Source of the DNA: Candidatus Hermodarchaeota archaeon
GTDB lineage: Archaea > Asgardarchaeota > Hermodarchaeia > Hermodarchaeales > Hermodarchaeaceae
Direction: 5' to 3'
DNA length: 64,000 bases
NCBI GenBank assembly: GCA_016839805.1
Contig: JAEOTO010000033.1
Span: 14,242-78,241 of the forward strand
Shown here: one piece after another, positions 1 to 64,000 of the stretch
How the letters are laid out: every line of letters begins with the position of its first letter
How positions within the stretch are numbered: position 1 is the stretch's first letter
Made by a program: the position numbers and the translations under genes
Notes under the pieces: model-generated
Database searches by the model: none
What the model saw: only the letters and a program-made list of their open reading frames with translations
Told to the model about the DNA's origin: nothing

Positions 1-1200
1 GATCCTCAAGCATTCCGGCAATTGGGTCGAGATGGGTTCAAGGATATTCGGGATAAACCCAGTTATGATGAATGGATGTCTCAGGGTACTATGCTCATCC
101 ATGCCTGGTGTCAAGAATTCAGCGTACTACCCAGTTATAATTTCCGTGAGGGTCAGTTTGAGCATGCAGAAGCCCTGAGTGGTGACACAATGGAGAAAAT
201 GAAGGAAAAGACGCGGGGTTGTCCTTCATGCACAATGCAGTGTGGTCATTGCATTAAAGATTCAGAAGGGAAATCTGCTGAGCTAGATTATGAAAATGTA
301 TCACTTCTTGGATCCAATATTGGTATGCGAGATCTTCGGGAAGTCGCTACTCTTAACCGCCTCGCAGATGAGTATGGATTAGACACTATATCACTGGGTA
401 ATACGATAGGTTTTGCAATGGAAGCATCTGAAAAGGGGATTTTAGATGAGAAACTGGACTGGGGTGATTTCCATGCCACAAGTCAACTCATCACCGATAT
501 TGCCTTTCGAAAAGGTAGTCTTGGATCTGACTTGGCAGAAGGCACTCAGCATTTAGCCAAAAAGTTAGGAAAAAGTGCCCTTGATTTTGCGATGCAAATT
601 AAAGGATTAGAAATTTCGGGATATGATTGTCATGCTGCACCGGGAATGGCTCTTGCCTTTGGTGTTTGCTCGATTGGGGCGCATCATAAGGAAAGCTGGG
701 TAATCACCCACGAAGTTGATGTGGGTCGAGATACCTATGATGAAGGCAAAGTCGATAAAATCATTGAGTTGCAACGAATTCGCGGTGGGATGTTTGAGCA
801 GCTAGTTGGTTGTCGCTTCCCATGGATTGAACTTGGCTTTAACCTGGAATGGTATCCTAAATACTTCAATGCAGCAACAGGATTGAAATGGACTCTAAAC
901 GACTTTTGGAACCTAGCTGATCGCGTGTATTCTTTGATTCGGTCTTATTGGGTTCGTGAATTTAATGGCGAATGGGACCGAACCATGGACTATCCACCTC
1001 AACGCTGGTTTAAAGATCCTCTCTCAGTAGGTCCTTTAGCTGGAGCGAAGCTTGACAAAGAGGGTTATGACAAAATGCTATCATGGTATTACAAGAAACG
1101 GGGCTGGGATGAGCGGGGTATTCCAACCAAGACTCAACTCAAGGAACAGCAATTGGAGTGGGTTATCCCTGAGCTAGCACGAGTCACAGACCTTACGTGA
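1..1200 (+). CDS. aor: Tungsten-dependent aldehyde:ferredoxin oxidoreductase, C-terminal part (5' end lies outside the window)
   Basis: CPSCTMQCG Fe-S motif, EYE-like LDYEN, GLDTISLG and YYKKRGWDERGIP; frame is open from base 1. Confidence 0.92.
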   Translation, partial: DPQAFRQLGRDGFKDIRDKPSYDEWMSQGTMLIHAWCQEFSVLPSYNFREGQFEHAEALSGDTMEKMKEKTRGCPSCTMQCGHCIKDSEGKSAELDYENVSLLGSNIGMRDLREVATLNRLADEYGLDTISLGNTIGFAMEASEKGILDEKLDWGDFHATSQLITDIAFRKGSLGSDLAEGTQHLAKKLGKSALDFAMQIKGLEISGYDCHAAPGMALAFGVCSIGAHHKESWVITHEVDVGRDTYDEGKVDKIIELQRIRGGMFEQLVGCRFPWIELGFNLEWYPKYFNAATGLKWTLNDFWNLADRVYSLIRSYWVREFNGEWDRTMDYPPQRWFKDPLSVGPLAGAKLDKEGYDKMLSWYYKKRGWDERGIPTKTQLKEQQLEWVIPELARVTDLT

Positions 1201-1238
1201 CCTAAAAAAGAAGTAAAAACAAATTTTCTTAGACATAA

Positions 1239-1787
1239 TTACTCAGCAAAGTGGATTCGAAATTCACACGCTGGATCGCCTTGGATGCGACTTGCTGTTT
1301 GTGTAACTCGGGCAGTGTACGGCAGGCTGAGATTATCAATCCAGCTTTGTAGAAGGCCTTCAAGCATTCCTGAAACAACTTCACAGTATCTTAGGTCAAG
1401 AGTAGCCTCGAAGCTGTCCTGTTGGCAGATTGGACAGGATTCCGAGCGAAGTAGAAGAGTGCGATCATCCGTGAATTCAAGGGAGTCAGGTATTGTTCCA
1501 GTTGCTAATTCCCAGTTCTTTGACAAGAACTCGTCTACGCGGTTGAGGAAGAGGTCAGGAGAATTGGGAAAGTAGTTATCTGGGGGTTTTCCGTAACGAC
1601 TGACGAGTCCCAAGAGGAGTTGTGTTGCCATGGATTTTCCTAATGCATGGAGGGCGCGTTCGATGGCTGTTGGATTACCTTGGTACTCCACTGAGAGCGA
1701 TTCCACTAATCGGAGATAGAAAATGGGTAGCAATGGTCCAGAGAATAGGGGTAATTTATCAGTGGGTGCAGGATTTTTGGAAGCCAT
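1239..1787 (-). CDS. V4R-domain (TRAPP Bet3-like fold) protein
   Basis: ALHALGKSMA helix, CPIC, YCEVVSGMLEG and C-terminal GDPACEFRI pattern. Confidence 0.75.
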   Translation of the reverse strand: MASKNPAPTDKLPLFSGPLLPIFYLRLVESLSVEYQGNPTAIERALHALGKSMATQLLLGLVSRYGKPPDNYFPNSPDLFLNRVDEFLSKNWELATGTIPDSLEFTDDRTLLLRSESCPICQQDSFEATLDLRYCEVVSGMLEGLLQSWIDNLSLPYTARVTQTASRIQGDPACEFRIHFAE

Positions 1788-1829
1788 CTTGTGTGTACCT
1801 CGACTTTTGCTTATGAAAAGCTATGCCTT

Positions 1830-3065
1830 TTACTCTTCGTTTGACTTAGTCTCTTCAGTAGATTTAGATTTGGATACCGTTTCTTTTACAGCAGATTTGA
1901 CTCGCGCAGCCCGTGAGGCTTTTGCGGGTGCTCGCTCACGGAGCTGACGTTCGGCTTCAGCAAGTGGTCCTGTAGGAATTGTGGTAGGTAAGGTGGGTGC
2001 CTGTCCAGTTAATTGGGCGATTTCAACCGATTTCTCTGCCCACAGAACTTGGGCTGGGTGGACGCCTGCTACACGCCAGTAAAAGAATCGATCCCAGAGC
2101 TTTTCTTCAATAGAAAGAACTCCTGCGGATAATGAAACAAGATTCAATCCTAAACGCTCAAATGCTGTAGCTACGACCTTACGGACTTCATCGCGGATTT
2201 CTGCTTCATCACGTAACGCACTCATGAATTCATGTTCTGAAAATTTGTCACGCATGACATTATCAATGAGTGTTTTGAGGTATTCAATGAGTTCCTGCGA
2301 GTTCATGGGAATTCGTTGGTCATGTAGCGTCGTGATGAGTTTACGGGAATCTTCGACAACAAAGGCAAAGAGTAGCCCATACGGCTCTTGCAGTCGTACA
2401 GATCGTTTAAAGTTAGTTTTGCCATCGGCGGTTTGCGTAGGAATGTCATATTCTTCACGGCGCCAAGACTTTCCAGTCCAGGTTAACCGAGCTAGATCTG
2501 ATGTTTGGGTGACCCCAGTATTAGCATAGACATGGACCCGACCAGTATAAATGAAAACAACATTTGTTTTAAAACCTTGACCTCGCCAACCGGTTTTAAT
2601 TAACGGTGAAGGGAAGGTTTCAATACTGTATGGAGTTTCACTCGGTTCCCACACTTCATATACTTTGAATTCGCGGTTACCGTTGTTGAATTCCTCGCCA
2701 TAGGCACAACATAACCAATCTGGAGGAACGTATATTTTGGCATCTTTTTCGATAATTTCAATTTGCTCCATATCACGTTCCAAGTCGGGGGGATGATAGA
2801 TAAACTGGGGTAATCGTGCGTCTGATTCAGAAATTTCCGCGCCCGAAGGAAGTGTACGCGTTACTTTCTGACCCGTTGAGAATCCACCGAATGCAGCGAT
2901 TCGTGTTAAGCGGCGGATTGATCGAATTGCTTGGGCGCCTCGATCTTTATGTGGAGCTTGAATCATTTGCGTCCAATAATTTTGTCCACCCAGATCACCG
3001 ATCGGAATGCTTGGATGCGGTCCTAGTACTGGGTCCGGAGCCATTAAACAGATAGTTTTTGCCAC
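1830..3065 (-). CDS. SPFH/band-7-like (YdjI-type) protein with low-complexity basic tail
   Basis: VRLQEPYG...VEDSRKLI and IRDEVRKVVATAFERLGLNLVSLS resemble the SPFH core; no TM segment seen. Confidence 0.55.
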   Translation of the reverse strand: MAKTICLMAPDPVLGPHPSIPIGDLGGQNYWTQMIQAPHKDRGAQAIRSIRRLTRIAAFGGFSTGQKVTRTLPSGAEISESDARLPQFIYHPPDLERDMEQIEIIEKDAKIYVPPDWLCCAYGEEFNNGNREFKVYEVWEPSETPYSIETFPSPLIKTGWRGQGFKTNVVFIYTGRVHVYANTGVTQTSDLARLTWTGKSWRREEYDIPTQTADGKTNFKRSVRLQEPYGLLFAFVVEDSRKLITTLHDQRIPMNSQELIEYLKTLIDNVMRDKFSEHEFMSALRDEAEIRDEVRKVVATAFERLGLNLVSLSAGVLSIEEKLWDRFFYWRVAGVHPAQVLWAEKSVEIAQLTGQAPTLPTTIPTGPLAEAERQLRERAPAKASRAARVKSAVKETVSKSKSTEETKSNEE

Positions 3066-3127
3066 ATGAAAGCCTCCTTCTTATAACAGCGATTGATTCC
3101 AACCTCAAATAACTTCTGGTATTGAGT

Positions 3128-3976
3128 TTAGAAACCGGTTATTTCATATCGGTCTCCTAGTTTTTCTTTTTTAGCTTCCTCCTCACTTCGCCATTCTTCG
3201 ATGTACTGTTGAATTTTTTGTTGCAGAACTTCGTTGCTTGATTGAGCTATCCAGTCGAGGTTAATATGGACATGGTCACCTCGAAGTGCGAGTGTTCGAG
3301 CCACTGAGTCAAAGTAGCCGCCTTGTCCTTTCTTCCCTAGAAACCTGATGAAAGTATTGAAGGTACCTTGTTTCTTATTTTGATAGCTTTCAAGCATACT
3401 TTCGGGGACAATTGACATTTGTTTATTGATGAGTTTACCTACTAATTCATAGATGGCTGTTTCGACCGTAGCTTTATGCTTCACTCCACTTTCTAGAAGT
3501 GTATAGAAGTCAATAAGTCCTGTGAAACATTGTTTGAAGAAATCATGGCTTGTTCGCTGGAAATCAAGAACTTCACCAGTGGCTTTTATGTACACAACAT
3601 CCTGCACAGCATCTGATCGCTCAACAACCAGATTCATGTGTTTTTTCCATTTCGTGAAACTTTGAGGATGCTCTTGAAGTTCAGGGAGATATACTAGAGG
3701 GACATTGATGATGATCCTACTGAGTTTAAGGGCTTTTTCAAGATCACCACGATAAGGTTCCGTAGGGGGTAATCCTTCCATTTCAGCTACGAAGCATGCG
3801 CGATAGCTAGTTAAAATGAAATGTCCGTTTTGACCCCGAACCATGAGAGGTTGAGTACCAGAACGGACTCCTTTAGCAATCTTTCCCTTTGCCACAAGAA
3901 GGAGTGTTTCTTCTTCGCGTGGTAAAATACTTTTGACGAGTTTCAGTTTCTCTGTTGGTTCCAGTTCCCACGTCAT
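3128..3976 (-). CDS. Hypothetical protein, N-terminal PH-like (GRAM/GLUE/bPH-type) domain suspected
   Basis: EETLLLVAKG...NGHFILTSYRACFVAE matches the G-x-h-h-LT-x-x-R-h-h-F PH-like signature; 282-aa ORF co-oriented with its neighbours. Confidence 0.5.
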   Translation of the reverse strand: MTWELEPTEKLKLVKSILPREEETLLLVAKGKIAKGVRSGTQPLMVRGQNGHFILTSYRACFVAEMEGLPPTEPYRGDLEKALKLSRIIINVPLVYLPELQEHPQSFTKWKKHMNLVVERSDAVQDVVYIKATGEVLDFQRTSHDFFKQCFTGLIDFYTLLESGVKHKATVETAIYELVGKLINKQMSIVPESMLESYQNKKQGTFNTFIRFLGKKGQGGYFDSVARTLALRGDHVHINLDWIAQSSNEVLQQKIQQYIEEWRSEEEAKKEKLGDRYEITGF

Positions 3977-4035
3977 GGCAGTTGACCAGCCTTTGTATGG
4001 TTGATTTTTCTACAATATGCTGATTGGATATTAGA

Positions 4036-6195
4036 CTATTGTCCAATGAATCGAGAAGCGAAAAGGTCAAATTGACTTAGAATTTCATTTGTAATACTGG
4101 GTTTTGTATTAGTTAATGCAGTTTTGAAATGAGTCATGGTTACTTGTGATGCTTCCAGATTTTGGCGAATCGCGGCTAAGACCGCTTTGCGGCATACATT
4201 TTCGATATCCGCACCTGAATATCCACTAGTTTCTGAAGCGAGTTGATCTAAGTTCACATCCTTAGCAATCGGCATGCGACGAGTATGAACCGTAAATATT
4301 GCGCGTCGAGCTTCTTCATCAGGTGGCGGGGTATAGATGAACATGTCAAATCGCCCTGGACGAAGTAGAGCGGTATCAATGATATCAGGACGATTGGTTG
4401 CTGCTAAAACGACTACACCTTGAAGTTTTTCCATCCCATCTAATTCAACGAGTAATTGATTGACAACCCGTTCACTAACACGGCTATCGAATCCAGAGCC
4501 CCGACGAGGAGCAAGATTATCCAATTCATCGATAAAAAGTACAGCAGGAGCTGCTTGTCGAGCGCGTCGAAAGATTTCAGCGATAATCTTCTCGGATTCA
4601 CCCACCCATTTGCTCATGACTTCTGCGCCGCGTATAGAAATGAAATTCGCTTGACTTTCTGTAGCTACTGCTTTGGCAAGAAGGGTTTTCCCGGTTCCCG
4701 GAGGTCCAAATAAGAGTACACCTTTTGGTGGATTGACATTGAACCGCGAGAAAATATCAGGTCGGCTTATGGGCAGCTCCACGGCCTCTCGAATCGCTTG
4801 TTTTGCGGTTTCCATTCCACCAACATCATCCCAGTGGACCATTGGAATTTCAATAGCGATTTCACGGAGTGCCGAAGGTTCGACGACTTGACGTGCTGTT
4901 CTAAAATCTTCAGAGGTTACCACAATTTGATTCATGACTTCAGGAGATACTTGCATTTGTTGTTCTTCGATTCGTGGGAGTACGCGACGTAAGGCCCCAA
5001 GAGCCGCTTCTTTTACGAGGAAAGCTAAATCAGAGCCAACAAATCCATGTGTTCCTTGAGCAAGTTGCTGTAAATCTACTGATGAATCCATGGGTACCCC
5101 ACGAGTGTGCACTTGTAATATTTCTAGCCGTCCGCGAGTATCTGGAACGCGAATGTGAATCTCACGATCAAAACGTCCAGGTCGGCGAAGAGCGGGATCG
5201 AGGGCTTCAAGTCGATTGGTCGCAGCAAGAATATAGACCTGATCGCGATCTTTGAGTCCGTCCATTAATGTAAGCAGTTGAGCGACAATTCGACTCTCCA
5301 TTCCACCAGATTCACGGCGTGATGCGATAGCATCAATCTCATCGATGAATATAATTGCAGGTTTGTTTTTTTCTGCTTCATCGAAGACTTCGCGCAGGAA
5401 TTTTTCGGATTCGCCATAATATTGGCTTACAATTTCGGGACCGTTGATTACTCGGAAGTAGGCTTCGCTTTCTGTAGCCACAGTTTTGGCGAGAAGGGTT
5501 TTTCCGCAGCCGGGTGGTCCATGTAGAAGAATTCCTTTAGGTGGTTCGATTTTAAGCCTGGTAAAGAGTTCAGGATGGCGTATCGGGAGTTCTACGATTT
5601 CGCGAATTCGATGAATCGCATCATCTAATCCACCGACATCGTCATATGTCACTGTAGCTACTGCTTGTATTTCCTCGGGCGCTTCTTTCAGCAATTGAAT
5701 TTCTGTATTCGCCGTTATGGTGACCGTTCCCGCAGGAACGGTTTTTGCTACATAGAATTTGGCTTCACCTAATGCAAAAGCTGCTTTTCCTACGGCAATA
5801 ACTATATCCTTTTTGATAGGTTTGTTGAGTAGGTTGGTTTTCAAGAGCGATGCTGCCAATTCTTGGCGATAATGAATCTCCTCACCCTTCAGCGGAGTTA
5901 ATACAATGCTTCTAGCGGGTTGTGTTTCAGTTCCATGGAGAGTCACCAAATCTCCGATGCGCACACCAGCGTTAAGCCTGGTGAGACCATCCATTTTGAT
6001 TACTGAACGATTGTGAAGTTTTTGGTCTCTGTAAGCCATGGCGCATATGCTTTTCTTTCCTACTATCTCAACTACAGAGCCATCTGGTAGCTGAAGTTGG
6101 TCTAAGAAAATAGGGTCAAGACGAACTGTGAAGCGTCCCACATCGACTGCACTGGCTTCAACAACCCGTAACGATGTCACAGACACTCTGGCCAC
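4036..6195 (-). CDS. cdc48: Cdc48/p97/VAT family AAA+ ATPase
   Basis: N-domain plus two AAA modules (GPPGCGKT, GPPGTGKT, IFIDEID/LFIDELD, RPGRFD). Confidence 0.96.
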   Translation of the reverse strand: MARVSVTSLRVVEASAVDVGRFTVRLDPIFLDQLQLPDGSVVEIVGKKSICAMAYRDQKLHNRSVIKMDGLTRLNAGVRIGDLVTLHGTETQPARSIVLTPLKGEEIHYRQELAASLLKTNLLNKPIKKDIVIAVGKAAFALGEAKFYVAKTVPAGTVTITANTEIQLLKEAPEEIQAVATVTYDDVGGLDDAIHRIREIVELPIRHPELFTRLKIEPPKGILLHGPPGCGKTLLAKTVATESEAYFRVINGPEIVSQYYGESEKFLREVFDEAEKNKPAIIFIDEIDAIASRRESGGMESRIVAQLLTLMDGLKDRDQVYILAATNRLEALDPALRRPGRFDREIHIRVPDTRGRLEILQVHTRGVPMDSSVDLQQLAQGTHGFVGSDLAFLVKEAALGALRRVLPRIEEQQMQVSPEVMNQIVVTSEDFRTARQVVEPSALREIAIEIPMVHWDDVGGMETAKQAIREAVELPISRPDIFSRFNVNPPKGVLLFGPPGTGKTLLAKAVATESQANFISIRGAEVMSKWVGESEKIIAEIFRRARQAAPAVLFIDELDNLAPRRGSGFDSRVSERVVNQLLVELDGMEKLQGVVVLAATNRPDIIDTALLRPGRFDMFIYTPPPDEEARRAIFTVHTRRMPIAKDVNLDQLASETSGYSGADIENVCRKAVLAAIRQNLEASQVTMTHFKTALTNTKPSITNEILSQFDLFASRFIGQ

Positions 6196-6284
6196 ACACC
6201 ATTTTCACTACTTGGTATGAAAGGACTTAGTATACCCCTCGCGAGCAGCATATTTAACTCCGGCGCCTGATAGGAGATTACAAG

Positions 6285-7157
6285 TTGAGAGTTATGTCTA
6301 CCCCAAAGCCAATTGAGGTTCTTTTTGATACAGGTCATAACGATGAAGTAGCTCCAGACGAACCAGAACTTTCCCTGTTAGGAGAACTGCTCAAAAAAAA
6401 TGCAATTAATTTTAACTTTACTAAGAACCCCCTTACCCCCGATTTATTTGAGAATTGTCACGTTTTGGTGCTTGGGAATCCTCTTGACGCAGCATTTACT
6501 TCAGATGAAATTTCAGCCATCGTTTCTTTTGTTGAATCGGGAGGAGGACTGTTATTGATTAGTGGAGCGACGATATTTGGAAAAGGCGGTGATTCGGCTC
6601 GTAGCACTAATCTTAACACAATAACAAAGGAATTCGACTTTGAATTTTCAGATAAGGCAATCGCCATTTCGGAGGAACAAATCACAGCCATACCAAGTGC
6701 GCAACATCCTGTCGTTAAAGGTATTCGTCAACTTGAGTTTACCACTGGAACAAGTATCAAACCAGGTGATACTAGCACTCATCTTTTTCGGGCAACAAAT
6801 ATTCCAGGTAGCCCGACAATAGTAATTGCTACAGAGAGTGGAAAGGGACGAATATTAGCAATCGGTGGTGCTACACCTTTCTTTAATGATCATATTCAGG
6901 CTAGCGATCATGACTCATTTATAATTCAAGCTCTTTATTGGCTAGCTGGAGTTTCACCCATTCCTTCAGTTACACGGTTAACGACTCCAAGTGAGGAAGT
7001 TGATGAAGTCCTAGCCCAGGAGGTAATTGATGACCTTCGGCAACAGCTTGAGCGCTTAGAACGAGAACTCAATGAGCTTAGAAATACAATCAATACTAGT
7101 TTGAAAGAAATGGAAAAAGTCATCCGAGAATTCCAACAAGATGAAGAGTCGACCTAG
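6285..7157 (+). CDS. GIFT (GldG/IFT52-like, DUF4350) domain protein with C-terminal coiled coil
   Basis: VLFDTGHN, VLVLGNP..AFTSDEISAIVSFVESGGGLLL and GKGRILAIG; heptad-rich C-terminus. Confidence 0.65.
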   Translation: MRVMSTPKPIEVLFDTGHNDEVAPDEPELSLLGELLKKNAINFNFTKNPLTPDLFENCHVLVLGNPLDAAFTSDEISAIVSFVESGGGLLLISGATIFGKGGDSARSTNLNTITKEFDFEFSDKAIAISEEQITAIPSAQHPVVKGIRQLEFTTGTSIKPGDTSTHLFRATNIPGSPTIVIATESGKGRILAIGGATPFFNDHIQASDHDSFIIQALYWLAGVSPIPSVTRLTTPSEEVDEVLAQEVIDDLRQQLERLERELNELRNTINTSLKEMEKVIREFQQDEEST

Positions 7158-7175
7158 TCGATATTTTCGAAGTTA

Positions 7176-7841
7176 CTATTTGGATGTATAAACAACTAGT
7201 TTTTCGATAGCTATTCGCCGCTCTAATTGGATTGCCCCAAGATTTTGTAAAGCCTGAAAATCTACAATAATTTGAAAAAGCGGTCGATTCAGTATGGCGG
7301 CTAGTTCTTCTATTGATCGATCATCATTAACAGCTTCTAGTAGTGGATGGAGTTTGGAAGGAACCTGGCTTTCGGTGACAGTATGAACACGAACTGGAAC
7401 ATACCGTTCAGTGACAGCAAATGGTCGAAAAAGATAATCAATTAACGGCTGAAATTCCCGGAATGGACTTAAATCACCTAACCAATCTTGTAAGAGTTCT
7501 CCTTTTTGAAGTTCAATTCTTTTAATAAGCATACGCATTCGCGTTCGAATGGCAGCGAGGTCATGGGTTGAAAATGCAGCAACGTAGATATTTTGCCCAT
7601 ATTCAATGAGAATCTTCACATCTTCTCGATCGATGACCCGTAACCGTCCATCTTCCCGCTCTAATGTTCGTAGTTGTTGACCTTCCTCTGAGATGCGCCC
7701 AACAAGATCAGATAAAAACATACTCACAGCTGATAGGAAACCGGTAACGAGATCAGGTTCCATATTTTCAATCTGGAAGTCTTTTTGCAATAAAGTCCGT
7801 CCATCCCGATAGACAACATACAGACTATACAGTTGGGCCAT
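7176..7841 (-). CDS. Longin-like domain plus C-terminal winged helix (NPRL2-like architecture)
   Basis: LYVVYRDGRTLL...DLVTGFLSAVSMF is typical of Asgard longin domains; C-terminal RSIEELAAILN...LQNLGAI looks like a wHTH; start set at MAQLY. Confidence 0.65.
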   Translation of the reverse strand: MAQLYSLYVVYRDGRTLLQKDFQIENMEPDLVTGFLSAVSMFLSDLVGRISEEGQQLRTLEREDGRLRVIDREDVKILIEYGQNIYVAAFSTHDLAAIRTRMRMLIKRIELQKGELLQDWLGDLSPFREFQPLIDYLFRPFAVTERYVPVRVHTVTESQVPSKLHPLLEAVNDDRSIEELAAILNRPLFQIIVDFQALQNLGAIQLERRIAIEKLVVYTSK

Positions 7842-7927
7842 ATCAAAGCACCAAGGTCTAATTCTCATTGATAGGTATGAAAAGAGATAAGCTTTACTAG
7901 AAAATAGTTAACGCAATAATAGCGCTA

Positions 7928-10504
7928 CTATGTTCGGGCTTGTGCGATTCGGTGGATTTCTCTGATGATTTCAGTGGGAGTTGTGAGTTCGTCTCCAATG
8001 TAAGTACGCCCTGAAGTGATATACGCCATATAAAATGCTAGAAATGGCACGAGTTTATCTTCTTTAATTCCAACCTCAATATAGTTGGCTTTATCAAGTT
8101 CATGGGCTCTTTTGTGAGCCCAATCTAAAATGACGTTATGATGGCGTTTGCCCTTAATTTTGAAGAACTCATGATGCAAATTAATTGTTATTAGCGGAAT
8201 ACGGTCACCTGCTAGGAGGAAACATTGGTGAAGCACGTCTGCGATGGCTTCCGGTAATCCCAAGTCAGGTGTGTCATTGCTGCTTAATTTGATATTCGGT
8301 AGGAAATCACTAAAGACGACGATCAGGGGAAGAGTACCAGGATTACGTCGTCGTTCGCGTTTAATGGTTTCACGAGCTCGTTTTAACCCGGCAGCAAGTG
8401 GGGTGTAACCAGAAAGTCGAAGGGTCATCAGTTTGGCCACTAAACGGGTCCAATTTGTGGTGGGAGTTTGCACTTCTGCAGCCCCCCAATCTTTCAATGC
8501 TATAAGTCCAACCCGATCTTTTGTACCCTCGAGACAGTTCTTAAAGGCAATCAGGGAGAGTTGGAGTTTTTCGAAATTTTTTACCATAGACACGCTTAGA
8601 TCGACAACGAAGATAATCGTGAGTGGCGTTCGACTACGAAAACGTTTTTCCCGAATATCACTTGCTCGAATCTTGACTCGGGGGGTTCGATTCGCTGCAG
8701 GATCTTGAAGAAGAGAAGCGGCCGTAATGGTTGCGGGAATATGAATATTCCGTGGCTTACCTGAAGGTAGTCTTGAACCTAATAGGACCCCTCCCTGAGC
8801 GGTTCTAGAATGTGCAGATCCAGCACGTCGCCCCACTTGTTGAATAGACCATTTCGGGGCTCGTTGTCGTCCGAAATAACGGGGTTCTAGTAAATCTTCA
8901 AGATGAAAGAGAGGTCTACCTTCCTCAAGTCGGATGAGTGAGGAGGCGGAAAAGGGTTTAGGGGACCTAGGTTGTTGTTGAATCGAGATTTTTGCAGATG
9001 ATGGGGTTGACGTGCCAATCGTTGGGGGGCTCGTAGATTCACCTCTATGTCTTGCACGATGATATTTTCCTCCCGGATCTGGTGGTCTATCTCCAGAGGC
9101 GAGAGAGGGCATCACGGAGTACGCACGTCTATAGCGCCGCATTATCCGTTCTAATAAGAGTACTAATCCTGCAGCAATAATGCCTCCAATTACGAAATTT
9201 ACGGGAAAGAGCGGGATTAGTAAACCAATTGCTAAGGCGATGACGATGTAGAAACATACAAATCCTAAATACGAGCATCGCCCTGGCGGACCTTTGCTAG
9301 GTGGGGTTCCAAAAAAACGCTGATCATCCTGATTGCTATCTAGCGGATAGTATTGACCAAATTTCCGAGTAAGCTTCTGGTGCTTCTCTTTATCAGAAGG
9401 GGATTTATCCTTCGATTGAGGGTCTTTCGTCTTAACTTTCTTTTTTGCTTCCTTCAAGGTGGAACTAATATCTGCACGAGTGGGAGGTTCTAAGATTCCA
9501 CGTTGTCGGGTTCGATGGCTAAGGGCTAGTGATGCAACTGTTTCAATGTCTTCAACTGTCACTTTCGTTCGACCATCAAAGGCTGCAAACGCCATGGCTG
9601 TCTTTGCGATTACTATATCTGGACGTGCACCATCTACTTGTAAACGTGAGGTAAGATTTGCGATAAGTTGCATCACGGCCTCAGGAATTACCACGTCTTT
9701 CATGCGTTCACGCGCTGCAGCGATTTCTTTGCTTAATTTCTCTTCTTTAGGGGCCCATTTTGCATTCATTGTTTTCGGATCACGTTCAAATGCAATATTC
9801 AACCGAATAATTTCGACACGTTCTTCTTCCGTAAAGGGGCGATGGATGGCAACATGGAGGGGAAATCGGTCTAGTAATTGGGGACGAAGTTCGCCTTCTT
9901 CTGGATTCATTGAACCAATGAAAATGAAACGGGCAGGATGACTTACTGAAATGCCTTCCCTTTCAACGACATTAACACCTGTGGCCGCAGCATCAAGAAG
10001 TGAATCAACGATGTGATCAGGAAGCAAATTCACTTCATCAACGTAAAGCAGATTCTGATTCGCATCAGCTAAAATCCCTGGTTTTAATGCAGCGACGCCA
10101 TCCCGAATAGCTCGTTCGACATCTAAACTACCAACGACCCGGTCCTCAGTAGCACTTAAGGGGAGATTTATCACGCGCATTTTACGTGTTTCAGTTTCGA
10201 GTTTCTCCTTCGCTTGAAGCTTCGTCAAGCAGGCCTCACAAAGGACAGAGTTATCATCAGTAGAGCAGCGGAATTGACAACCTTTTACGACTGGTATTTC
10301 AGGTAATAGAACTGCCAAGGAGCGAACAATCGTTGTTTTTCCTGTGCCTTTAGGTCCAGTGATGAGGAGACCTCCAATACGTGGATTGATGGCATTGAGT
10401 AGAAGAGCAAGTTTCAATTCATCATGATTGACAATAGCTGTGAAAGGAAGCGTTACCCGCGTTCCAGCCGTCTCATCTAGGACCAACGTGTGACCCTCAA
10501 CCAC
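7928..10504 (-). CDS. Mg/Co-chelatase ChlI/ChlD-like AAA+ ATPase with internal TM hairpin and C-terminal vWA domain
   Basis: [48 protein letters not shown]; vWA MIDAS DLSVS and TPL. Confidence 0.88.
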
Positions 10505-10620
10505 TCATGCCCTTCTGCCGCTTATAGAATTTTGGGAAGAAGCATCAGTAATTATCTTGTTGGATATGGAATGGAGGGTTCAAGCAAAAACTTTAGTTCA
10601 ACAGGCGCAGGGTGTAATCT

Positions 10621-11139
10621 ATGACAACCCAGCCACCAAAGGATTTTCGTAGTGGTCTCGGAGCAGCTTATGTTGCGACCCGAGATCATCTAAGCTACCT
10701 GCTAACTGACTTGACTCCAGAGCAGGCGGCAAAAAAGGCTACTCCAGATTCACGGACTATTCTCTATTATCTAACCCATATCGCGAATTCAGAACTCTAT
10801 TGGCTGGCAGCCACAGGACGAAAAGTTATCGTCTATGCAAAACAGGTTCCCCTTGATATCGCAATTGATCTCTTAGACGAAGTCCGTAGTCGTATTCTAC
10901 GAGAACTAAAAAAGTGTTCAGAGGAAGAACTCAGTTTTCAAGCGCCCACGAAGGGCGAAAAGCCTAGTCTCGGATGGGTCATATCCCACATTACGCTCCA
11001 CGCATTATATCATAGTGCAGAGATTATCTTCACACGCTACGCAGTAGGGGGATCAGACTTACCCAATGATGAAGTGGAAGATTCATGGAGTCGTATGATG
11101 AATGCGATGGCGCATCTCATCTTTTTTGTAAAACAGTAA
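10621..11139 (+). CDS. DinB/YfiT family protein
   Basis: HIANSELYW and HITLHALYH metal-binding His pattern. Confidence 0.8.
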   Translation: MTTQPPKDFRSGLGAAYVATRDHLSYLLTDLTPEQAAKKATPDSRTILYYLTHIANSELYWLAATGRKVIVYAKQVPLDIAIDLLDEVRSRILRELKKCSEEELSFQAPTKGEKPSLGWVISHITLHALYHSAEIIFTRYAVGGSDLPNDEVEDSWSRMMNAMAHLIFFVKQ

Positions 11140-11659
11140 ACTCGTTAAAAGCATCTTGAAAAATCTTGAATGACGCAGGATCAAATAAACAAAATACAAT
11201 ACGACGCAACGAAGTTTTCACTTGATTGAGATATTCTATCGTGGCTGACAAAATGACCTTCGCGGCCCGTTCTTTGGGGAAACCAAAGATACCTGTACTG
11301 ATCGCTGGGAAAGCAATACTTCGCAAACCTTTTGCATCAGCAAGTTTCAAACTATTTTGCACTGCGCTAGCGAGTTTTTGATCTTCTTCACCTTCACCCC
11401 AGCGAGGGCCAACTGCATGAATAACGTAGCGTGCTTTTAAGTTTCCACCAGTGGTGATAACTGCTGTACCAACTGGTGTGCCACCAATATCATTGCATTC
11501 ATGTTGGATAGCAGGACCTCCACGACGACGAATCGCTCCAGCGACTCCCCCACCCAATTGAAGTGATTCACCTGCCGCGTTCACGATCGCATCTGTTGCT
11601 AAATCGGTGATATCACCTTGGAGGAGTTCAACCATGACCTTGTTGATAACCCGCCGCAT
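11117..11659 (-). CDS. Macro domain protein (ADP-ribose binding/hydrolase, YmdB/MacroD-like)
   Basis: GDIT, DAIVNAA, GGGVAGAI, VIHAVGP, PAISTGIFGFP. Confidence 0.95.
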   Translation of the reverse strand: MRRVINKVMVELLQGDITDLATDAIVNAAGESLQLGGGVAGAIRRRGGPAIQHECNDIGGTPVGTAVITTGGNLKARYVIHAVGPRWGEGEEDQKLASAVQNSLKLADAKGLRSIAFPAISTGIFGFPKERAAKVILSATIEYLNQVKTSLRRIVFCLFDPASFKIFQDAFNEFTVLQKR

Positions 11660-11754
11660 GCAACAACACCCATTAGATCAACCACTATTTCCACACACGT
11701 TTCTATTTCAACTTAAAAATTATCCCTTGAGAGGAATATCTTTCTCTTAGTAGA

Positions 11755-12444
11755 TTAGGGTGGAGGCGGAGGAAAGACTGGAGAGTATAACAAACCCGTT
11801 AATCCAGCAAAGATGATTAATCCCCAGGAGAGCATGATCAGGAAGAGACTGAAAAAGAATGCACCTCTTTGCCCCGGTGGATCAACGAGATTCAGTTCTT
11901 CATCCAGGTATTGGGCTTTGAAAGCTGCTCGAACATAAAATATTGCGGCTATACCAAGTGGCACCCATATCAGGTCGACAAAAGTCCAAACCGTGAACGA
12001 AATGGCTGCAATCCCAGCAAGAACTCCTCCAAGCATAGTCCAAAGGTAGAAGTCAGCAAGAACGAAAGCCCCGGTTTCCCAGAGGACACCAGTAACCATT
12101 GCAAATGGTTCGCCATAAGGACTTCCCTTGAAGCGCCGCCCGAGGTATCCTACGATATATGCTTCAATTCCGCGGACAGCAACAACACCAGGAATGTATA
12201 CAGCAGGTAAGCCAGAATATGTGATGAGCAGACCTTTGCCAATTAGTTGACCCATCACCGTAACGATTAAGCCAATTTCGGGACCGTACAAAATGGCAAC
12301 AGCAAAAATAAGTATCGATGAAGCGTCATAACTGCCAAGAGGGGTAGGTATCACAATACTGGCGAATGAAAAAACCGCCATTAAAGAACCCAGAATCCCA
12401 AGGGTGGCGACATACATTGATCGCGGGGATTTGAACTCGATCAT
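11755..12444 (-). CDS. ECF transporter substrate-specific (S) component
   Basis: About 6-7 TM helices; IPTPLGSY..., AILYGPEIG and VRGIEAYIVG match S-component patterns. Confidence 0.7.
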   Translation of the reverse strand: MIEFKSPRSMYVATLGILGSLMAVFSFASIVIPTPLGSYDASSILIFAVAILYGPEIGLIVTVMGQLIGKGLLITYSGLPAVYIPGVVAVRGIEAYIVGYLGRRFKGSPYGEPFAMVTGVLWETGAFVLADFYLWTMLGGVLAGIAAISFTVWTFVDLIWVPLGIAAIFYVRAAFKAQYLDEELNLVDPPGQRGAFFFSLFLIMLSWGLIIFAGLTGLLYSPVFPPPPP

Positions 12445-12567
12445 AAATCCGTCCTCTCGGGTTGGTGAGTGTGGTCAACCACGCGTTGTTATACGTGTTG
12501 TATATAAGCCTTGTGTAAAATGGCGTAGGTTCATAAGGAAGTATTAATCAAGAACAAAGTCGGTTCA

Positions 12568-13131
12568 ATGCAGCGAGGGATGTTGATGTCAGAACACCCT
12601 GACACCCTGAAAAAAAGGCTGGAAACCAGCATTCATTCTCTCACACCAACCCCTGGGTTTGCACAACTTATACCGGAGGTAGGAAGTAATTTCGTTGCCT
12701 GCTTGCCAAAAGCTTCTCAGTTATCTCAGGTTGCAGGTCTGACAGGTCGAATCATCATTGTAAAGGGTCAGCCCGAAGCCGTTGGTGAAGTGGATTTTGG
12801 ATGGGCACCCTTTATGGGTCAGGTGATGTTGAAAGCTTACAGTGTGAATAATCAAATTCGCTCGGCAATATCTTTACGCTATTCAGCGGCGATTGTGGAA
12901 GCAGCTCGAAAGGCTGGTTTACAAGTTGTAGGTTTTAGGTTACCTGAAAACCATCCTGTTCCTGCGTGTATGACACTTCTGGCATTGTCAAGACTCAAGT
13001 TTGTTCCTGAAGTCCTTTTTGATTGGGGAGCTCATGGTCTTGAACCACTGGTTATTGTATTCGCTTCTAATCCAGAAGAGATAACCCAACGAGTTCAGGG
13101 CATTATCAAAGAATTAGTAATCGATGAGTGA
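12568..13131 (+). CDS. ThiN-family (thiamine-phosphate synthase fold) protein, possibly degenerate
   Basis: LIPEVGSN, VAGLTGRI and DWGAHGLEP; probable start at 12586. Confidence 0.75.
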   Translation: MQRGMLMSEHPDTLKKRLETSIHSLTPTPGFAQLIPEVGSNFVACLPKASQLSQVAGLTGRIIIVKGQPEAVGEVDFGWAPFMGQVMLKAYSVNNQIRSAISLRYSAAIVEAARKAGLQVVGFRLPENHPVPACMTLLALSRLKFVPEVLFDWGAHGLEPLVIVFASNPEEITQRVQGIIKELVIDE

Positions 13132-13885
13132 TGATTTCTTGTTGACTACGCCAACTACGAACTCCACACATAAACAGGCTGTAAGTACCGCCTTTGGAGC
13201 ACTTGCTCCATTTTATGACGCATGGTATCAAACTCCCTTAGGCAAATATGTTTGGACAGTAGAATCTGCAGCCATAAAGGCCCTGCTTCCTGACCAACTG
13301 CAAGGTGTAATTTTTGATATTGGCATAGGAACTGGGATGTCACTGACTCTACTTTCATCAGAATCTGGTCAAATTGTTGGAATTGATATTGCCTGGGAAA
13401 TGTTGGATGTCGCTTATCAAAAAAGTCACAACATAACTAGAGTGCATCTTGTTCTTGCTGATTGCGAAAAATTACCTTTCCGAGAAGAGGTTGCTGATTT
13501 TGTATTTAGCATGACTGTTCTGGAGTTTGTTTCCAACCCCGATCAATTCCTACAAGAAATTTGCAAGTCTCTCAATCCAAATGGGTGGCTGCTTCTTGGA
13601 GTTTTATCTTCTACTAATCTCTGGGCGGCAGAACGTCGAATTCGATGCTTCGTTAAACCCGATGTGTTTCGTTTTGCACGGTTTCCCAGTCCCTGGCAAG
13701 TAACGCGTGCACTTTTCCGAAATGGATTTATCCAGATTCAATATCGAGGTGCCGTTTATGCCCCTAGCTTCACTCCCTCACGGCTTTTAGCAAGTTGTGC
13801 AATAATTGAAAAAAAACTGAGTCACCGGTGGCTATGGCGTGCTCTAGGAGCGTTTCTGGTGATACGTGCACAAAGAACCAAATAA
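13124..13885 (+). CDS. Class I SAM-dependent methyltransferase (UbiE-like)
   Basis: YDAWY, DIGIGTG, GIDIA..ML, EKLPF and LNPNG. Confidence 0.88.
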   Translation: MSDDFLLTTPTTNSTHKQAVSTAFGALAPFYDAWYQTPLGKYVWTVESAAIKALLPDQLQGVIFDIGIGTGMSLTLLSSESGQIVGIDIAWEMLDVAYQKSHNITRVHLVLADCEKLPFREEVADFVFSMTVLEFVSNPDQFLQEICKSLNPNGWLLLGVLSSTNLWAAERRIRCFVKPDVFRFARFPSPWQVTRALFRNGFIQIQYRGAVYAPSFTPSRLLASCAIIEKKLSHRWLWRALGAFLVIRAQRTK

Positions 13886-13887
13886 CC

Positions 13888-14922
13888 TTACGAAATTTTT
13901 GATGTAAATCTTTGATATGGATCTGTACCAGGTTCTAATGGCTTTGACTGATCTGGATATTCAATTATAATTCGTTTTTTCCGCGTAAATGTTCCAATGA
14001 TATCTGATTTCCTACCTGATTCCTTAATCTCTTTGATAAGTTCATCTGCAGATTCGGGTTTGGCAATGATAAGAAAACTTCCGAAGGAAGAACAATAGAG
14101 AGGATCCCAATTCAAATAATTAAAGAGTCGAATACCCAACTCATCCCAAGGAACATTCTCATACTGAAGCGTGATTCCACGCCCCGTGGTCGCGAATAGC
14201 TCCATTAGTGCCAATCCAAGTCCTCCTTCCGCTAAATCATGCATCAATAATATTTGCTCTTGGGGGAGAGATTGTACTATGGGCACCACAGAAAATACGG
14301 ATAGATCTTTGGCTATCAATTCTCGTTGTGAGCGGGGAAGAATCGAATCGATGTGTGAGGGTTCAACATTTGCAACAAACCAAAGTGTTTCTCGCCCAAT
14401 TGGACCAACAGCGATAATAACATCACCTGGCGAAATTTTAGGTAATTGGCGAGGTTCACCGGGTAACATACCAAAACACGTAGTGGCTATGAATGGTACT
14501 TGCAGGCCATCATAACCTCCGGTGTGTCCACCAATGATTTGTAGATTAAGCTGTTCTGCTTCTTGACCGAGTTGTTTCAAAGTATCGGTAAGCCAGGTCT
14601 CTTCCGTATTTGGCGGATAGTAAATTCCCAAAGCAAGATACTGAGGTGTTGCCCCAGCCATAGCCACATCAGTTGCAGAATAGTGTACGGCGAAGAATCC
14701 ATAGAATTGATGTGGAATACCTATAACTGGGTCAGTAGAAACGACTAAGTTACCATGAACCATAGTGGAACCATAGTCTAAGGTTACTGTTCCAGGGTCT
14801 TGAACACGAGGTAAAAGAGGAAAAACAAGACGTTTAAGTTCAGCTAAATTGAGTTTTCCTTTAGGAAGAGACATTACAAGGCAACCCCTAGAGGAACAAC
14901 ACGTTTTCTTGTTATAATGCAT
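13888..14922 (-). CDS. AIR synthase-related (PurM/HypE/ThiL superfamily) protein
   Basis: STDP, ATDVAMAGA, IIGGHT and MHDLAEGGL; real start is probably MSLPKGK. Confidence 0.85.
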   Translation of the reverse strand: MHYNKKTCCSSRGCLVMSLPKGKLNLAELKRLVFPLLPRVQDPGTVTLDYGSTMVHGNLVVSTDPVIGIPHQFYGFFAVHYSATDVAMAGATPQYLALGIYYPPNTEETWLTDTLKQLGQEAEQLNLQIIGGHTGGYDGLQVPFIATTCFGMLPGEPRQLPKISPGDVIIAVGPIGRETLWFVANVEPSHIDSILPRSQRELIAKDLSVFSVVPIVQSLPQEQILLMHDLAEGGLGLALMELFATTGRGITLQYENVPWDELGIRLFNYLNWDPLYCSSFGSFLIIAKPESADELIKEIKESGRKSDIIGTFTRKKRIIIEYPDQSKPLEPGTDPYQRFTSKIS

Positions 14923-14943
14923 GCGGTTGCAATGAGTGAGTTG

Positions 14944-15897
14944 CTACAATCCATTTTCCAGTTTTTTCCGTCTCTGGAGCCGTGGTTCTAGAGCAATCAA
15001 AAGTGTTGCTAGGAGAATAAGTCCCGCGCCAATAGCTTGCCAAAAAACAACAGGTTGTGCCATGAAGAAGATGCCAAATATAACTGCACTAATTGGATCA
15101 AGTAAAAGAATGATGGAGGCGGCTGAGGCATCGATTTGTTCAACACCAATATTTGTTAGCGTATAGGGAATTGCGGTTCCAATTAGTGCAAAACCCAGTA
15201 GGAGGAGCCACGCTACCGGATGAATGATGAGTTGAAAGCCAATGATTCTAGGATCAGTAATGAAAAAACTTAGAATGACTATGACAGGTCCTATCCATAA
15301 CATTGCAAAGAAGTACCCCCAAAATGTCGTGACAATCGGTCGATAACCTTCATGACCACCCCATTTCCGTCCTAGTACCACATAACAGGCTGCAAAAATT
15401 GCATTTGATATTGCCAAGATGATACCTGCTAAAGGAATGGGAGCTAAATAGGGAGTTAGGGGTAGCGAGACTATCACTGCCCCAGCAATCGATAAAGGGA
15501 CGGCGACAAGTCGAATTGTCGTAAATTGCTCTTTCAAGAAGATACGACTCAGAATGAGCGTGATTGCAGGATAGAGGTAAGTAAGCGAAACAGCCACAAT
15601 GACAGGCGTCCCAATTGCTATTGCTGTGATGTAAACGATGATAGAGAGTGCGATGCCAATTAACCCATAAATAATGAAGTGACTAAGGTGCTCTCGTTTT
15701 ATCATGACTGTCCGATACGAATAAGCTACACCCAGGGCAATGAGGAGGTAAAGTACCGTAAAGATAGCGCGGAAAAGTGATTGCTGTAATGATGGAACAC
15801 CCATAAGACTAAGATAAAAAGTAAAGACGGGGATGGTTCCAAAACAGACTGCTGCAATAATTAAACTCAAATGATTCAGGACCCGTGATTTACTCAT
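14944..15897 (-). CDS. EamA/DMT family transporter
   Basis: 10 TM helices in two EamA repeats (YLYPAIT..FLKE; LLDPISA). Confidence 0.9.
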   Translation of the reverse strand: MSKSRVLNHLSLIIAAVCFGTIPVFTFYLSLMGVPSLQQSLFRAIFTVLYLLIALGVAYSYRTVMIKREHLSHFIIYGLIGIALSIIVYITAIAIGTPVIVAVSLTYLYPAITLILSRIFLKEQFTTIRLVAVPLSIAGAVIVSLPLTPYLAPIPLAGIILAISNAIFAACYVVLGRKWGGHEGYRPIVTTFWGYFFAMLWIGPVIVILSFFITDPRIIGFQLIIHPVAWLLLLGFALIGTAIPYTLTNIGVEQIDASAASIILLLDPISAVIFGIFFMAQPVVFWQAIGAGLILLATLLIALEPRLQRRKKLENGL

Positions 15898-15950
15898 CCC
15901 AAATCGCCTTTTCGTGCAACTTGTCAGTCAGCATTTTGTTGGTCTTTAGC

Positions 15951-16526
15951 TCAAAACTCTAGAGGGCTTATGGAGGTAGCACCGCTTTTTAATGCTTGTA
16001 AATTCGTTGTCTTGAATCGACGGAGTTTACCATCTTTTGTTACCGTATCCCGAAGCAACTTAAGGTCGACGCGGTCGTCAACGGCAGCAAGAGCCCCAAG
16101 CGAAGCTATCCCAATATAGCGGACATGACCTAGTTCTTCAGCGATTCTTCGAATCCGAACTTGATAGATTTTCATCTTGTTTTGGTCTGGAAGATCTGCT
16201 AGCCCCAGTTGAACAGCTGGTTCACCTAGAATATCAGCTTCGAGTATGAGTAGCTCACTACTCAAATCTGGACTGATTGCACAACACTTCTTGAAAGCTG
16301 GGGTTGATAACGCTATGAGGACATTGGGTTTATGGAAGTTTAATTCATAGATAGGGTCAGAAGATATGGTAAGATCTGCTGTACAAGCACCTCCACGAGC
16401 CGCAGCACCATGTGATTCAGTTTGAAGTACGTGGAACCCTTTCTTTGTAAAACTAAGCCCTAATATTCTGCTAGCAGTAACTACACCATAGCCTCCATAC
16501 CCTGCAAAGCGGAGTGTCAAATGCAT
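15951..16526 (-). CDS. 2-oxoacid:ferredoxin oxidoreductase gamma subunit
   Basis: LRFAGYGGYGVV and HGAAARGG; last gene of the operon. Confidence 0.9.
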   Translation of the reverse strand: MHLTLRFAGYGGYGVVTASRILGLSFTKKGFHVLQTESHGAAARGGACTADLTISSDPIYELNFHKPNVLIALSTPAFKKCCAISPDLSSELLILEADILGEPAVQLGLADLPDQNKMKIYQVRIRRIAEELGHVRYIGIASLGALAAVDDRVDLKLLRDTVTKDGKLRRFKTTNLQALKSGATSISPLEF

Positions 16527-17429
16527 TTACGCATCACCTTTGTTATTCCAAAGCTCTTGAAGGTAATCAATTAGTGTGGGACGCTTTTCTTGTTTGAAGA
16601 CCCCGAGATCAATGGGTTTTTCCTGCAAGGTTATTTGATATCTTGGATGCCCGTTTGTTACTCCAGTTTTTTTCCCTTTCAAAGCCTTCAACATCCATGC
16701 ACCAGGTTGACGTCGAAATTGTTCCTGTTCTTCGGGAGTAAGACCGGTTTGGAATTCAGTTAGAAACTGTGCGGCATAGGTTGGACATTGTGAAATAATT
16801 TCGATGAAAGAAAAGCCTGGATGGATCATGGCTTCCTTAAGAGTGGCAACAATTTCATTGACATAATAGGTTGTCCAACGGGCGACATAACTGGCTCCAG
16901 CTCCCAGCATTAGTTGTGATAGATCAAAGGGAGTTTCAGGGTGTTTAGGATAGGTTGAAGTTTGGACATGAAGAGGGGTAGTAGGAGCTGATTGACCACC
17001 AGTCATTCCATAATTGAGATTATTTACCAAGATGACAGTCATCGGGATATTACGTCGGGCCGCGTGGATGAGGTGATTGCCCCCAATGGCTGCCCCATCC
17101 CCGTCTCCAGTAAAGACAGTGACCTGCAATTTGGGATTCATGATTTTTGCTCCAGTGGCAAAAGCAATTGCACGGCCATGTGTAGTATGGAGGGTGTCAC
17201 CCTTAAAATGCGGACTGGGAATCCATGCTGAACAACCAATCCCTGATACACTGAGTATGTTTTGGTGTTGTAATTGTTTATCTTTGATGAGGTCATCGAC
17301 AGCTCTTACAAAACAGTTCAGAATTGTGCCATTCCCACAACCTGCACAAAAGGCAGTCGGTAAATTCCGCAGATATCGTTCACGATAATACTCCTGAGGT
17401 TTTCCTAAGTTGTTTTCAGATTTATTCAA
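16527..17429 (-). CDS. korB: 2-oxoacid:ferredoxin oxidoreductase beta subunit
   Basis: FCAGCG, SGIGCS, HGRA, GDGD TPP motif and YGMTGGQ. Confidence 0.93.
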   Translation of the reverse strand: MNKSENNLGKPQEYYRERYLRNLPTAFCAGCGNGTILNCFVRAVDDLIKDKQLQHQNILSVSGIGCSAWIPSPHFKGDTLHTTHGRAIAFATGAKIMNPKLQVTVFTGDGDGAAIGGNHLIHAARRNIPMTVILVNNLNYGMTGGQSAPTTPLHVQTSTYPKHPETPFDLSQLMLGAGASYVARWTTYYVNEIVATLKEAMIHPGFSFIEIISQCPTYAAQFLTEFQTGLTPEEQEQFRRQPGAWMLKALKGKKTGVTNGHPRYQITLQEKPIDLGVFKQEKRPTLIDYLQELWNNKGDA

Positions 17430-18562
17430 GCTGCATCAGCCTCCATTACTGCTTTCAGGATTTCCTTGGCATCGTGTACTTCTCCTGCCACCTTTGGGAT
17501 ACTTATGACATCAGCTTGGCAGGCAATTCGAGCGACCTCATGAACCATCATGCCCATATTCATCTCCACAACAAAGATTCGCTGAATATCCTTCAATAAC
17601 GCTCTTAGATGCGCTTCAGGAAACGGCCACAATGTTTTCAATCGGACAAATCCGACATTCACACCATTCTTTTGAGCAGTTTGAACCGCATGATAAGCCG
17701 GACGAGCAGCAGCCCCAAAGCTTACCACAATTGATTCAGCAGAATCAAGATAACTAACCTCAAGATCCAATTTTTCTTCATATAGAGCCTGACCTGCCTG
17801 TTGGCTCTTTTTAAAAATCCATTCAATCGTTGCACGATGAAAGGTAGGAGTGTAATCACGAACGCCATTCGGACGGTGTGCGGATCCCGTAACTAGGAGA
17901 TTGTGTCCATCGCCAAATCGAGGCATTTCGTACCTCAAGAAGATTTCCTCAGGGCGAGGATGAGATTTGGTAAATCGCTTTCGATTAAGAACAGGAAATG
18001 CACCGGGTTTTGGAATTGTTAGGGGTTCACGCATGTAACAAATCTCACCATCTGCCATGACCAAAGTCGGTGTCCGAAACTTCTCAGCGTAGTTGAAAGC
18101 GTGAATTGTGAAATCAAACATCTCTTGAACAGACCACGGGCTGAAAGCAATAGGCGCAATATCACCGTGAGTGCCATATCGAGCTTGCATGACATCTTGT
18201 TGTCCTGGCATTGTAGCCTGACCTGTGCTTGGTCCAGATCGCTGAGCATCAACTACCACAACAGGAGTTTCTGTAAGATACGCATATCCTAGATTTTCTT
18301 GCATAAGGCTGAATCCTGGACCTGAAGTGGCAGTCATCGTTTTCCCACCAGACCAAGATGCTCCTATGATTGCAGCCATCGATGCGAGTTCATCTTCCAT
18401 TTGTACAAAATAACCCTTAACCTGTGGAAGCCGTAGCGCCATTTGTTCAACTATACTTGTTGCGGGTGTAATCGGATATCCAGCAAAAAATCGACAGCCA
18501 GCATAGATGGCGCCTTCAGCACAAGCAACCCCTCCGTCAACAAAATATAATCCAGCCTTCAT
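17426..18562 (-). CDS. korA: 2-oxoacid:ferredoxin oxidoreductase alpha subunit
   Basis: FFAGYPITP, QMEDE, TATSGPGFSLMQE and QRSGPSTG. Confidence 0.94.
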   Translation of the reverse strand: MKAGLYFVDGGVACAEGAIYAGCRFFAGYPITPATSIVEQMALRLPQVKGYFVQMEDELASMAAIIGASWSGGKTMTATSGPGFSLMQENLGYAYLTETPVVVVDAQRSGPSTGQATMPGQQDVMQARYGTHGDIAPIAFSPWSVQEMFDFTIHAFNYAEKFRTPTLVMADGEICYMREPLTIPKPGAFPVLNRKRFTKSHPRPEEIFLRYEMPRFGDGHNLLVTGSAHRPNGVRDYTPTFHRATIEWIFKKSQQAGQALYEEKLDLEVSYLDSAESIVVSFGAAARPAYHAVQTAQKNGVNVGFVRLKTLWPFPEAHLRALLKDIQRIFVVEMNMGMMVHEVARIACQADVISIPKVAGEVHDAKEILKAVMEADAA

Positions 18563-18807
18563 TCATCTTCCACCTCAACCATAATTGCGGCATCCGGACA
18601 TCGTTTCTCACATAATCGGCACGCCACACCCTTCTTTCCACGAACTAGCATGCATTTCGTATCGCCACCTTCACAAAGATGTGGACTATGACCTCCCCAC
18701 GGCGTTGGAGTATCCTCTTCCAACACCTTCGCCGGGCAAAAGAGAATACATATACCACAGCCTTTGCAAAGGGTTTTGTCAACACTGAGTTTAATGCTCC
18801 GTGGAAT
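18559..18807 (-). CDS. korD: 2-oxoacid:ferredoxin oxidoreductase delta subunit (2x[4Fe-4S] ferredoxin), absent from the ORF track; probable ATT start
   Basis: Manual translation gives IPRSIKLSVDKTLCKGCGICILFCPAKVL...KCMLVRGKKGVACRLCEKRCPDAAIMVEVEDE*; its stop overlaps the korA start (ATGA). Confidence 0.88.
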   Translation of the reverse strand: MPRSIKLSVDKTLCKGCGICILFCPAKVLEEDTPTPWGGHSPHLCEGGDTKCMLVRGKKGVACRLCEKRCPDAAIMVEVEDE

Positions 18808-18904
18808 TCTTCATTCCTCCTCAGTTCACGTAGGTCTGATTCGCGTCGATGAATTTGTATGATTACCTAAAGTTTTATGGAAAGACGATACTGACGTTTC
18901 TACC

Positions 18905-20260
18905 ATGTCAGAGCCACAATCCCATCGAATACCACGATGGATTACAGCTGTGTTCATGTTCGCCATTACTATTGTACTCACCACTTTGACATATTTTATT
19001 GATATTGTGGGAGCCATCTACTATTATGTTAGTATTCTCCTCGTGCTTATATTCTGGATTTATGTTGATCGGCAGCTTCCTGAAGGGTTAGGGTTTCGAT
19101 TCGAATCACGATGGTGGTTGCAATTACTCCTTGGCATTCTCCTCACTGGAATTGTTCTTTGGCTCATCATCTGGCTTGAAGTGCTCTTGGGCTGGATCAT
19201 ACTCATCCCAGTTTTTCTCGACCAGACATTATGGCTTATTACTGGAGCTCTTGCCGTGTATGCGACAAATCAGGCAATGGTTGCAGTTGGAGAGGAATTG
19301 GTGAGCAGAGGATACATCCAACAAAATCTTGCTACCCGCTTGACGATGCCTTTTACAATTCTAATTTCAGCGGTCATGTTTGCTATATTTCATGTCCTAA
19401 GTATGGTCTATTATTCGCTTCCACTCGTGTTAGCAATCATCATGTTTAGCAATATCATCTTAGCCGGTATCTTGTTTGGCATAGCGTTTGCTCGGACACG
19501 TAATCTCTGGTTACCCATTGGTCTCCATTTTGGATGGAATATGGTGTTATATCATATTGTAGGCATTAGGGGATATGGACTATTCCAGTATCAAAGTATT
19601 AGCCTGGAGATTTTGACTGGGGGGATTATGGGTCCCGAGGCAGGATTGTTAGGGACAGTTGCCTTTCTGTTCCTTATTGCGATTGTGTGGATTGGTACGA
19701 AAGAATCTGGTGGGCTGCTCTTGCGGATTTTTAATCGAAAACCGCTGCTAATGTTTGCCTTTGGCTTCTTGGTCATTCTAATACCGGTAATATTAGGACT
19801 AGTGCTTGCAGGTCTGTGGTTCTTTCTCATAGTGTGGATTATATATGCGATTTTTTTTCTTCAGGTTTGGGAAAATCGCATCTTATGTAGCCATTGTCCC
19901 TATTACGGCTCGGAGGGTCGAACACTACGGTGTCATGCTAACTATGGGTTATTCAAGCTTTGGAAATATAATCCAGCTCCCATGAGCCGCTCGGAACAGG
20001 TTCAAATGGTGATTGGGGTAGCGATTATGATCGGATTCCCCTTTCCTCTCTTATTTTTAAGTCAACAATGGGTTTTCCTGATTTTCGCCTCATTTGGAGC
20101 TATTGTCCTCGGAGCGATTCTTTTTGATTGGTTATGTGTGCGGTGTGTGAACTTTTCTTGTCCATTTAACCGAGTACCTAAGGATGAAGTCGATGCCTTC
20201 CTGAAGGAGCATCCGGAGATGCGGAAGGCTTGGGAAGAAAAAGGTTACCAAGTTGATTGA
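18905..20260 (+). CDS. CPBP/Abi (type II CAAX) intramembrane metalloprotease fused to a Cys-rich membrane domain
   Basis: EELVSRGY, FAIFH and GLHFGWN motifs; C-terminal CSHCPYY...CVRCVNFSCPFN. Confidence 0.85.
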   Translation: MSEPQSHRIPRWITAVFMFAITIVLTTLTYFIDIVGAIYYYVSILLVLIFWIYVDRQLPEGLGFRFESRWWLQLLLGILLTGIVLWLIIWLEVLLGWIILIPVFLDQTLWLITGALAVYATNQAMVAVGEELVSRGYIQQNLATRLTMPFTILISAVMFAIFHVLSMVYYSLPLVLAIIMFSNIILAGILFGIAFARTRNLWLPIGLHFGWNMVLYHIVGIRGYGLFQYQSISLEILTGGIMGPEAGLLGTVAFLFLIAIVWIGTKESGGLLLRIFNRKPLLMFAFGFLVILIPVILGLVLAGLWFFLIVWIIYAIFFLQVWENRILCSHCPYYGSEGRTLRCHANYGLFKLWKYNPAPMSRSEQVQMVIGVAIMIGFPFPLLFLSQQWVFLIFASFGAIVLGAILFDWLCVRCVNFSCPFNRVPKDEVDAFLKEHPEMRKAWEEKGYQVD

Positions 20261-20267
20261 TAGGGTT

Positions 20268-20891
20268 TCAGTCTTTGTGGAATTTCATTGCAAGGGATGT
20301 GACGCGTTCTCCGACCAGTTGACTGTTGCGAATAGCAATTTCATCTTTGGGGGTTCCTCGCCACGTAAATCCTTCACTTTGGAGACCCGTCATCCCTGCC
20401 CAAGCCTCCGTTACAGGGTTACCAATACCACCTGTCACAATCATTCCTTGTGCTAAGGCGTAATTTATAATGGCTCCCGCGGTGGGTTCCTGACCACCAT
20501 GGCGAAGACCAGCCGCTACAATTATGCCCACAATTTTATCCCGAAGTCGATGGTCTAACATTTTCCGGGTTCGCGAACGATCAATGAGATTTTTTAGTAT
20601 TCCAGGTACAGTAGCAAAATAGGAAGGACTAGCGAAGATGATGGCATCCGATTCTTCCATTTTATCCAAAATTTTTGGTATGTCATCTTTAGCATCTTCA
20701 GGACAGGGTTTTTGGCGAACACAATTATCGCAACCCGTACATGGAAGGAGTTCATAATCAGCTAAGCGAAGTAGTTCAGTGTCAACACCCGCGAAAGCTT
20801 TGGCAGCATCTAGAGCTTTGGTCAATAAAAACTCAGAACTTGATTTTTCCTTTTTAGGAGAACCAGAAATCCCCAACACTTTAATTCCCAT
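20268..20891 (-). CDS. Iron-sulfur flavoprotein / flavodoxin-like FMN reductase
   Basis: GISGSP, CTGCDNC-x5-C, ASPSYF and KNLIDR. Confidence 0.9.
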   Translation of the reverse strand: MGIKVLGISGSPKKEKSSSEFLLTKALDAAKAFAGVDTELLRLADYELLPCTGCDNCVRQKPCPEDAKDDIPKILDKMEESDAIIFASPSYFATVPGILKNLIDRSRTRKMLDHRLRDKIVGIIVAAGLRHGGQEPTAGAIINYALAQGMIVTGGIGNPVTEAWAGMTGLQSEGFTWRGTPKDEIAIRNSQLVGERVTSLAMKFHKD

Positions 20892-20988
20892 AATATCGAC
20901 CTCAGCGATTAGATACTAACTGTTAAGGAGTTCCCCAAATAGGTTTCCGGTTCCACACCGAATCTAAAAAGATCGGAGACAGACAGCT

Positions 20989-21612
20989 CTAGGTTTTCTT
21001 TCGAAGAATTTGTTCAATTCGTCGCAAATCAGCGAGAGTATTCACGTTGGTAAATGTTTGAAGTTTTTTGTCAAACCGTTGTAAAGCATTAGTGGAAAGG
21101 TATATGACACGTCCAACATCATCAATCAGACACTGCATTCGAGGATGGTCAGTTCTTAAACATTCAGCTGCCACTTCTTTTGCTGCATCGGTCTCAAAGA
21201 CAGAGTGCAAAGGTTCAACCCAACCATTAGGCCACCGAGGCACAGCCGCATTATGATTTTCAACCATACTCCACAGTATCTCGAAATACATTGGATGTAT
21301 AAGAGGAGAATCGCAGGGTAGAAGTTGTGTGTAAGGATGCCGTGCATGTTGAAACGCTGTTAATGCACCAACCAAGGAACAACGATACTCAGATTTTATA
21401 TCTGTAAAGATTTGATTTTCAGGGAAATATTTTGCGAATTCATCGCGATCGGATTTCGAATGGACTACTACAAGAATTTGATTCGCATAGGCTTCGCAGG
21501 CATCGATGACGTGTAAGAAGAGAGGTTTACCAGCTACAAGTGAGAGTGCCTTAGGCTGTCGAAATCGGCTACTTTGTCCACCGGCAAGAATTGCAACTGT
21601 CACTGGTTGCAC
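20989..21612 (-). CDS. mobA: Molybdenum cofactor guanylyltransferase
   Basis: ILAGGQSSRF..KAL, PCDSP, EPLHSVF and NVNT..DL. Confidence 0.9.
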   Translation of the reverse strand: MQPVTVAILAGGQSSRFRQPKALSLVAGKPLFLHVIDACEAYANQILVVVHSKSDRDEFAKYFPENQIFTDIKSEYRCSLVGALTAFQHARHPYTQLLPCDSPLIHPMYFEILWSMVENHNAAVPRWPNGWVEPLHSVFETDAAKEVAAECLRTDHPRMQCLIDDVGRVIYLSTNALQRFDKKLQTFTNVNTLADLRRIEQILRKKT

Positions 21613-21778
21613 TATTATTCCTCTCAGAAAGGTACAATATTCAATTAACGCCGCTTCAATCCGTTCTCAAACTTAAAGGTACTGATGAGATGAATTATCC
21701 GAATGAATAAGAAAGATAATGTATATTGGTGTTGTATATTCACTACGAATTTTATTTTGACTTAGAAAAGATATTTAG

Positions 21779-21817
21779 AAAAAAAATGATTGGAGAAGGA
21801 GATGGTCTCCCCTCCAA
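21779..21817 (-). terminator. Hairpin followed by a U8 tract (terminator-like)
   Basis: On the minus strand, TTGGAG-G-GGAGA-CCA-TCTCC-TT-CTCCAA then TCATTTTTTTT. Confidence 0.5.
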
Positions 21818-22092
21818 GTCTATCTCAATATCCTCACATACACCTTTAAGACACGAAAATAAGGACTTTAACAGTTTTAAAACAGATTTCAAAGATTAAA
21901 TGACAATATTTCGAGAATAAAACTGTGAAGATTACCCAAATGACGGAAAAAAGGCAAAATAGGCTAACTAAGGCTGTTTTTATCTACAGAAATCTAGAAA
22001 ATATTAGATTAAAATAGCTCTTCTTGGCATAAAAGTCGCTATAGGCTCAATTGGATTTCCAGAAGTCGACAGGTGCAATTTACTCATGAGGT

Positions 22093-23490
22093 TTGACCAT
22101 GGAATCTGATGAATCGTTAGTAGCTATCGAACAACGGATTTTATCACGGTTAACGGCTCAAGATCAGAACCAATTGTCTAATTTACTTCGAAACATCATT
22201 CTATTCATCAGAGCAGTAAAGGGTGAACCTCTAATCGCGGAGGAGAAAAGCTATCCAGCTCATCCGTTGTTTGACCATTCAAAGCATTTTGGAGGTCGGG
22301 AAGCCGCAGAAACACTCCAGTATCGGTTAAGTCTTATTGACCGCTATGAGGTTACAAGTGCGCAATACATTGAAAAAATTTTGACCCTTGACTACCCAGC
22401 AGCCTATACAAAGAAATTGACAAAGCGTACTGCATTGATTCTTCGAGAGCTTCATGAAGACCCATCAATTCCGAAATATAAATTAGCAAAAAAGGTGGGG
22501 ACCACTTCTCGTGTAATTACTACGGAATTAAAGAAATTACAGCATGAGTTTGCTTTTCAGATCATTACATCCACAGACCCGCAGAAATTCCGATTAGTGA
22601 GTCAAGGTATTTTTTTCCGTTCTAAATCCACCCAGCATTCTGAGCAATTAGAAGATTATTGTCGTAATCAACAGGGCTTTCACCGATTGTTTCAGTTAGA
22701 TCGAGATATGATTAGAGGTGGCATAGCATTTCGATACCCAGATCAGCCTGAATGCCACAGAATGTTTGAAGAAAAGGTTCGCTGGCTGAGAGACGAATTT
22801 CTTGACGAATATTATCTTATTCGAACCAACGGTTTTTACTATTCTTTATCATTTAGTATGTATGACCCAGAAACTAACTCATTTTCTTTTGACCCAGAAA
22901 TCATTTCTGAAGCACTCACTTCGTACATTAAACAACAGCGAGTCACATTACCCGAGATGAAAGGAATCGACTATTCAAAACCGATTAGATTTGATCGCGC
23001 TGATTTTTTACTCGCTCACTCTTTGTATTCCACTGGTATCTTAGCACAGTCTGATTTCAAACAAAACCTCTTAAGACAACATGGCATTGATTTTTCAAAA
23101 AAAACCATTTGGAAACGTGAACAGCGGTTACGCAAAAAGAACGCTGCATATCCCATTATTGAGATGCAAATTCCAGGATTTGATGAACACGTCTCTTTTA
23201 TTGTTACTTGTTCACCTTTGGTTTGCACAACGATTCGCGATTTTGCCTCCTTCCTCCCATATGTGATTTTTTTCAAAACTGATTCTGGTTGTATCTTTAA
23301 CATTCAACGTCCAGCTCACAATCCAACATTATCCAGTCAACTTCTACATTCTATTCATAATGAACCTGGTGTTTTAGATGTCAAATTACTCCGATATCAA
23401 TGGCGCATCCTTTCAACCCGACATATTGACATCGTGGATTACTGGGATGAAGAAGAGCAGCGATGGAATATTGAAGAAGGCGCGATTTGA
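22093..23490 (+). CDS. Uncharacterised double-wHTH / Lrp-AsnC-like regulator, paralog 1
   Basis: ILRELHEDP..KYKLAKKVGTTSRVITTELKKL HTH; second HTH near FSKKTIWKREQRL; homologous to three other ORFs in the window. Confidence 0.7.
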   Translation: MTMESDESLVAIEQRILSRLTAQDQNQLSNLLRNIILFIRAVKGEPLIAEEKSYPAHPLFDHSKHFGGREAAETLQYRLSLIDRYEVTSAQYIEKILTLDYPAAYTKKLTKRTALILRELHEDPSIPKYKLAKKVGTTSRVITTELKKLQHEFAFQIITSTDPQKFRLVSQGIFFRSKSTQHSEQLEDYCRNQQGFHRLFQLDRDMIRGGIAFRYPDQPECHRMFEEKVRWLRDEFLDEYYLIRTNGFYYSLSFSMYDPETNSFSFDPEIISEALTSYIKQQRVTLPEMKGIDYSKPIRFDRADFLLAHSLYSTGILAQSDFKQNLLRQHGIDFSKKTIWKREQRLRKKNAAYPIIEMQIPGFDEHVSFIVTCSPLVCTTIRDFASFLPYVIFFKTDSGCIFNIQRPAHNPTLSSQLLHSIHNEPGVLDVKLLRYQWRILSTRHIDIVDYWDEEEQRWNIEEGAI

Positions 23491-23515
23491 AGCATCAGGA
23501 AGGTGAAACCGTAGC

Positions 23516-24958
23516 ATGTGCCCCAACCGTCAACCGGATCTAAAGGACCTGAAACCAAGGCAAGACGAATTCACAATTTTGAAGCAACTAGTAGATACTA
23601 TTCTGAGAAGAGCACAACCCAAAGAAGACAAAAATGATCTCAAATTATTTCTCACAAATGTCCTTCTTTTTATTCAACGAGTGGAGGGATTAACGCTTTC
23701 AGAAAAAGAAAAGCAATATCCACCACATTCCCAGTTTTCTCATGCTACTTTTACTAGGGGCCATCAAACTGCGCAAGGATTGAAGAATCGATTAATGATT
23801 ATCGACAGATATCGAATCAAGAATGCTCAACGTATAATCAGCATCGTTGCTTCTACAGCATTAGCGACACCAAAAGCAAGACTAACTCAACGACAAATCA
23901 ACATTATCCTTGAACTTTACCAAGAGCCCTTATTACGGCAATATGAATTAGCCCGGAAACTATCAACAACTCCACAAATAATCAAACGCGAATTGGATGT
24001 TCTACGTCAACATTTTTCTTTAGCAGTGATTCATGATATTGACTATCATAAATTCAAACTTGGATTTTTTGAAATTCAGTTTCGAACTAGATCCATTGAT
24101 GCCTCCAAACGTCTAGAACAGTTCTATCGTAGAACCCCGCCCCTCTTTTTACACCAAATTAGATTTGATCAAGACTATCGAATTGGATTTATTACATATA
24201 TGATACCGGACCAGCCACGTGGAATTCGCCTTCTTGAAGATCGTGTTCAATGGTTGAAGGATGAGTTTCTTGAAGAATATACCCATTTCCGGTTAACTGG
24301 CGAAGCTGTCTCGATCTCCTTTGATAGTTATGACTCGTCTAACGGTGTATGGATGTTAGGAGCAAGAACCCTTGCTGAAACGATGCTGCAACATGTTCAA
24401 AATCGAGCTCAACCATTTAGACAACCACGGGGGTTTTTTTATTCCGAACCAATGCCGTTCGATCAAGTCGACTATATTCTGGCTCAGACTCCCTATATTT
24501 TTGGTAGAAAGAAACGAATTGAAGTGCGGGAAAAAGTCCTTGAACGTCATGGATATTCTCTATCGAAGGCGGCTATATGGAATCGCGAACAGAAATTATG
24601 GAAAGCGGGTGTCTATCATCCCACCATTTGGTTTAATATTCCTGAGTTAGAAGAGCTGGTCCAATTCAGTATCCAGGGTAGTCCTGAAGCTTGTGAACGA
24701 ATCCTTCGAATTACATCCATTCTTCCTTATACTTACAGTGTAAGAACGGAGATTGGTGTGGTCTTTATTTTTCAACGACCAAGTCGCTGTTCTTCAATAA
24801 CTGGATTATTAACGCGTTTGATTAGTCATGAAGAAGGAGTTTCCAAGGTAACCCTGTTCCGATTCGAACCCTCCTTTAGTCCACAAATGCTGACTCATAC
24901 TGCCGATAGATGGGATAGTAGTCGACAACGCTGGATTCTCAGAAAAGACGATATCTAA
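23516..24958 (+). CDS. Uncharacterised double-wHTH / Lrp-AsnC-like regulator, paralog 2
   Basis: LTQRQINIILELYQEP..QYELARKLSTTPQIIKREL; tandem with paralog 1. Confidence 0.7.
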   Translation: MCPNRQPDLKDLKPRQDEFTILKQLVDTILRRAQPKEDKNDLKLFLTNVLLFIQRVEGLTLSEKEKQYPPHSQFSHATFTRGHQTAQGLKNRLMIIDRYRIKNAQRIISIVASTALATPKARLTQRQINIILELYQEPLLRQYELARKLSTTPQIIKRELDVLRQHFSLAVIHDIDYHKFKLGFFEIQFRTRSIDASKRLEQFYRRTPPLFLHQIRFDQDYRIGFITYMIPDQPRGIRLLEDRVQWLKDEFLEEYTHFRLTGEAVSISFDSYDSSNGVWMLGARTLAETMLQHVQNRAQPFRQPRGFFYSEPMPFDQVDYILAQTPYIFGRKKRIEVREKVLERHGYSLSKAAIWNREQKLWKAGVYHPTIWFNIPELEELVQFSIQGSPEACERILRITSILPYTYSVRTEIGVVFIFQRPSRCSSITGLLTRLISHEEGVSKVTLFRFEPSFSPQMLTHTADRWDSSRQRWILRKDDI

Positions 24959-24962
24959 GATT

Positions 24963-25868
24963 TCAGCGATAAGAAGATCCACGAATAATAACTTCAAAGA
25001 ACCGATCAACAAGCCGTTTAACGATATCAACCTTTGTTACCTTCTGAAGTCCCTGCCACCCGCTACTACTATTTACCTCTGTCACAACTAATCCCTGGTT
25101 GGTTTCGAGGATATCAACTCCTGTGTATTCCAAACCGATAGCCTTTGTGCATCGAATTGCTAGTTCAGCTAATTCTGAGGTTAGTTTACAGGATTTAGGT
25201 TGGGCACCCTGACGGATTGTAGTTTTCCAATCCGAGCCAATACGATACATCGCGGCGAAAGCTTCTTCTCCGATTACAAAGACACGAATATCCCGGTTTC
25301 CATGTTCGAGAAATTCTTGGACATACATCACATACCGATTCGCTTCATGTGCTCGGAAAACTCGGCGGGCTATCTCGTGATCTGAGACCCGGGTCATTCC
25401 TACGCCCCCGGATCCAAATAGAGGTTTTACCACAACATCTTTGTAGCGTCGGAAGGCTCGTAATGCGTCTCGGGCGTATTGAGTGACTGTAGTTCGTGGA
25501 ACTGGAATTCCTGCTTGTTCAAGTAAGCGGAGCGTGTAATATTTGTCTACAGCTTTTTCGATGGCATGAGGGCGGTTCATGAATGGGATGCCAAGACGTT
25601 CAAGGCAATGAAGAGTATCCATTCGTAGAATGACCTGCTCTAATGATCCCCCAGGCACGGCACGTGTAAAAACTCCTTCAAGTGTGGTCAGATCCTCTTT
25701 CTTGTATTGAATCCGAGGTTGTGTACCACCCACTCGAACCACTGTTTCGGCTACATCAAAGACCACACATTCAGCATTTCGTTTTCGGATATCTGCAACG
25801 ATACGGCTAGTTTCCCAACCCTCAGGCTCAGCGGAGGCCACTCCCACACGTTGTATTGGTTTTCCCAT
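24963..25868 (-). CDS. RimK-family ATP-grasp alpha-L-glutamate ligase (MptN/CofF-like)
   Basis: PGGSLEQV..RMD.LH, DKYYT, VVKPLFGSGG, DIRVFV and EVNS; downstream of cofE. Confidence 0.88.
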   Translation of the reverse strand: MGKPIQRVGVASAEPEGWETSRIVADIRKRNAECVVFDVAETVVRVGGTQPRIQYKKEDLTTLEGVFTRAVPGGSLEQVILRMDTLHCLERLGIPFMNRPHAIEKAVDKYYTLRLLEQAGIPVPRTTVTQYARDALRAFRRYKDVVVKPLFGSGGVGMTRVSDHEIARRVFRAHEANRYVMYVQEFLEHGNRDIRVFVIGEEAFAAMYRIGSDWKTTIRQGAQPKSCKLTSELAELAIRCTKAIGLEYTGVDILETNQGLVVTEVNSSSGWQGLQKVTKVDIVKRLVDRFFEVIIRGSSYR

Positions 25869-25874
25869 AATCCT

Positions 25875-26654
25875 TCACCTGCGAAAGATATCACGTTCTG
25901 CATCACGTAGAAGCATCTGTGCTGACCCCTTACCCCATTCATACGAATAGCCACGAATTACAATGACAGCGTTTCCTTCATCCGCTTCGCCCATGAGTAG
26001 TCCAGCCGCCGATGCTAGTTCATCCGCTACTGCAACTTTTGTTGTTCGTAATTCGTATCCAAAAAGGTCCTTGAGACCAATATAATTCTTTAGTGGGAGT
26101 AAACCTGCAGTGCCAATAGCTAAATTGATTGCCCCTTCACGGAAAGGGCGACCATGAGTATCCGAAATTATAACCGCAACCTCAACCCCACACATTTCAT
26201 GAATGGTCTTACATAATTGGCTAGCTGAATGGTCTGGATCTTCCGGGAGTAATGTAACTGAATCCGCATCAGGAACGTTTGATGAATCAACTCCTGCATT
26301 AGCACAGATGAAGCCATGTGGCGTTTCGACAATTAAGTGACCTTGTTCTGCACGAACAACACGCTTAGAGGCTTGTAGAATTACTTCGATTAACTCTGCA
26401 CGTTTCTTTAAAACCCGAGCTAAATCCTTGGCAGCATCGGAAGGTGTAACTGTCGATAGCTTCACAGTTCGTCCTTCAGCACGAGAGATAATCGTCTGGG
26501 CAACCACAAGGATGTCACCATCTTCTAAAGGGAATTGATTCTCTTTGCTGGCTTGGCAAATCAGTTTCCCTACATCATCACCTTCTTTGATGATAGGTAA
26601 ACCTGGTAAGGTTTGAACAGTAAACAATGAAGAAGTTGGCTTCGTCACTGGCAT
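25875..26654 (-). CDS. cofE: Coenzyme F420-0:L-glutamate ligase
   Basis: NAGVDSSN, LLPEDPD.SA, SDTHGRPFREG and DELASAA. Confidence 0.95.
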   Translation of the reverse strand: MPVTKPTSSLFTVQTLPGLPIIKEGDDVGKLICQASKENQFPLEDGDILVVAQTIISRAEGRTVKLSTVTPSDAAKDLARVLKKRAELIEVILQASKRVVRAEQGHLIVETPHGFICANAGVDSSNVPDADSVTLLPEDPDHSASQLCKTIHEMCGVEVAVIISDTHGRPFREGAINLAIGTAGLLPLKNYIGLKDLFGYELRTTKVAVADELASAAGLLMGEADEGNAVIVIRGYSYEWGKGSAQMLLRDAERDIFRR

Positions 26655-26827
26655 TGTTGAGGTCCTTCGGCTCTCCGTTATTCCAACTTAAGAGTGTGCC
26701 GCCTTAGAAATCAATAACGAGAGGAAAGTTATAAAGACGAGAACAACTGCAGCAGTCATAGCACCCGTGAAATTAAATCCCAATATCTCTTCACGGCTCT
26801 GCATAAAACCACGAGTGCGTGGATTCA

Positions 26828-27436
26828 ATGAAACACAAATTCATAAAGTACCACATCCAAAAGGATCAGCTCGTCCGTGTACCCAAAGACTACCTCAACG
26901 AATTTGGAACTGGCGACGTCTACCTTTTGGATACAGGACCCAAAATCTACCTATGGGTCGGAAAAAAATCTACACCGGACGAAAAATTCATTGGCGCAAT
27001 TACCTCAGTTTGGAAAGATCAAGATCGAAAAGGTGCCGCCAAACTCATAACAGTGAACGAAGGCGAAGAACCTAAAGAGTTCCTTAACTTGTTAAATGGA
27101 AAAATCAGAGTTACGGATCAGGATACCGAAGGAATTCTAAAACGCGTTGCCCTTAAGCAACACGAATTCAAACTCTTTCGCATCCACATTGAAGGTGACC
27201 TCAACCTCTATTACGAAGTTAAACGCTCCAAAGATTCCCTCGATACCGGTGACGTTTTCCTTTTAGACACCTATAATAAAATGTACATTTGGCGAGGCCA
27301 GAAATCCAGCGCCTTTGAACGCTGGGAAGCCATGACTATTGCTGAGGGCTATGATGACGAACGAGCTGGACATCAGGAAATAATTATCGTTGAAGAAGAC
27401 GAAGAGCCGGAAGACTTCCTCCAAAGCCTAAAGTAA
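26828..27436 (+). CDS. Two-domain gelsolin (Asgard 2DGel-type actin regulator)
   Basis: Two repeats of TGDV(Y/F)LLDT..(I/M)Y(L/I)W.G..S...E...(NEG/EED)EEP..FL. Confidence 0.88.
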   Translation: MKHKFIKYHIQKDQLVRVPKDYLNEFGTGDVYLLDTGPKIYLWVGKKSTPDEKFIGAITSVWKDQDRKGAAKLITVNEGEEPKEFLNLLNGKIRVTDQDTEGILKRVALKQHEFKLFRIHIEGDLNLYYEVKRSKDSLDTGDVFLLDTYNKMYIWRGQKSSAFERWEAMTIAEGYDDERAGHQEIIIVEEDEEPEDFLQSLK

Positions 27437-27466
27437 TTAATCAGTTTTGAAAAGATGTAGGAAGCC

Positions 27467-27642
27467 AAGTAGGGGCTAAGAAACCCAGGCTTGAAAAGAA
27501 ATGCTAGTAAACCCAAAGCCCCTCTTAACTTATTTCCCCGCTGGATACTGTTCCACACCCGTCCAGAATCCACCATTCTAACCCAGTCGAACTCTGCTCC
27601 AGTGCAGGCGAGTAACCACTAGAGCAGAGTGAATGACTGGTT
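27467..27642 (-). ncRNA. Structured RNA / 3' UTR with three stem-loops downstream of the two-gene cassette
   Basis: 14-bp stem ACTCTGCTCTAGTG/CACTGGAGCAGAGT extended by CCAGTC/GACTGG; CTGGA/TCCAG hairpin; AGGGGCT/AGCCCCT stem. Confidence 0.45.
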
Positions 27643-27988
27643 AAGTGGCTTCATTGAGGACAAGACTGAGGAACTGTCCTAATCGACCTGTGTGTTGAAT
27701 AGCCTTGATGAGCCGAGCCTCGTGCGACGCCTTTTTCACGAGAAGATGATTCTCGCGGACGACGGCGAGCTCCGTAAGAAGGTCGTAAAGACGACGAAGT
27801 TCCATTCGATCTACTTGCTGAGAGAGGCGTTCCAGGAGGCGAAACACATCGTCGAGTGCAACCTTCTCAAGTTGATCTACATTGTCCGCGACTTTTTGCG
27901 ACCGTAAATAGGAGCGAGCCAAGCGTAATATTTGGTCGCTTGTATCATTTGTCCCTGTGGTCACGGCAATTCCCCTCAGGGTCGCCAT
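27641..27988 (-). CDS. Hypothetical protein, 115 aa, predicted all-helical
   Basis: ATG 1 nt after the upstream stop, preceded by GGGGTG; amphipathic helices; no family recognised. Confidence 0.65.
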   Translation of the reverse strand: MATLRGIAVTTGTNDTSDQILRLARSYLRSQKVADNVDQLEKVALDDVFRLLERLSQQVDRMELRRLYDLLTELAVVRENHLLVKKASHEARLIKAIQHTGRLGQFLSLVLNEAT

Positions 27989-27989
27989 T

Positions 27990-28253
27990 TTACGCACCCC
28001 CAATGCTGGCGACGTTTGAGACTTTTTGACCATTCGGCTCAATACGGACTCGGACACCACTAGGAGTTGCCTCCACGGTAATCCGACCGTTCAGGCCGTA
28101 GGTATCCTTCACTAACTCTATTAGCAAGGATCCGATTGCTCCGATTTCTCGGAGATCTTCATCACCTGTCTTAGGGGTAATGTCTATGTCGATAGGATAG
28201 GCATCAACAATGCCAATAATTCGCTGGGTTTCTTCCATCAGTTCTGTAGCCAC
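27990..28253 (-). CDS. Hypothetical protein, 87 aa, alpha/beta
   Basis: SD-like AGGTGGAG 6 nt before GTG; protein-like composition; translationally coupled to the next ORF. Confidence 0.65.
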   Translation of the reverse strand: MATELMEETQRIIGIVDAYPIDIDITPKTGDEDLREIGAIGSLLIELVKDTYGLNGRITVEATPSGVRVRIEPNGQKVSNVASIGGA

Positions 28254-28269
28254 GTTTTTCTCCACCTTT

Positions 28270-28450
28270 CTTAACACAACTGGGAAAAAACAGAAGAACG
28301 TGAAACCGGTGCTGAGGAGTTCATTAGAGTAACTGAGCAAGCCATACTCAGTCTAGTCAAAGGTCAGAACGGGAATGGGTTCGTTCCTGGGCACATTTTT
28401 CGGTTTTCACATCCGCATTTGCTTTTCCCTTGGCGAGTGTGTTTGCTGGA
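28270..28450 (-). promoter_or_regulatory. Structured ~200-nt 5' leader with a 10-codon uORF
   Basis: Long-range stem 28401-28429 with 28282-28308; inner hairpins 28331-28353 and 28365-28389; TATA-like ATATAAA at 28477-28483. Confidence 0.5.
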
Positions 28451-28687
28451 ATCCAAGTAGACAATGTGCAACAGCCTTTATATGGGGGTCCTTCACTCCT
28501 ATAACGGAGCTGACAAAAAACCGAATTAAAACAATAGAACCATCCAAAGCTTAGTTTGAACCTTAAACGCGATTACCTCTAAGCTTTCTGATAATCGGGA
28601 TTTGAGTCCTGTTCTACATTTTTGCTGTTTCGTCAAAAGGAAACTTTTTATGGGAGTTTCTTTCTTTCTGACGATGGTGTGGCGCGC

Positions 28688-30115
28688 GTGCAATCTGTGG
28701 TCGAAGTGGCAGATTTACTCTCCACCTTGAAGCACAACATCCATGAAGTAACCCTCCCAAGTGAAGAACTTTTCGAAGTTGACCTTCTGCTTGATAATCT
28801 TCGGCTATACGCTAAACGGGTTAAGGGTATTCCGTTTGACGAGGATGACTACAAAATTAAGCCACACCCATATTTTGACGGAATGGTTCTTCCGCCCCGT
28901 GAGAGAATGTACAATTCTTTGCTACGACGGCTTAAAGTCATTCTTCGGTTTAACATTACCTCATATGAAAAAGTGACGAGGGATTTATTACGTGGTCTAG
29001 TATCCGATGAAGTTGATCGGATTACAGGAAGAGAAATTCGCTTACTCACTTTGTTATATCAGCGACCCAATACTCCTCAAGCTCAAATGGCTAAAGAGTT
29101 GAATATCAGCCTCCCAACTATGCGAAAGGATATCCGGGCTCTTGAGGAAAAAATTGGTTTGCGGTTTGCCAACCTGATTGACTGGGGCCGGTTCAAATTA
29201 CGCCATTATGGAATATTCTTCATGACTGCGGATGTTAAAATTTCTCGTCGTCTTCAGAATATCTTCAATAAAGAAATGTCAACATATTTGACCAGAGCAG
29301 TTTTTGATACAACTTTTCGACGAGGATTTGTTGGTTTTAGGCTTCCTGATCAAGGAAAGCCGTTGCAACTCTTTCAAGAACAACTCGAATTTCTCAAAGA
29401 ATATCTGTTTGCGGACTGTCAGGTTCATGAAATTAAGCAATATTTCCAATCAACATGTTTTGATCACTTTGACTACGATACTAGTACATGGTTAATTGAA
29501 AGTGATGTTTCTACCTTAGGATTGTTGAATTTTGTGCGTGAGAACTGGGCGATTCTTCCTAAACCAAGAGGTTTGTCTAATACAATAGCACGTGCATTCG
29601 ATCAACTGGACTATTATTTGGCTTCATTTCTCGTTGGTGATGGAAATGCACCAATGAAAAAGATTTTAGACAGATTGAGTAGCATTGGGGTTGAAGCTCC
29701 CCGCACAACAGTTTCTACACGGAAAACTCGCCTTTTGAAAGAACGCACGATGGAGCCATATTTTTGGTTCACTACCCCACAACTACCGTTCTTTATTTCA
29801 TTCGCCGTTAAATGTGAACCTTATATTGCGGAGCAGATAGCGGTGGCGGTAGCTCAAATGCCATTGGCTTTCGCCACAGTCTCTAATATTGGATGCGTAG
29901 TAAATGTGAGTGTGCCTGCGCGAAGCCTTGGAACCATATTGAATCTTCTTTCACTTACGATTGAAGATGAGGGTGTGGAAGAGGTTTGGCAGATGCAGCA
30001 ATTTAAGAACGTTGGATCTCCTGATCCAGCTCAAATTGCGCCTAAATGGAATGGTTCGTATTGGAATTGGTCTGAAGAAGAATTCGAGATTCCTTCTCTT
30101 GGTTTAAAGTATTAG
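28688..30115 (+). CDS. Uncharacterised double-wHTH / Lrp-AsnC-like regulator, paralog 3
   Basis: ITGREIRLLTLLYQRP..QAQMAKELNISLPTMRKDIRAL; shares the N-terminal PHP motif; start uncertain (ORF track gives 28622). Confidence 0.7.
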   Translation: MQSVVEVADLLSTLKHNIHEVTLPSEELFEVDLLLDNLRLYAKRVKGIPFDEDDYKIKPHPYFDGMVLPPRERMYNSLLRRLKVILRFNITSYEKVTRDLLRGLVSDEVDRITGREIRLLTLLYQRPNTPQAQMAKELNISLPTMRKDIRALEEKIGLRFANLIDWGRFKLRHYGIFFMTADVKISRRLQNIFNKEMSTYLTRAVFDTTFRRGFVGFRLPDQGKPLQLFQEQLEFLKEYLFADCQVHEIKQYFQSTCFDHFDYDTSTWLIESDVSTLGLLNFVRENWAILPKPRGLSNTIARAFDQLDYYLASFLVGDGNAPMKKILDRLSSIGVEAPRTTVSTRKTRLLKERTMEPYFWFTTPQLPFFISFAVKCEPYIAEQIAVAVAQMPLAFATVSNIGCVVNVSVPARSLGTILNLLSLTIEDEGVEEVWQMQQFKNVGSPDPAQIAPKWNGSYWNWSEEEFEIPSLGLKY

Positions 30116-30176
30116 ATGCGTTCGGGCGAAAGGATTTTGTTTGTCTGAGTCCAAGCTATGGGTCCTTTGATACGTC

Positions 30177-31229
30177 ATGGTGGTGGTGGATGTTATCCAA
30201 ATTAAAGAATCGATTCGTGAAGGAGATTTCATTGAAACCCAAGAAGGACTCATATTCGATGTAAAGGGATTAGTGCACCCACCTAACCGGGTTATTGCTT
30301 TTCTTCGTTATTATCCATCGCCAGAGGGTAAGAGAAAACGTGACGGAATCACCTATGCTAAAGTCTATCATTTAGCTGAACGATTTGACATCCTACGAAA
30401 CCGGTATCCTCAATATCTGTATCAAGATCCGGTGTTTGGTCGGGAGGTTCAAGGGGTTCCCAATGAGAACGTAAATCGAGTTTATCGTCCCACTCAGGTG
30501 TTAGAGCACTTAAATAATTTAGAGCATCGTGATACCCTGCAACAAGATGTAGTAACCTTTGCGAACATAATCTGTGAATCTGCTCGGGTTAAGCTATCCG
30601 CCTTAGGAATCTCTGGGAGTATCCAAGTGAATTTACATGGACCTAGTTCAGATATCGACCTCATTGTGTATGGAAGACGAGCAAGTCGGGCAGTTCAACT
30701 AGCCTTACGTCGATCACACCTTGCCCCTGAACAGGGAATTACTGGATACCATTTGGATAATTATCGACAAGTGTACAATCTGAGATGGAGTGGAACTGGG
30801 ATTCCGATTGAGACTATGTTGTTAGTGGATGAATTGAAGTCCATGCACGGAATATTTGGTGGTTACCACTATTTTATACGAGCAGTCTTGGATCGTGCGG
30901 AGGCAAAGGAGAAGTATGGAGACCGTACATATCACCAACTTGGTCAGGCACGGGTACAGTGTCTGATAACAAATGATCGTGACAGCCTCTTTACCCCCTG
31001 CCGGTATGAGATAGATGAAGTGGAATTTATTGAGGGAGAGCAAGTTCAGAATATTCGTGAGATTGTGAGTTTTCGTGGACGCTTTGCAGAACAGGTAAAA
31101 CGGGATGAAAAGGTAATCGTGCAAGGGATGTTGGAAAGGGTCGAAGTAGGTAAGAAGTCATGGGTACGATTCATACTGGGTGATAGACCAACGGATATCT
31201 TAATACCAAGTAGTTTGCTTGGAGTATAG
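30177..31229 (+). CDS. Predicted archaeal nucleotidyltransferase (COG1665-like), copy 1
   Basis: DFIET.EGLIF.V.G..HPP, GISGS and SDIDLIVYG Pol-beta motif. Confidence 0.8.
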   Translation: MVVVDVIQIKESIREGDFIETQEGLIFDVKGLVHPPNRVIAFLRYYPSPEGKRKRDGITYAKVYHLAERFDILRNRYPQYLYQDPVFGREVQGVPNENVNRVYRPTQVLEHLNNLEHRDTLQQDVVTFANIICESARVKLSALGISGSIQVNLHGPSSDIDLIVYGRRASRAVQLALRRSHLAPEQGITGYHLDNYRQVYNLRWSGTGIPIETMLLVDELKSMHGIFGGYHYFIRAVLDRAEAKEKYGDRTYHQLGQARVQCLITNDRDSLFTPCRYEIDEVEFIEGEQVQNIREIVSFRGRFAEQVKRDEKVIVQGMLERVEVGKKSWVRFILGDRPTDILIPSSLLGV

Positions 31230-31247
31230 TGTGGGTGGGATTATAGG

Positions 31248-32294
31248 GTGTCGCGTCACCCAAAAGATAAGGATTTTGTGGAAACCACAGAAGGTTTGCT
31301 ATTCACAGTAGTTGGATATCTGCATCCTCCAGATGCATATACGGCTTATTTGAAGTACCGTCCAGATGCTGAAGGGAAATGGGAAAGGCAAGGCATCCAT
31401 TATCGTAGAATGATGCAAGTTTATAGTGCTGCCGAAGTTCAGTCGAGTATTAATTGGCTCCAGGAAAACCATCCTGAATATGTCTCACTTGATAGGGTTC
31501 GGGGCTTTGAATTAACGTTAGTACCCTGGAAGAATATTATTGCTTACTATTTGCCTGAAGTTCGACTTGTAGAGATAATAGGAGACCCGCAGGATCCATT
31601 AGAATCAAAGACCAGCGCCCTCGTCTCATTACTTTCTGAGGCTAGTGGAGTGCCCACGAACCGGTTTGGCATTACAGGTTCATTACTATTAGGGCTTCAT
31701 AATCCAATGTTCTCTGATATCGACTTACTGGTTTATGGCCGGGAAAATGCTGAACAAGTCCGTGATTCTATGGATCAAATGTTTGGTGAGAATAAGGTCA
31801 AGCCATATTCACCAGACGAGATTAGAGGATGGCAGTATCGCCAAGTGCAAACATTGGGTATTCCAGACGAATTTGAAGAGCAGATAGCCTGGTCTTACTG
31901 GCAGCGAGGTCGTTTCAACCAAACAGCGTTTTCTATTAATCCTGTATGTACTGATGCGGAGATAATGGTTGAATATGGACAGGAAACCTATTCTTCGGTT
32001 GGTCCAGTTGAATTCACAGCGACAATCATGGAGGATCAAGGAAGCCTTTTCATTCCTGCTCGATACTTGGTAGGTGATATTACGATGGAATTAGGTGATA
32101 TTGAACTCCCCGCGTTGACCGATGTCTTGTCATTTGAGGGCATATTTTCAGCGGTCTTTAATAAAGGCGACCAGGTTCGCATTCGAGGGACAGCTGAAGC
32201 GGTTCGAGATAAGGAAGGTAATATCATCCGGAACCAAGTAGTTGTGGGATCGTTATCTACTCAAGGATGGATTATTCGTCTCCCATCATCCTGA
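31248..32294 (+). CDS. Predicted archaeal nucleotidyltransferase (COG1665-like), copy 2
   Basis: DFVET.EGLLF.V.G..HPP, GITGS and SDIDLLVYG. Confidence 0.8.
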   Translation: MSRHPKDKDFVETTEGLLFTVVGYLHPPDAYTAYLKYRPDAEGKWERQGIHYRRMMQVYSAAEVQSSINWLQENHPEYVSLDRVRGFELTLVPWKNIIAYYLPEVRLVEIIGDPQDPLESKTSALVSLLSEASGVPTNRFGITGSLLLGLHNPMFSDIDLLVYGRENAEQVRDSMDQMFGENKVKPYSPDEIRGWQYRQVQTLGIPDEFEEQIAWSYWQRGRFNQTAFSINPVCTDAEIMVEYGQETYSSVGPVEFTATIMEDQGSLFIPARYLVGDITMELGDIELPALTDVLSFEGIFSAVFNKGDQVRIRGTAEAVRDKEGNIIRNQVVVGSLSTQGWIIRLPSS

Positions 32295-32392
32295 TGTTTC
32301 GCGTTTTTTTATGACCGTATCAGTTTTGAGTAAGAATTTTATTAGTGGACAGAGTCTAACGGTTGCAACCGATAGTGGAGTGATGAATTCTT

Positions 32393-32791
32393 ATGCCTAG
32401 CTTGGAAGTCGTATTGTTAACAGGTCGAACTCGACGACAGGGTGTAGGTCTTGAAGTAGGAAAATTGAGTGAGATATACTTTGAAGCAACAACGCAGATT
32501 CGTCTTGATCCTAAGGACCTTGAAAAGCTGAAAATCGAACCTGGTGATATCGTCGAAGTAACGACGGACCATGGCACCGTTGTGCTTCGAGCTGAGCAGG
32601 CACCCCGAGCTAGTGAAGGAATGGGCTTCATACCTTATGGACCATGGGCTAACTGTGTCATCGGCGGAGATACAGATAGCACAGGTATGCCCACAATGAA
32701 AGGATTGAAGGCAACTGTTACTCCAGCGCCCGATAAACAGGTGTTAAGCCTTCAGGAATTATTTGCAGAGATGCGCAGCGCTGCTAAATAG
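32393..32791 (+). CDS. fwdD: Formylmethanofuran dehydrogenase subunit D
   Basis: LLTGRT..QG, FIPYGPWAN and TDSTGMP..KG. Confidence 0.9.
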   Translation: MPSLEVVLLTGRTRRQGVGLEVGKLSEIYFEATTQIRLDPKDLEKLKIEPGDIVEVTTDHGTVVLRAEQAPRASEGMGFIPYGPWANCVIGGDTDSTGMPTMKGLKATVTPAPDKQVLSLQELFAEMRSAAK

Positions 32792-32824
32792 GTTGGTTTG
32801 GTTCAATTCAGATAGGGTAATTTC

Positions 32825-35008
32825 ATGATAACGATAATCATACTAGGTGTGGCGATATTCGCTGGGTTGCTCGCAATTCTAGTGGCGTTCATTTTCTTTC
32901 GATTAGTGATGCGAAGTGATGAAGGTAATGAACGTATGCGCGAAGTCAGTCAGCTGATTGAGGAGGGAGCACATTCCTTTCTCAGTATTCAATACCGTGT
33001 GCTCGCAGGCTTTGTCGTTGTGATGGCGATAATCATTACTCTTGCTGAGTTCTTTTTTAGTGGAACGGGGCTAGCCTCCGTTGCACTGGCAGTTGCCATT
33101 TCGTTTGTGATTGGTGCATTTGCTAGTATGACAGCTGGTTACGTAGGAATGGCGGTGGCAACCAAGGCCAATCGTCGGACTGCAGCTGCTGCCGCTGCTG
33201 GGGGATTAAATCCGGCTTTTCGTGTAGCCTTCCGTGCTGGTTCGGTAATGGGATTAATCATTAGTGGTATCGCCTTGATTGGAATTGGAGGGTTGTTTCT
33301 TACTTGGAATGTCATTTTCCCCTATTTCGGTCCCGTTGCCTTATGGGAGATTATCGCTGGTTTTTCCTTTGGTGCAAGTAGCATCGCTCTCTTCGCTCGA
33401 GCGGGTGGTGGTATTTACACTAAAACTGCTGATGTAGCAGCTGATATTGTGGGAAAAATCGAACAAAACATTCCTGAAGACGACCCGCGTAATCCTGCTG
33501 CAATAGCAGATGCAGTCGGAGACAATGTCGGCGACGTTGCTGGAACGGGAGCTGATATCTTTGATAGCAATATCGCTGCGATTCTTGCGGCAGCCATTCT
33601 TGGGGCTTCCATTGATCTCGTTTTGATCTTAAATGGTATCATTACGCCGATTCCTTACGGTTTAATTCCGCTGATCATAGCAGCTCTCGGGGCGTTAGCG
33701 TCAGTGGCAGGTGTTTTTGCTGTTCGGACACATGATTATTGTGAACCTGATTGTTCACTGAACCGTGGAACCTACTTTGCTACTATTCTCTTTGCTATTC
33801 TTGTTGTAATCGTTCTATTCTTACTCCAGATACCCATCGTGATTGCCATTTCCGGCGTACTGGGGCTTTTAACCGGAGTACTCATTGGTTTTGTGTCAGC
33901 TGTGTTTACCAGCGATTATGGAGCGGGACGATTCCAACCGGTTCAGAGCATGGTCCGATCATCGGAAACCAGTCCTGCCACTCTTGTGTTATCCGGTTAT
34001 TCCTATGGCTTGCTCAGTACGATTCCATCTGTTGTTGGGATTGTTATTGCGCTGGTTGCATCGTTTGTCCTTGGAGCTCTGATTCCTGTTCCGGGTAATA
34101 TTGGGTTCTGGCAAGCGGGAGTATTTTCTGTGGCTATTGCGGCTGTTGGCTTGCTTGCAACCAATGGTCTTGTAGTGAGTTCTGATGCTTATGGGCCAAT
34201 TGTTGACAACGCCCGTGGGATTATCGAACAATCAGGAGCCCCGGAGGAAGCTATTGAAGCATGTGATAAGCTTGATGCTTTAGGGAATACGACGAAGGCG
34301 ATAACGAAGGGTTTTGCCATTGGAGCGACAGGATTCACGGTAATTGCACTTTTTGCCGCGTATATTCAACTTGCCTCTAATATGACTGGAGGGATTATCT
34401 TCATTGATTTGCTAAATCCCGTCGTACTTGCGGGAGCCTTGATCGGTGGAATTTTGCCAGCGGGTTTCTCTGCTGCATTGATTCTTGGTGTCCAAAAAAA
34501 TGCAGATAAACTCATCCGGGAGATTCGACGTCAATTCCGAGAAGACCCAGGTATACTCGAAGGCACAGCAACCCCTGATTACGATCGTGGCATCAAAATT
34601 GCGACAGCAGGTGCGCTTCGGGAACTTCTTCCAGCAACCATTGCCGCGATTGTCGTCACTATTATTACGGGCGTCGTGTTGGGATTAGAAGCCTTGGCCG
34701 CGTATCTAGCAGGAGCGGTGATTACTGGATTGATCCTCGCGCTGTTCATGGATAATGCTGGGGGAGCTTGGGATAATACAAAGAAATTCATCGAATCGCC
34801 AGAATACAATCATGACCGAGAAGATTATCACATCGTTCATTCCGCTGCGATAACGGGTGACACTATTGGTGATCCCTTCAAGGACACGGCAGGCCCATCA
34901 ATCAATACGTTGTTGACTGTAATCTCACTTACAGCAACCCTCTTCCTACCACTAATTTTTGCTGGTCATCTTTGGATTCAAAGCCTTATCCTCATTCTAA
35001 TCCCATGA
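32825..35008 (+). CDS. hppA: Membrane-bound ion-translocating pyrophosphatase, K+-independent type
   Basis: GGGIYTK.ADV.AD.VGK.E..IPEDDPRNPA, DAYGPI.DNA, GNTTKA and GDPFKDTAGP. Confidence 0.95.
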   Translation: MITIIILGVAIFAGLLAILVAFIFFRLVMRSDEGNERMREVSQLIEEGAHSFLSIQYRVLAGFVVVMAIIITLAEFFFSGTGLASVALAVAISFVIGAFASMTAGYVGMAVATKANRRTAAAAAAGGLNPAFRVAFRAGSVMGLIISGIALIGIGGLFLTWNVIFPYFGPVALWEIIAGFSFGASSIALFARAGGGIYTKTADVAADIVGKIEQNIPEDDPRNPAAIADAVGDNVGDVAGTGADIFDSNIAAILAAAILGASIDLVLILNGIITPIPYGLIPLIIAALGALASVAGVFAVRTHDYCEPDCSLNRGTYFATILFAILVVIVLFLLQIPIVIAISGVLGLLTGVLIGFVSAVFTSDYGAGRFQPVQSMVRSSETSPATLVLSGYSYGLLSTIPSVVGIVIALVASFVLGALIPVPGNIGFWQAGVFSVAIAAVGLLATNGLVVSSDAYGPIVDNARGIIEQSGAPEEAIEACDKLDALGNTTKAITKGFAIGATGFTVIALFAAYIQLASNMTGGIIFIDLLNPVVLAGALIGGILPAGFSAALILGVQKNADKLIREIRRQFREDPGILEGTATPDYDRGIKIATAGALRELLPATIAAIVVTIITGVVLGLEALAAYLAGAVITGLILALFMDNAGGAWDNTKKFIESPEYNHDREDYHIVHSAAITGDTIGDPFKDTAGPSINTLLTVISLTATLFLPLIFAGHLWIQSLILILIP

Positions 35009-35039
35009 ATCTATAATAAACTAAATGCTCATTTCAATG

Positions 35040-36455
35040 TTAGATATCGCCCTCTTTGATGAGCCATCGTTGACGGCTTTCATCCCATCGAGTATAGGTG
35101 TCAACTGCCGAGGGTGTGCCGATGTTATCTCCCCGGCGAACAGCTACTACGTCCGTCACACCAGAGTAATTGCTCAAAGCCTGTACAAGCTGACCGGTGA
35201 TTGCTCCACAGCGACTGGGTTGATGGAAGGAGATGAAGACTCCGGAATCAAGAATGGAAATAAAGGAATATGGCAAAAGGGAGGGTAAAAGAGCAACTTG
35301 ATCACGGATTTCGTTGTTGCATTGAACAAGTAGTGTAACAAAGGATTCGAAAAACGGCGCTTCGTAATAGACCATAGGCGCGTGGATTTCTTCGTTGCGA
35401 AATCGGAGAAGTTTTGCCCAGATAGTTTTTTTGGACAGTTCGAATCCGCGTTTATCTAGTTCCTTCTTGATGAACTCGATGTTTAATGGTCGTACATGGT
35501 TGCGTGCTAGTTGTCCAAGCAGAAAATCTAGTTGGCTAAAATGCATAGGTTCAGAATATTTCAATCCATGGGGTTTGGGGATAGAATAACTATGAGATTG
35601 GATAAATTGCAGCATGGCTTCTGAGACGAGTGGAGAATCGCATATCCATGAATTAGATTTAGTATCATAGGCATCAAATGACATAGTATAGGCGGCGTCG
35701 AGAGTCCTCGCGATTGTCAAATCTTGAAAAAACGCATTCTGAAGCCAGGTTAATCTTTGATTAAACAACTGGTGTCCTTTGGGTTGATCTGGAATTGTGA
35801 AAGTCATGAACCCAATACGATAGTCTTCATCAAAGGTGAAAGCTCTTAGAAACAGAGGTCGTTCGCGCTGGATAAATTGCACTAATTCCTTTGAGTGGTC
35901 AAGTGATTTTGTGCGAAAGATTATGAGCATATGCGCGAGTTTGAATTTATGATAATCAAGAAAATTTGCGACGGTAAAACCAAAGTAACGGCGAAGATCC
36001 TCTAACTCTTTTCGAATGGTGCGAGGAGTTGAATTAACTTTTCTCGCTAATTGGCTACTAGGAATAACAGGGTCATCATAGAGGTGAAGTAGAAGTCGAA
36101 CTTTTCGTGGAGACAACCTGAGTTCTAGTGGATAGGGAGGTAAGTAGGAGAAGGCTGTCATGATGTCGATGATTCGGTGAACATCAGTTATTTCGTACCG
36201 TTCGATTAGATCAAGTCGTTGTTCAAAGAAATCAGCTAACTCAGGGCTAGAATCTAGGTGCGCAGCAAAGGAAATGCGAGGATGTGGAGGAGGAAACTTT
36301 TCAGAATCAGGAATCGGTTCGCCTCGAGCCTTTTTGATGAATAAGAGAGCATTTGCTAAAAAGAGTTCAAGACTTTTCCTATCTCCTTTAGGCTGAGCCT
36401 TCCGAATAATGCGATTCGTTCGTTCTTCCAGTGACGTCTCTGAAACAAGCTTCAT
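35040..36455 (-). CDS. Uncharacterised double-wHTH / Lrp-AsnC-like regulator, paralog 4
   Basis: LSPRKVRLLLHLYDDP..SSQLARKVNSTPRTIRKEL; ends RWDESRQRWLIKEGDI like paralog 2. Confidence 0.7.
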   Translation of the reverse strand: MKLVSETSLEERTNRIIRKAQPKGDRKSLELFLANALLFIKKARGEPIPDSEKFPPPHPRISFAAHLDSSPELADFFEQRLDLIERYEITDVHRIIDIMTAFSYLPPYPLELRLSPRKVRLLLHLYDDPVIPSSQLARKVNSTPRTIRKELEDLRRYFGFTVANFLDYHKFKLAHMLIIFRTKSLDHSKELVQFIQRERPLFLRAFTFDEDYRIGFMTFTIPDQPKGHQLFNQRLTWLQNAFFQDLTIARTLDAAYTMSFDAYDTKSNSWICDSPLVSEAMLQFIQSHSYSIPKPHGLKYSEPMHFSQLDFLLGQLARNHVRPLNIEFIKKELDKRGFELSKKTIWAKLLRFRNEEIHAPMVYYEAPFFESFVTLLVQCNNEIRDQVALLPSLLPYSFISILDSGVFISFHQPSRCGAITGQLVQALSNYSGVTDVVAVRRGDNIGTPSAVDTYTRWDESRQRWLIKEGDI

Positions 36456-36939
36456 TAAAGAAATTCAAGGAATTTTCCTTGTTAAAAAGGTCATTAAACT
36501 GGCAAGAGAAACAAGCTGAAATTACTATGCGAAAGCCTAAACCTCTACAGAGAGTGGCGTAGATTACTAGAAAACGGAGATTAATGCGGATTAAATTAAT
36601 AAAAAACCGCTGTTTAGTCATATTTTCTCAAAAAATAGTTATTAAACCACTCAATCGCGAATTCAATACCTATTGGGAGTCTATTACCCGATTTTTATAC
36701 TCTTCCAGGATTAATTCGTATTAGTCCTAATGTTTGGAACTACTGTTGGACAACGCGTACAAAACAGAAGTCAGGATCTATGGCGGAATAGGTTGGGTTA
36801 CTACCAGCCAATCGGAAGGGAATTTCAAAGCCATTAGTGAATTTACCTATTCTAAATTAACAGTCTAAGATTTTTTAGAAAGAGGGAAAAAGTACCCGTG
36901 ATAAATTTTGGACACAAGTAACTTATGAAGTGAATAACT

Positions 36940-37224
36940 ATGTCATTATCAAACCAATCTCAATATAACATTTCACCCTATGTCAATCAACTCCAACTGT
37001 CCTCTAATACACAAAAACGCGCTGAAGCCATTCTCTTTGACGTGGACCGAGCAGGTCTAACATCTAGGAAAACTCCTGAAAGCCTCATTGCAGCGGCACT
37101 CTATATTGCATGTATCTTAGAAGATGAACGGCGGACTCAGAAGAAGATTGGTCAGGTAACAGGGGTTTCACCACAGACGATTCAAACACGCTACAGGCAA
37201 CTCGTCCATGAACTTGAAATTTGA
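36940..37224 (+). CDS. Stand-alone TFB/TFIIB C-terminal cyclin-repeat protein, copy 1
   Basis: GLTSRKTPESLIAAALYIAC...RRTQKKIGQVTGVS..TIQTRYRQL matches the second TFB repeat. Confidence 0.85.
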   Translation: MSLSNQSQYNISPYVNQLQLSSNTQKRAEAILFDVDRAGLTSRKTPESLIAAALYIACILEDERRTQKKIGQVTGVSPQTIQTRYRQLVHELEI

Positions 37225-37334
37225 TCGGGCTAGCCTCTTATTTAATGTGTTCTGAGAAGTAAGTGGTCATGTGACCTAGAAATCCAAGCCCTTATAAGCA
37301 GCGTGAAGCGAACTTTTTCTGAGGTTTATCAATT

Positions 37335-37628
37335 ATACCTCAAATTTCTCAGACTCATCTCGATATTTCTGATTATAGTAATCGACTTGATTTTTCTCCC
37401 TCAACACAGTCACAAGCAGAAGATATCCTCTTGAAGATCCGGGAATCGCAAATTAATTTAAAAAAATCCCCTAACACCCTTATTGCAGTAGCCCTCTATA
37501 TTGCGGGTATCTTAGAAAACGAGCCCCGAACAATGGCTCAAATCAGTCAGGTCACTGGTGTGTCCCAAGGTACGATTCAAAAACGGAAGACCGAGATTGT
37601 TCGTGAGCTTGGAATTCGAAGAGAATAA
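37335..37628 (+). CDS. Stand-alone TFB/TFIIB C-terminal cyclin-repeat protein, copy 2 (probable ATA start)
   Basis: KSPNTLIAVALYIA...RTMAQISQVTGVS..TIQKR; homology to copy 1 extends 32 codons upstream of the called TTG. Confidence 0.8.
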   Translation: MPQISQTHLDISDYSNRLDFSPSTQSQAEDILLKIRESQINLKKSPNTLIAVALYIAGILENEPRTMAQISQVTGVSQGTIQKRKTEIVRELGIRRE

Positions 37629-37770
37629 CTAGGTCAGGATTATATTCCGAGTTGGAAAACTTGGAACCCCCTCTTTTTCTTATTGACACTTGGTCAGGGC
37701 GAACCGCTTAAATGACAGAACCACAATGTACATTTACACCGGAGCTAAGGTGCTAATTGAGGTTCAAGGT

Positions 37771-39168
37771 ATGACTACGAAAGACACTGATGCAATTCTA
37801 GCAACCCCTCGGACTCGCATCACTAAGCATGTAATATGCCCATTTTGTGGTTGTCTCTGTGACGACATTGAAGTTGCGGTAACCATGACCGGACCCCTCC
37901 CACGAGTTCCTGAAGGCACCATTGTTGAAGCCTTGAATGCGTGTCGAATCGGACATACTAAGTTCTTGAAGGTTCGAGATGAGTATCGTATTTACAAACC
38001 AGAGCTACGGTCCGGTTCGGATAAATCCGAGGTAAAACATGTGTCCATTGAAGAGGCTGTACAGGCAGCAGCAAAGATACTTGCGAATGCTAAACGCCCT
38101 GTGATCTATGGCTTGGCGAGTACCTCTAATGAAGCAAATGTCAAAGCCTTAGAACTGGCTGAAGTATCAGGCGCTATTGTAGATAATACCTCATCTGTGT
38201 GTCATGGTCCAGGGATTGAAGCGGTCCAACGTGTAGGGATTGGCACCGCTACCTTAGGTAAAATCAAGAACTATTCAGATTTGATTATTTATTGGGGTTG
38301 CAATCCAATTGCCGCCCATCCACGTCATACACGACGGTATTCGCAATTCATTGAAGGTCTCTTCCGACAGGTCGAAGATCGTAAGATCTATCACATCGAT
38401 GTTCGCCCTACACGGTTCTCTGATCAAGTCACTAATTTCATTCAAGTTGAACCTAACAAAGATTATGAGTTATTACAAGCGGTACGATCTTTGCTTCGTG
38501 GACATGAATTACAGGCTTCAGAAGTTGCAGGAGTTCCCATGCGACAGGTTCGTGAGTTAACAGCGGATTTAAAAAACGCCCAATTTACCACGATATTCTT
38601 TGGATTAGGACTAACACAGAGCCACGGAAAAGACCATAACATCTCAGTTGCCATCGACCTGACAGCCGATTTGAATCATTATACTAAAGCAGTAATTATG
38701 CCCTTGCGTGGACATTTCAACGTCACTGGATCTAACCATGTATCAACATGGACCTATGGGTATCCTTTTTCAGTTAGTCTTGAACATGGTGCTCCATATT
38801 ACATGCCCGGTGAAACCAGTGCAGTGGATGTATTAGTCCGGGGAGAAGCAGATGCATTCTTTGCAATCGCGGCAGATCCTGCAGCCTCATTTCCCGCATC
38901 CGCGGTCAAGCAAATGCTCAACATTCCTGTGATTGTCCTTGATCCGAAGCGGTGTGTTACAACAGAAATCGCTGATGTCGTCTTGCCTTCGGCGTACGTA
39001 GGGATTGAGGCTGATGGTGTTCAAACAGCATACCGAATGGATGGCATTCCCTTGCAACTGAGTAAAATTGTTGATGCTCCTGCAGGCATCAAAAGTGACG
39101 ATCAAATCCTTGATATGCTAGTCCGCGAGGTCTGCAAGCTAAAGGGCATAAAACGCTATCCCTATTAA
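37771..39168 (+). CDS. fwdB: Formylmethanofuran dehydrogenase subunit B (Mo/W-bisPGD)
   Basis: CPFCGCLCDD, SSVCHGP, WGCNP..AHPRH and LRGHFNV.G. Confidence 0.95.
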   Translation: MTTKDTDAILATPRTRITKHVICPFCGCLCDDIEVAVTMTGPLPRVPEGTIVEALNACRIGHTKFLKVRDEYRIYKPELRSGSDKSEVKHVSIEEAVQAAAKILANAKRPVIYGLASTSNEANVKALELAEVSGAIVDNTSSVCHGPGIEAVQRVGIGTATLGKIKNYSDLIIYWGCNPIAAHPRHTRRYSQFIEGLFRQVEDRKIYHIDVRPTRFSDQVTNFIQVEPNKDYELLQAVRSLLRGHELQASEVAGVPMRQVRELTADLKNAQFTTIFFGLGLTQSHGKDHNISVAIDLTADLNHYTKAVIMPLRGHFNVTGSNHVSTWTYGYPFSVSLEHGAPYYMPGETSAVDVLVRGEADAFFAIAADPAASFPASAVKQMLNIPVIVLDPKRCVTTEIADVVLPSAYVGIEADGVQTAYRMDGIPLQLSKIVDAPAGIKSDDQILDMLVREVCKLKGIKRYPY

Positions 39169-39836
39169 ACTTCCAACTTTTCAAGGATTTTAGTAATTGT
39201 CCAACTTTCAAAATTTGAGATAATGAAATCAGCTTCTGAAAGGTCATTTGACGGATTAGTAGTTGTCAGGGCAACACATCGCATCTTCGCAGCTTTGGCA
39301 GCGGCTACACCAATCGGTGAGTCTTCAAAAACAAGACATCGCGAAGGTCTAACCCCTAATGTTTGAGCGCCAAGAAGATAGGCTTCAGGATCTGGTTTCA
39401 ATCGAGTGACTTGAATTCCATCAACAATAGGATGGTTTCCTTCCAAACCTTGACTTTTCAGAGCCGCAGCAATATTTTGAGGGTGACCCGTGCTTACAAA
39501 GGCGATAAGCAATTTGGCATCTACAACCGAGTGATAGAATGCAAGAAATCCTGGAACCGAGTTTAGGTCACCGGATGCCACATGTTCACGGTAAAGGGCA
39601 CGGCGTTTATCAACCCAAAGCTTGTAATCTTCAGTGATTCCATGTTCTTTGAATAGAGTGGTCATGATTGAGACTGAACCCACTCCGAGAAACCGTGATT
39701 TCCATTCCTTCTCGGTAATATGTATATCTAGAGAGGCTAATAACTCATTGAAGGTCGCTAGGTGAAGAAGTTCACTTTCAACCACAACTCCGTCAACATC
39801 AAACAAAACAGCTTCAATTTGTTGTCTAGTGAACAT
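39165..39836 (-). CDS. HAD-family phosphatase (beta-phosphoglucomutase-like)
   Basis: FDVDGVVVES, KPDPE and VFEDS..G. Confidence 0.9.
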   Translation of the reverse strand: MFTRQQIEAVLFDVDGVVVESELLHLATFNELLASLDIHITEKEWKSRFLGVGSVSIMTTLFKEHGITEDYKLWVDKRRALYREHVASGDLNSVPGFLAFYHSVVDAKLLIAFVSTGHPQNIAAALKSQGLEGNHPIVDGIQVTRLKPDPEAYLLGAQTLGVRPSRCLVFEDSPIGVAAAKAAKMRCVALTTTNPSNDLSEADFIISNFESWTITKILEKLEV

Positions 39837-39844
39837 GGATTAAA

Positions 39845-40627
39845 CTATCTCCGTTCATGATTGAAAAGAAAGTGTTCGAGGTCCTCCAAGGTTCCCGAAC
39901 CATCGATTCGATATTGAAAGCGTTTAGCTTCTTTTTTAGCAGAATTGCCAATCTCTTTGGATAGAATACCTAGCCGTCCCTTTTCTTGATCAAGATCCAC
40001 AAGGAAAGTTGTCATACTCAAAGCCGAGGCAGACATATCGCTGATGGAATCATTGCCTGCCATGAGGCATTCCTTGGGTTTTCGATTGATAAGGTCTAAG
40101 ATGGTTTGATAGTATTCTGGACGGGGTTTACAGTAAGACATGTTTTCAGCGTGTGTCATAAGGGTGATCTTCAAATCCGCAATATTTGCCCATCCAAGTC
40201 TGGTGCGAGATGCTAGTTCAGGGAAGATAGGATTGGTGGCAATCACCACTTGAATTCCAGCGTCTAATACTCTTTTGAGCAATTCCCGCCCATAAGGAAC
40301 CACAATTACAGTATCTCCCAGTTCATGAAATTTCTCTTCATAGAATTGCTTAAATCGGTTATTACATTCTTCGTAGCCAAGGGACAGCGTGTCTGCAATG
40401 AAATTATTGGTGAAAGCTTCAACGTTAGTTTGGCTACCATCATTTTGAATCATCTGCAGCGTGGATTTGAGAAGTTTTTGAAAGAAGGTGGCTTCATCAA
40501 AAAATTCCGAAAGGTAAGGATAAGCGAGTTTGGCATAGGCAACGAGGAACTGGTCCTCATTGAAAAGCACAAGGGTGTTGTCGAAATCGATTAGTAGAGC
40601 CTTGATTGTCAAATGATGGTGCCCCAT
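39845..40627 (-). CDS. HAD-family hydrolase
   Basis: DFDNTL, ATNPIFP, KPRPEYY and MAGND...D. Confidence 0.88.
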   Translation of the reverse strand: MGHHHLTIKALLIDFDNTLVLFNEDQFLVAYAKLAYPYLSEFFDEATFFQKLLKSTLQMIQNDGSQTNVEAFTNNFIADTLSLGYEECNNRFKQFYEEKFHELGDTVIVVPYGRELLKRVLDAGIQVVIATNPIFPELASRTRLGWANIADLKITLMTHAENMSYCKPRPEYYQTILDLINRKPKECLMAGNDSISDMSASALSMTTFLVDLDQEKGRLGILSKEIGNSAKKEAKRFQYRIDGSGTLEDLEHFLFNHERR

Positions 40628-40671
40628 TGTTAGCGATTATTCATAAAAGGAGGCAAGGGTGTTTTTTATTT

Positions 40672-41127
40672 TCAGGATTCACTAACACCTTTGACCTCGA
40701 TGTTTAATTTTGATGCGATATTTTGAATAAAGAATGTAATAGCAAAAGGAAGCGCGTTATATTCTTCTTGAAACCCTTCAAAGCTAAGCGAGTGAACCCC
40801 TTCATGGCCAATCACACCAACTCCCCCATCCGATGAGACGAAATATTTTACTTCAGCTAATTGTCCATTTGCTTCAAGAAGCGCCTTATACAGTTTGAGT
40901 TTATCCACTGATTTTACTGCATCAGCATCAACGATAGTAACGAAGAACCGCACCCATTTATCACCACGGTCAATAATTAAGAAGAATCGTCGTTCTTCGA
41001 TTTGGTATGGGAGTATAATACGATCCTCAGTTGAAATTACGCGGTAGGTTAGATTCATTTCTTTAAGATAGCCTTCAATTTTTTCCATTGTTGTCGTCAT
41101 GAAATTAACCTCAGTAGAAAGAACCAT
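40672..41127 (-). CDS. YbjN / type III chaperone-like fold protein, copy 1
   Basis: LYKALLEAN.QLAEVKYF...G.VG; paralog of the next ORF. Confidence 0.6.
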   Translation of the reverse strand: MVLSTEVNFMTTTMEKIEGYLKEMNLTYRVISTEDRIILPYQIEERRFFLIIDRGDKWVRFFVTIVDADAVKSVDKLKLYKALLEANGQLAEVKYFVSSDGGVGVIGHEGVHSLSFEGFQEEYNALPFAITFFIQNIASKLNIEVKGVSES

Positions 41128-41184
41128 TCATGTCCAGCGTTAGAAAAACGTTTCTTCTCATAAGCGGTTAACGGGGCTCTGGAA

Positions 41185-41649
41185 TCATGAGTAAATGGAT
41201 AAATCATCATGGGAAGGTGGTTTGAGAGAAAGATTCAGGTTCTTCGCAATAGTGGTTATGAAGTAGACAACTCCATAGGGAATGGCTCCAAATTCTTCGC
41301 GAAATCCATCAATGGTCAATATCTTTACACCTTCATGTCCTACGATTCCTACATCGCCCTTTTCGGTAATGAAATATTTCACTTCAGCTAATTGTTCATT
41401 CGCTTCCAAAAGTTTGCGATACAACGTGACCTGCTTTTTCTTGCTCTGTATCAGGTCATGTCGCATAACGAGAGTCCAGAAGCGGACGAAATGCTTTGAA
41501 ACATCAATTATTACGTCATACTTCAGCTTCTCTTCAGGCACTGAATAGGGAACTATTATCCGCTGGATTTTCCCTTCAACGGGTTTGATCTCATAGGAGA
41601 GCTTCATTGATTTGAGGTAAGTGGTCACGATATCAAGGATTTCTGACAT
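41185..41649 (-). CDS. YbjN / type III chaperone-like fold protein, copy 2
   Basis: LYRKLLEAN.QLAEVKYF...GDVG. Confidence 0.6.
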   Translation of the reverse strand: MSEILDIVTTYLKSMKLSYEIKPVEGKIQRIIVPYSVPEEKLKYDVIIDVSKHFVRFWTLVMRHDLIQSKKKQVTLYRKLLEANEQLAEVKYFITEKGDVGIVGHEGVKILTIDGFREEFGAIPYGVVYFITTIAKNLNLSLKPPSHDDLSIYS

Positions 41650-41730
41650 TGAAGCTTCTCCATGAGTTAACGAATAGTCAACAGAACTTAAACGGGTTAA
41701 AAAATGCTATCTAAGAATCATCAGATCAGT

Positions 41731-41762
41731 AAAAAATTAGAGAGAGGTGCAATACTGCACCT
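41731..41762 (-). terminator. Putative terminator hairpin after the MFS gene
   Basis: AGGTGCA/TGCACCT 7-bp stem followed by a T6 run on the minus strand. Confidence 0.45.
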
Positions 41763-41770
41763 TGAGAAAG

Positions 41771-43105
41771 TTATTCTTGAACAGCTAGCTTTTCCTCTTC
41801 ACCAGCTTCCCCACTTTTCACTCCTAACATTAGTAGAAAAGCGATGATAAGGACAACGACGCTAAATGGCCACATTAGAACGTAGTTACCAAGTGGTTGT
41901 CCAATCAGGACTCCACCATACCAAATGATTGCTCCGCAAAGCACTGGACCCACCATAGCAGCTAGCGATGCAAAGAGATAGTAAATTCCGGTAAAGGAAC
42001 CCATTCGACGTTTCCCAATCTCCCATACTAGTACGATGGATTGGACGTTAATCATCGCCCAGAATATACCAGCAATTAGGAGAAGTGCCATTGTAAAAAT
42101 GTAGATCATAGTCGGAGCGAGAATTGGTACAAATGGAATTATCCCGATGCAGATAGCAAAACCAACGATGCCTATCATAATCGCTTTTTTCCGGCTAATC
42201 ACATTGGCTATGAAACCAGCTGGGATGGCAAAGAGAACGAAGGTGAGTGCAAAGGCAGTGAGCATGAATCCAGCACTGGCACGATCGATTAGCAAGACGT
42301 TTTCACCATATAAGGTGAAGAAAGCCTCCAGAGCCTGATAAGCCAGAAACCAGGAGAAGATAGCAAATAGAATGTAAATACCTGTTCGATCTTTACTTCG
42401 AAAGACTTCTTTGACGGCAGGCGCGATACCAAGGTCTTTTCGCTCTTCAACATCCTCTGGTACTGGGGGTTCCTTGAGACGCCACATTATAATGAGGAGA
42501 CTAAGTACCATGATTAGTGATGCAAAACTGAAAGAGATGAGCGGTCCAATGGGAATCCAACCGATATAACCTGGAAGTCTATAGAGAGTTGTACCCACAG
42601 CGAATGCAATGATTGACCCAATTCCACCCATGAGATTAATGACACCGTTCGCTTTAGTTCGGTGTTCGGAAGGCGTGAAATCCGGCATTAATGCAACGGT
42701 TGGTGCGCGATAGATAGCCATGGACACATTAAAGATAGCAATTATTGCAATAAGTACCCAGAAGCCCCAAGTATAGGGAATAGCTCCTGCGATGGGAATG
42801 AAGATGAAGAAGACGGAAGCCAGGGGAATACCCACCAAGAGATAGGGCATTCGTCGACCCCATCGTGTTCGAGTTTTATCTGATCTACCCCCGATAATAG
42901 GCTGCAAAATAAACGCGGTAATATTATCGAGAACCATTACCAGACCAATAATCAAAGGAACAGGGATTAAGAAAGCGAACACACCAATGAAATCCTGAAT
43001 ATAGGGTCCCAGGAATGTGTTGTAAAGTGACCAAGAAAGAGCAGTCGTGAAAAAGCCCAGTCCAATGATGAATGTAAGACTCCAACTGAATTTTTGTTCA
43101 GCCAT
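41771..43105 (-). CDS. MFS transporter (GPH/SLC45-like sugar transporter)
   Basis: 12 TM helices; QPIIG..SD.TRTRWGRRMPY and VALMPD.TP...R.KANG. Confidence 0.9.
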   Translation of the reverse strand: MAEQKFSWSLTFIIGLGFFTTALSWSLYNTFLGPYIQDFIGVFAFLIPVPLIIGLVMVLDNITAFILQPIIGGRSDKTRTRWGRRMPYLLVGIPLASVFFIFIPIAGAIPYTWGFWVLIAIIAIFNVSMAIYRAPTVALMPDFTPSEHRTKANGVINLMGGIGSIIAFAVGTTLYRLPGYIGWIPIGPLISFSFASLIMVLSLLIIMWRLKEPPVPEDVEERKDLGIAPAVKEVFRSKDRTGIYILFAIFSWFLAYQALEAFFTLYGENVLLIDRASAGFMLTAFALTFVLFAIPAGFIANVISRKKAIMIGIVGFAICIGIIPFVPILAPTMIYIFTMALLLIAGIFWAMINVQSIVLVWEIGKRRMGSFTGIYYLFASLAAMVGPVLCGAIIWYGGVLIGQPLGNYVLMWPFSVVVLIIAFLLMLGVKSGEAGEEEKLAVQE

Positions 43106-43213
43106 TGCTTCACACCATCATCTTAACATAAGCTCCTCTTAGCATGTAGAGAAGCGTAACCAGCAATCTAGAAGGTTCTCCACTTAAGTGTAACACCATA
43201 GTGGACAAAAAAA

Positions 43214-43402
43214 TTAGGCTGAAAGAGGGATTGATCGCCCGCAGTTGCGACATCGGGCGTGTTTCTCTTTGGTGAGTAGCCAGTTGTATAGTTTGCGGTG
43301 GATTAGGTTGATATGGCCGCAGACAGGGCAAGTGATGGGTTTTGTGACAGCGCGTTGTTTGGAAGAAGTCACGCTGGACTCCATCACAGTTATTTTCATC
43401 AC
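43214..43402 (-). CDS. Small zinc-ribbon protein
   Basis: CPVCG...CRNCG; TATA-like TTTAAATA upstream. Confidence 0.6.
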   Translation of the reverse strand: MMKITVMESSVTSSKQRAVTKPITCPVCGHINLIHRKLYNWLLTKEKHARCRNCGRSIPLSA

Positions 43403-43702
43403 GTCCCTTTTTTTTCACTCAATCTAATCGCTTTCGGGCGGATATTTAAACCCTTGCTTTTCGGTATACGGCGACATTATCCCCTGATTCCCGTAAAATA
43501 GACTTATCCTGTGTTTTTTCGTGTTTTGAAGGATTTAAGCCGACTAAGAGGCGTATTCGGGATTTAAGGAATTCTAAAAGCATTATTTTTATACTCAGTA
43601 ATACCCGGAACACTTCATACACACCACACTGACAACCGACGAGCTATTATAGGTAGCTGTCAGAAAAGAATCGCCCCCACTAGTTTTGGATGAGGAGCAG
43701 AA

Positions 43703-44101
43703 ATGTCACTAAGCAATGAAGATCTAATCGTACGAGCTCGACACGCCCAACAAAATGCTTATGCACCATATTCTCAGTTCAAAGTTGGTGCTGCCATAGT
43801 TACCGAGGATGGACAGGTCTTCACCGGTTGTAATGTGGAAAACTCGACATTCGGAGCGACAAGTTGTGCGGAGCGAAATGCTGTGTATTGTGCGATTTGT
43901 GCTGGTGCTCAAGTCTTTACTAAGATCGTAATAGTGACTGATTCCGAAGAACCAGTGATGCCCTGTGGAATTTGTCGACAGGTATTGTACGAATTCAACC
44001 CCGATATAGAAATCATAGCTGTTAATGCGTCTGGGAAAAAAGATCGTGTACGCCTTTCGGAGATTTTGCCTAAAGGCTTTGAATTGGAAAAAAAGAGGTA
44101 A
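43703..44101 (+). CDS. cdd: Cytidine deaminase (homotetrameric type)
   Basis: AYAPYS.F.VGAA, GCNVEN, CAER and PCGICRQ. Confidence 0.95.
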   Translation: MSLSNEDLIVRARHAQQNAYAPYSQFKVGAAIVTEDGQVFTGCNVENSTFGATSCAERNAVYCAICAGAQVFTKIVIVTDSEEPVMPCGICRQVLYEFNPDIEIIAVNASGKKDRVRLSEILPKGFELEKKR

Positions 44102-44102
44102 A

Positions 44103-44468
44103 CTAAGCGTTTCGCGTCATTGTGGTGCGAATGTACTTGAAAACTAGCACAAGCAATTCTATGTCCATCACGGGTCCGAAGGCGATGCGTTGGGTATCGT
44201 TGGGTTCGGCGTAAAGGAAAACATTGGCGTTCTTCTTCACGATGACACTAGCTTGGTTGGCTTCAGCGTAGACATCCATGCCTTGAAAGAATTGTTTAAC
44301 GTATTCGATATCAAGAGGCCGGCTGAGTTGGATGTTAGCATAGCCGGATTCAGTACAGTGAATTTTCATTTTCCCTAGAAAGAGCGCGTCATCAGCGACG
44401 GCGGGTTCAGCCTCCTGTAAAAGGGAGAGGAGGGTTTGTTTAACCAAGTCTTTCCTCGCCATTATCAT
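44103..44468 (-). CDS. Hypothetical protein
   Basis: 121-aa ORF filling the gap with protein-like composition; no family recognised. Confidence 0.55.
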   Translation of the reverse strand: MIMARKDLVKQTLLSLLQEAEPAVADDALFLGKMKIHCTESGYANIQLSRPLDIEYVKQFFQGMDVYAEANQASVIVKKNANVFLYAEPNDTQRIAFGPVMDIELLVLVFKYIRTTMTRNA

Positions 44469-44606
44469 CCCGCCAGCTATAGTGTTGGTTCTCCATTATT
44501 TCAACGATGTCATGCTATGCCTAGTTTTGCGTCCAATTAAGTTTTCTCGTAGCGCATCAGTCGGGTTTTAATACGACAGGTAAACGCAGGAGAATCCGTT
44601 ATTGTA

Positions 44607-44984
44607 TTGCTATATAAGTATTCAATACCCGGTGATAAAACGATGATTGCTGACCGTTATGATGAACGTCCGGAAGAAACTGTCACAATGTATGGTGCGA
44701 CGGGCACCACGATTCGATGGTTAATCAATAAGGATAATGGGGCCAGGACCTTTGCGATGCGCCGGTTTGAAGTACAACCGGGTGGAGAAATCCCCTTGCA
44801 CGATCATGATGCAGACCATGAGATTTACATTCTCTCAGGAGAAGGGATTGCGTTTACCGAGGAACAGGAAATTACTATTAAACCAGATATGTTTGTATAC
44901 GTTCCACCAAATGAGGCACATGGCTATCGGAATACAGGTGATAGCCCCTTGATCTTTTTGTGTGTGATTCCGCTCTTAGAGTAA
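44607..44984 (+). CDS. Cupin domain protein
   Basis: PLHDHDADHEIYILSG and PPNEAHGYRNTG; start probably at MIAD. Confidence 0.9.
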   Translation: MLYKYSIPGDKTMIADRYDERPEETVTMYGATGTTIRWLINKDNGARTFAMRRFEVQPGGEIPLHDHDADHEIYILSGEGIAFTEEQEITIKPDMFVYVPPNEAHGYRNTGDSPLIFLCVIPLLE

Positions 44985-45004
44985 TAGCATGGAAAACGCG
45001 ATTA

Positions 45005-45880
45005 CTAAGTCAGTTTTCGCCGTAATCGTCGTCCCGTAGGCGTGTTAGCTAGTCCACCAAGAGCAGTTTCACGTAGACTCTCAGGCAAGGCTTGACCGAC
45101 TTCTCGCATTGCTCCGATTACTTCATCAACAGGAATACGGCTTTTTATGCCTGTTAAGGCTAAATCAGCAGCAAGGAAAGCCTGCATGAGAGCTCCTGCG
45201 TTTCGAAGGATGCAGGGTACTTCAACTAGACCCGCTACGGGATCACAGACTAAACCTAACATGTTAATTAACGTAAGAGCCACAGCGTGTCCGACCATAG
45301 TGGCGCTTCCTCCGGATAGTTCTGTCAATGCCCCTGCCGCCATAGCAGCGGCGACACCGCATTCGGCTTGACATCCGCCTTCAGCCCCCGATATAGATGC
45401 ATTCATCGAGCATACTATTCCAATACCTGCCGCTGTGAACAGGGCAGTGATAATCGTTTCTTCATCGATTTGTAGTCGTTCTTTAGCAAATAGTAAAGCC
45501 GCTGGAACGATTCCACAACTTCCCGCAGTGGGACAGGCTACGATCTTCCCCATGGCAGCGTTGACTTCAGCCACCCCTAAAGCTCTAGCAACTGCTTTGC
45601 CAACATCTGGGTTAAGGAATTTAGGTGTCCGAGCGAAGAACAGTTTGGCATCCCCTCCACTTAGACCACTGACAGAGCGAATGTTGTCAGTGACTCCACG
45701 GTCGAGTGCTTGTTTCATAACTTCCCATGAGATCACCATTTGTCCACGAATAGTACTTGGTGATTCATTTTCCTGTTCAGCTTCGATAGCCAGAACGATT
45801 TCACCGATAGGTTTTTTCTGGCGTCCAGCTAATCTGATGAGTTGTTTTATCGTCTCATAATACATCTTAAAGCACCTCAA
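45005..45880 (-). CDS. sdaAA: Fe-S L-serine dehydratase alpha subunit
   Basis: EVNAAMG.IVACPTAGSCG, SGAEGGCQAE and GLVCDPVAGLVEVPC. Confidence 0.95.
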   Translation of the reverse strand: MRCFKMYYETIKQLIRLAGRQKKPIGEIVLAIEAEQENESPSTIRGQMVISWEVMKQALDRGVTDNIRSVSGLSGGDAKLFFARTPKFLNPDVGKAVARALGVAEVNAAMGKIVACPTAGSCGIVPAALLFAKERLQIDEETIITALFTAAGIGIVCSMNASISGAEGGCQAECGVAAAMAAGALTELSGGSATMVGHAVALTLINMLGLVCDPVAGLVEVPCILRNAGALMQAFLAADLALTGIKSRIPVDEVIGAMREVGQALPESLRETALGGLANTPTGRRLRRKLT

Positions 45881-46560
45881 TAAATGGGAGGAATAATTCG
45901 GACGATTTGCGCTTTTTCCTCTAATTCCTTAATCGCCTCGGGTGGAAGAGGTTGGTCCATTTCGATAGCCATAGCGGCAAGACCACCTCGACGTTGCCGG
46001 CTGAGATTCATGGTGGAAATATTGACTTTGTGCTGAGAGATGATAGAAGTAGCTTTAGCTACTATGCCGGGTCGATCACTATGGATAGTGATGAGGGTAT
46101 GGTATTCACCTGAGAGTTGAATAGGCAAACCATTGAACTCTACAATACTGATGTTCCCTCCTCCAACAGAGATAGCTGTGATTTCAAAATGCATTCCACT
46201 GACACCAGCAATGAGAAGTCGAACAGTGTTGGGGTGATAGTCATCACCTAAGTCGACTTTTTGAAAATCTAATTTCATGTTCTGTTGTTTCGCAATTGCG
46301 AGGGAATCCTTAATTCGTTCATCAGCAGCATCAAAGCCTAGCAGCCCAGCCACAATTGCTTTGTCAGACCCATGACCCTTTCCGGTAAGCGCATAAGATC
46401 CATGGAACTGAATAATAGCCTCGTTAACGGGTTCTCCGAGGATGGCTAAGCTGATTTGTCCGATCCGCACAGCCGCAGCCGTGTGTGAACTCGATGGACC
46501 GATCATGATTGGCCCAATAATTTCGAAAACACTGTCAGCTTTGCCCATTATATCCACCAC
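45877..46560 (-). CDS. sdaAB: Fe-S L-serine dehydratase beta subunit with ACT domain
   Basis: IIGPIMIGPSSSHTA, TGKGHG.D, HPNT and SVGGG. Confidence 0.95.
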   Translation of the reverse strand: MVDIMGKADSVFEIIGPIMIGPSSSHTAAAVRIGQISLAILGEPVNEAIIQFHGSYALTGKGHGSDKAIVAGLLGFDAADERIKDSLAIAKQQNMKLDFQKVDLGDDYHPNTVRLLIAGVSGMHFEITAISVGGGNISIVEFNGLPIQLSGEYHTLITIHSDRPGIVAKATSIISQHKVNISTMNLSRQRRGGLAAMAIEMDQPLPPEAIKELEEKAQIVRIIPPIY

Positions 46561-46622
46561 CTATTGCTGGGTAAAATTTGTTCTTAAACGATTCGTCACT
46601 TCTTTGAAAGAAACCACCACTC

Positions 46623-46976
46623 TCACAAGGTTGCACAGAATCCCCGTTGACAATCTTCGAAGATTTCGATGAAGACGTGGTGAAAATACTGACAGGCTTT
46701 GACTAGACCCGTTCGACCGGATTCCGTGAGTTGATATTGAATCTCCCTTCCAGATCGATGCCCTTGGATCAACTTCTTGCTTTCAAGGTCCTTGAGGGCA
46801 GGATAAAGGGTTCCAGGAGTAGGTTTGGTTCCGCGACGGGCTTTAAGTTCTCGTGCAAGTTGTTGCCCATTCATTGGTCTTTTACTAAGCAACCATAGGA
46901 GCTGAAATGACAGAAAACCGCGCATGTCGCAGCAGTCTGGAGGGCAACATTGTTGGTCCTTGGTTTGGGAGGTCAT
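46623..46976 (-). CDS. PadR-family transcriptional regulator with Cys-rich N-terminus
   Basis: PTPGTLYPAL..L and YQLTESG; N-terminal CCPPDCC. Confidence 0.88.
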   Translation of the reverse strand: MTSQTKDQQCCPPDCCDMRGFLSFQLLWLLSKRPMNGQQLARELKARRGTKPTPGTLYPALKDLESKKLIQGHRSGREIQYQLTESGRTGLVKACQYFHHVFIEIFEDCQRGFCATL

Positions 46977-47049
46977 AGGACATATTGGACGCCCAATACA
47001 TTTAAATATTCTGATACGTTATCGGTCAAACAAGAGTTGGCGACTACGT

Positions 47050-47823
47050 ATGACTCAAGATAAGCCTGTTAGCAAAATGAACGATGAAGAACTCAAAGAA
47101 GAAGTCAAACGAGCTTACGCAGAGCTGGCGAAGGCTTCGAAAGGCTGTTGCACTGATAAGAGCTGCTGTGATAGTGGAAGTTCATGGTCACCTAGACAGA
47201 ACAGGGCTCGACTCTTTGGATATCCGGTCGATGAACTCCCTAAATCATTAACTGAATCCTATGCCGGTTGTGGAAACCCAGTAGCTTTGGCTAGTTTGAA
47301 GGAAGGAGAGGTCGTATTAGATCTTGGATCCGGAGCAGGACTCGACGCCTTCATGGCAGCTGAGACTGTTGGGGAGACTGGTAAAGTAATTGGCGTCGAC
47401 ATGACCCCAGAAATGGTCCAGAAAGCCGAAGAAAATGCAGAAACCATTGGAGTGAAAAATACCGAGTTTAGGCTGGGTGAAATTGAGAAGCTTCCTGTTG
47501 AAGATGAAATGGTTGATGTAATCATCAGTAACTGCGTAATAAATCTCGCTCCGAATAAGGCGAAAGTGTTTCAAGAAGCGTTTCGCGTTCTACGCCCAGG
47601 AGGGAGACTCATGGTCTCCGACATGGTTATTATCAAGCCACTCCCCGAGGATGTCCGTGAATCCATAAATTCATACACTGGATGTGTCGCAGGTGCGGTT
47701 TCAGAAACCGAGTATCTTGCTATAATTCGAGATGCTGGATTTGAACGGGTTAAAATTGTTGAGAAATCTGGAGCAGGATATGTAGCGAGCGCTAAAGTGG
47801 AAGCGTTTAAACCTCAAAATTAA
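47050..47823 (+). CDS. arsM: Arsenite methyltransferase
   Basis: GCGNP, VLDLGSGAG.D, GVDMTPEM, ISNCVINL and GCVAGA. Confidence 0.9.
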   Translation: MTQDKPVSKMNDEELKEEVKRAYAELAKASKGCCTDKSCCDSGSSWSPRQNRARLFGYPVDELPKSLTESYAGCGNPVALASLKEGEVVLDLGSGAGLDAFMAAETVGETGKVIGVDMTPEMVQKAEENAETIGVKNTEFRLGEIEKLPVEDEMVDVIISNCVINLAPNKAKVFQEAFRVLRPGGRLMVSDMVIIKPLPEDVRESINSYTGCVAGAVSETEYLAIIRDAGFERVKIVEKSGAGYVASAKVEAFKPQN

Positions 47824-47888
47824 TCGGGTAATTCTTTTTGATGGTCCATTGTCGTCTAAAAGTTAGTTCCCTGTGAATAATACTGCCT

Positions 47889-48719
47889 TTATCCAATGAT
47901 GTGGGGTAATGGGGCGACGAAGAGAAAATACCAGAGAAGGAGGCTAGTCAAGAAGATACTTACGCAGACGATAAGCCAATCTTTGATGACAAAATTGGGG
48001 AAGATGAGATAAGTTCGGGTTGGCGCATAACCAAAACCTCGTCCATCCATAGCTAACGTAAGCGCGTCGATGCGTCCTAGTGCGGAGAAGAGCAGGGGCA
48101 TAAATGTAAATCTAACTCGTCGAAGGAATCCCCGAATAATTCCCTGATCAACTGGGATGCCTCGTGCTCGTTGAGCGGCCTGGACGGTGTTCGATTCTTT
48201 ATCGAAAAGTGGAACTAAACGAAGGGCAAGAACAAGCGTATATCCATATCGATAAGGGATTCGGAGTGATGTTAAGGCTGCAACGAAGCGGCTAGGATCT
48301 GTGATGGCCACGAATAGTGCACTTGCTAAGACGATGTTGATGAGCCGAAAGGCGAGATTGATCGCATTTGCGATGCCTGTGATTGTAATTGGGAAAAAGG
48401 GACCAAATCCTGGGGCAAGGGGCGGAATGAGATAGAAGAGGATGATGCCATAGGATGTGAAGAGGAGTTGTACCATGGCAATGAGGAGGATGAAGGCGAT
48501 GAGGCGACGGAGTCGCCCAAATGCATATCTGAGATTGATACCAGCACCAATATAACCGAGGAGGAGAAACACGAAGATGGATAGGGATACGATATCAGAG
48601 ACTAATGTGACTGTGAGGATTACAAGAAGGATAAGTACAGCGAATTTTGTCAGGGGGTTCAGCCGATGGATAAACGAATTCCGTTGAAGGTAGCCAAAGG
48701 AGGATGTGCGCATTTTCAT
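47889..48719 (-). CDS. ecfT: ECF transporter transmembrane T component
   Basis: S.IHRLNP.TK, AQRARG and AMDGRGF. Confidence 0.92.
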   Translation of the reverse strand: MKMRTSSFGYLQRNSFIHRLNPLTKFAVLILLVILTVTLVSDIVSLSIFVFLLLGYIGAGINLRYAFGRLRRLIAFILLIAMVQLLFTSYGIILFYLIPPLAPGFGPFFPITITGIANAINLAFRLINIVLASALFVAITDPSRFVAALTSLRIPYRYGYTLVLALRLVPLFDKESNTVQAAQRARGIPVDQGIIRGFLRRVRFTFMPLLFSALGRIDALTLAMDGRGFGYAPTRTYLIFPNFVIKDWLIVCVSIFLTSLLLWYFLFVAPLPHIIG

Positions 48720-50299
48720 TATTCGGATTCGACCTCCAATAGCTTTGGTTCGTGACCGTAGGCTGTTTGTTCGAACATGGTTAGGTATTCGAGTCCTTGT
48801 TTGACGGGGGCATCGATGAGCAGGCGACCATCGTAGAGGAAAAGGAGTCGAGTACAGTATGTTTCAGTAATTGCGGCGTCATGGGTAGCCAACAAGATAG
48901 CTGACCCTTGTGATGCTTCCTCATGAACAATGGTCATGAGGCGATGAACGTTGTGATAATCTTGACCGATGAAAGGTTCATCTAGTAAGAGGACTTGCGG
49001 TTTGTGTAATAAGATGGATGCAATTGTAAGACGCCGTTGTTCACCCAAACTCAAAGTGTAGGGCGATTGATCTTGGTAGGGGAGGAGTCCGAATGCATCC
49101 AGTACTTTTTCGGCTTGAAGTTCAGCTTCGTTGGGTTCTGGAATCCCAAGATGTTTTGAAGCGAGCAGCACTTCTTCTTTCACAGTGGAAGCGAATAGTT
49201 GGTGGAGTGGATTCTGAAAAATTAGCCCAATACTGCGGGCTAGCTGAGAAACTGGTTGTTCATGGATATTCTGCTGATTAAGATGTATTGTTCCAGAATC
49301 AGGTGTAAGCAATCCCATGAGTTGGAGTAACAATGTCGATTTTCCTGATCCATTGGCTCCCATTAACGCGACAATTTCTCCCGGATGCAATGAAAAGGTC
49401 AGATTCTGCAGTGCTGGTCGTGGTGTTGATTGTTCCTCGATTCTTGGATAAGTAAAAGTGAGGTTCCGAATTTTTAATAAATCCTGTTCATGGGGAGCTC
49501 CGGAGGGAACTACCTCTGAATATGATAATGGGTGAAGGGCAACCCCCAAGTTTAATAAAGTCGTAGGCAAGGCAGAAAGCTGGTCGGGTCTTCCATCGTA
49601 ACTGATGCGTCCTTCATTCATGAGTAGGATACGAGAAGCCAGAGCTAGAAAAGGTTTGATTCGGTGTTCAATTACCAGAATCGTTCTACCCTGTTTGTGC
49701 AGATCTTGAAGAGTGGTGATAACTTCGTTTGTAGTCTGAGGATCGAGTCTTGCCGTGGGTTCGTCAAATATGACAATGGGCGATTGAAGTGCTACAAACG
49801 AAGCGATTACGACCTTCTGTTTTTCTCCCCCGGAGAGTGTGTGGGTGCTACGGCTCCGGAGATTATCACCATTGACAGCTTTTAACGCCCATTCAATTTG
49901 AGGTTTAATCGCTTCTGATGGATATTGGAAGTTTTCAAGACCAAATGCGACTTCATTTCTTACATTGAGGGTAACGAGTTGGTTGTCAGGGTCTTGTTGA
50001 ATGAGGCTAATTGAACGGGCGAGATCACGGATTGAATGTGATTTAGTTTCCTGCTCTAGAACGTTAACAGACCCCTGGAACGTGCCTGGATATTCGTGGG
50101 GAATAAAGCCTGCGAGACAACGAGCTAAAGTGCTTTTTCCACTTCCACTAGGCCCTGCTATGATGACAAAATCTCCTGAGTAAAGTTCTAGATTTAATTC
50201 TTGGAGTGCTGATTTGTCGCTTCCTTCGTAGGTGTAGGTTAGATTGGATATTTGAATGACAGGAGGAGGTGAGGTGGTATAGTTGCTAGGTGATGACAA
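48719..50299 (-). CDS. ECF transporter fused double ATPase
   Basis: GPSGSGKST / LSGGEKQ and GANGSGKST / LSLGEQR; start set at TTG 50299. Confidence 0.92.
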   Translation of the reverse strand: MSSPSNYTTSPPPVIQISNLTYTYEGSDKSALQELNLELYSGDFVIIAGPSGSGKSTLARCLAGFIPHEYPGTFQGSVNVLEQETKSHSIRDLARSISLIQQDPDNQLVTLNVRNEVAFGLENFQYPSEAIKPQIEWALKAVNGDNLRSRSTHTLSGGEKQKVVIASFVALQSPIVIFDEPTARLDPQTTNEVITTLQDLHKQGRTILVIEHRIKPFLALASRILLMNEGRISYDGRPDQLSALPTTLLNLGVALHPLSYSEVVPSGAPHEQDLLKIRNLTFTYPRIEEQSTPRPALQNLTFSLHPGEIVALMGANGSGKSTLLLQLMGLLTPDSGTIHLNQQNIHEQPVSQLARSIGLIFQNPLHQLFASTVKEEVLLASKHLGIPEPNEAELQAEKVLDAFGLLPYQDQSPYTLSLGEQRRLTIASILLHKPQVLLLDEPFIGQDYHNVHRLMTIVHEEASQGSAILLATHDAAITETYCTRLLFLYDGRLLIDAPVKQGLEYLTMFEQTAYGHEPKLLEVESE

Positions 50300-51341
50300 G
50301 GCTGACGACCTTCTGAATCCAAAACCATCCGGGATAATTCTTTGCAACAAGCCTTAGTCCATCCTCGACGACGAGGATTATTTCGTGGTCAGTAAATATG
50401 TCTTCGAGGGAGAATGTGGCACTATACCCATCTGAGGATATTACCTGAAGTACTGTTGCCGATTCTAAAGGTTGGGCGTCAGTGAGGATGGTGACCAATG
50501 GAATTCCGGTGTAATTCTGGAGAGGGAGATGTGTGACGGAACCAATAAGTTCAGCTTCGATGGTAATTTCCTGATCTGCATAGGTGAAGTAGGAAAATCC
50601 GAATGGCTGTGATACCTGTCCAACAACCTCACAGCTGAGTGGATCAAGAACGGGTCGCCATACAAAAACAGCGTAGAGACTAGCCCCAAAAGCAATAACA
50701 ATTAGAAAAATGAGAGCTGAAAGACGATAAGGGCCAAGACGTCGCCAGATAGATCCCTTTGATCTCAGCGAAGGTCCTGTAACTGTTGAGCGGTACACAC
50801 TGGATTCCAACACAAGATGAGTCGTTGCATGGCCAAAATAGCCACCGAAAATAATACCTGACGAAAACGCGAGAATTATCAGTAGGGTAAGGAAAATTAG
50901 AGGGGCACCAGAAAAGAAGAAAAGTTGAAAGACGATGACATTGGAAGCCGCGGCAAACCCTGCGATAATTGACCAGAAAGGTAGAGAATCCCGCTTGCCA
51001 ATTACAAAGAAGCCGATATCAATGATCAGGCCTTGAATGAGACTGACTAATACGACGATAATTCCATGGGTGCTTCCCGTGAAGAATTCAACGAATCCCT
51101 TGAGTAGACCAGTCGCGGTTGCTGCACCGGTTTTTCGGATAAGCCCCGTTGCTAAAATAATCCAAAATACGTGTAATCCACTAATAAACTGGCCAGCACC
51201 AAATGGCGTTCTAATAGCTGTGTTCAAGAGGAGCCCAAGATAGCCGACAAAGGTACTCAAAGCTCCGCCTAGTGCACTAAGAACAGCAATCGTGACAAGG
51301 TCACGAGTTGTGAAGTAATAGGAGGTAGCTGAGCTGTTCAT
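50286..51341 (-). CDS. ECF S component fused to a molybdopterin-oxidoreductase-like domain
   Basis: N-terminal FTTRDLV...RKTGAA S-component; C-terminal YTGIPL..IL, SSDGYS and LRLV...FWIQKV. Confidence 0.75.
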   Translation of the reverse strand: MNSSATSYYFTTRDLVTIAVLSALGGALSTFVGYLGLLLNTAIRTPFGAGQFISGLHVFWIILATGLIRKTGAATATGLLKGFVEFFTGSTHGIIVVLVSLIQGLIIDIGFFVIGKRDSLPFWSIIAGFAAASNVIVFQLFFFSGAPLIFLTLLIILAFSSGIIFGGYFGHATTHLVLESSVYRSTVTGPSLRSKGSIWRRLGPYRLSALIFLIVIAFGASLYAVFVWRPVLDPLSCEVVGQVSQPFGFSYFTYADQEITIEAELIGSVTHLPLQNYTGIPLVTILTDAQPLESATVLQVISSDGYSATFSLEDIFTDHEIILVVEDGLRLVAKNYPGWFWIQKVVSLVIT

Positions 51342-51362
51342 GTCTTCACCATAATAACAAGG

Positions 51363-52469
51363 TTATGGGGGGAAGCTATCCCGAATGATTTCAATTGTCA
51401 TGACATTTCGTACCCAACGTGCTCCAGCACTCCCAAAAAACCAGGTAGGTTCTGTCGTTTGACTAGCGTCATCGTTACTGTAGGTTCCATCAGGAGTTAA
51501 GAAGGCCAGCATTGGGCCATCAGTCCATGCTGTAACCATTGTACCATTAAAGACATAAGCTAGGATAAGATCGCCTTGGTAGTTATACACTGTCTCATTT
51601 GGATAGAGATTATAATAAGCGAAAGCTTGCGCCCAATCAAGAGCGGTTACATTCACAATATCGTCATTGTCGATAGTTGTAACCAGCTCAATGATTGCAG
51701 GAAGAGGAACACCTTGGTAGGTACCATTTCCACGCCAATTACCCATTTTATTCTGATAGGAGGTGAATCCTGCTAGATTGTGCATCAGTGCCAAGTCGAC
51801 CAAGTAGACGTCCCGTTGTATATCGTCGTCAATGACGGTAAAGTGGAATGATCCACTAATATAGACATCGTGTAGTACTTCAATCGTGGCCACATTTCGA
51901 ACCCAACGAGCTCCTGCGCTGCCAAAGAACCAGGCAGGATGCGTAGTAGCGTTCGCATCATCATTGCTATACGCTCCATCATTAGGTAGGAAGGCTATTC
52001 GAGGTCCATCGCCCCACGTTTTTGGAGTGGTTCCATTATATGAATAGGCGAGTACCAAGCCCCCTTGTAAGTTGGCAACCGAACTATTGGGGTAGAGATT
52101 GTAGTAAGCGTAGTATTGATAGTAGCCGTCAGATGCGTTGACTCGGATAACATCATTGGGGTCCATTCCCCCAACGAGTTCAACAATGGTGGTTAGCGAT
52201 ACGCCAACATAGGTTCCGGTTTCACGCCAGTTGTTGAAGCGGTTCTGATACGAAGAATCACCTTGATTAGGAGGAATTGATGAAAGAAAAGTGAAATTGA
52301 GATTAACACTGACGTCTCTATTTATGACGCGAATATCTACCTCACCTGAGGGGGAGTTCGGATGCTGTGACACGAATAAGGTGAAAGATGCAAGTACACC
52401 AACTGCGATGATAATCGCTGTGAACACCATAACTAAACCAAGTTTCATACTGCTTGGAGTCTGAGACAA
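51363..52469 (-). CDS. Membrane-anchored, probably extracellular protein with two tandem molybdopterin-oxidoreductase-like repeats
   Basis: N-terminal TM; internal duplication SYQN..NWR..GTY.GV.L...DG.YSNDDA...WFFGSAGARWVRNV; many N-x-S/T sequons. Confidence 0.7.
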   Translation of the reverse strand: MSQTPSSMKLGLVMVFTAIIIAVGVLASFTLFVSQHPNSPSGEVDIRVINRDVSVNLNFTFLSSIPPNQGDSSYQNRFNNWRETGTYVGVSLTTIVELVGGMDPNDVIRVNASDGYYQYYAYYNLYPNSSVANLQGGLVLAYSYNGTTPKTWGDGPRIAFLPNDGAYSNDDANATTHPAWFFGSAGARWVRNVATIEVLHDVYISGSFHFTVIDDDIQRDVYLVDLALMHNLAGFTSYQNKMGNWRGNGTYQGVPLPAIIELVTTIDNDDIVNVTALDWAQAFAYYNLYPNETVYNYQGDLILAYVFNGTMVTAWTDGPMLAFLTPDGTYSNDDASQTTEPTWFFGSAGARWVRNVMTIEIIRDSFPP

Positions 52470-52619
52470 GGAACTTCACGTCCAAGTTTCGGGATAACAT
52501 TTTGATGATATGCACATCGATGCATATCTTACATCTTCTTAAGCCTTACGCTGTGAGGAGACTTGGTACAAAAAGAGGAGAGAAGACACCGACTCAGAAG
52601 AGCGCTAGAAGTGCTAACT

Positions 52620-53636
52620 TCATCGGTGCCAAAGTTCTTCACGACGTTTCTTTTCTAATTGAGGGAGGTCGTGCCAGAAGATAGATTTGCTCTTTATGGG
52701 TGCGACTCGCTTGAGAACAAAGACTAACATTGCTACGATGTTGATGAACAGAATGTTGACAAGAACTAAGATAAAGCTGATTCCGGCTATGCCCAAGTGC
52801 AAGGGTACATTGACTGCGCCACCAAAATATACAGGTCCCATTAACGCATAAATTAGATTCATGCCTGCATTGACGGCTGGTGGCATTAATGAGGCAGCAA
52901 TAGCGACTCCAACTAAACCGCTGATTTCTCCACGGGTCACAGCCATGGCAACACCGGCACCAGAAGCAGCTGCGACAATGATGCCGACGACGATCCCAAT
53001 GGCTAGACCACGGGAAATCATCTCTGGCGTTGGCCATCCTGGTAAGATAGGATAGAGAATGGGTGCATAGGGCATGAGGAATGCGCCCATGATTATCCCC
53101 ATTACCATAGCGATTAAGAGACCATAGACTTCGTTTTTAATTCCTGTTAATACTAATCTCCGATCCTTGATTACGGCTCCAAGACTGAGGCCAAGAATTG
53201 GTCCCATGAGTGGAGCGAGAAGCATACTGGCAACAATGAACACTGGGCTGCTGGTGGCTAATCCGATTGTGGCAATGATGCATGAGACGACAAGAAGTGC
53301 GAGGAAGTCAAAGGATAATCGTGTTCCTGCGGCGATTTTTCCATAAATTTCTTCAACGGAAAGTCGCTCAGTAGGAGTGATTTTTTCGACTTCAGTTTCC
53401 ATAGGTTTACTAGCTTCAATCGGTAGAACGTCGATGATTCCATAATGTACTCCGACACCGATGGCTTCAAGATCTGTGAGGATTTTCTGGCTTTTTCCAA
53501 GTGCAACTCGGAAGATGAGCATAAAACCAGGAGCCGTATGAATTTTTGCGATATTACGCACTTGATCTTTTTCTTCTAAGAACTCCATGACTTGTCCGAC
53601 TTTTTCTTCAGGTAGTGTAATCTGAAATTGACGCAT
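52620..53636 (-). CDS. TIGR00341/DUF389 family membrane protein
   Basis: IVASMLLAPLMGP and LVGVAIAASLMPP. Confidence 0.88.
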   Translation of the reverse strand: MRQFQITLPEEKVGQVMEFLEEKDQVRNIAKIHTAPGFMLIFRVALGKSQKILTDLEAIGVGVHYGIIDVLPIEASKPMETEVEKITPTERLSVEEIYGKIAAGTRLSFDFLALLVVSCIIATIGLATSSPVFIVASMLLAPLMGPILGLSLGAVIKDRRLVLTGIKNEVYGLLIAMVMGIIMGAFLMPYAPILYPILPGWPTPEMISRGLAIGIVVGIIVAAASGAGVAMAVTRGEISGLVGVAIAASLMPPAVNAGMNLIYALMGPVYFGGAVNVPLHLGIAGISFILVLVNILFINIVAMLVFVLKRVAPIKSKSIFWHDLPQLEKKRREELWHR

Positions 53637-53831
53637 GTGAGTTCACCCGCTCGTATTAGAGCGGTTACCCCCCTCACAATAACTGCGTATAAGGCTTGCG
53701 ATTTCAACAGAAAAATCAGACCAAGCCCGAGAAATTCGGAACGGCAGAACGCTTAATTAGCTGATATACCGTATTGGCGTCATATCGCCCCATCGCAGCG
53801 GTATAAATCATCAATTTGTGATGGAATCATC

Positions 53832-55541
53832 ATGAAAGGACGAAGTATGCTGATAAAAAACGGGTTCGTCGTTGACCCTAAGCACAATATCCATGAAGTG
53901 AAAGATATCGCTATCCAAGATGGCAAAATTGTGGAATCCGTTGACCCCGAATCTGCTGAAGTAATCGATGCGAAGGGTCACATGGTTGTTGCAGGAGGGG
54001 TGGAAATCCATGCACACCTAGCGACACCAAAGGTTGATTCTGGTCGTGTCTTACGGTGTGACCAATCACGGATGGACCCCTATACATACTCTGACATTTG
54101 CCGTGCCGGAGTCTGGGCAAGTGTTCCTCCCACTTTCATGACAGGATACAAATACTCGCAAATGGGCTATACCTTTGTCACCGAAGCTGCTTCTGCAGGA
54201 CTCGTCGCTCGTCACACCCACGAAGAGCTAGATGAGATCCAACCTCATGATAAAATCATGTTTCCACTCTTTGGAAACTATCAACTCATTATGGATTACG
54301 CTCGCGAGAAAGAGCATGAGAAACTCGCTGCATTCGTTGCTTGGATGCTCGCAGCTACAAAAGGCTGGGCAATCAAAGCGGTTAATCCGACCGGTGTCTG
54401 TGATTGGAGTTGGGGTGGTAATGTCGAAGCATTAGATGAACAAATCGCGTGTTTCGATGTAACACCACGAGATGCGATTACTGGTTTGCTCGAGGGGGCA
54501 GAAAGACTTGTCCTTCCCCATTCGCTTCATCTGCACGCGAATATGCTAGGACGCCCTGGAAACACTGACATCACCATAGAAACCATGGAACTTGCAAGTA
54601 ACCGACCAGTTACCAAAAGAGAATCAGGATATAATCTACACATGACCCATATTCAGTTTCATTCCTATGGTGGCGATAGTTTCGTGACCTTTAAGTCAGG
54701 GTCTGAACCGATTGCAAAGTATCTGAAAGCCCATAAAAATATCAGTTGCGATTTGGGTCAAGTAGTCTTTGCAGATACTACTACCATGACCGCGGATGGT
54801 CCTTGGGAATGGATTCTTCGGGGTATCTCTGGAAGCCGATGGGTAAATGATGATATCGAAGTAGAGTGCGGTGGTGGTGTAGTTCCATATGTCTTCAAGA
54901 AGAGCTCCCGCGTCAACGCTATCCAGTGGGGAATTGGATTAGAAATCGCCTTACTGGTGAATGATCCATGGCGTGTCATTCCGAGTACGGATCATCCTAA
55001 TGCAGGAACATTCATCAACTATCCATCTATCGCTGCCTGGCTCATGAGCCGTAAAGCTCGTGAGGAAGTCTTGAAAGATATCCGTCGATTAGCTAAGAAG
55101 CGCATGAACCTCCCTGCGATTGATACTGAATGGTCAATGCAGGAATACATTATAGCAACTCGGGCAGGTCCTGCTCGAATTCTAGGGTTACCGGATATGG
55201 GACACTTGGGAATTGGTGCGACTGCCGATATTGCGATGTATAATCTCAACCCCCAGGAAGATTACAGCAAGCATCCGGATAAACTCATTCGTGGACTTTC
55301 TCAAGCGTGGATGACTATCAAACATGGACGCGTGGTTCAGAAAGAAGGACAAATGGTAGCAACACCAAAGGGGAGCACCCACTGGATTGATGCCGAAGTT
55401 GAACCGGAACTAGCTAAGGAAGTTGAAAAGGATATTCGAGAAAAATTCATAAGCTCTTATACCATTGCCTTCGAAAACTATCCTGTTTCAAAACGATACC
55501 TCCACCGGTCAGCCCCTGTAAGATTAACAGCGATTTCCTAA
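53832..55541 (+). CDS. fwdA: Formylmethanofuran dehydrogenase subunit A
   Basis: EIHAH, KAVNP, PHSLHLHAN.LG.PGN, THIQF.SYG and TDHPNA. Confidence 0.95.
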   Translation: MKGRSMLIKNGFVVDPKHNIHEVKDIAIQDGKIVESVDPESAEVIDAKGHMVVAGGVEIHAHLATPKVDSGRVLRCDQSRMDPYTYSDICRAGVWASVPPTFMTGYKYSQMGYTFVTEAASAGLVARHTHEELDEIQPHDKIMFPLFGNYQLIMDYAREKEHEKLAAFVAWMLAATKGWAIKAVNPTGVCDWSWGGNVEALDEQIACFDVTPRDAITGLLEGAERLVLPHSLHLHANMLGRPGNTDITIETMELASNRPVTKRESGYNLHMTHIQFHSYGGDSFVTFKSGSEPIAKYLKAHKNISCDLGQVVFADTTTMTADGPWEWILRGISGSRWVNDDIEVECGGGVVPYVFKKSSRVNAIQWGIGLEIALLVNDPWRVIPSTDHPNAGTFINYPSIAAWLMSRKAREEVLKDIRRLAKKRMNLPAIDTEWSMQEYIIATRAGPARILGLPDMGHLGIGATADIAMYNLNPQEDYSKHPDKLIRGLSQAWMTIKHGRVVQKEGQMVATPKGSTHWIDAEVEPELAKEVEKDIREKFISSYTIAFENYPVSKRYLHRSAPVRLTAIS

Positions 55542-55631
55542 GTCGGAAAATTAATAACCGCTAGATAGATGCTGTGTCCCGCTTCAGTATATTTTATCAT
55601 AATTAGGAGACTGGAGCGAGGGTGCATACCA

Positions 55632-58600
55632 ATGCGAAAAGTTCGAGATTTCACACCAGCAGACGCTGAAGGACTAGCTAAGTGTATTAACGAAAGTGAA
55701 GGCGGTTGGCCTGGTGGTCTTACGTCTGGTGTACAACATACGGTTGAACATGTCATGGAAGATTATCAGCGACAAGTGAAACTAACGTGGCTCATTGCTG
55801 TCGATGAACGCAATCAAGTTGCTGGTATATCAACACTGCACCCTCGCTTTGAGGATCAAGAAGCGGCATATCTCGGTTTTCTCAATGTCTCAGATGCCTT
55901 CAGAAAGAAAGGATATGGCAAAGCCCTTCTCATCGAATCCGTAGAACGTGTGAGAGCATTGGGTTACAAACGTCTTTTCCTTGGCACCTGGGCAGGGAAC
56001 CTTAATGCGGTTCCTGCATATAAACGAGCTGGGTTCTACTGGCGACCCGATACAGACGTATGGATGGACAATTACATACCCACAGTGTTAGATTTACCCA
56101 TTACTAAGACCTTCTTCCAAAAGCATAACTGGTATGATAGCTTTGTTCGAAAAATCGAAATTGAACCTGATGACATGAAGCACCGTGGCCTTCACGTATA
56201 CGAGCTCTGTTGGCAAGAAGATGCTGATTCACTTCGCATTATGGTTGACCGAGAAAGTCGTGGAATCACCCTAATTGAAACAAACGATTTATTTGTTGAA
56301 TGTTGGGTCGCTGATCCCGAGCCTGCTCTAGGTCTTCCCATTCCGGTTGAATGGACTATCCGTAATAAGGATGCAACAACACCACTTCATTGTAAATTAA
56401 AAGTGACCTTACCTAAGGGATTTCAATTACTTGAGAGCCCCTCCCCTCAAGTCACAGTCCAACCGGATGAAACTGTAGCACTCAAAGGAGTTATCCAAGG
56501 GAGTGTGACAGTGGTTCCACCCATCGAGGAAAAGGCAGCATTAGCAGTCAAGTCCCAAATAATGTTGGGTGAGATTCCGGTTCAATTCGAAACCGGATTA
56601 CGTGTGAAACACCCCATTGAAGTATCAACAATTCCAACATCACTGTGGTGTCGACCTGGAACTGATTATACTCTTGACATCGCCATTAAGAGTAATCTAA
56701 AATCATCAGCCCAAGGAACCTTAAAACTCCGCATACCGAAGAGCCTCCTTATTAAGCAAAAACAGTTTGAATTGTCATTATCACCCGAAGGTTACTCCGG
56801 AGTCAGTATTGAAACTTCAGTCGATCCTAATCTGAAAACTATCGCCCTTCCAATTAGAATGCATGCTAATCTCCAAGTCAATGGACAACCGATCCGTACT
56901 CGAACCGAAACAGTATATTTGCACTGCCTAAACCGTGGTGGAGTATTAGTTACACCCTTTGATGATAAACGCCGCTTACAGGTGCATACAGAACAATTGC
57001 ATTTTTCGATTAACCTTGCGAAGGGAGCACATATCGATCGACTAACCAATAAGCTGACTAAACGAGAACATCTTCGATCGCATTGCCGTGAAAGCCTGGG
57101 ACCACCTTTTTGGCCCTCAGAACAAATGCAAACACACTTCAAACATGATATTCACCAGCCTAGTGATGAGATAACGAGCATTCGAACATGGATGGAGTGT
57201 AAACGATTCCCAGAATTAACGTTCTCTAAAATCTTCATAATATCTGGAAATTCAGATGTTCTTCGCATCAATTATGGATTTGAGAACACCAATTCGACGA
57301 AAACACATGAATTCAAGTTATGGGTTTCAAGTATGCCCGGATCATGGGACAACTTGCATGTGATTCCCCTTAAAGATGGAATACTTCGAGCGGAATTTAT
57401 AGAAGGTGAATTCTTTGCAACTGACCGTGAGTTACCAAAGAAACGAGAGGAATGGGCAGAAACCTGGTATTGCGCTGAACGCCCACACAAAGGTGAGGTG
57501 ACTGCGATTCTCTGTTCTCCAGAGATTTTCTACGAAGCCTCAGGAATCACCTTCATTAATTTCCAATTACAAGTACCACCAGTTTCACCCAAAACACAGG
57601 TGCACCTACCACCATTGTACCTAGTGTGTGGTATTGGAACTTGGCAACACATGCGACAGTTATGGCACCAACTCTATTCAACCAAGCCTGAAAGCGAAAT
57701 ACCAGAATTACCTGTTTATGATGCTGTGGATGTTCGAATAGAGACTCAGCCCCCACTCTTTGATGCACAAAAAGAATTAACGGTTCCAATTCAAGTGCGA
57801 CACCTAGTTCATCGTCCACTTCAGGGTCACCTACGATTGAAGGCTCCAAAAGGATGGAGGATCATACCTCGAACCTATAAGTTCAAAGACTTAACTCGAG
57901 ATAACCCTCTAATGCTCCCCATTACATTAACAGCAACTACGAAAGAAGAAATCAACCCAGATATCCTTTCTGTCCATGCACAGGTGCAAACACCACTTAC
58001 CGACTACGGCTTTGATTTACCAATAATCCTCCAGGGCAAACCTGGCAGAGTTACAATTTCCACAACAAGAGAACATAACCAAAACATCTATGTCATTGAT
58101 AATGGTACCTACCAACTAAAAGTCGCAGCTGGGTTCGCTGGAAGCGTTATAGCCTTGATAAACAAGGCAACAGGTACAAATTACTTGAAATCAAGTTTCC
58201 CCGAAGCTGGTCCGCTAGCCTGGTTTAATCCCTGGTATGGCGGAATTCGGTTTGAGCCCTTTCCATCCAGTCAACCAGGTTGGTTTCCTACCAAATTGGA
58301 TAAGGAATCTTGGTCAGTCAAACGCTTCCAACGGAAAGGGTGGCAGGGTGTTACTATCAGTACTAAACCCGGGAAAAAGGAGATCAAACTTAAGGGATTC
58401 AAATTAGAGCTTCAGGTCTTGACTCAACCGTTCAGTAACATCTTTGCACTGATTGGACGCGTTAAAAACCTCACAAAAGCACCGCGTCAAATCCGCCATC
58501 GAATAAAGGCTTCGTTACCCGCAGAAGGTTCACCAGCTGGGATACAAACCGTCATTCCACGAGCCACAACAACCTATCATCGTCGTACTGGTTTAGCCCA

Positions 58601-58862
58601 TTCTTGGCCTACCACCTCGCTTCATCATTTTGGTGTGGAGCACATGAAAGATGATTCCACGCTTGTCTTCATTAAGAAGCAAGGTCCTATGGGTGAACTC
58701 TATCAGGGTATCCTTGGTCAAGAGGTGATAATGATTAATAATGAAGATTACCTCAATGTGGGACCCCGGAGCTCAAATGAGCAAACTAGTTTCCTTGTTG
58801 TATCAAAAGAACCATGGGAACGGGCTGAGGACTATGCAATACTCGAAACATTAACCCTTTAG
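55632..58862 (+). CDS. Large GNAT-family acetyltransferase with long beta-rich C-terminal region
   Basis: FRKKGYGKAL and TWAGN..AVPAYKRAGF in the N-terminal ~170 aa. Confidence 0.8.
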   Translation: MRKVRDFTPADAEGLAKCINESEGGWPGGLTSGVQHTVEHVMEDYQRQVKLTWLIAVDERNQVAGISTLHPRFEDQEAAYLGFLNVSDAFRKKGYGKALLIESVERVRALGYKRLFLGTWAGNLNAVPAYKRAGFYWRPDTDVWMDNYIPTVLDLPITKTFFQKHNWYDSFVRKIEIEPDDMKHRGLHVYELCWQEDADSLRIMVDRESRGITLIETNDLFVECWVADPEPALGLPIPVEWTIRNKDATTPLHCKLKVTLPKGFQLLESPSPQVTVQPDETVALKGVIQGSVTVVPPIEEKAALAVKSQIMLGEIPVQFETGLRVKHPIEVSTIPTSLWCRPGTDYTLDIAIKSNLKSSAQGTLKLRIPKSLLIKQKQFELSLSPEGYSGVSIETSVDPNLKTIALPIRMHANLQVNGQPIRTRTETVYLHCLNRGGVLVTPFDDKRRLQVHTEQLHFSINLAKGAHIDRLTNKLTKREHLRSHCRESLGPPFWPSEQMQTHFKHDIHQPSDEITSIRTWMECKRFPELTFSKIFIISGNSDVLRINYGFENTNSTKTHEFKLWVSSMPGSWDNLHVIPLKDGILRAEFIEGEFFATDRELPKKREEWAETWYCAERPHKGEVTAILCSPEIFYEASGITFINFQLQVPPVSPKTQVHLPPLYLVCGIGTWQHMRQLWHQLYSTKPESEIPELPVYDAVDVRIETQPPLFDAQKELTVPIQVRHLVHRPLQGHLRLKAPKGWRIIPRTYKFKDLTRDNPLMLPITLTATTKEEINPDILSVHAQVQTPLTDYGFDLPIILQGKPGRVTISTTREHNQNIYVIDNGTYQLKVAAGFAGSVIALINKATGTNYLKSSFPEAGPLAWFNPWYGGIRFEPFPSSQPGWFPTKLDKESWSVKRFQRKGWQGVTISTKPGKKEIKLKGFKLELQVLTQPFSNIFALIGRVKNLTKAPRQIRHRIKASLPAEGSPAGIQTVIPRATTTYHRRTGLAHSWPTTSLHHFGVEHMKDDSTLVFIKKQGPMGELYQGILGQEVIMINNEDYLNVGPRSSNEQTSFLVVSKEPWERAEDYAILETLTL

Positions 58863-58886
58863 CATTAACTTGTTGAGAGAAAGCGG

Positions 58887-59744
58887 TTAGCTATCAGTAT
58901 GTGAGTAGAAATGATACCATCGTTCGATTGTGGATTCAAGACGAGGATCGGCTTTCACCATATATGGAGCTGTCGGCGAGGTATCCTTGTTTTCAAGTGC
59001 TTTCATAAGTGAATACTTTTTTTGTAGTTGGTTTTGAATCCATGTTTCTAACGCTTTAAAATAGGTCAATTGTATCTTGATTTCTTCTTTATCACAAAGT
59101 GGGCCATGACCGGGTACAATCGTTTCGATTGGCATTTCAAGAATCGTCGCAAAGGTATTCATCCAGTCAACAGGATTATTGGTGGGGTCACCTGCATAGG
59201 GATATTGTTGACAAAAAACTAAATCGCCGGCAAAGAGGATGTGTTCTGGTTTAAAGAAAACCATGGAATGACCAGCTGTATGACCACCAGTATGTGAAAT
59301 TACTATCTCCTTCTCTTTCCCGAGAACCATGGATTTTTCAAAGGTTTGGGTTGGGGAAATTATTTTGAGATTTCTCAGTTTGTCCCTAAATTCAGGTTCA
59401 CGCTGAGAGTAGTATTTGACCATTTCTTTGAGACCTGAAGGAGACCAACGTTCCTTTAGTAGTTGGGTGTACATCGCAGCCATTGCTGAGCTAGCGATGA
59501 TTCGGGAATTCTTGAATTCTTGAGCACCAAAGACATGGTCGGAATGGTAGTGCGTGAGAATGACATCCGTGATTGGTTTCCCAACTTCTTGAAGAATGAG
59601 TTCACGGAATTCCTTCGCGATAGGTGGCGTCATACCTGTATCAATAACAACCACGCCCTCTTGTAGTCGAATGCAACCGACATTTCCATATGTTGACCCG
59701 TCAACTACAGCCCAAGCTGACTTACTTACCTGTTTGAGCTTCAT
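58887..59744 (-). CDS. MBL-fold metallo-hydrolase
   Basis: IDTG, THYHSDH, GHTAG, AGDL and PGHG. Confidence 0.92.
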   Translation of the reverse strand: MKLKQVSKSAWAVVDGSTYGNVGCIRLQEGVVVIDTGMTPPIAKEFRELILQEVGKPITDVILTHYHSDHVFGAQEFKNSRIIASSAMAAMYTQLLKERWSPSGLKEMVKYYSQREPEFRDKLRNLKIISPTQTFEKSMVLGKEKEIVISHTGGHTAGHSMVFFKPEHILFAGDLVFCQQYPYAGDPTNNPVDWMNTFATILEMPIETIVPGHGPLCDKEEIKIQLTYFKALETWIQNQLQKKYSLMKALENKDTSPTAPYMVKADPRLESTIERWYHFYSHTDS

Positions 59745-59872
59745 TAGGATCGTCTCCTGCGTGATTGCTTTGGTGGAATAGAGGCATTTAACGCAATTTA
59801 TGTTATAGGTTTTATAGTAAGGGAGAAAGATGTTAAGATAGCTATGTATTCAGTATTTGTTCAGATTAACTC

Positions 59873-60328
59873 GTGGAGATATCAGCAATGTCGAGAGTTG
59901 AGAAAAACCGCCAGCCATTCAAGCTGCAAATAATGGATTTGCTTTTACAAATTGGTGTACCTGCAGGTATTGCGGATGAAGTAGCAAGTGAAGTTGTGAA
60001 AGAGTCCAAAAAGGATACGTCAATTGAGATCATTCGGAACATGACACTGGATAATCTCAAAATGCATGATGCGGTTGCAGCAAAGAAACTTGCCAAACGA
60101 TTTGAGTATGTTGAGCAACGTTTAATGGATGTGCCTCAGAAAGAAGGTAGCCCAGCAGGGAAAATCTATGATGAGGAAGGACTAGACGAACTCTTAGAAG
60201 ATGATCAGATTACTGCAGCGGAACTCTTTTTCATGGCAGGGCGAGAGGGGCGCAGCTGGCAACGAAAAAAAGACCACCGGGATAGCGGATCAACCGAGTT
60301 AGCTCGCGAGGAATACTATGAGGACTAA
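59873..60328 (+). CDS. Hypothetical protein, ATP-cone-like N-terminus and acidic C-terminus
   Basis: PFK...LLQIGV...ADEVASEV...SIEIIRNMTLDNL resembles an ATP cone. Confidence 0.5.
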   Translation: MEISAMSRVEKNRQPFKLQIMDLLLQIGVPAGIADEVASEVVKESKKDTSIEIIRNMTLDNLKMHDAVAAKKLAKRFEYVEQRLMDVPQKEGSPAGKIYDEEGLDELLEDDQITAAELFFMAGREGRSWQRKKDHRDSGSTELAREEYYED

Positions 60329-60761
60329 TCACTCCTCATCAAATGAGGAGCCAATTCCTGTTATTACCCTACCAGAAGAGGCTATTCCCAAATCATGTCT
60401 TCGATTGTTTATAACCACTATTGTTACAATTTTCATCGTTATCCTAGTCTTCATTGATCAGGGTCTTGGATTGTGGCCCATTGGATACTATTGGACTCTT
60501 TTTGTGGCAGGTCTAATCCTCAGCCTTTGTGTGATTAGATTAGTACTTTTGTTGAATTTACGCTGGCGAAGAGTAGGCGAAGAAACATGGCTGGAGAGAA
60601 GGGGAGAAGAAATCGGCTGGCCCCTCATGATACTTGCCTTTACGATACAGTTTGTTTTTCCCCAGATCCGTCCGTTTCTTCTTGGGGCTATCCTTGGAGG
60701 AAGCTGGCTGATCGTAATAAATAGCATTATCGAAAGAAGAATCCCTAACATTGGATTGTAA
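60318..60761 (+). CDS. Hypothetical membrane protein (about 4 TM helices)
   Basis: Hydrophobic segments; start overlaps the upstream stop. Confidence 0.6.
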   Translation: MRTNHSSSNEEPIPVITLPEEAIPKSCLRLFITTIVTIFIVILVFIDQGLGLWPIGYYWTLFVAGLILSLCVIRLVLLLNLRWRRVGEETWLERRGEEIGWPLMILAFTIQFVFPQIRPFLLGAILGGSWLIVINSIIERRIPNIGL

Positions 60762-60763
60762 AA

Positions 60764-61162
60764 TTAACCAGTTTTGGTAAGCATTTCTATGATTTTAAAA
60801 AGCTCACTAGCCCGAACCGGTTTGACTTGAAATACCGTTGCCCCTGCTTCAAGAGCTTCTTTACGAACGGTTTCATCAGCACTGACAAAAATAATTTTAC
60901 TATCAGAATTGATTTCAAGCAACATTTTCGTGGCACTAATCCCATCCATTCTGGGCATCCGATGATCCATGATAACTACATCGGGTTTCGGATTTAGCCT
61001 AAGAAATTCTTGGACCGCTTCATCACCATCATAGGCAGAACCAATGACTGTATGACCTTTCACCGCAAAGAGCGCTTTGTAAACCTGGTGAAGATTCTCT
61101 TCGTCATCAACGATGAAAATCGATGCCACAGACTGCACTTCCATCTCACATTTTTCTTTCAA
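60764..61162 (-). CDS. Single-domain response regulator (CheY-like receiver)
   Basis: IVDDE, DVVIMDHRMPRMDG, VSAD and KP. Confidence 0.93.
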   Translation of the reverse strand: MKEKCEMEVQSVASIFIVDDEENLHQVYKALFAVKGHTVIGSAYDGDEAVQEFLRLNPKPDVVIMDHRMPRMDGISATKMLLEINSDSKIIFVSADETVRKEALEAGATVFQVKPVRASELFKIIEMLTKTG

Positions 61163-61378
61163 TATTGACTCGGTTTAAGCCTACTACTTCGAGCCGTATG
61201 CAAGCACTGGTAGCTATAAAATTCAGGTTTGAAGAGAATATCAACCTTTCCTTACGCATCCCCATTTTGGTTCCTTATTTCGAAAACCTATCTAAATACC
61301 AAGTCAATGATTTTTAAATAGGTTAATACGTCCATCAAAAAATCAGCGTTTTTTTTATTCTTTTGCATACATTATGTC

Positions 61379-64000
61379 CTAACCCGCATATTCTGAAGGA
61401 TTGGTATCAAAAGTTGCCTTACAATGAGCACTACAAAAATAGTAACGGGAGCCTAGATAATCACTGTATAGGTCCGTAGTTGTCTCGACGTTCAATTTAC
61501 AAATCGGATCGATGGCTTGTTTAGATGTGGGAGATTGTGTCTTTTCTTCGGCTTGGTTGGGTATTGGGACTGGTATTGGTTTGAATCGTCCTAGTAAAAG
61601 CGCATTGGTGACAACGCTAACGCTTGATAACGCCATGGCTAACGCTGCCCACTCGGGGCGAAGAACCACATAAGGATAGAGAAGACCGGCGGCGATTGGT
61701 AGGAGAATGAAGTTGTAGATTAATGCCCAAAAGAATCCTTGTCGTATTTTGGAGATTGTTTTTCGACCAAGTTGCACTGCTGTTACGACATCAACTAGAT
61801 TATCACGTACCAGGACAATATCTCCGGCTTCAACTGACAAATCAGTGCCAGAACCTAGGGCGATGCCTACATCGGCTTTTGCAAGTGCAGGAGCATCGTT
61901 TATTCCATCACCAGCCATTGCTACGATATGTTGTTCTGATTGAAGGCGTTCGATTTCCCTTGCCTTATCTCCAGGCAGTACTTCAGCTATGACTGTTTCA
62001 ATTCCTGATTGTCGAGCTATTGCTTGAGCAGTTCGTTCCTTGTCCCCTGTGAGCATTACAACATCAATACCCATTCTTTGTAATTGCTGAACAGCCAGCG
62101 CAGAGTCCGGTTTGAGCGTATCTGCGATTGCTAGAAGGGCAAGGAGTTTTCTATCTCTAGCCGCAAAGATTGTAGTTTTTCCATCCTTTTGAAGTTGAGC
62201 TATATGGGGCTCCAATTCGCCGATATCGACGTCGTTTTCCTGCATGAACCTATCATTGCCCACCTCAATAATGAATCCCGCCACTGATGCCCTAACACCT
62301 TTACCAGTAATGGAATTAAAATCGTCAATCTCTAACATCTGGATGTTGTTTTCTTCAGCATACTGCAGAATGGCAGTGCCTAGTGGGTGTTCGCTAAACT
62401 TCTCGGCGCTAGCAATGAATGAGAGCGCCTCCTGAGCATCGACATCTCCAACGGGAATGATATCTGTGACGGTTGGTTTCCCAACAGTGAGAGTTCCAGT
62501 CTTATCGAGAACCATTTTATCAACTTGTGGGATGACTTCCAAACCATCACCAGTCTTAATGAGTACACCAAGTTGGGCTCCGCGTCCAATGCCGACCATT
62601 AATGCAGCTGGTGTAGCTAATCCCAATGCGCAGGGACAAGCAGCAACGAGCACAGCGATAGCAAAGCTTAGAGCTGCAACCCAGTTAAGCTGCGGGAACC
62701 ACGGTGTATAGGTAACAAGAATAAGCCATACTGAAAACACAGCCAGCGCCAGCAAAAGAATGAATGGAACGAATCTTTCGGCAATAGCATCTGCTCTTCG
62801 TTGAATAGGAGGTTTATGAGTTTGGGCGTCTTCGACCATCTGAATAATCTGTGCAAGCACAGTATCATGCCCAACCTTTGTGGCCTGCATAGTGAGAACA
62901 CCAGTTTGGTTAATCGTCCCTCCAATAACCGAATCGTCTACTTTTTTACTAACAGGAATCGATTCGCCCGTAATCATTGCTTCATTCACAGAAGACTGCC
63001 CCTCTACGACGAAGCCATCAACCGGAATTTGAGCGCCAGGTCGCACTATAAGTAGATCAGCTACTTCCACATCATCTGTAGGAATTGTGAGTTCCTCTCC
63101 ATCCCTTAGAACCACGGCTGTTTGTGGTTGGAGATCCATGAGGGCTCGAATCGCTTGCGATGTTCGTCCCTTAGCAATTGCTTCAAGTGTTCGTCCAAGG
63201 AGAATGAACATCAATAACATCGCTGCAGATTCATAGAACGCCATTTGCCCGGGAAGCACAAAGGTGGCGGCTACTGAGTAAAAGTAGGCAACACTCGTGC
63301 CTATCATGATGAGTGTATCCATGTTCGTCTTGCCATGACGAGCAGCATTAATGCTCGATTTATAGAACGGGTATCCAGCGTAGAATTGAACAGGAGTTGT
63401 GAGAATGAAGAGAATGACAGCTGGAGTTATTCCTGGGGGTAGAACTGGGACAATGAGTTGAGGAAAAAATGAAATAATAACAATCGGAATCGTAAAAAAC
63501 AGGGCAAATACAAACCGATACGAATAATAACGAATTTCGCGTCTACGGGTCATGGCTTCCCGATCAATATCCACTATGGTTTCCGCGACAATATCAAAGC
63601 CAATCCCCTTTAGGGCTCGCCGAATAATTTTGAGTGTAACTAAGTCTTCATCATACTCGATAACGAGACGACCAGACATAGCCAAATCAGCAACCGATAA
63701 GACACCATCAATCGCTCCAACAGCCTTGGTGATGTAAGACCACTCATCTGGACGTGGGGACGGCGAAAGAGCAATGGTCATTGAGGCACGTCGAGGTTGA
63801 TATCCTGTGGAGGCTACTAGCTCTTCTAACTCCTCACGAGTAGTCTGACCAACGATAAAATCAATGGTCGCCTTCTCTTCTAACAGATTTACTGAAGCTT
63901 TGGCCACACCTTGATTTTGTACAAGTGCTTTTTCAATTGTTGCCACACAGGCTGCACAATGCATGCCTTCAATCCGCATAGAAAGTCGTTGCGTTTTCTG
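61379..64000 (-). CDS. copA: Cu(I)-translocating P1B ATPase with C-terminal YHS/TRASH domain (5' end probably just outside the window)
   Basis: GMHCAAC HMA motif, [27 protein letters not shown] and MALSS; frame is open to the window edge. Confidence 0.95.

Follow-up and report, generated by a model that had tools for sequence, protein, structure and literature searches.

Organization of the locus

The window, by which we mean the whole stretch of 64,000 nucleotides that was analysed, contains four genes on the minus strand, read in the order Cdc48, P2, P3 and P4 and separated by gaps of 59, 62 and 42 nt, in agreement with the initial annotation, which had reported four co-oriented genes with gaps of 42–62 nt. 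The leading gene (4036..6195) encodes a third Cdc48/VAT copy of 719 amino acids, comprising an N domain and the rings D1 and D2, and is followed by the gene for P2 (P0002; 3128..3976), an orphan soluble protein of 282 amino acids whose proposed PH-like N-terminal domain is unconfirmed. Further downstream lie the genes for P3 (1830..3065), a derived SPFH protein of the YdjI/Band_7_1 type with 411 amino acids and no transmembrane (TM) segment, and for P4 (1239..1787), a TRAPPC3/Bet3-like V4R protein of 182 amino acids with a Cys4 zinc site. All four genes are real, since each has full-length, stop-free orthologs (59–97% identity), both in 14/14 genomes of the genus and among metagenome contigs; a hydropathy scan predicted all four proteins to be free of TM segments. 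Divergent from the Cdc48 gene lies a plus-strand gene (6285..7157) for an IFT52-like GIFT-domain protein (IFT52_GIFT, 32.9 bits; cut-off 27.2), and next to it, on the minus strand, the gene for a 230-residue protein, a putative longin-wH (7176..7868).

The intergenic region common to the divergent Cdc48 and GIFT genes (6196..6284) carries the motif GGAGTTAAATAT, which lies some 55 nt upstream of the Cdc48 start and shows little or no variation across all loci of the genus; judged from its sequence, it is a candidate bidirectional TATA/BRE element, with a putative promoter function. The arrangement downstream is that of an operon, with genes on the same strand, short gaps, ribosome-binding motifs (AGGAGG and GAGGT Shine-Dalgarno motifs in the gaps of the cluster) and T5/T6 runs only after P4, which suggests that the four genes may be co-transcribed. 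The gaps inside the cluster are free of stretches of five or more T, and the convergent gap 3′ of P4 (1201..1238, minus strand) has T5 and T6 runs resembling an archaeal terminator; of the 12 loci compared, 4 have a run of at least five T 3′ of the P4 gene. The 62-nt spacer between P2 and P3 (3066..3127, minus strand) combines GTTATTTGA with a strong AGGAGG Shine-Dalgarno motif and is conserved: in 11 loci its length does not change and blocks of sequence are retained. This conserved motif could be an internal promoter, which would result in separate transcripts. An RNA structure in the spacer was also considered and rejected (−1.3 kcal/mol, no covariation).

The Cdc48 paralog lacks a proteasome-docking tail

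The identification of the first gene product as Cdc48 was borne out, since it scores 929 bits on the TIGR01243 CDC48 model (cut-off 803) and has the full domain set, i.e. CDC48_N, CDC48_2, two AAA and two AAA_lid_3 domains. The Walker A motifs are intact in D1 (GPPGCGKT) and D2 (GPPGTGKT), as are the Walker B motifs of the two rings (DEID, DELD), and both pore-1 loops are aromatic (QYYG in D1, KWVG in D2). The N domain is diverged, with 30–37% identity to the paralogs. The cluster-type Cdc48 proteins, together with that of the contig L046, form a separate long-branched clade (SH-aLRT 100), whose grouping with paralog A (family f1) was not rejected by the AU test (p 0.125), in contrast to a grouping with paralog B (p 0.004). 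This separate clade, the divergent N domain, the missing HbYX motif described below, and the adjacency to three downstream genes with the same phyletic distribution are all in agreement with the earlier proposal of a specialised Cdc48 paralog.

We have evaluated the HbYX proteasome-docking motif as [LVIMGAPFYW][FY]x at the very C-terminus (PMC3493965). The paralog ends in ...SRFIGQ and fails this pattern, so that the absence of HbYX noted initially for the FIGQ terminus is upheld, and the same holds for all complete cluster-type C-termini (HbYX in 0/5, which end in IGQ, FLG, LGQ, LRK and VGG). The two other Cdc48 copies of the same genome do carry the motif (A ends in PYA, B in PFA), as does its PAN-like ATPase; among Asgard Cdc48 paralogs, a tail without HbYX is a frequent finding. 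The CDC48-C protein of Methanosarcina mazei, which is also devoid of HbYX, fails to activate the 20S proteasome (Forouzan et al. 2012, PMC3493965). The two proteins are alike in having N, D1 and D2, an intact motor, a tail other than HbYX and HbYX-bearing paralogs in the same genome, and differ in that the cluster copy belongs to a long-branched, lineage-specific clade and is always trailed by three genes. We know of no partners of M. mazei CDC48-C.

Proteins encoded downstream of Cdc48

The PH/GLUE fold initially attributed to the second gene product could not be confirmed. P2 has no match in Pfam or NCBIfam, and in Pfam none up to an E value of 10 when 20 homologs and half-proteins were used; a profile search among 1.84 billion representatives retrieved its own cluster only, and the profile gave only chance-level matches to the PDB. 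The AF2 model, built on an alignment of 20 sequences, is unusable (mean pLDDT 33). What is left are weak leads, as the ESM-feature neighbours of P2 that have a Pfam family belong to PH-GRAM/GLUE/BBS5/bPH_3, with values of 0.85–0.90 that are to be read at lead level only. A bPH_3 identity of the N-terminal half was not supported, as hhalign gave a probability of 0.1 against 14 Asgard bPH_3 domains, the same value as obtained for the reversed sequence and the C-terminal half used as controls. An SUI1/eIF1-like reading of the P2 C-terminus was likewise dropped, as neither whole proteins nor halves gave a Pfam match in its favour.

A distinct picture emerged for P3, for which the SPFH assignment was corroborated, in a derived form lacking TM segments. 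Band_7 matches P3 with 23.7 bits (cut-off 23.6) and is found in 15/15 of its homologs (best 1.3e-7); residues ~85–360 align, with common motifs, with proteins of family f6 that combine Band_7_1 and a Zn ribbon, and the P3 profile matches bona fide Band_7_1 proteins with E values down to 6e-11. The distant SPFH relatives in that family lie in unrelated gene neighbourhoods. P3 has an N-terminal extension of ~85 residues and inserts, and its C-terminus consists of a basic and then acidic low-complexity tail at the place where YdjI-like relatives have a zinc ribbon, which is absent from P3. There is no N-terminal TM helix or hairpin (maximal KD19 hydropathy 1.24, no window above 1.6).

As the profile of the P3 family gave no SPFH match against PDB sequences, a fold search was needed. 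The core of the AF2 model (residues 110–315, pLDDT 60–87) is predicted to form an SPFH domain followed by long helices, and 19 of the 20 best Foldseek matches listed from the PDB were SPFH proteins, with probabilities near 1 and E values from 7e-4; they comprise stomatin, prohibitin, flotillin, HflK/C and erlin, and include the FtsH-HflK/C structures 7vhq and 9cz2. The helices and disordered ends of the model account for the low TM-scores. The predicted SPFH fold with trailing helices thus resembles that of cage-forming SPFH proteins. The description of the accessory proteins as membrane-facing adaptors, on the other hand, is unsupported, since TM segments are absent from all four proteins, no lipid-binding domain was confirmed and P3 is of the cytosolic YdjI type.

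For P4 the proposed V4R/Bet3 fold was substantiated, and is best described as TRAPPC3-like, from profile matches to PDB structures and retention of the Cys4 zinc site. The family profile matches 7yh3, ‘TRAPPC3 from Thorarchaeota’, with an E value of 3.9e-5 (residues 17–179 to 8–157) and 7yh2 with 3.6e-4 over the full length; C118, C121, C135 and C174 vary little or not at all and align with cysteines of 7yh3. Pfam TRAPP is found in 18/21 and V4R in 17/21 homologs (best 1.9e-6), mostly below the curated cut-offs, and P4 of the window alone reaches 16.9 bits for TRAPP (cut-off 27) and 12.7 bits for V4R (cut-off 31). Thorarchaeal TRAPPC3 is a zinc-binding dimer, in which four cysteines hold the zinc, with a hydrophobic cavity (Tran et al. 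2024, PMC10933270), and palmitate is bound by TRAPPC3 and phenols by the V4R domain of PoxR (PMC10933270). P4 thus shares with the Thorarchaeota proteins (7yh2, 7yh3) and with bacterial V4R proteins a full-length profile match, the four conserved zinc-binding cysteines and a similar size. However, the similarity to Thorarchaeota TRAPPC3 is only at about E 1e-5, and P4 has no co-encoded TRAPP-like subunits, the putative longin-type gene of the block lying 5.4 kb away. To our knowledge, no link of TRAPPC3 or V4R proteins to Cdc48 has been described.

Distribution and synteny

The four genes follow one another as Cdc48-P2-P3-P4 in 14 genomes of the genus, and likewise on every metagenome contig spanning them, even on the most divergent one, L046 (62% identity for P2, 56% for Cdc48 D2). 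All loci with the cluster belong to one genus-level lineage of Hermodarchaeota-type Asgard archaea: searches of the sister genus and of other Asgard families retrieved none of P2, P3 and P4, those for P3 and P4 covering 59–60 Asgard genomes besides the sister genus, and among the families sampled there is no independent recurrence of P2-P3-P4 with Cdc48. The cluster being limited to one lineage, it is not a general Asgard module; of the candidate Asgard module put forward initially, the conserved gene order holds within the genus, but its extension to the sister genus and the other Asgard families sampled does not.

The MoxR-VWA and AFOR genes, which flank the locus in the genus, directly adjoin each other in the sister genus (three contigs), from which it follows that six genes, those of the putative longin-wH, GIFT, Cdc48, P2 orphan, SPFH and V4R proteins, are present or absent as one block. 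In agreement, GIFT gene orthologs occur in 8/9 genomes of the genus and in 0 of the 3–4 of the sister genus, and orthologs of the 230-residue protein (67–75% identity) only in the genus. No GTPase gene was seen in the six-gene block. A general linkage of MoxR-VWA and Cdc48 across Asgard archaea was discarded, the adjacency being found in one genome (G045) and not in its congeners.

A proposed lineage-specific Cdc48 module

The sequence data suggest that the Cdc48, orphan, SPFH and V4R proteins probably work together, and we give a probability of about one half to the reading in which the four genes constitute a lineage-specific Cdc48 module that operates as follows. As a threading-competent unfoldase, the Cdc48 paralog would work without docking on the 20S proteasome, and its divergent N domain may be tuned to partners from the downstream genes. 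By analogy with other SPFH proteins, P3 would oligomerise into a ring or basket scaffold which, having no anchor of its own, would be at the membrane only via partners. P2 and/or the invariant N-terminal extension of P3 would recruit the Cdc48 N domain, and the predicted Zn-Cys4 TRAPPC3/V4R-like dimer may bind a small hydrophobic ligand or lipid and gate or target the complex. The Cdc48 paralog would then remodel or disassemble the P3 scaffold, or extract clients held there.

Pairs of an AAA+ motor and an SPFH scaffold include FtsH-HflK/C in bacteria, and p97-erlin and m-AAA-prohibitin in eukaryotes. The cluster resembles FtsH-HflK/C and p97-erlin1/2 in that an AAA+ unfoldase is paired with a protein made of an SPFH domain plus long helices, as predicted by the model of P3, whereas in those systems the SPFH protein is membrane-anchored and a protease (FtsH) or ubiquitin ligases are used. 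No anchor, protease, ubiquitin-like or E3 genes were found at the cluster, so that the analogy with ERAD is unbacked. Closer to P3 in subfamily are YdjI/SamI of the Bacillus subtilis PspA-YdjGHI (SamGHI) system, a cytosolic Band_7_1 SPFH protein (PMC13713150), and the YdjI-like SPFH proteins encoded in archaeal Vps4-like ‘Meth_adaptin’ loci (Makarova et al. 2024, PMC11188069); YdjI-like SPFH proteins with Vps4-like loci and with PspA are thus precedents for an AAA+/SPFH partnership (PMC11188069, PMC13713150). Common to these systems and the cluster are the Band_7_1 subfamily, an SPFH protein without its own TM segment and its encoding together with a remodelling system; in the archaeal loci, a Cdc48-related AAA ATPase is part of that system. 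In contrast to them, the cluster has no PspA/ESCRT-III gene, membrane anchor gene or zinc ribbon, P3 has the 85-residue N-terminal extension and inserts, and the ATPase is a two-ring Cdc48 rather than Vps4.

Alternatively, an extra Cdc48 and three unrelated lineage-specific genes could be neighbours without a common function, in a young lineage with a collinear genome. Indeed, the DinB-to-AFOR neighbourhood is collinear within the genus, and the conserved order could for this reason be mere recency; collinearity reaches well past the four genes in all loci of the genus, the SPFH gene may have its own promoter, and none of the other Asgard families sampled shows the same combination. However, all four genes share the same narrow distribution and are absent together in the sister genus, their order is held on the most diverged contig despite protein identities of 56–74%, and the tight spacing, Shine-Dalgarno motifs and lack of internal T-runs also argue against chance neighbours, which we regard as a rather unlikely explanation.

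V4R-containing sensor domains control an AAA+ domain in cis in activators of the XylR/DmpR/PoxR type, and P4 could likewise sense a small hydrophobic molecule and control Cdc48 in trans, the SPFH and orphan proteins being clients or scaffolds. The V4R/TRAPPC3-like nature of P4 with its zinc site, as well as the phenols and palmitate bound by PoxR and TRAPPC3, would fit such a ligand-gated switch, as would family f14, in which another HbYX-less Cdc48 adjoins a wHTH-V4R gene in three genomes. Nevertheless, the V4R gene there faces Cdc48 tail to tail and an ABC transporter gene head to head, and is therefore more likely a regulator of this transporter; moreover, the switch has no known ligand and the bacterial V4R-AAA+ link concerns a different AAA+ clade, all of which makes a gating role of this kind improbable. 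We find it still harder to believe that the genes form an optional stress or antiviral island in which AAA+ motor and SPFH scaffold act in defence. The block is lineage-restricted and was gained or lost as a unit, and PADLOC gave generic AAA matches, to IetA and TRIP13 models, but it matched neither P3 nor P4, there is no defence-specific partner or effector (nuclease, protease, toxin), the position of the block is constant in every genome of the genus rather than strain-variable, and no integrase or mobility gene was found among the flanking genes scanned.

The lineage-specific Cdc48 module can be taken one step further, into a bolder version that we consider speculative and, as a whole, unlikely. 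A prokaryotic Cdc48 would here have a cofactor set dedicated to it, the first of its kind: an orphan adaptor would recruit the proteasome-independent unfoldase to an SPFH basket that is soluble and to a TRAPPC3-like dimer that binds a lipid or ligand, and these proteins, co-inherited with a putative longin-type protein and an IFT52-like GIFT protein, would form a compact machine; if true, this archaeal machine would be made of folds that eukaryotes use for trafficking and membrane quality control. Its bearing on eukaryogenesis would be limited, as the block belongs to one genus-level lineage only. The cluster joins an AAA+ motor and an SPFH scaffold to Asgard trafficking folds (TRAPPC3, putative longin, GIFT). 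Eukaryotic p97 is defined by its adaptors, whereas we know of no characterised cofactor of an archaeal Cdc48. Since genes for at least three small soluble proteins invariably accompany that of this HbYX-less Cdc48, the list of candidate adaptors or clients is short.

Cluster organization and distribution

Re-reading of the open reading frames in the window placed four genes on the minus strand, encoding in order a Cdc48 protein (P0001, 4036-6195, 719 aa), an orphan (P0002, 3128-3976, 282 aa), an SPFH protein (P0003, 1830-3065, 411 aa) and a predicted TRAPPC3/V4R-type protein (P0004, 1239-1787, 182 aa), separated by 59, 62 and 42 nt; the coordinates, orientation and gap sizes of the initial annotation, as well as the FIGQ ending it gave for Cdc48, are all correct. 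The cluster is flanked by a convergent aldehyde:ferredoxin oxidoreductase (AFOR) gene (1-1200) and, on the other side, by a GIFT-domain gene (6285-7157) divergent from Cdc48, a gene for a 230-aa protein (7176-7868) and a minus-strand gene for a ChlI/MoxR-type AAA+ domain fused to a vWA domain (MoxR-VWA, 7928-10504). The latter product is strongly hydrophobic near residue 415 (KD19 2.78, with 31 windows exceeding 1.6); no other membrane-type protein adjoins the six genes between it and AFOR, and its gene is kept by the sister genus.

The gene order from Cdc48 to P0004 is unchanged across 14 genomes of the genus and on every public contig spanning those genes, including the most distant one (L046), whose cluster proteins are only 56-74% identical and whose Cdc48 is sister of the genus clade. 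The synteny survey proposed with the initial annotation found the order kept in every cluster-bearing locus, with the genes themselves confined to one genus-level lineage. Since the region from DinB to AFOR is wholly collinear within the genus, conserved order within the genus alone is weak evidence of a unit, and distribution is the stronger evidence. Every genome of the genus that was searched has orthologs of P0003 and P0004; none turned up in the 2-4 genomes (80-83% complete) screened from the sister genus or in 59-60 other Asgard genomes, and P0002 was not found outside the genus-level cluster loci, 1.84 billion representatives included. In three sister-genus contigs (L130-L132) the MoxR-VWA and AFOR genes are directly adjacent and convergent; thus, the six genes lying between them in the window (1239-7868), namely those for the 230-aa protein, the GIFT protein, Cdc48, P0002, P0003 and P0004, behave as one 6.6-kb presence/absence block. 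Orthologs of the 230-aa protein and GIFT genes are likewise confined to the genus.

The sequence signals of the cluster fit co-expression: the 89-nt region common to Cdc48 and GIFT contains the element GGAGTTAAATAT, which is strictly conserved, the internal genes have AGGAGG or GAGGT motifs in front of them, and T5 and T6 runs lie 3' of the last gene, with no T5 run inside the cluster. The 62-nt spacer between P0002 and P0003 (3066-3127) is unusually conserved, with the blocks CACCAnnAGTTATTTGA ... TCGC ... GAAGGAGG present in all loci, the most distant included, and may hold an internal promoter, from which the SPFH and V4R genes would be additionally expressed. An RNA structure in this spacer was rejected, as no fold was supported.

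A diverged Cdc48 paralog

P0001 is a full Cdc48/VAT protein (TIGR01243, 929 bits), comprising CDC48_N, CDC48_2, two AAA domains and two lids. Walker A and B are kept in both rings, as are aromatic pore-1 loops (QYYG and KWVG), on which grounds P0001 should thread substrates. The same genome has two further Cdc48 genes (paralogs A and B), on contigs C4 and C46, each of which clusters with sister-genus orthologs in a phylogeny of 53 Asgard Cdc48 sequences, while the cluster Cdc48 and the L046 copy form a long-branched clade of their own (stem 0.58, SH-aLRT 100). The identity of P0001 to the paralogs is 30-37% in the N domain versus 52-62% in D1 and D2. In AU tests, a clade of the cluster Cdc48 with paralog B was rejected (p 0.004) and one with paralog A was not (p 0.125). 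The open frame of paralog B (C46, about 32012-35590, plus strand) spans 1193 aa, 459 of which form an insert that is lacking in its orthologs in G014 and G015; the insert starts with Cys and ends HN|S directly ahead of SKWVGESE, the D2 pore loop, features that are hallmarks of inteins.

In the definition of Forouzan et al. (PMC3493965), the HbYX motif has Phe or Tyr as the second-last residue, with a small or hydrophobic residue before it. All five complete C-termini of cluster-type Cdc48 (IGQ, FLG, LGQ, LRK, VGG) fail this pattern, the IGQ end of P0001 bearing out the earlier remark that this Cdc48 lacks the docking motif, and paralog A (PYA), paralog B (PFA) and a PAN-like ATPase (IYG) pass it. 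The pattern is also failed by many Asgard Cdc48 paralogs of other families, and an archaeal Cdc48 without HbYX was known before in M. mazei CDC48-C, which does not activate the 20S proteasome (PMC3493965). Orthologs of paralog A in many other Asgard families (L053-L073) end in Y-[LM]-[GTAV], with Tyr at -3 (PTYLG, TSYLA, LPYMT); these endings fail the canonical pattern and may represent a shifted docking motif. Another HbYX-less paralog, ending EKMKELI, was observed in family f14 (L101:5655-8645, L133:2935-5832, L134:4-2850) and groups, weakly, as sister to the cluster clade; in these three genomes of one genus it is followed by a convergent gene for a 232-aa wHTH + V4R protein, itself divergent from an ABC transporter gene.

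The putative partner proteins

The family profile of P0004 matches over its full length the PDB entries 'TRAPPC3 from Thorarchaeota' 7yh3 (E 3.9e-5) and 7yh2 (E 3.6e-4), with four cysteines aligned to the solved chains; TRAPP and V4R Pfam matches are sub-threshold in most homologs. By this profile evidence P0004 is classed as a TRAPPC3/V4R-type protein, in agreement with the initial V4R call. Thorarchaeota proteins of this type were shown to bind zinc and to form homodimers that have a hydrophobic cavity, and ligand binding was proposed for them (Tran et al., PMC10933270). The ortholog at L024:4577-5233 (G007) is only 60% identical and, through an internal insertion, about 215 aa long.

P0003 is an SPFH protein, as annotated at the outset: Band_7 is matched by 15 of 15 homologs. 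The AF2 model is confident in its core only; nearly every one of its top Foldseek matches is an SPFH protein (stomatin, prohibitin, flotillin, HflK/C, erlin, major vault protein). Profile searches reach bona fide Band_7_1 + Zn-ribbon proteins of another Asgard family, sharing motifs over residues 85-360 or so, with inserts; P0003 has a charged tail where these have the zinc ribbon, and an 85-aa N-terminal extension. Within this protein, the most conserved of the cluster (71-87% identity), the extension carries an invariant RRLxRxAAFGGFSTG (residues 40-68), in which R51-x5-A57-A58 corresponds to the core of VIM, the p97-binding motif RX5AAX2R (PMC5468458), without the final Arg and followed by FGGFSTG. 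This resemblance is a lead.

P0002 matches nothing in Pfam, NCBIfam or the PDB; its profile, run exhaustively against 1.84 billion representatives, retrieved nothing but its own cluster, and AF2 gave no usable model. Scores of 0.85-0.90 in a protein-language-model search give a lead, no more, towards GRAM, GLUE, BBS5 and bPH_3 clusters, and profile-profile comparison with Asgard bPH_3 domains gave no match. The PH-like fold previously assigned to the second gene is thus unconfirmed. Nor did the membrane-facing role assigned to the adaptors find support, as the hydropathy scan detected no transmembrane-compatible segment in any of the four proteins. Overall, the Cdc48 paralog, SPFH and V4R parts of the initial reading stand, and its membrane and PH-domain parts are unsupported.

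Proposed function

We infer the whole of the function, and give a probability of about 0.5 to a dedicated Cdc48 module in which a proteasome-independent unfoldase would recognise the products of the downstream genes through its diverged N domain, the TRAPPC3/V4R-like P0004 being the likely ligand- or lipid-binding part. Mere adjacency of genes without common function, to which the collinearity of the whole DinB-to-AFOR region lends weight and against which the distribution of the genes speaks, is a possible but doubtful alternative. We regard a switch gated by the V4R protein as improbable, and a stress or defence island as slightly more so. Apart from the orphan, the components of the cluster are all members of known families already recorded from Asgard archaea; our literature search found no paper on this gene combination or on an archaeal Cdc48 with dedicated encoded partners. 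The cluster offers a small, testable set of candidate adaptors for archaeal Cdc48, its reach being limited by confinement to one genus-level lineage.

The closest functional analogues would be AAA+ motors working with SPFH scaffolds: FtsH acts inside HflK/C, and p97 acts together with erlins. Nearer in family to P0003 than these partners are the YdjI-type SPFH proteins, which in some methanogen loci are encoded with Vps4-like ATPases (PMC11188069) and of which YdjI recruits PspA in Bacillus (PMC13713150). YdjI/SamI is cytosolic and contacts the membrane via partner proteins (PMC13713150), which fits the lack of an anchor in P0003, but the six-gene block holds no evident counterpart of these partners.

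What the first reader, a model, noticed from the sequence alone, without database searches (positions are those of the whole stretch)
27467..28483. Two orphan small genes enclosed by structured RNAs and paired with a divergent regulator: candidate new RNA-protein module
Seen on the minus strand: TATA-like element, ~200-nt folded leader, coupled 87-aa alpha/beta and 115-aa helical ORFs, then a ~200-nt folded trailer. The unit is head-to-head with regulator paralog 3, which is followed by two nucleotidyltransferases. Neither small protein matches a family I recognise. Inference: a tightly post-transcriptionally controlled unit such as a toxin-antitoxin-like pair, an RNP or a signalling switch. 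The function cannot be determined from sequence.
Basis: partly seen in the sequence, partly recalled or inferred. Interest (0 to 1): 0.75.

Follow-up and report, generated by a model that had tools for sequence, protein, structure and literature searches.

The report
Folded Asgard operon with micropeptide
Two small orphan genes of an Asgard archaeon sit on an unusually folded, unusually conserved messenger RNA. A third, hidden 10-codon proline-rich gene precedes them and varies together with the neighbouring DNA-binding regulator, which points to an undescribed and untested peptide-linked gene circuit.

Summary
Both ORFs (87 and 115 aa, minus strand) are real, single-copy and vertically inherited in all 18 genomes of one Asgard family. 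They match no Pfam, NCBIfam, PADLOC, PDB or Rfam entry.

- **RNA.** The 3' trailer has two hairpins with strong covariation, on the sense strand only. The coding RNA folds far better than shuffles (z -3 to -4). In the window's genus its synonymous sites are about 72% identical, against 33% in seven neighbouring genes and 53% in aEF1-alpha.
- **Micro-ORF.** The leader holds a 10-14-codon proline-rich ORF that stays open in all 17 loci examined. ORF1-like genes in four other Asgard families carry one too. Where upstream DNA exists, it faces a homologue of the same regulator.
- **Cassette.** Between two close species (about 92% identity), micro-ORF, promoter region and regulator form one sharply bounded block at 61-75% identity.

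Best reading: a regulator-plus-micropeptide cassette drives a structured mRNA for a coupled two-protein output of unknown biochemistry. A cis-acting leader peptide is the main rival. A toxin-antitoxin pair is unlikely.

The scan noted this module before in other genomes of this genus (e1-5552442, e1-5553868).

The parts
28622..30115 (+). Divergent regulator (paralogue 3), 497 aa. It has a winged-HTH near residues 135-180 and is the first gene of regulator-NT1-NT2.
   Evidence: Pfam MarR/HTH_24 hits. Homologues face ORF1-like genes in other Asgard families (BLASTP 1e-39; tblastn). It diverges together with the micro-ORF.
28503..28520 (.). Conserved 18-bp block between the two divergent TATA-like elements. 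Candidate operator.
   Evidence: Nearly invariant in 13 species, while the surrounding intergenic DNA is not. Its function is inferred.
28476..28485 (-). TATA box of the small-gene operon, with a C-run on its upstream side.
   Evidence: Conserved in 13 species. It lies about 25 nt upstream of the invariant block.
28423..28453 (-). Invariant 31-nt block; inferred 5' end of the transcript.
   Evidence: The first 20 nt have 100% pairwise identity in 13 species. Unique in the genome. It can pair with the U-tract at 28282-28290.
28407..28414 (-). Shine-Dalgarno-like site of the micro-ORF.
   Evidence: Conserved, 10 nt (28397-28406) before the ATG.
28364..28396 (-). Micro-ORF of 10 codons plus stop, proline-rich.
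   Evidence: Open, 10-14 codons, in 13/13 genus loci and 4/4 sister-genus loci, with synonymous changes in the Pro codons. The same C-terminal motif occurs upstream of ORF1-like genes in three other Asgard families, with a looser proline-rich micro-ORF in a fourth. The motif plus stop occurs only 10 times in six frames of this 2.3-Mb genome.
28333..28351 (-). Leader hairpin (5-6 bp stem) downstream of the micro-ORF.
   Evidence: Predicted by RNAalifold. The most divergent species keeps a hairpin here with a different sequence.
28282..28290 (-). U6-CCC tract. It may act as an anti-SD element, as a partner of the 5' block, or as an oligo-U termination site.
   Evidence: Conserved. It pairs with the SD region in the consensus fold and with the 5' block in the single-sequence fold. 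Both pairings are invariant, so covariation cannot test them.
28260..28266 (-). Shine-Dalgarno site of ORF1.
   Evidence: Invariant GGTGGAG, 6 nt before the GTG start. An 8-nt deletion just upstream in one species shows that this stretch is non-coding.
27990..28253 (-). ORF1, 87 aa, beta-alpha-beta-beta. The invariant core is L-R-E-I-x-A.
   Evidence: 40 homologues. Present in 17/18 family genomes; the missing one is cut by a contig end. Distant homologues occur in four more families. AlphaFold2 pLDDT 74. No known family or fold.
27981..28013 (-). Coupling hairpin. A 7-bp stem encloses the ORF2 SD-like G-run and the ORF1 stop, and pairs with the ORF2 start codon.
   Evidence: Helix 14 of the consensus fold, invariant in 13 species.
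27641..27988 (-). ORF2, 115 aa, five-helix bundle.
   Evidence: 29 homologues. Present in 18/18 family genomes and 0/282 other Asgard genomes searched. Only 9 cluster representatives in 1.84 billion proteins. pLDDT 77.
27583..27640 (-). 3' hairpin 1: 5-bp lower stem, internal loop and 13-14-bp upper stem, starting at the base after the stop codon.
   Evidence: Six pairs show compensatory changes and 97.6-100% of cells are paired. The G-U pairs form only on the minus strand.
27533..27544 (-). Conserved single-stranded linker between the two 3' hairpins.
   Evidence: Nearly invariant in 12 species.
27464..27529 (-). 3' hairpin 2: 11-bp stem plus 4 G-U pairs. The loop is variable and is 30 nt shorter in two species.
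   Evidence: Four pairs show compensatory changes and 94.7% of cells are paired. It is followed by a T-run at 27450-27453.

Best explanation
This is a chromosomal three-cistron operon (micro-ORF, ORF1, ORF2) transcribed divergently from a double-wHTH regulator.

Shown:
- The micro-ORF is a real, selected proline-rich peptide gene.
- The micro-ORF, the shared promoter region and the regulator evolve as one cassette.
- ORF1 and ORF2 are real, translationally coupled proteins.
- Their mRNA is exceptionally structured and, in this genus, constrained at synonymous sites.

Inferred:
- The peptide, whose hydrophobic C-terminal residue follows a proline, is the cognate ligand of the regulator.
- The regulator acts at the conserved block between the two TATA boxes. 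It controls both the peptide-ORF1-ORF2 transcript and its own regulator-NT1-NT2 operon. The layout resembles Rgg/SHP or RopB/LCP cassettes.
- The folded leader (U-tract against the SD, or against the 5' block) and the 3' hairpins set how much ORF1-ORF2 protein is made from each transcript.
- ORF1 and ORF2 form a 1:1 complex that is the output of the circuit. Its biochemistry is unknown.
For: - Reality and distribution.
- Micro-ORF conservation with synonymous Pro-codon changes.
- Recurrence elsewhere: a micro-ORF ending in (D/N)-P-(F/W/Y)-P-x(0-2)-stop lies immediately upstream of ORF1-like genes in three other Asgard families, and a looser proline-rich one in a fourth. It faces a homologous regulator in all three loci with upstream DNA. 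The chance rate of that motif is about 10 per 2.3 Mb in six frames.
- A 40-aa variant: one family encodes a long hydrophobic N-terminal segment only 9 residues before the stop. That segment would still be inside the ribosome tunnel at termination, so the product, not the act of translation, is likely to matter.
- Peptide and regulator among the four closest species pairs (gelsolin 90-93% identical): identical or nearly identical peptides go with regulators 86-96% identical. The one pair with unrelated peptides has regulators only 68% identical.
- Cassette: in that pair, a block at 61-75% identity runs exactly from the ORF1 start to the regulator's stop, in a background of about 92%.
- Partial Mantel test: r = 0.33, 22/5000 permutations.
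- RNA layer: trailer covariation; z-scores of -2.9 to -4.25 in five species of the genus and -1.5 to -4.1 in the sister genus, against -1.05 to +1.1 for a control gene.
- Four-fold-site identity: 0.71 and 0.74 for the two ORFs, against 0.32-0.36 in seven neighbours and 0.53 in aEF1-alpha. Third-position composition is even, no overlapping ORF is conserved, and divergence tracks the flanks.
Against:
- The co-divergent block could reflect diversification of the regulator alone. The adjacent intergenic DNA would then hitch-hike up to the next conserved recombination anchor, which is ORF1.
- The regulator has no TPR-type peptide-binding domain, and no peptide transporter gene was seen in the locus.
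- The micro-ORF always sits directly before the ORF1-like gene (12-22 nt away outside this family), as a cis-acting leader peptide would.
- The peptide reading was prompted by earlier AI notes of this scan, so it is not an independent idea.
- The function of ORF1-ORF2 remains unknown, and nothing shows that they form a complex.
Confidence: 0.42

Rival explanations
1. Cis-acting leader (arrest or attenuator) peptide. Ribosomes translating the proline-rich micro-ORF pause near its end. The pause could depend on aIF5A activity, on proline supply or on a small molecule. It would decide whether the U-tract pairs with the ORF1 SD (off) or with the 5' block (on), or whether RNA polymerase stops at the U-tract. 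The peptide would have no role once released.
For: - The micro-ORF has its own SD and lies in the same inferred transcript.
- The conserved residues are C-terminal and proline-rich, with P-P-P runs in the sister genus.
- Outside this family the stop lies 12-22 nt from the ORF1-like start, over its SD.
- Two mutually exclusive pairings of the U-tract are predicted.
- Arrest peptides acting at stop codons are an established kind (PMC11890864).
Against: - The peptide differs greatly between close species although the ribosome does not.
- Pro sits two residues before the stop, not at the last position known to hinder termination.
- The 40-aa variant has a hydrophobic helix 9 residues from the stop, so that helix cannot act co-translationally.
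- Co-diversification with the regulator is unexplained except by hitch-hiking.
- The leader fold has no covariation support.
Confidence: 0.3
2. Self-binding RNP or dual-function RNA. The roughly 1-kb transcript is itself a functional structured RNA. ORF1-ORF2 bind its conserved 5' block and 3' hairpins for autoregulation or assembly. This is compatible with either reading of the micro-ORF.
For: - Synonymous constraint exceeds that of aEF1-alpha.
- Strongly negative folding z-scores in both genera.
- Covarying 3' hairpins.
- Short motifs shared between the 5' block and the 3' region.
Against: - Neither protein has a recognisable RNA-binding fold or motif.
- Covariation inside the coding region is weak: 8 pairs, reached by 10 of 500 shuffles.
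- The synonymous constraint and the 3' hairpins are absent from the sister genus, although the proteins persist there.
Confidence: 0.15
3. Type II toxin-antitoxin-like pair under tight autoregulation.
For: Two small, translationally coupled genes of unknown function lie next to nucleotidyltransferase-domain genes.
Against: - Single copy, in the same syntenic position in all 18 family genomes, with divergence that tracks the flanks.
- No match to PADLOC, Pfam or NCBIfam toxin or antitoxin families.
- Proteins in this genus are more conserved than their neighbours.
- The NTases are 350-aa proteins in the regulator's operon, and they are absent from the module in other families.
Confidence: 0.04
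4. Remnant or minimal two-component-like switch. ORF1 would derive from the N-box half of a histidine-kinase ATPase domain. ORF2 would be a DHp/HPt-like helical partner carrying an S-H-E-x-R motif. Together they would signal to the receiver protein encoded after ORF2 in the sister genus.
For: - The ORF1 profile's only PDB sequence hit is the N-box region of a Thermotoga sensor-kinase ATPase domain (E = 0.028).
- Foldseek rank 2 is the DosT ATP-binding domain.
- hhalign against this family's own kinases picks the same register.
- A receiver gene follows ORF2 in 3 of 4 sister-genus genomes.
Against: - All similarities are non-significant (hhalign probability 1%).
- The Mg-binding Asn and the G1 and G2 boxes are absent, and 87 aa cannot form an ATP site.
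- The His of ORF2 is not kept in its paralogues.
- No HisKA or HPt Pfam hit.
Confidence: 0.05

Closest known systems
Rgg/SHP and RopB/LCP peptide-receptor cassettes of Firmicutes (RRNPPA group; LCPs in PMC10518010)
   Same: - A very short peptide gene lies beside, and divergent from, the gene of a cytosolic DNA-binding regulator.
- The peptide gene heads the regulated transcript.
- The active end of the peptide is C-terminal and hydrophobic.
- Peptide and receptor diversify together as an allelic cassette between close relatives.
   Different: - The regulator is not homologous: it has winged-HTH domains and no TPR domain.
- The lineage is archaeal.
- The peptides are proline-rich.
- No Opp/PptAB-type transporter was seen.
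- No binding or signalling has been shown.
- The downstream mRNA carries an extra RNA-structure layer.
Regulatory leader and arrest peptides (TnaC, SpeFL, PepNL/NanCL in PMC11890864; the proline-codon leader ORFs mgtL/mgtP of Salmonella are cited from my own knowledge)
   Same: - A 10-14-codon ORF with its own SD lies in a long leader.
- The C-terminal residues next to the stop are conserved, and the content is proline-rich.
- The downstream SD can be masked by alternative pairing.
   Different: - No arrest has been demonstrated.
- Pro is at -2, not at the last position.
- The peptide varies strongly between close species and co-varies with a regulator.
- I know of no nascent-peptide regulatory ORF described in archaea, and two library searches found none.
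Stand-alone RAM-domain ('demi-FFRP') partners of Lrp/AsnC regulators in archaea (my own knowledge)
   Same: A small alpha/beta protein of 65-90 aa is encoded next to a large wHTH regulator and is a plausible modulating partner.
   Different: - ORF1 shows no detectable homology to the regulator (hhalign E = 0.62).
- No AsnC_trans_reg Pfam hit.
- The model has beta-alpha-beta-beta, not the full beta-alpha-beta-beta-alpha-beta fold.
Type II toxin-antitoxin operons
   Same: Two small, translationally coupled genes with signs of tight control.
   Different: Vertical, universal, single-copy inheritance; no family match; strong conservation.

Membership tests
RRNPPA-type peptide-receptor cassette | The receptor carries a TPR-type peptide-binding domain fused to an HTH (or a phosphatase) | tested here: not met
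   The regulator has only winged-HTH Pfam matches (MarR, HTH_24, HTH_11) and no TPR.
RRNPPA-type peptide-receptor cassette | A short peptide gene lies adjacent to the receptor gene | tested here: met
   The micro-ORF is divergent from the regulator in this family and in the three other-family loci that have upstream DNA.
RRNPPA-type peptide-receptor cassette | Peptide and receptor co-diversify | tested here: met
   Hitch-hiking of linked DNA is not excluded.
RRNPPA-type peptide-receptor cassette | The peptide binds the receptor and changes its DNA binding | not testable with these tools
   This needs a complex model or a binding assay.
Leader or arrest-peptide control | A short ORF with its own ribosome-binding site lies upstream of the regulated gene on one transcript | tested here: met
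   SD-like site 10 nt before the ATG, same strand, 110 nt before ORF1. The single transcript is inferred.
Leader or arrest-peptide control | The peptide sequence, not only the RNA, is under selection | tested here: met
   The Pro codons vary synonymously. The ORF stays open despite indels. The motif recurs across families on unrelated nucleotide sequence.
Leader or arrest-peptide control | Alternative RNA structures couple ribosome position to SD access or to termination | tested here: inconclusive
   Two competing pairings of the U-tract are predicted, but all partners are invariant, so covariation cannot be tested. Leader z = -1.5.
Leader or arrest-peptide control | The ribosome stalls on the peptide | not testable with these tools
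   Needs toeprinting or ribosome profiling.
Type II toxin-antitoxin | Homology to a known toxin or antitoxin family | tested here: not met
   No hit in Pfam, NCBIfam or PADLOC.
Type II toxin-antitoxin | Patchy, mobile or multi-copy distribution | tested here: not met
   One syntenic copy in every genome of the family; divergence tracks the flanks.
KH domain (the parallel reading called ORF1 KH-like) | Conserved G-x-x-G loop between two helices | tested here: not met
   Both glycines are replaced in sister-genus and other-family homologues. There is no Pfam KH hit. The model shows one continuous helix there.
GHKL / HATPase_c | N-box Asn plus G1 and G2 ATP-lid motifs | tested here: not met
   Only the N-box helix and hairpin align weakly (E = 0.028; hhalign probability 1%). 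The Asn position is Glu/Asp, and no G1 or G2 exists in 87 aa.
Any Rfam RNA family | A covariance-model match to the leader, coding RNA or trailer | tested here: not met
   No match at gathering score over the window, nor at E <= 1 over 27380-28700.

The most novel reading that the evidence does not exclude
Asgard archaea may possess a peptide-receptor gene circuit built from parts unrelated to the bacterial ones. A 9-14-residue proline-rich peptide ending in Pro plus a hydrophobic residue would be read by a large double-wHTH regulator, and the pair would diversify into pherotype-like alleles. The output would be a small two-protein complex made from an mRNA that is itself a conserved structured RNA. 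That would be the first peptide-controlled, possibly cell-cell, regulatory system in archaea.
Probability: 0.3. Interest if true: 0.85.

Novelty: new variant of a known kind. Interest (0 to 1): 0.7.

Why it matters
I know of no described peptide-based regulation or nascent-peptide sensing in archaea, and Asgard archaea are the closest known relatives of eukaryotes. This locus offers a compact, testable case:

- a 10-codon gene that annotation misses;
- a regulator that changes with it;
- two orphan proteins;
- an mRNA whose synonymous sites are more conserved than those of aEF1-alpha.

It also gives a practical signature for finding more such circuits: a short ORF with a proline-aromatic tail, facing a regulator of this family. 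And it is a clear example of RNA-level selection over a whole archaeal coding region.

Tried and rejected
- **Genomic context by exact protein look-up.** I used the genome search and the fetch from genomes instead.
- **Known protein families.** Pfam, NCBIfam and PADLOC gave nothing for ORF1 or ORF2.
- **Remote homology.** A profile search of 1.84 billion representatives found only 9 relatives of ORF2, all from the same clade.
- **Fold searches.**
  - Foldseek against the PDB found nothing at E <= 0.001.
  - The best VIA Z-scores were 5.3 (ORF1) and 6.8 (ORF2), within the background range.
  - ESM Atlas scores were at most 0.81.
- **Kinase-fragment idea for ORF1.** It lands in the same register in three methods, but none is significant.
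- **ORF1 as a copy of the C-terminal domain of the ArsR-type protein beside the ORF2 paralogue.** hhalign probability was 0.2-0.4%.
- **ORF1 or ORF2 as stand-alone copies of a regulator domain.** No similarity.
- **Explanations for the synonymous conservation.**
  - Codon bias is rejected: four-fold composition is even, so the expected identity is about 0.27.
  - A conserved overlapping or antisense ORF is rejected.
  - A recent sweep is rejected: the variable leader parts are saturated, and divergence tracks the flanks (rho = 0.80).
- **Trailer as a repeat or mobile element.** It is single-locus in every genome, and the 5' block is unique.
- **Leader as a known riboswitch.** No Rfam match.
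- **Nucleotidyltransferases as part of the module.** They are absent from the other-family loci. NT1 has no relative in the PDB by sequence.
Full report
**1. What is there**

On the minus strand, two ORFs are separated by a stop codon, one base and an ATG. ORF1 is 28253-27990 (87 aa) and ORF2 is 27988-27641 (115 aa).

Both are genuine genes.
- ORF1 has 40 homologues in the large protein collection, at 45-98% identity. ORF2 has 29, at 53-97% identity. All come from Asgard metagenome bins that carry various source names.
- A whole-genome search found ORF2 in 18 of 18 other genomes of the window's family: 14/14 in its genus and 4/4 in a sister genus. It was found in none of 282 other genomes of the phylum.
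- ORF1 was found in 17 of the 18. The missing copy lies at a contig end.
- A profile search of 1.84 billion cluster representatives returned only nine relatives of ORF2.
- Neither protein matches Pfam, NCBIfam or PADLOC.

The AlphaFold2 models give no clear fold assignment.
- ORF1 is beta-alpha-beta-beta with disordered ends (pLDDT 74). ORF2 is a five-helix bundle (pLDDT 77).
- Neither model has a convincing structural neighbour. Foldseek gave nothing at E <= 0.001, and the best VIA Z-scores were 5.3 and 6.8.

The gene order is the same in both genera: regulator-2, RimK, CofE, gelsolin, then (convergent) ORF2 and ORF1, then (divergent) regulator-3, NT1, NT2. The genome also holds one ORF2 paralogue, encoded directly after a 220-aa ArsR-type protein.

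**2. The flanking RNAs**

*Trailer.* The 204-nt trailer was aligned across 12 species of the genus.
- It folds into two hairpins with 34 pairs.
- 96.3% of cells are paired, against 44-57% when the partners are slid.
- Ten pairs changed on both sides; no shuffle out of 500 reached that.
- The many G-U pairs would be A-C mismatches on the other strand. The structure therefore belongs to the ORF-sense transcript and not to the convergent gelsolin mRNA.
- A covariance model finds the element once per genome, at this locus only. It is in 14/14 genomes of the genus and 0/4 of the sister genus. In three of those four sister genomes a CheY-like receiver gene occupies that place instead.

*Leader.*
- A conserved TATA box (28476-28485) lies about 25 nt upstream of a 31-nt invariant block (28423-28453).
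- A conserved 18-bp block lies between the two divergent TATA-like elements.
- Further downstream come a small hairpin, a U6-CCC tract and the ORF1 Shine-Dalgarno site.
- Support for a leader fold is weak: z = -1.5 and one compensatory pair. The U-tract can pair either with the SD region or with the 5' block.
- Rfam has no match.

**3. The coding RNA is itself constrained**

Among nine species of the genus:

| Gene | Identity at four-fold degenerate sites | Amino-acid identity |
|---|---|---|
| Seven neighbouring genes | 0.32-0.36 | 0.61-0.81 |
| aEF1-alpha | 0.53 | 0.91 |
| ORF1 | 0.71 | 0.82 |
| ORF2 | 0.74 | 0.85 |

Three simple explanations fail.
- Third-position composition in the two ORFs is even, so codon bias cannot explain the excess.
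- No alternative-frame or antisense ORF is conserved.
- The synonymous distance of ORF1/2 tracks the protein distance of the flanks (Spearman 0.80), and the variable parts of the leader are saturated. A recent sweep is therefore excluded.

The 613-nt coding RNA folds much better than dinucleotide shuffles.
- z = -3.95 in the window and -2.9 to -4.25 in four other species of the genus.
- z = -1.5 to -4.1 in the sister genus.
- z = -1.05 to +1.1 for the gelsolin gene of the same genomes.

A consensus fold keeps 97% of cells paired. Within it, an invariant hairpin covers the ORF2 start and the ORF1 stop, which fits translational coupling. Covariation inside the coding region is only marginal. The sister genus lacks the synonymous excess.

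**4. A hidden third gene**

Between the 5' block and the hairpin lies a 10-codon ORF (28396-28364) with its own SD-like site.
- It is open, at 10-14 codons, in all 13 genus loci and all 4 sister-genus loci, despite indels and heavy nucleotide change.
- Its proline codons vary synonymously.
- The common features are a Pro at position 3 or 4 and a tail of the form (D/N)-P-(F/W/Y)-P-x(0-2)-stop or P-x-P-x-stop.

A more sensitive ORF1 profile found short ORF1-like genes in four other Asgard families.
- Each has a proline-rich micro-ORF ending 12-22 nt before its start. In three of the families (four of the five loci) the tail fits the first motif.
- In one genus the micro-ORF is 40 codons long, with a long hydrophobic N-terminal segment.
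- In the three loci with enough upstream DNA, the unit faces a homologue of regulator-3 (BLASTP 1e-39; tblastn 1e-27 to 1e-39).
- The second gene differs there: it is an unrelated 94-98-aa protein. The nucleotidyltransferases are absent.

In the window's own 2.3-Mb genome, the first motif followed by a stop occurs ten times in all six frames. Only this copy precedes a gene.

**5. Micro-ORF and regulator change together**

Four species pairs have gelsolin 90-93% identical.
- Three pairs have identical or nearly identical peptides. Their regulators are 86-96% identical over the first ~285 residues.
- The fourth pair has unrelated peptides, and its regulators are 68% identical.

A base-by-base comparison of that fourth pair shows a sharp block at 61-75% identity. 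It runs from just upstream of the ORF1 start to the regulator's stop codon. The surrounding genes, including ORF1, ORF2, NT1 and NT2, are 92-98% identical. Across all 13 species, regulator distance correlates with peptide distance after controlling for gelsolin distance (partial Mantel r = 0.33, 22 of 5000 permutations). Hitch-hiking of the intergenic DNA with a diversifying regulator remains possible.

**6. Interpretation**

The unit is best described as a regulator-plus-micropeptide cassette. It heads a structured mRNA for two coupled orphan proteins.

I rate a trans-acting peptide that is read by the regulator (Rgg/SHP- or RopB/LCP-like logic; PMC10518010) slightly above a purely cis-acting leader or arrest peptide (the kind reviewed in PMC11890864). 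My reasons are:
- the peptide diverges strongly between close species;
- it changes together with the regulator;
- the 40-aa variant has a hydrophobic helix too close to the stop to act co-translationally.

The two readings are not exclusive. Two library searches found no archaeal precedent for either.

Other readings fare worse.
- A toxin-antitoxin pair is unlikely.
- The KH-like idea fails on the G-x-x-G test.
- A kinase-fragment resemblance of ORF1 is repeatable but not significant.

The biochemical role of ORF1-ORF2 remains unknown.

**7. Relation to earlier notes of this scan**

Look-ups showed two things.
- The same operon had been noted in other genomes of this genus.
- A wider family of proline-rich peptides ending in Pro-Trp or Pro-Phe had been noted beside Lrp-like regulators in related Asgard genomes.

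Those notes gave me the peptide-ligand reading. I then tested it here with the cassette and co-divergence analyses. They are AI notes and do not count as independent support.

Noticed in passing
L002:1480-2517 (own genome, contig C50:47780-48817): An ORF2 paralogue (122 aa, about 25% identical) is encoded directly after a 220-aa ArsR-type wHTH protein. That protein's C-terminal helix and hairpin look superficially like ORF1, but the similarity is not significant. A radical-SAM gene follows. The pair is present in most genomes of the genus and was not found in the sister genus.
   Followed up: partly
L019:~1912-2290; also L018 and L021 (sister genus): A CheY-like receiver-domain gene follows ORF2 on the same strand in 3 of 4 sister-genus genomes. 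It sits where the window's genus has the two 3' hairpins.
   Followed up: partly
L112 (G029) and L114 (G048), upstream of the ORF1-like gene: Here the micro-ORF is 40 codons long: a basic N-terminus, a hydrophobic stretch of about 22 residues, then a 9-residue proline-aromatic tail. It resembles a signal-anchored or exported pro-peptide.
   Followed up: partly
L092:3216-3512, L112:2699-2983 (minus strand): In two other Asgard families the gene coupled to the ORF1-like gene (ATGA overlap) is an unrelated 94-98-aa protein with no Pfam match. The second cistron of the module is therefore exchangeable.
   Followed up: partly
L116 (G085) against L037 (G091), about 1.85 kb: An allelic replacement block covers exactly the leader, the promoter region and regulator-3 between two species that are otherwise about 92% identical.
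   Followed up: yes
L011:~840 (G096), codon 11 of the regulator-3 orthologue: An in-frame stop lies in the conserved N-terminus of the regulator in one genome. It could be a later true start, a pseudogene or an assembly error.
   Followed up: no
window 30177-32294: The two 350-aa paralogous proteins (about 30% identical) after the regulator have only a weak NTP_transf_2 core. They have no NCBIfam match, and NT1 has no PDB sequence match. They are an uncharacterised nucleotidyltransferase family with a conserved N-terminal domain.
   Followed up: partly
protein P0106 (metagenome, 211 aa): One database protein fuses an unrelated Ala/Pro-rich N-terminal region to the last 50 residues of an ORF2 homologue. 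It is probably a chimeric or miscalled gene.
   Followed up: no
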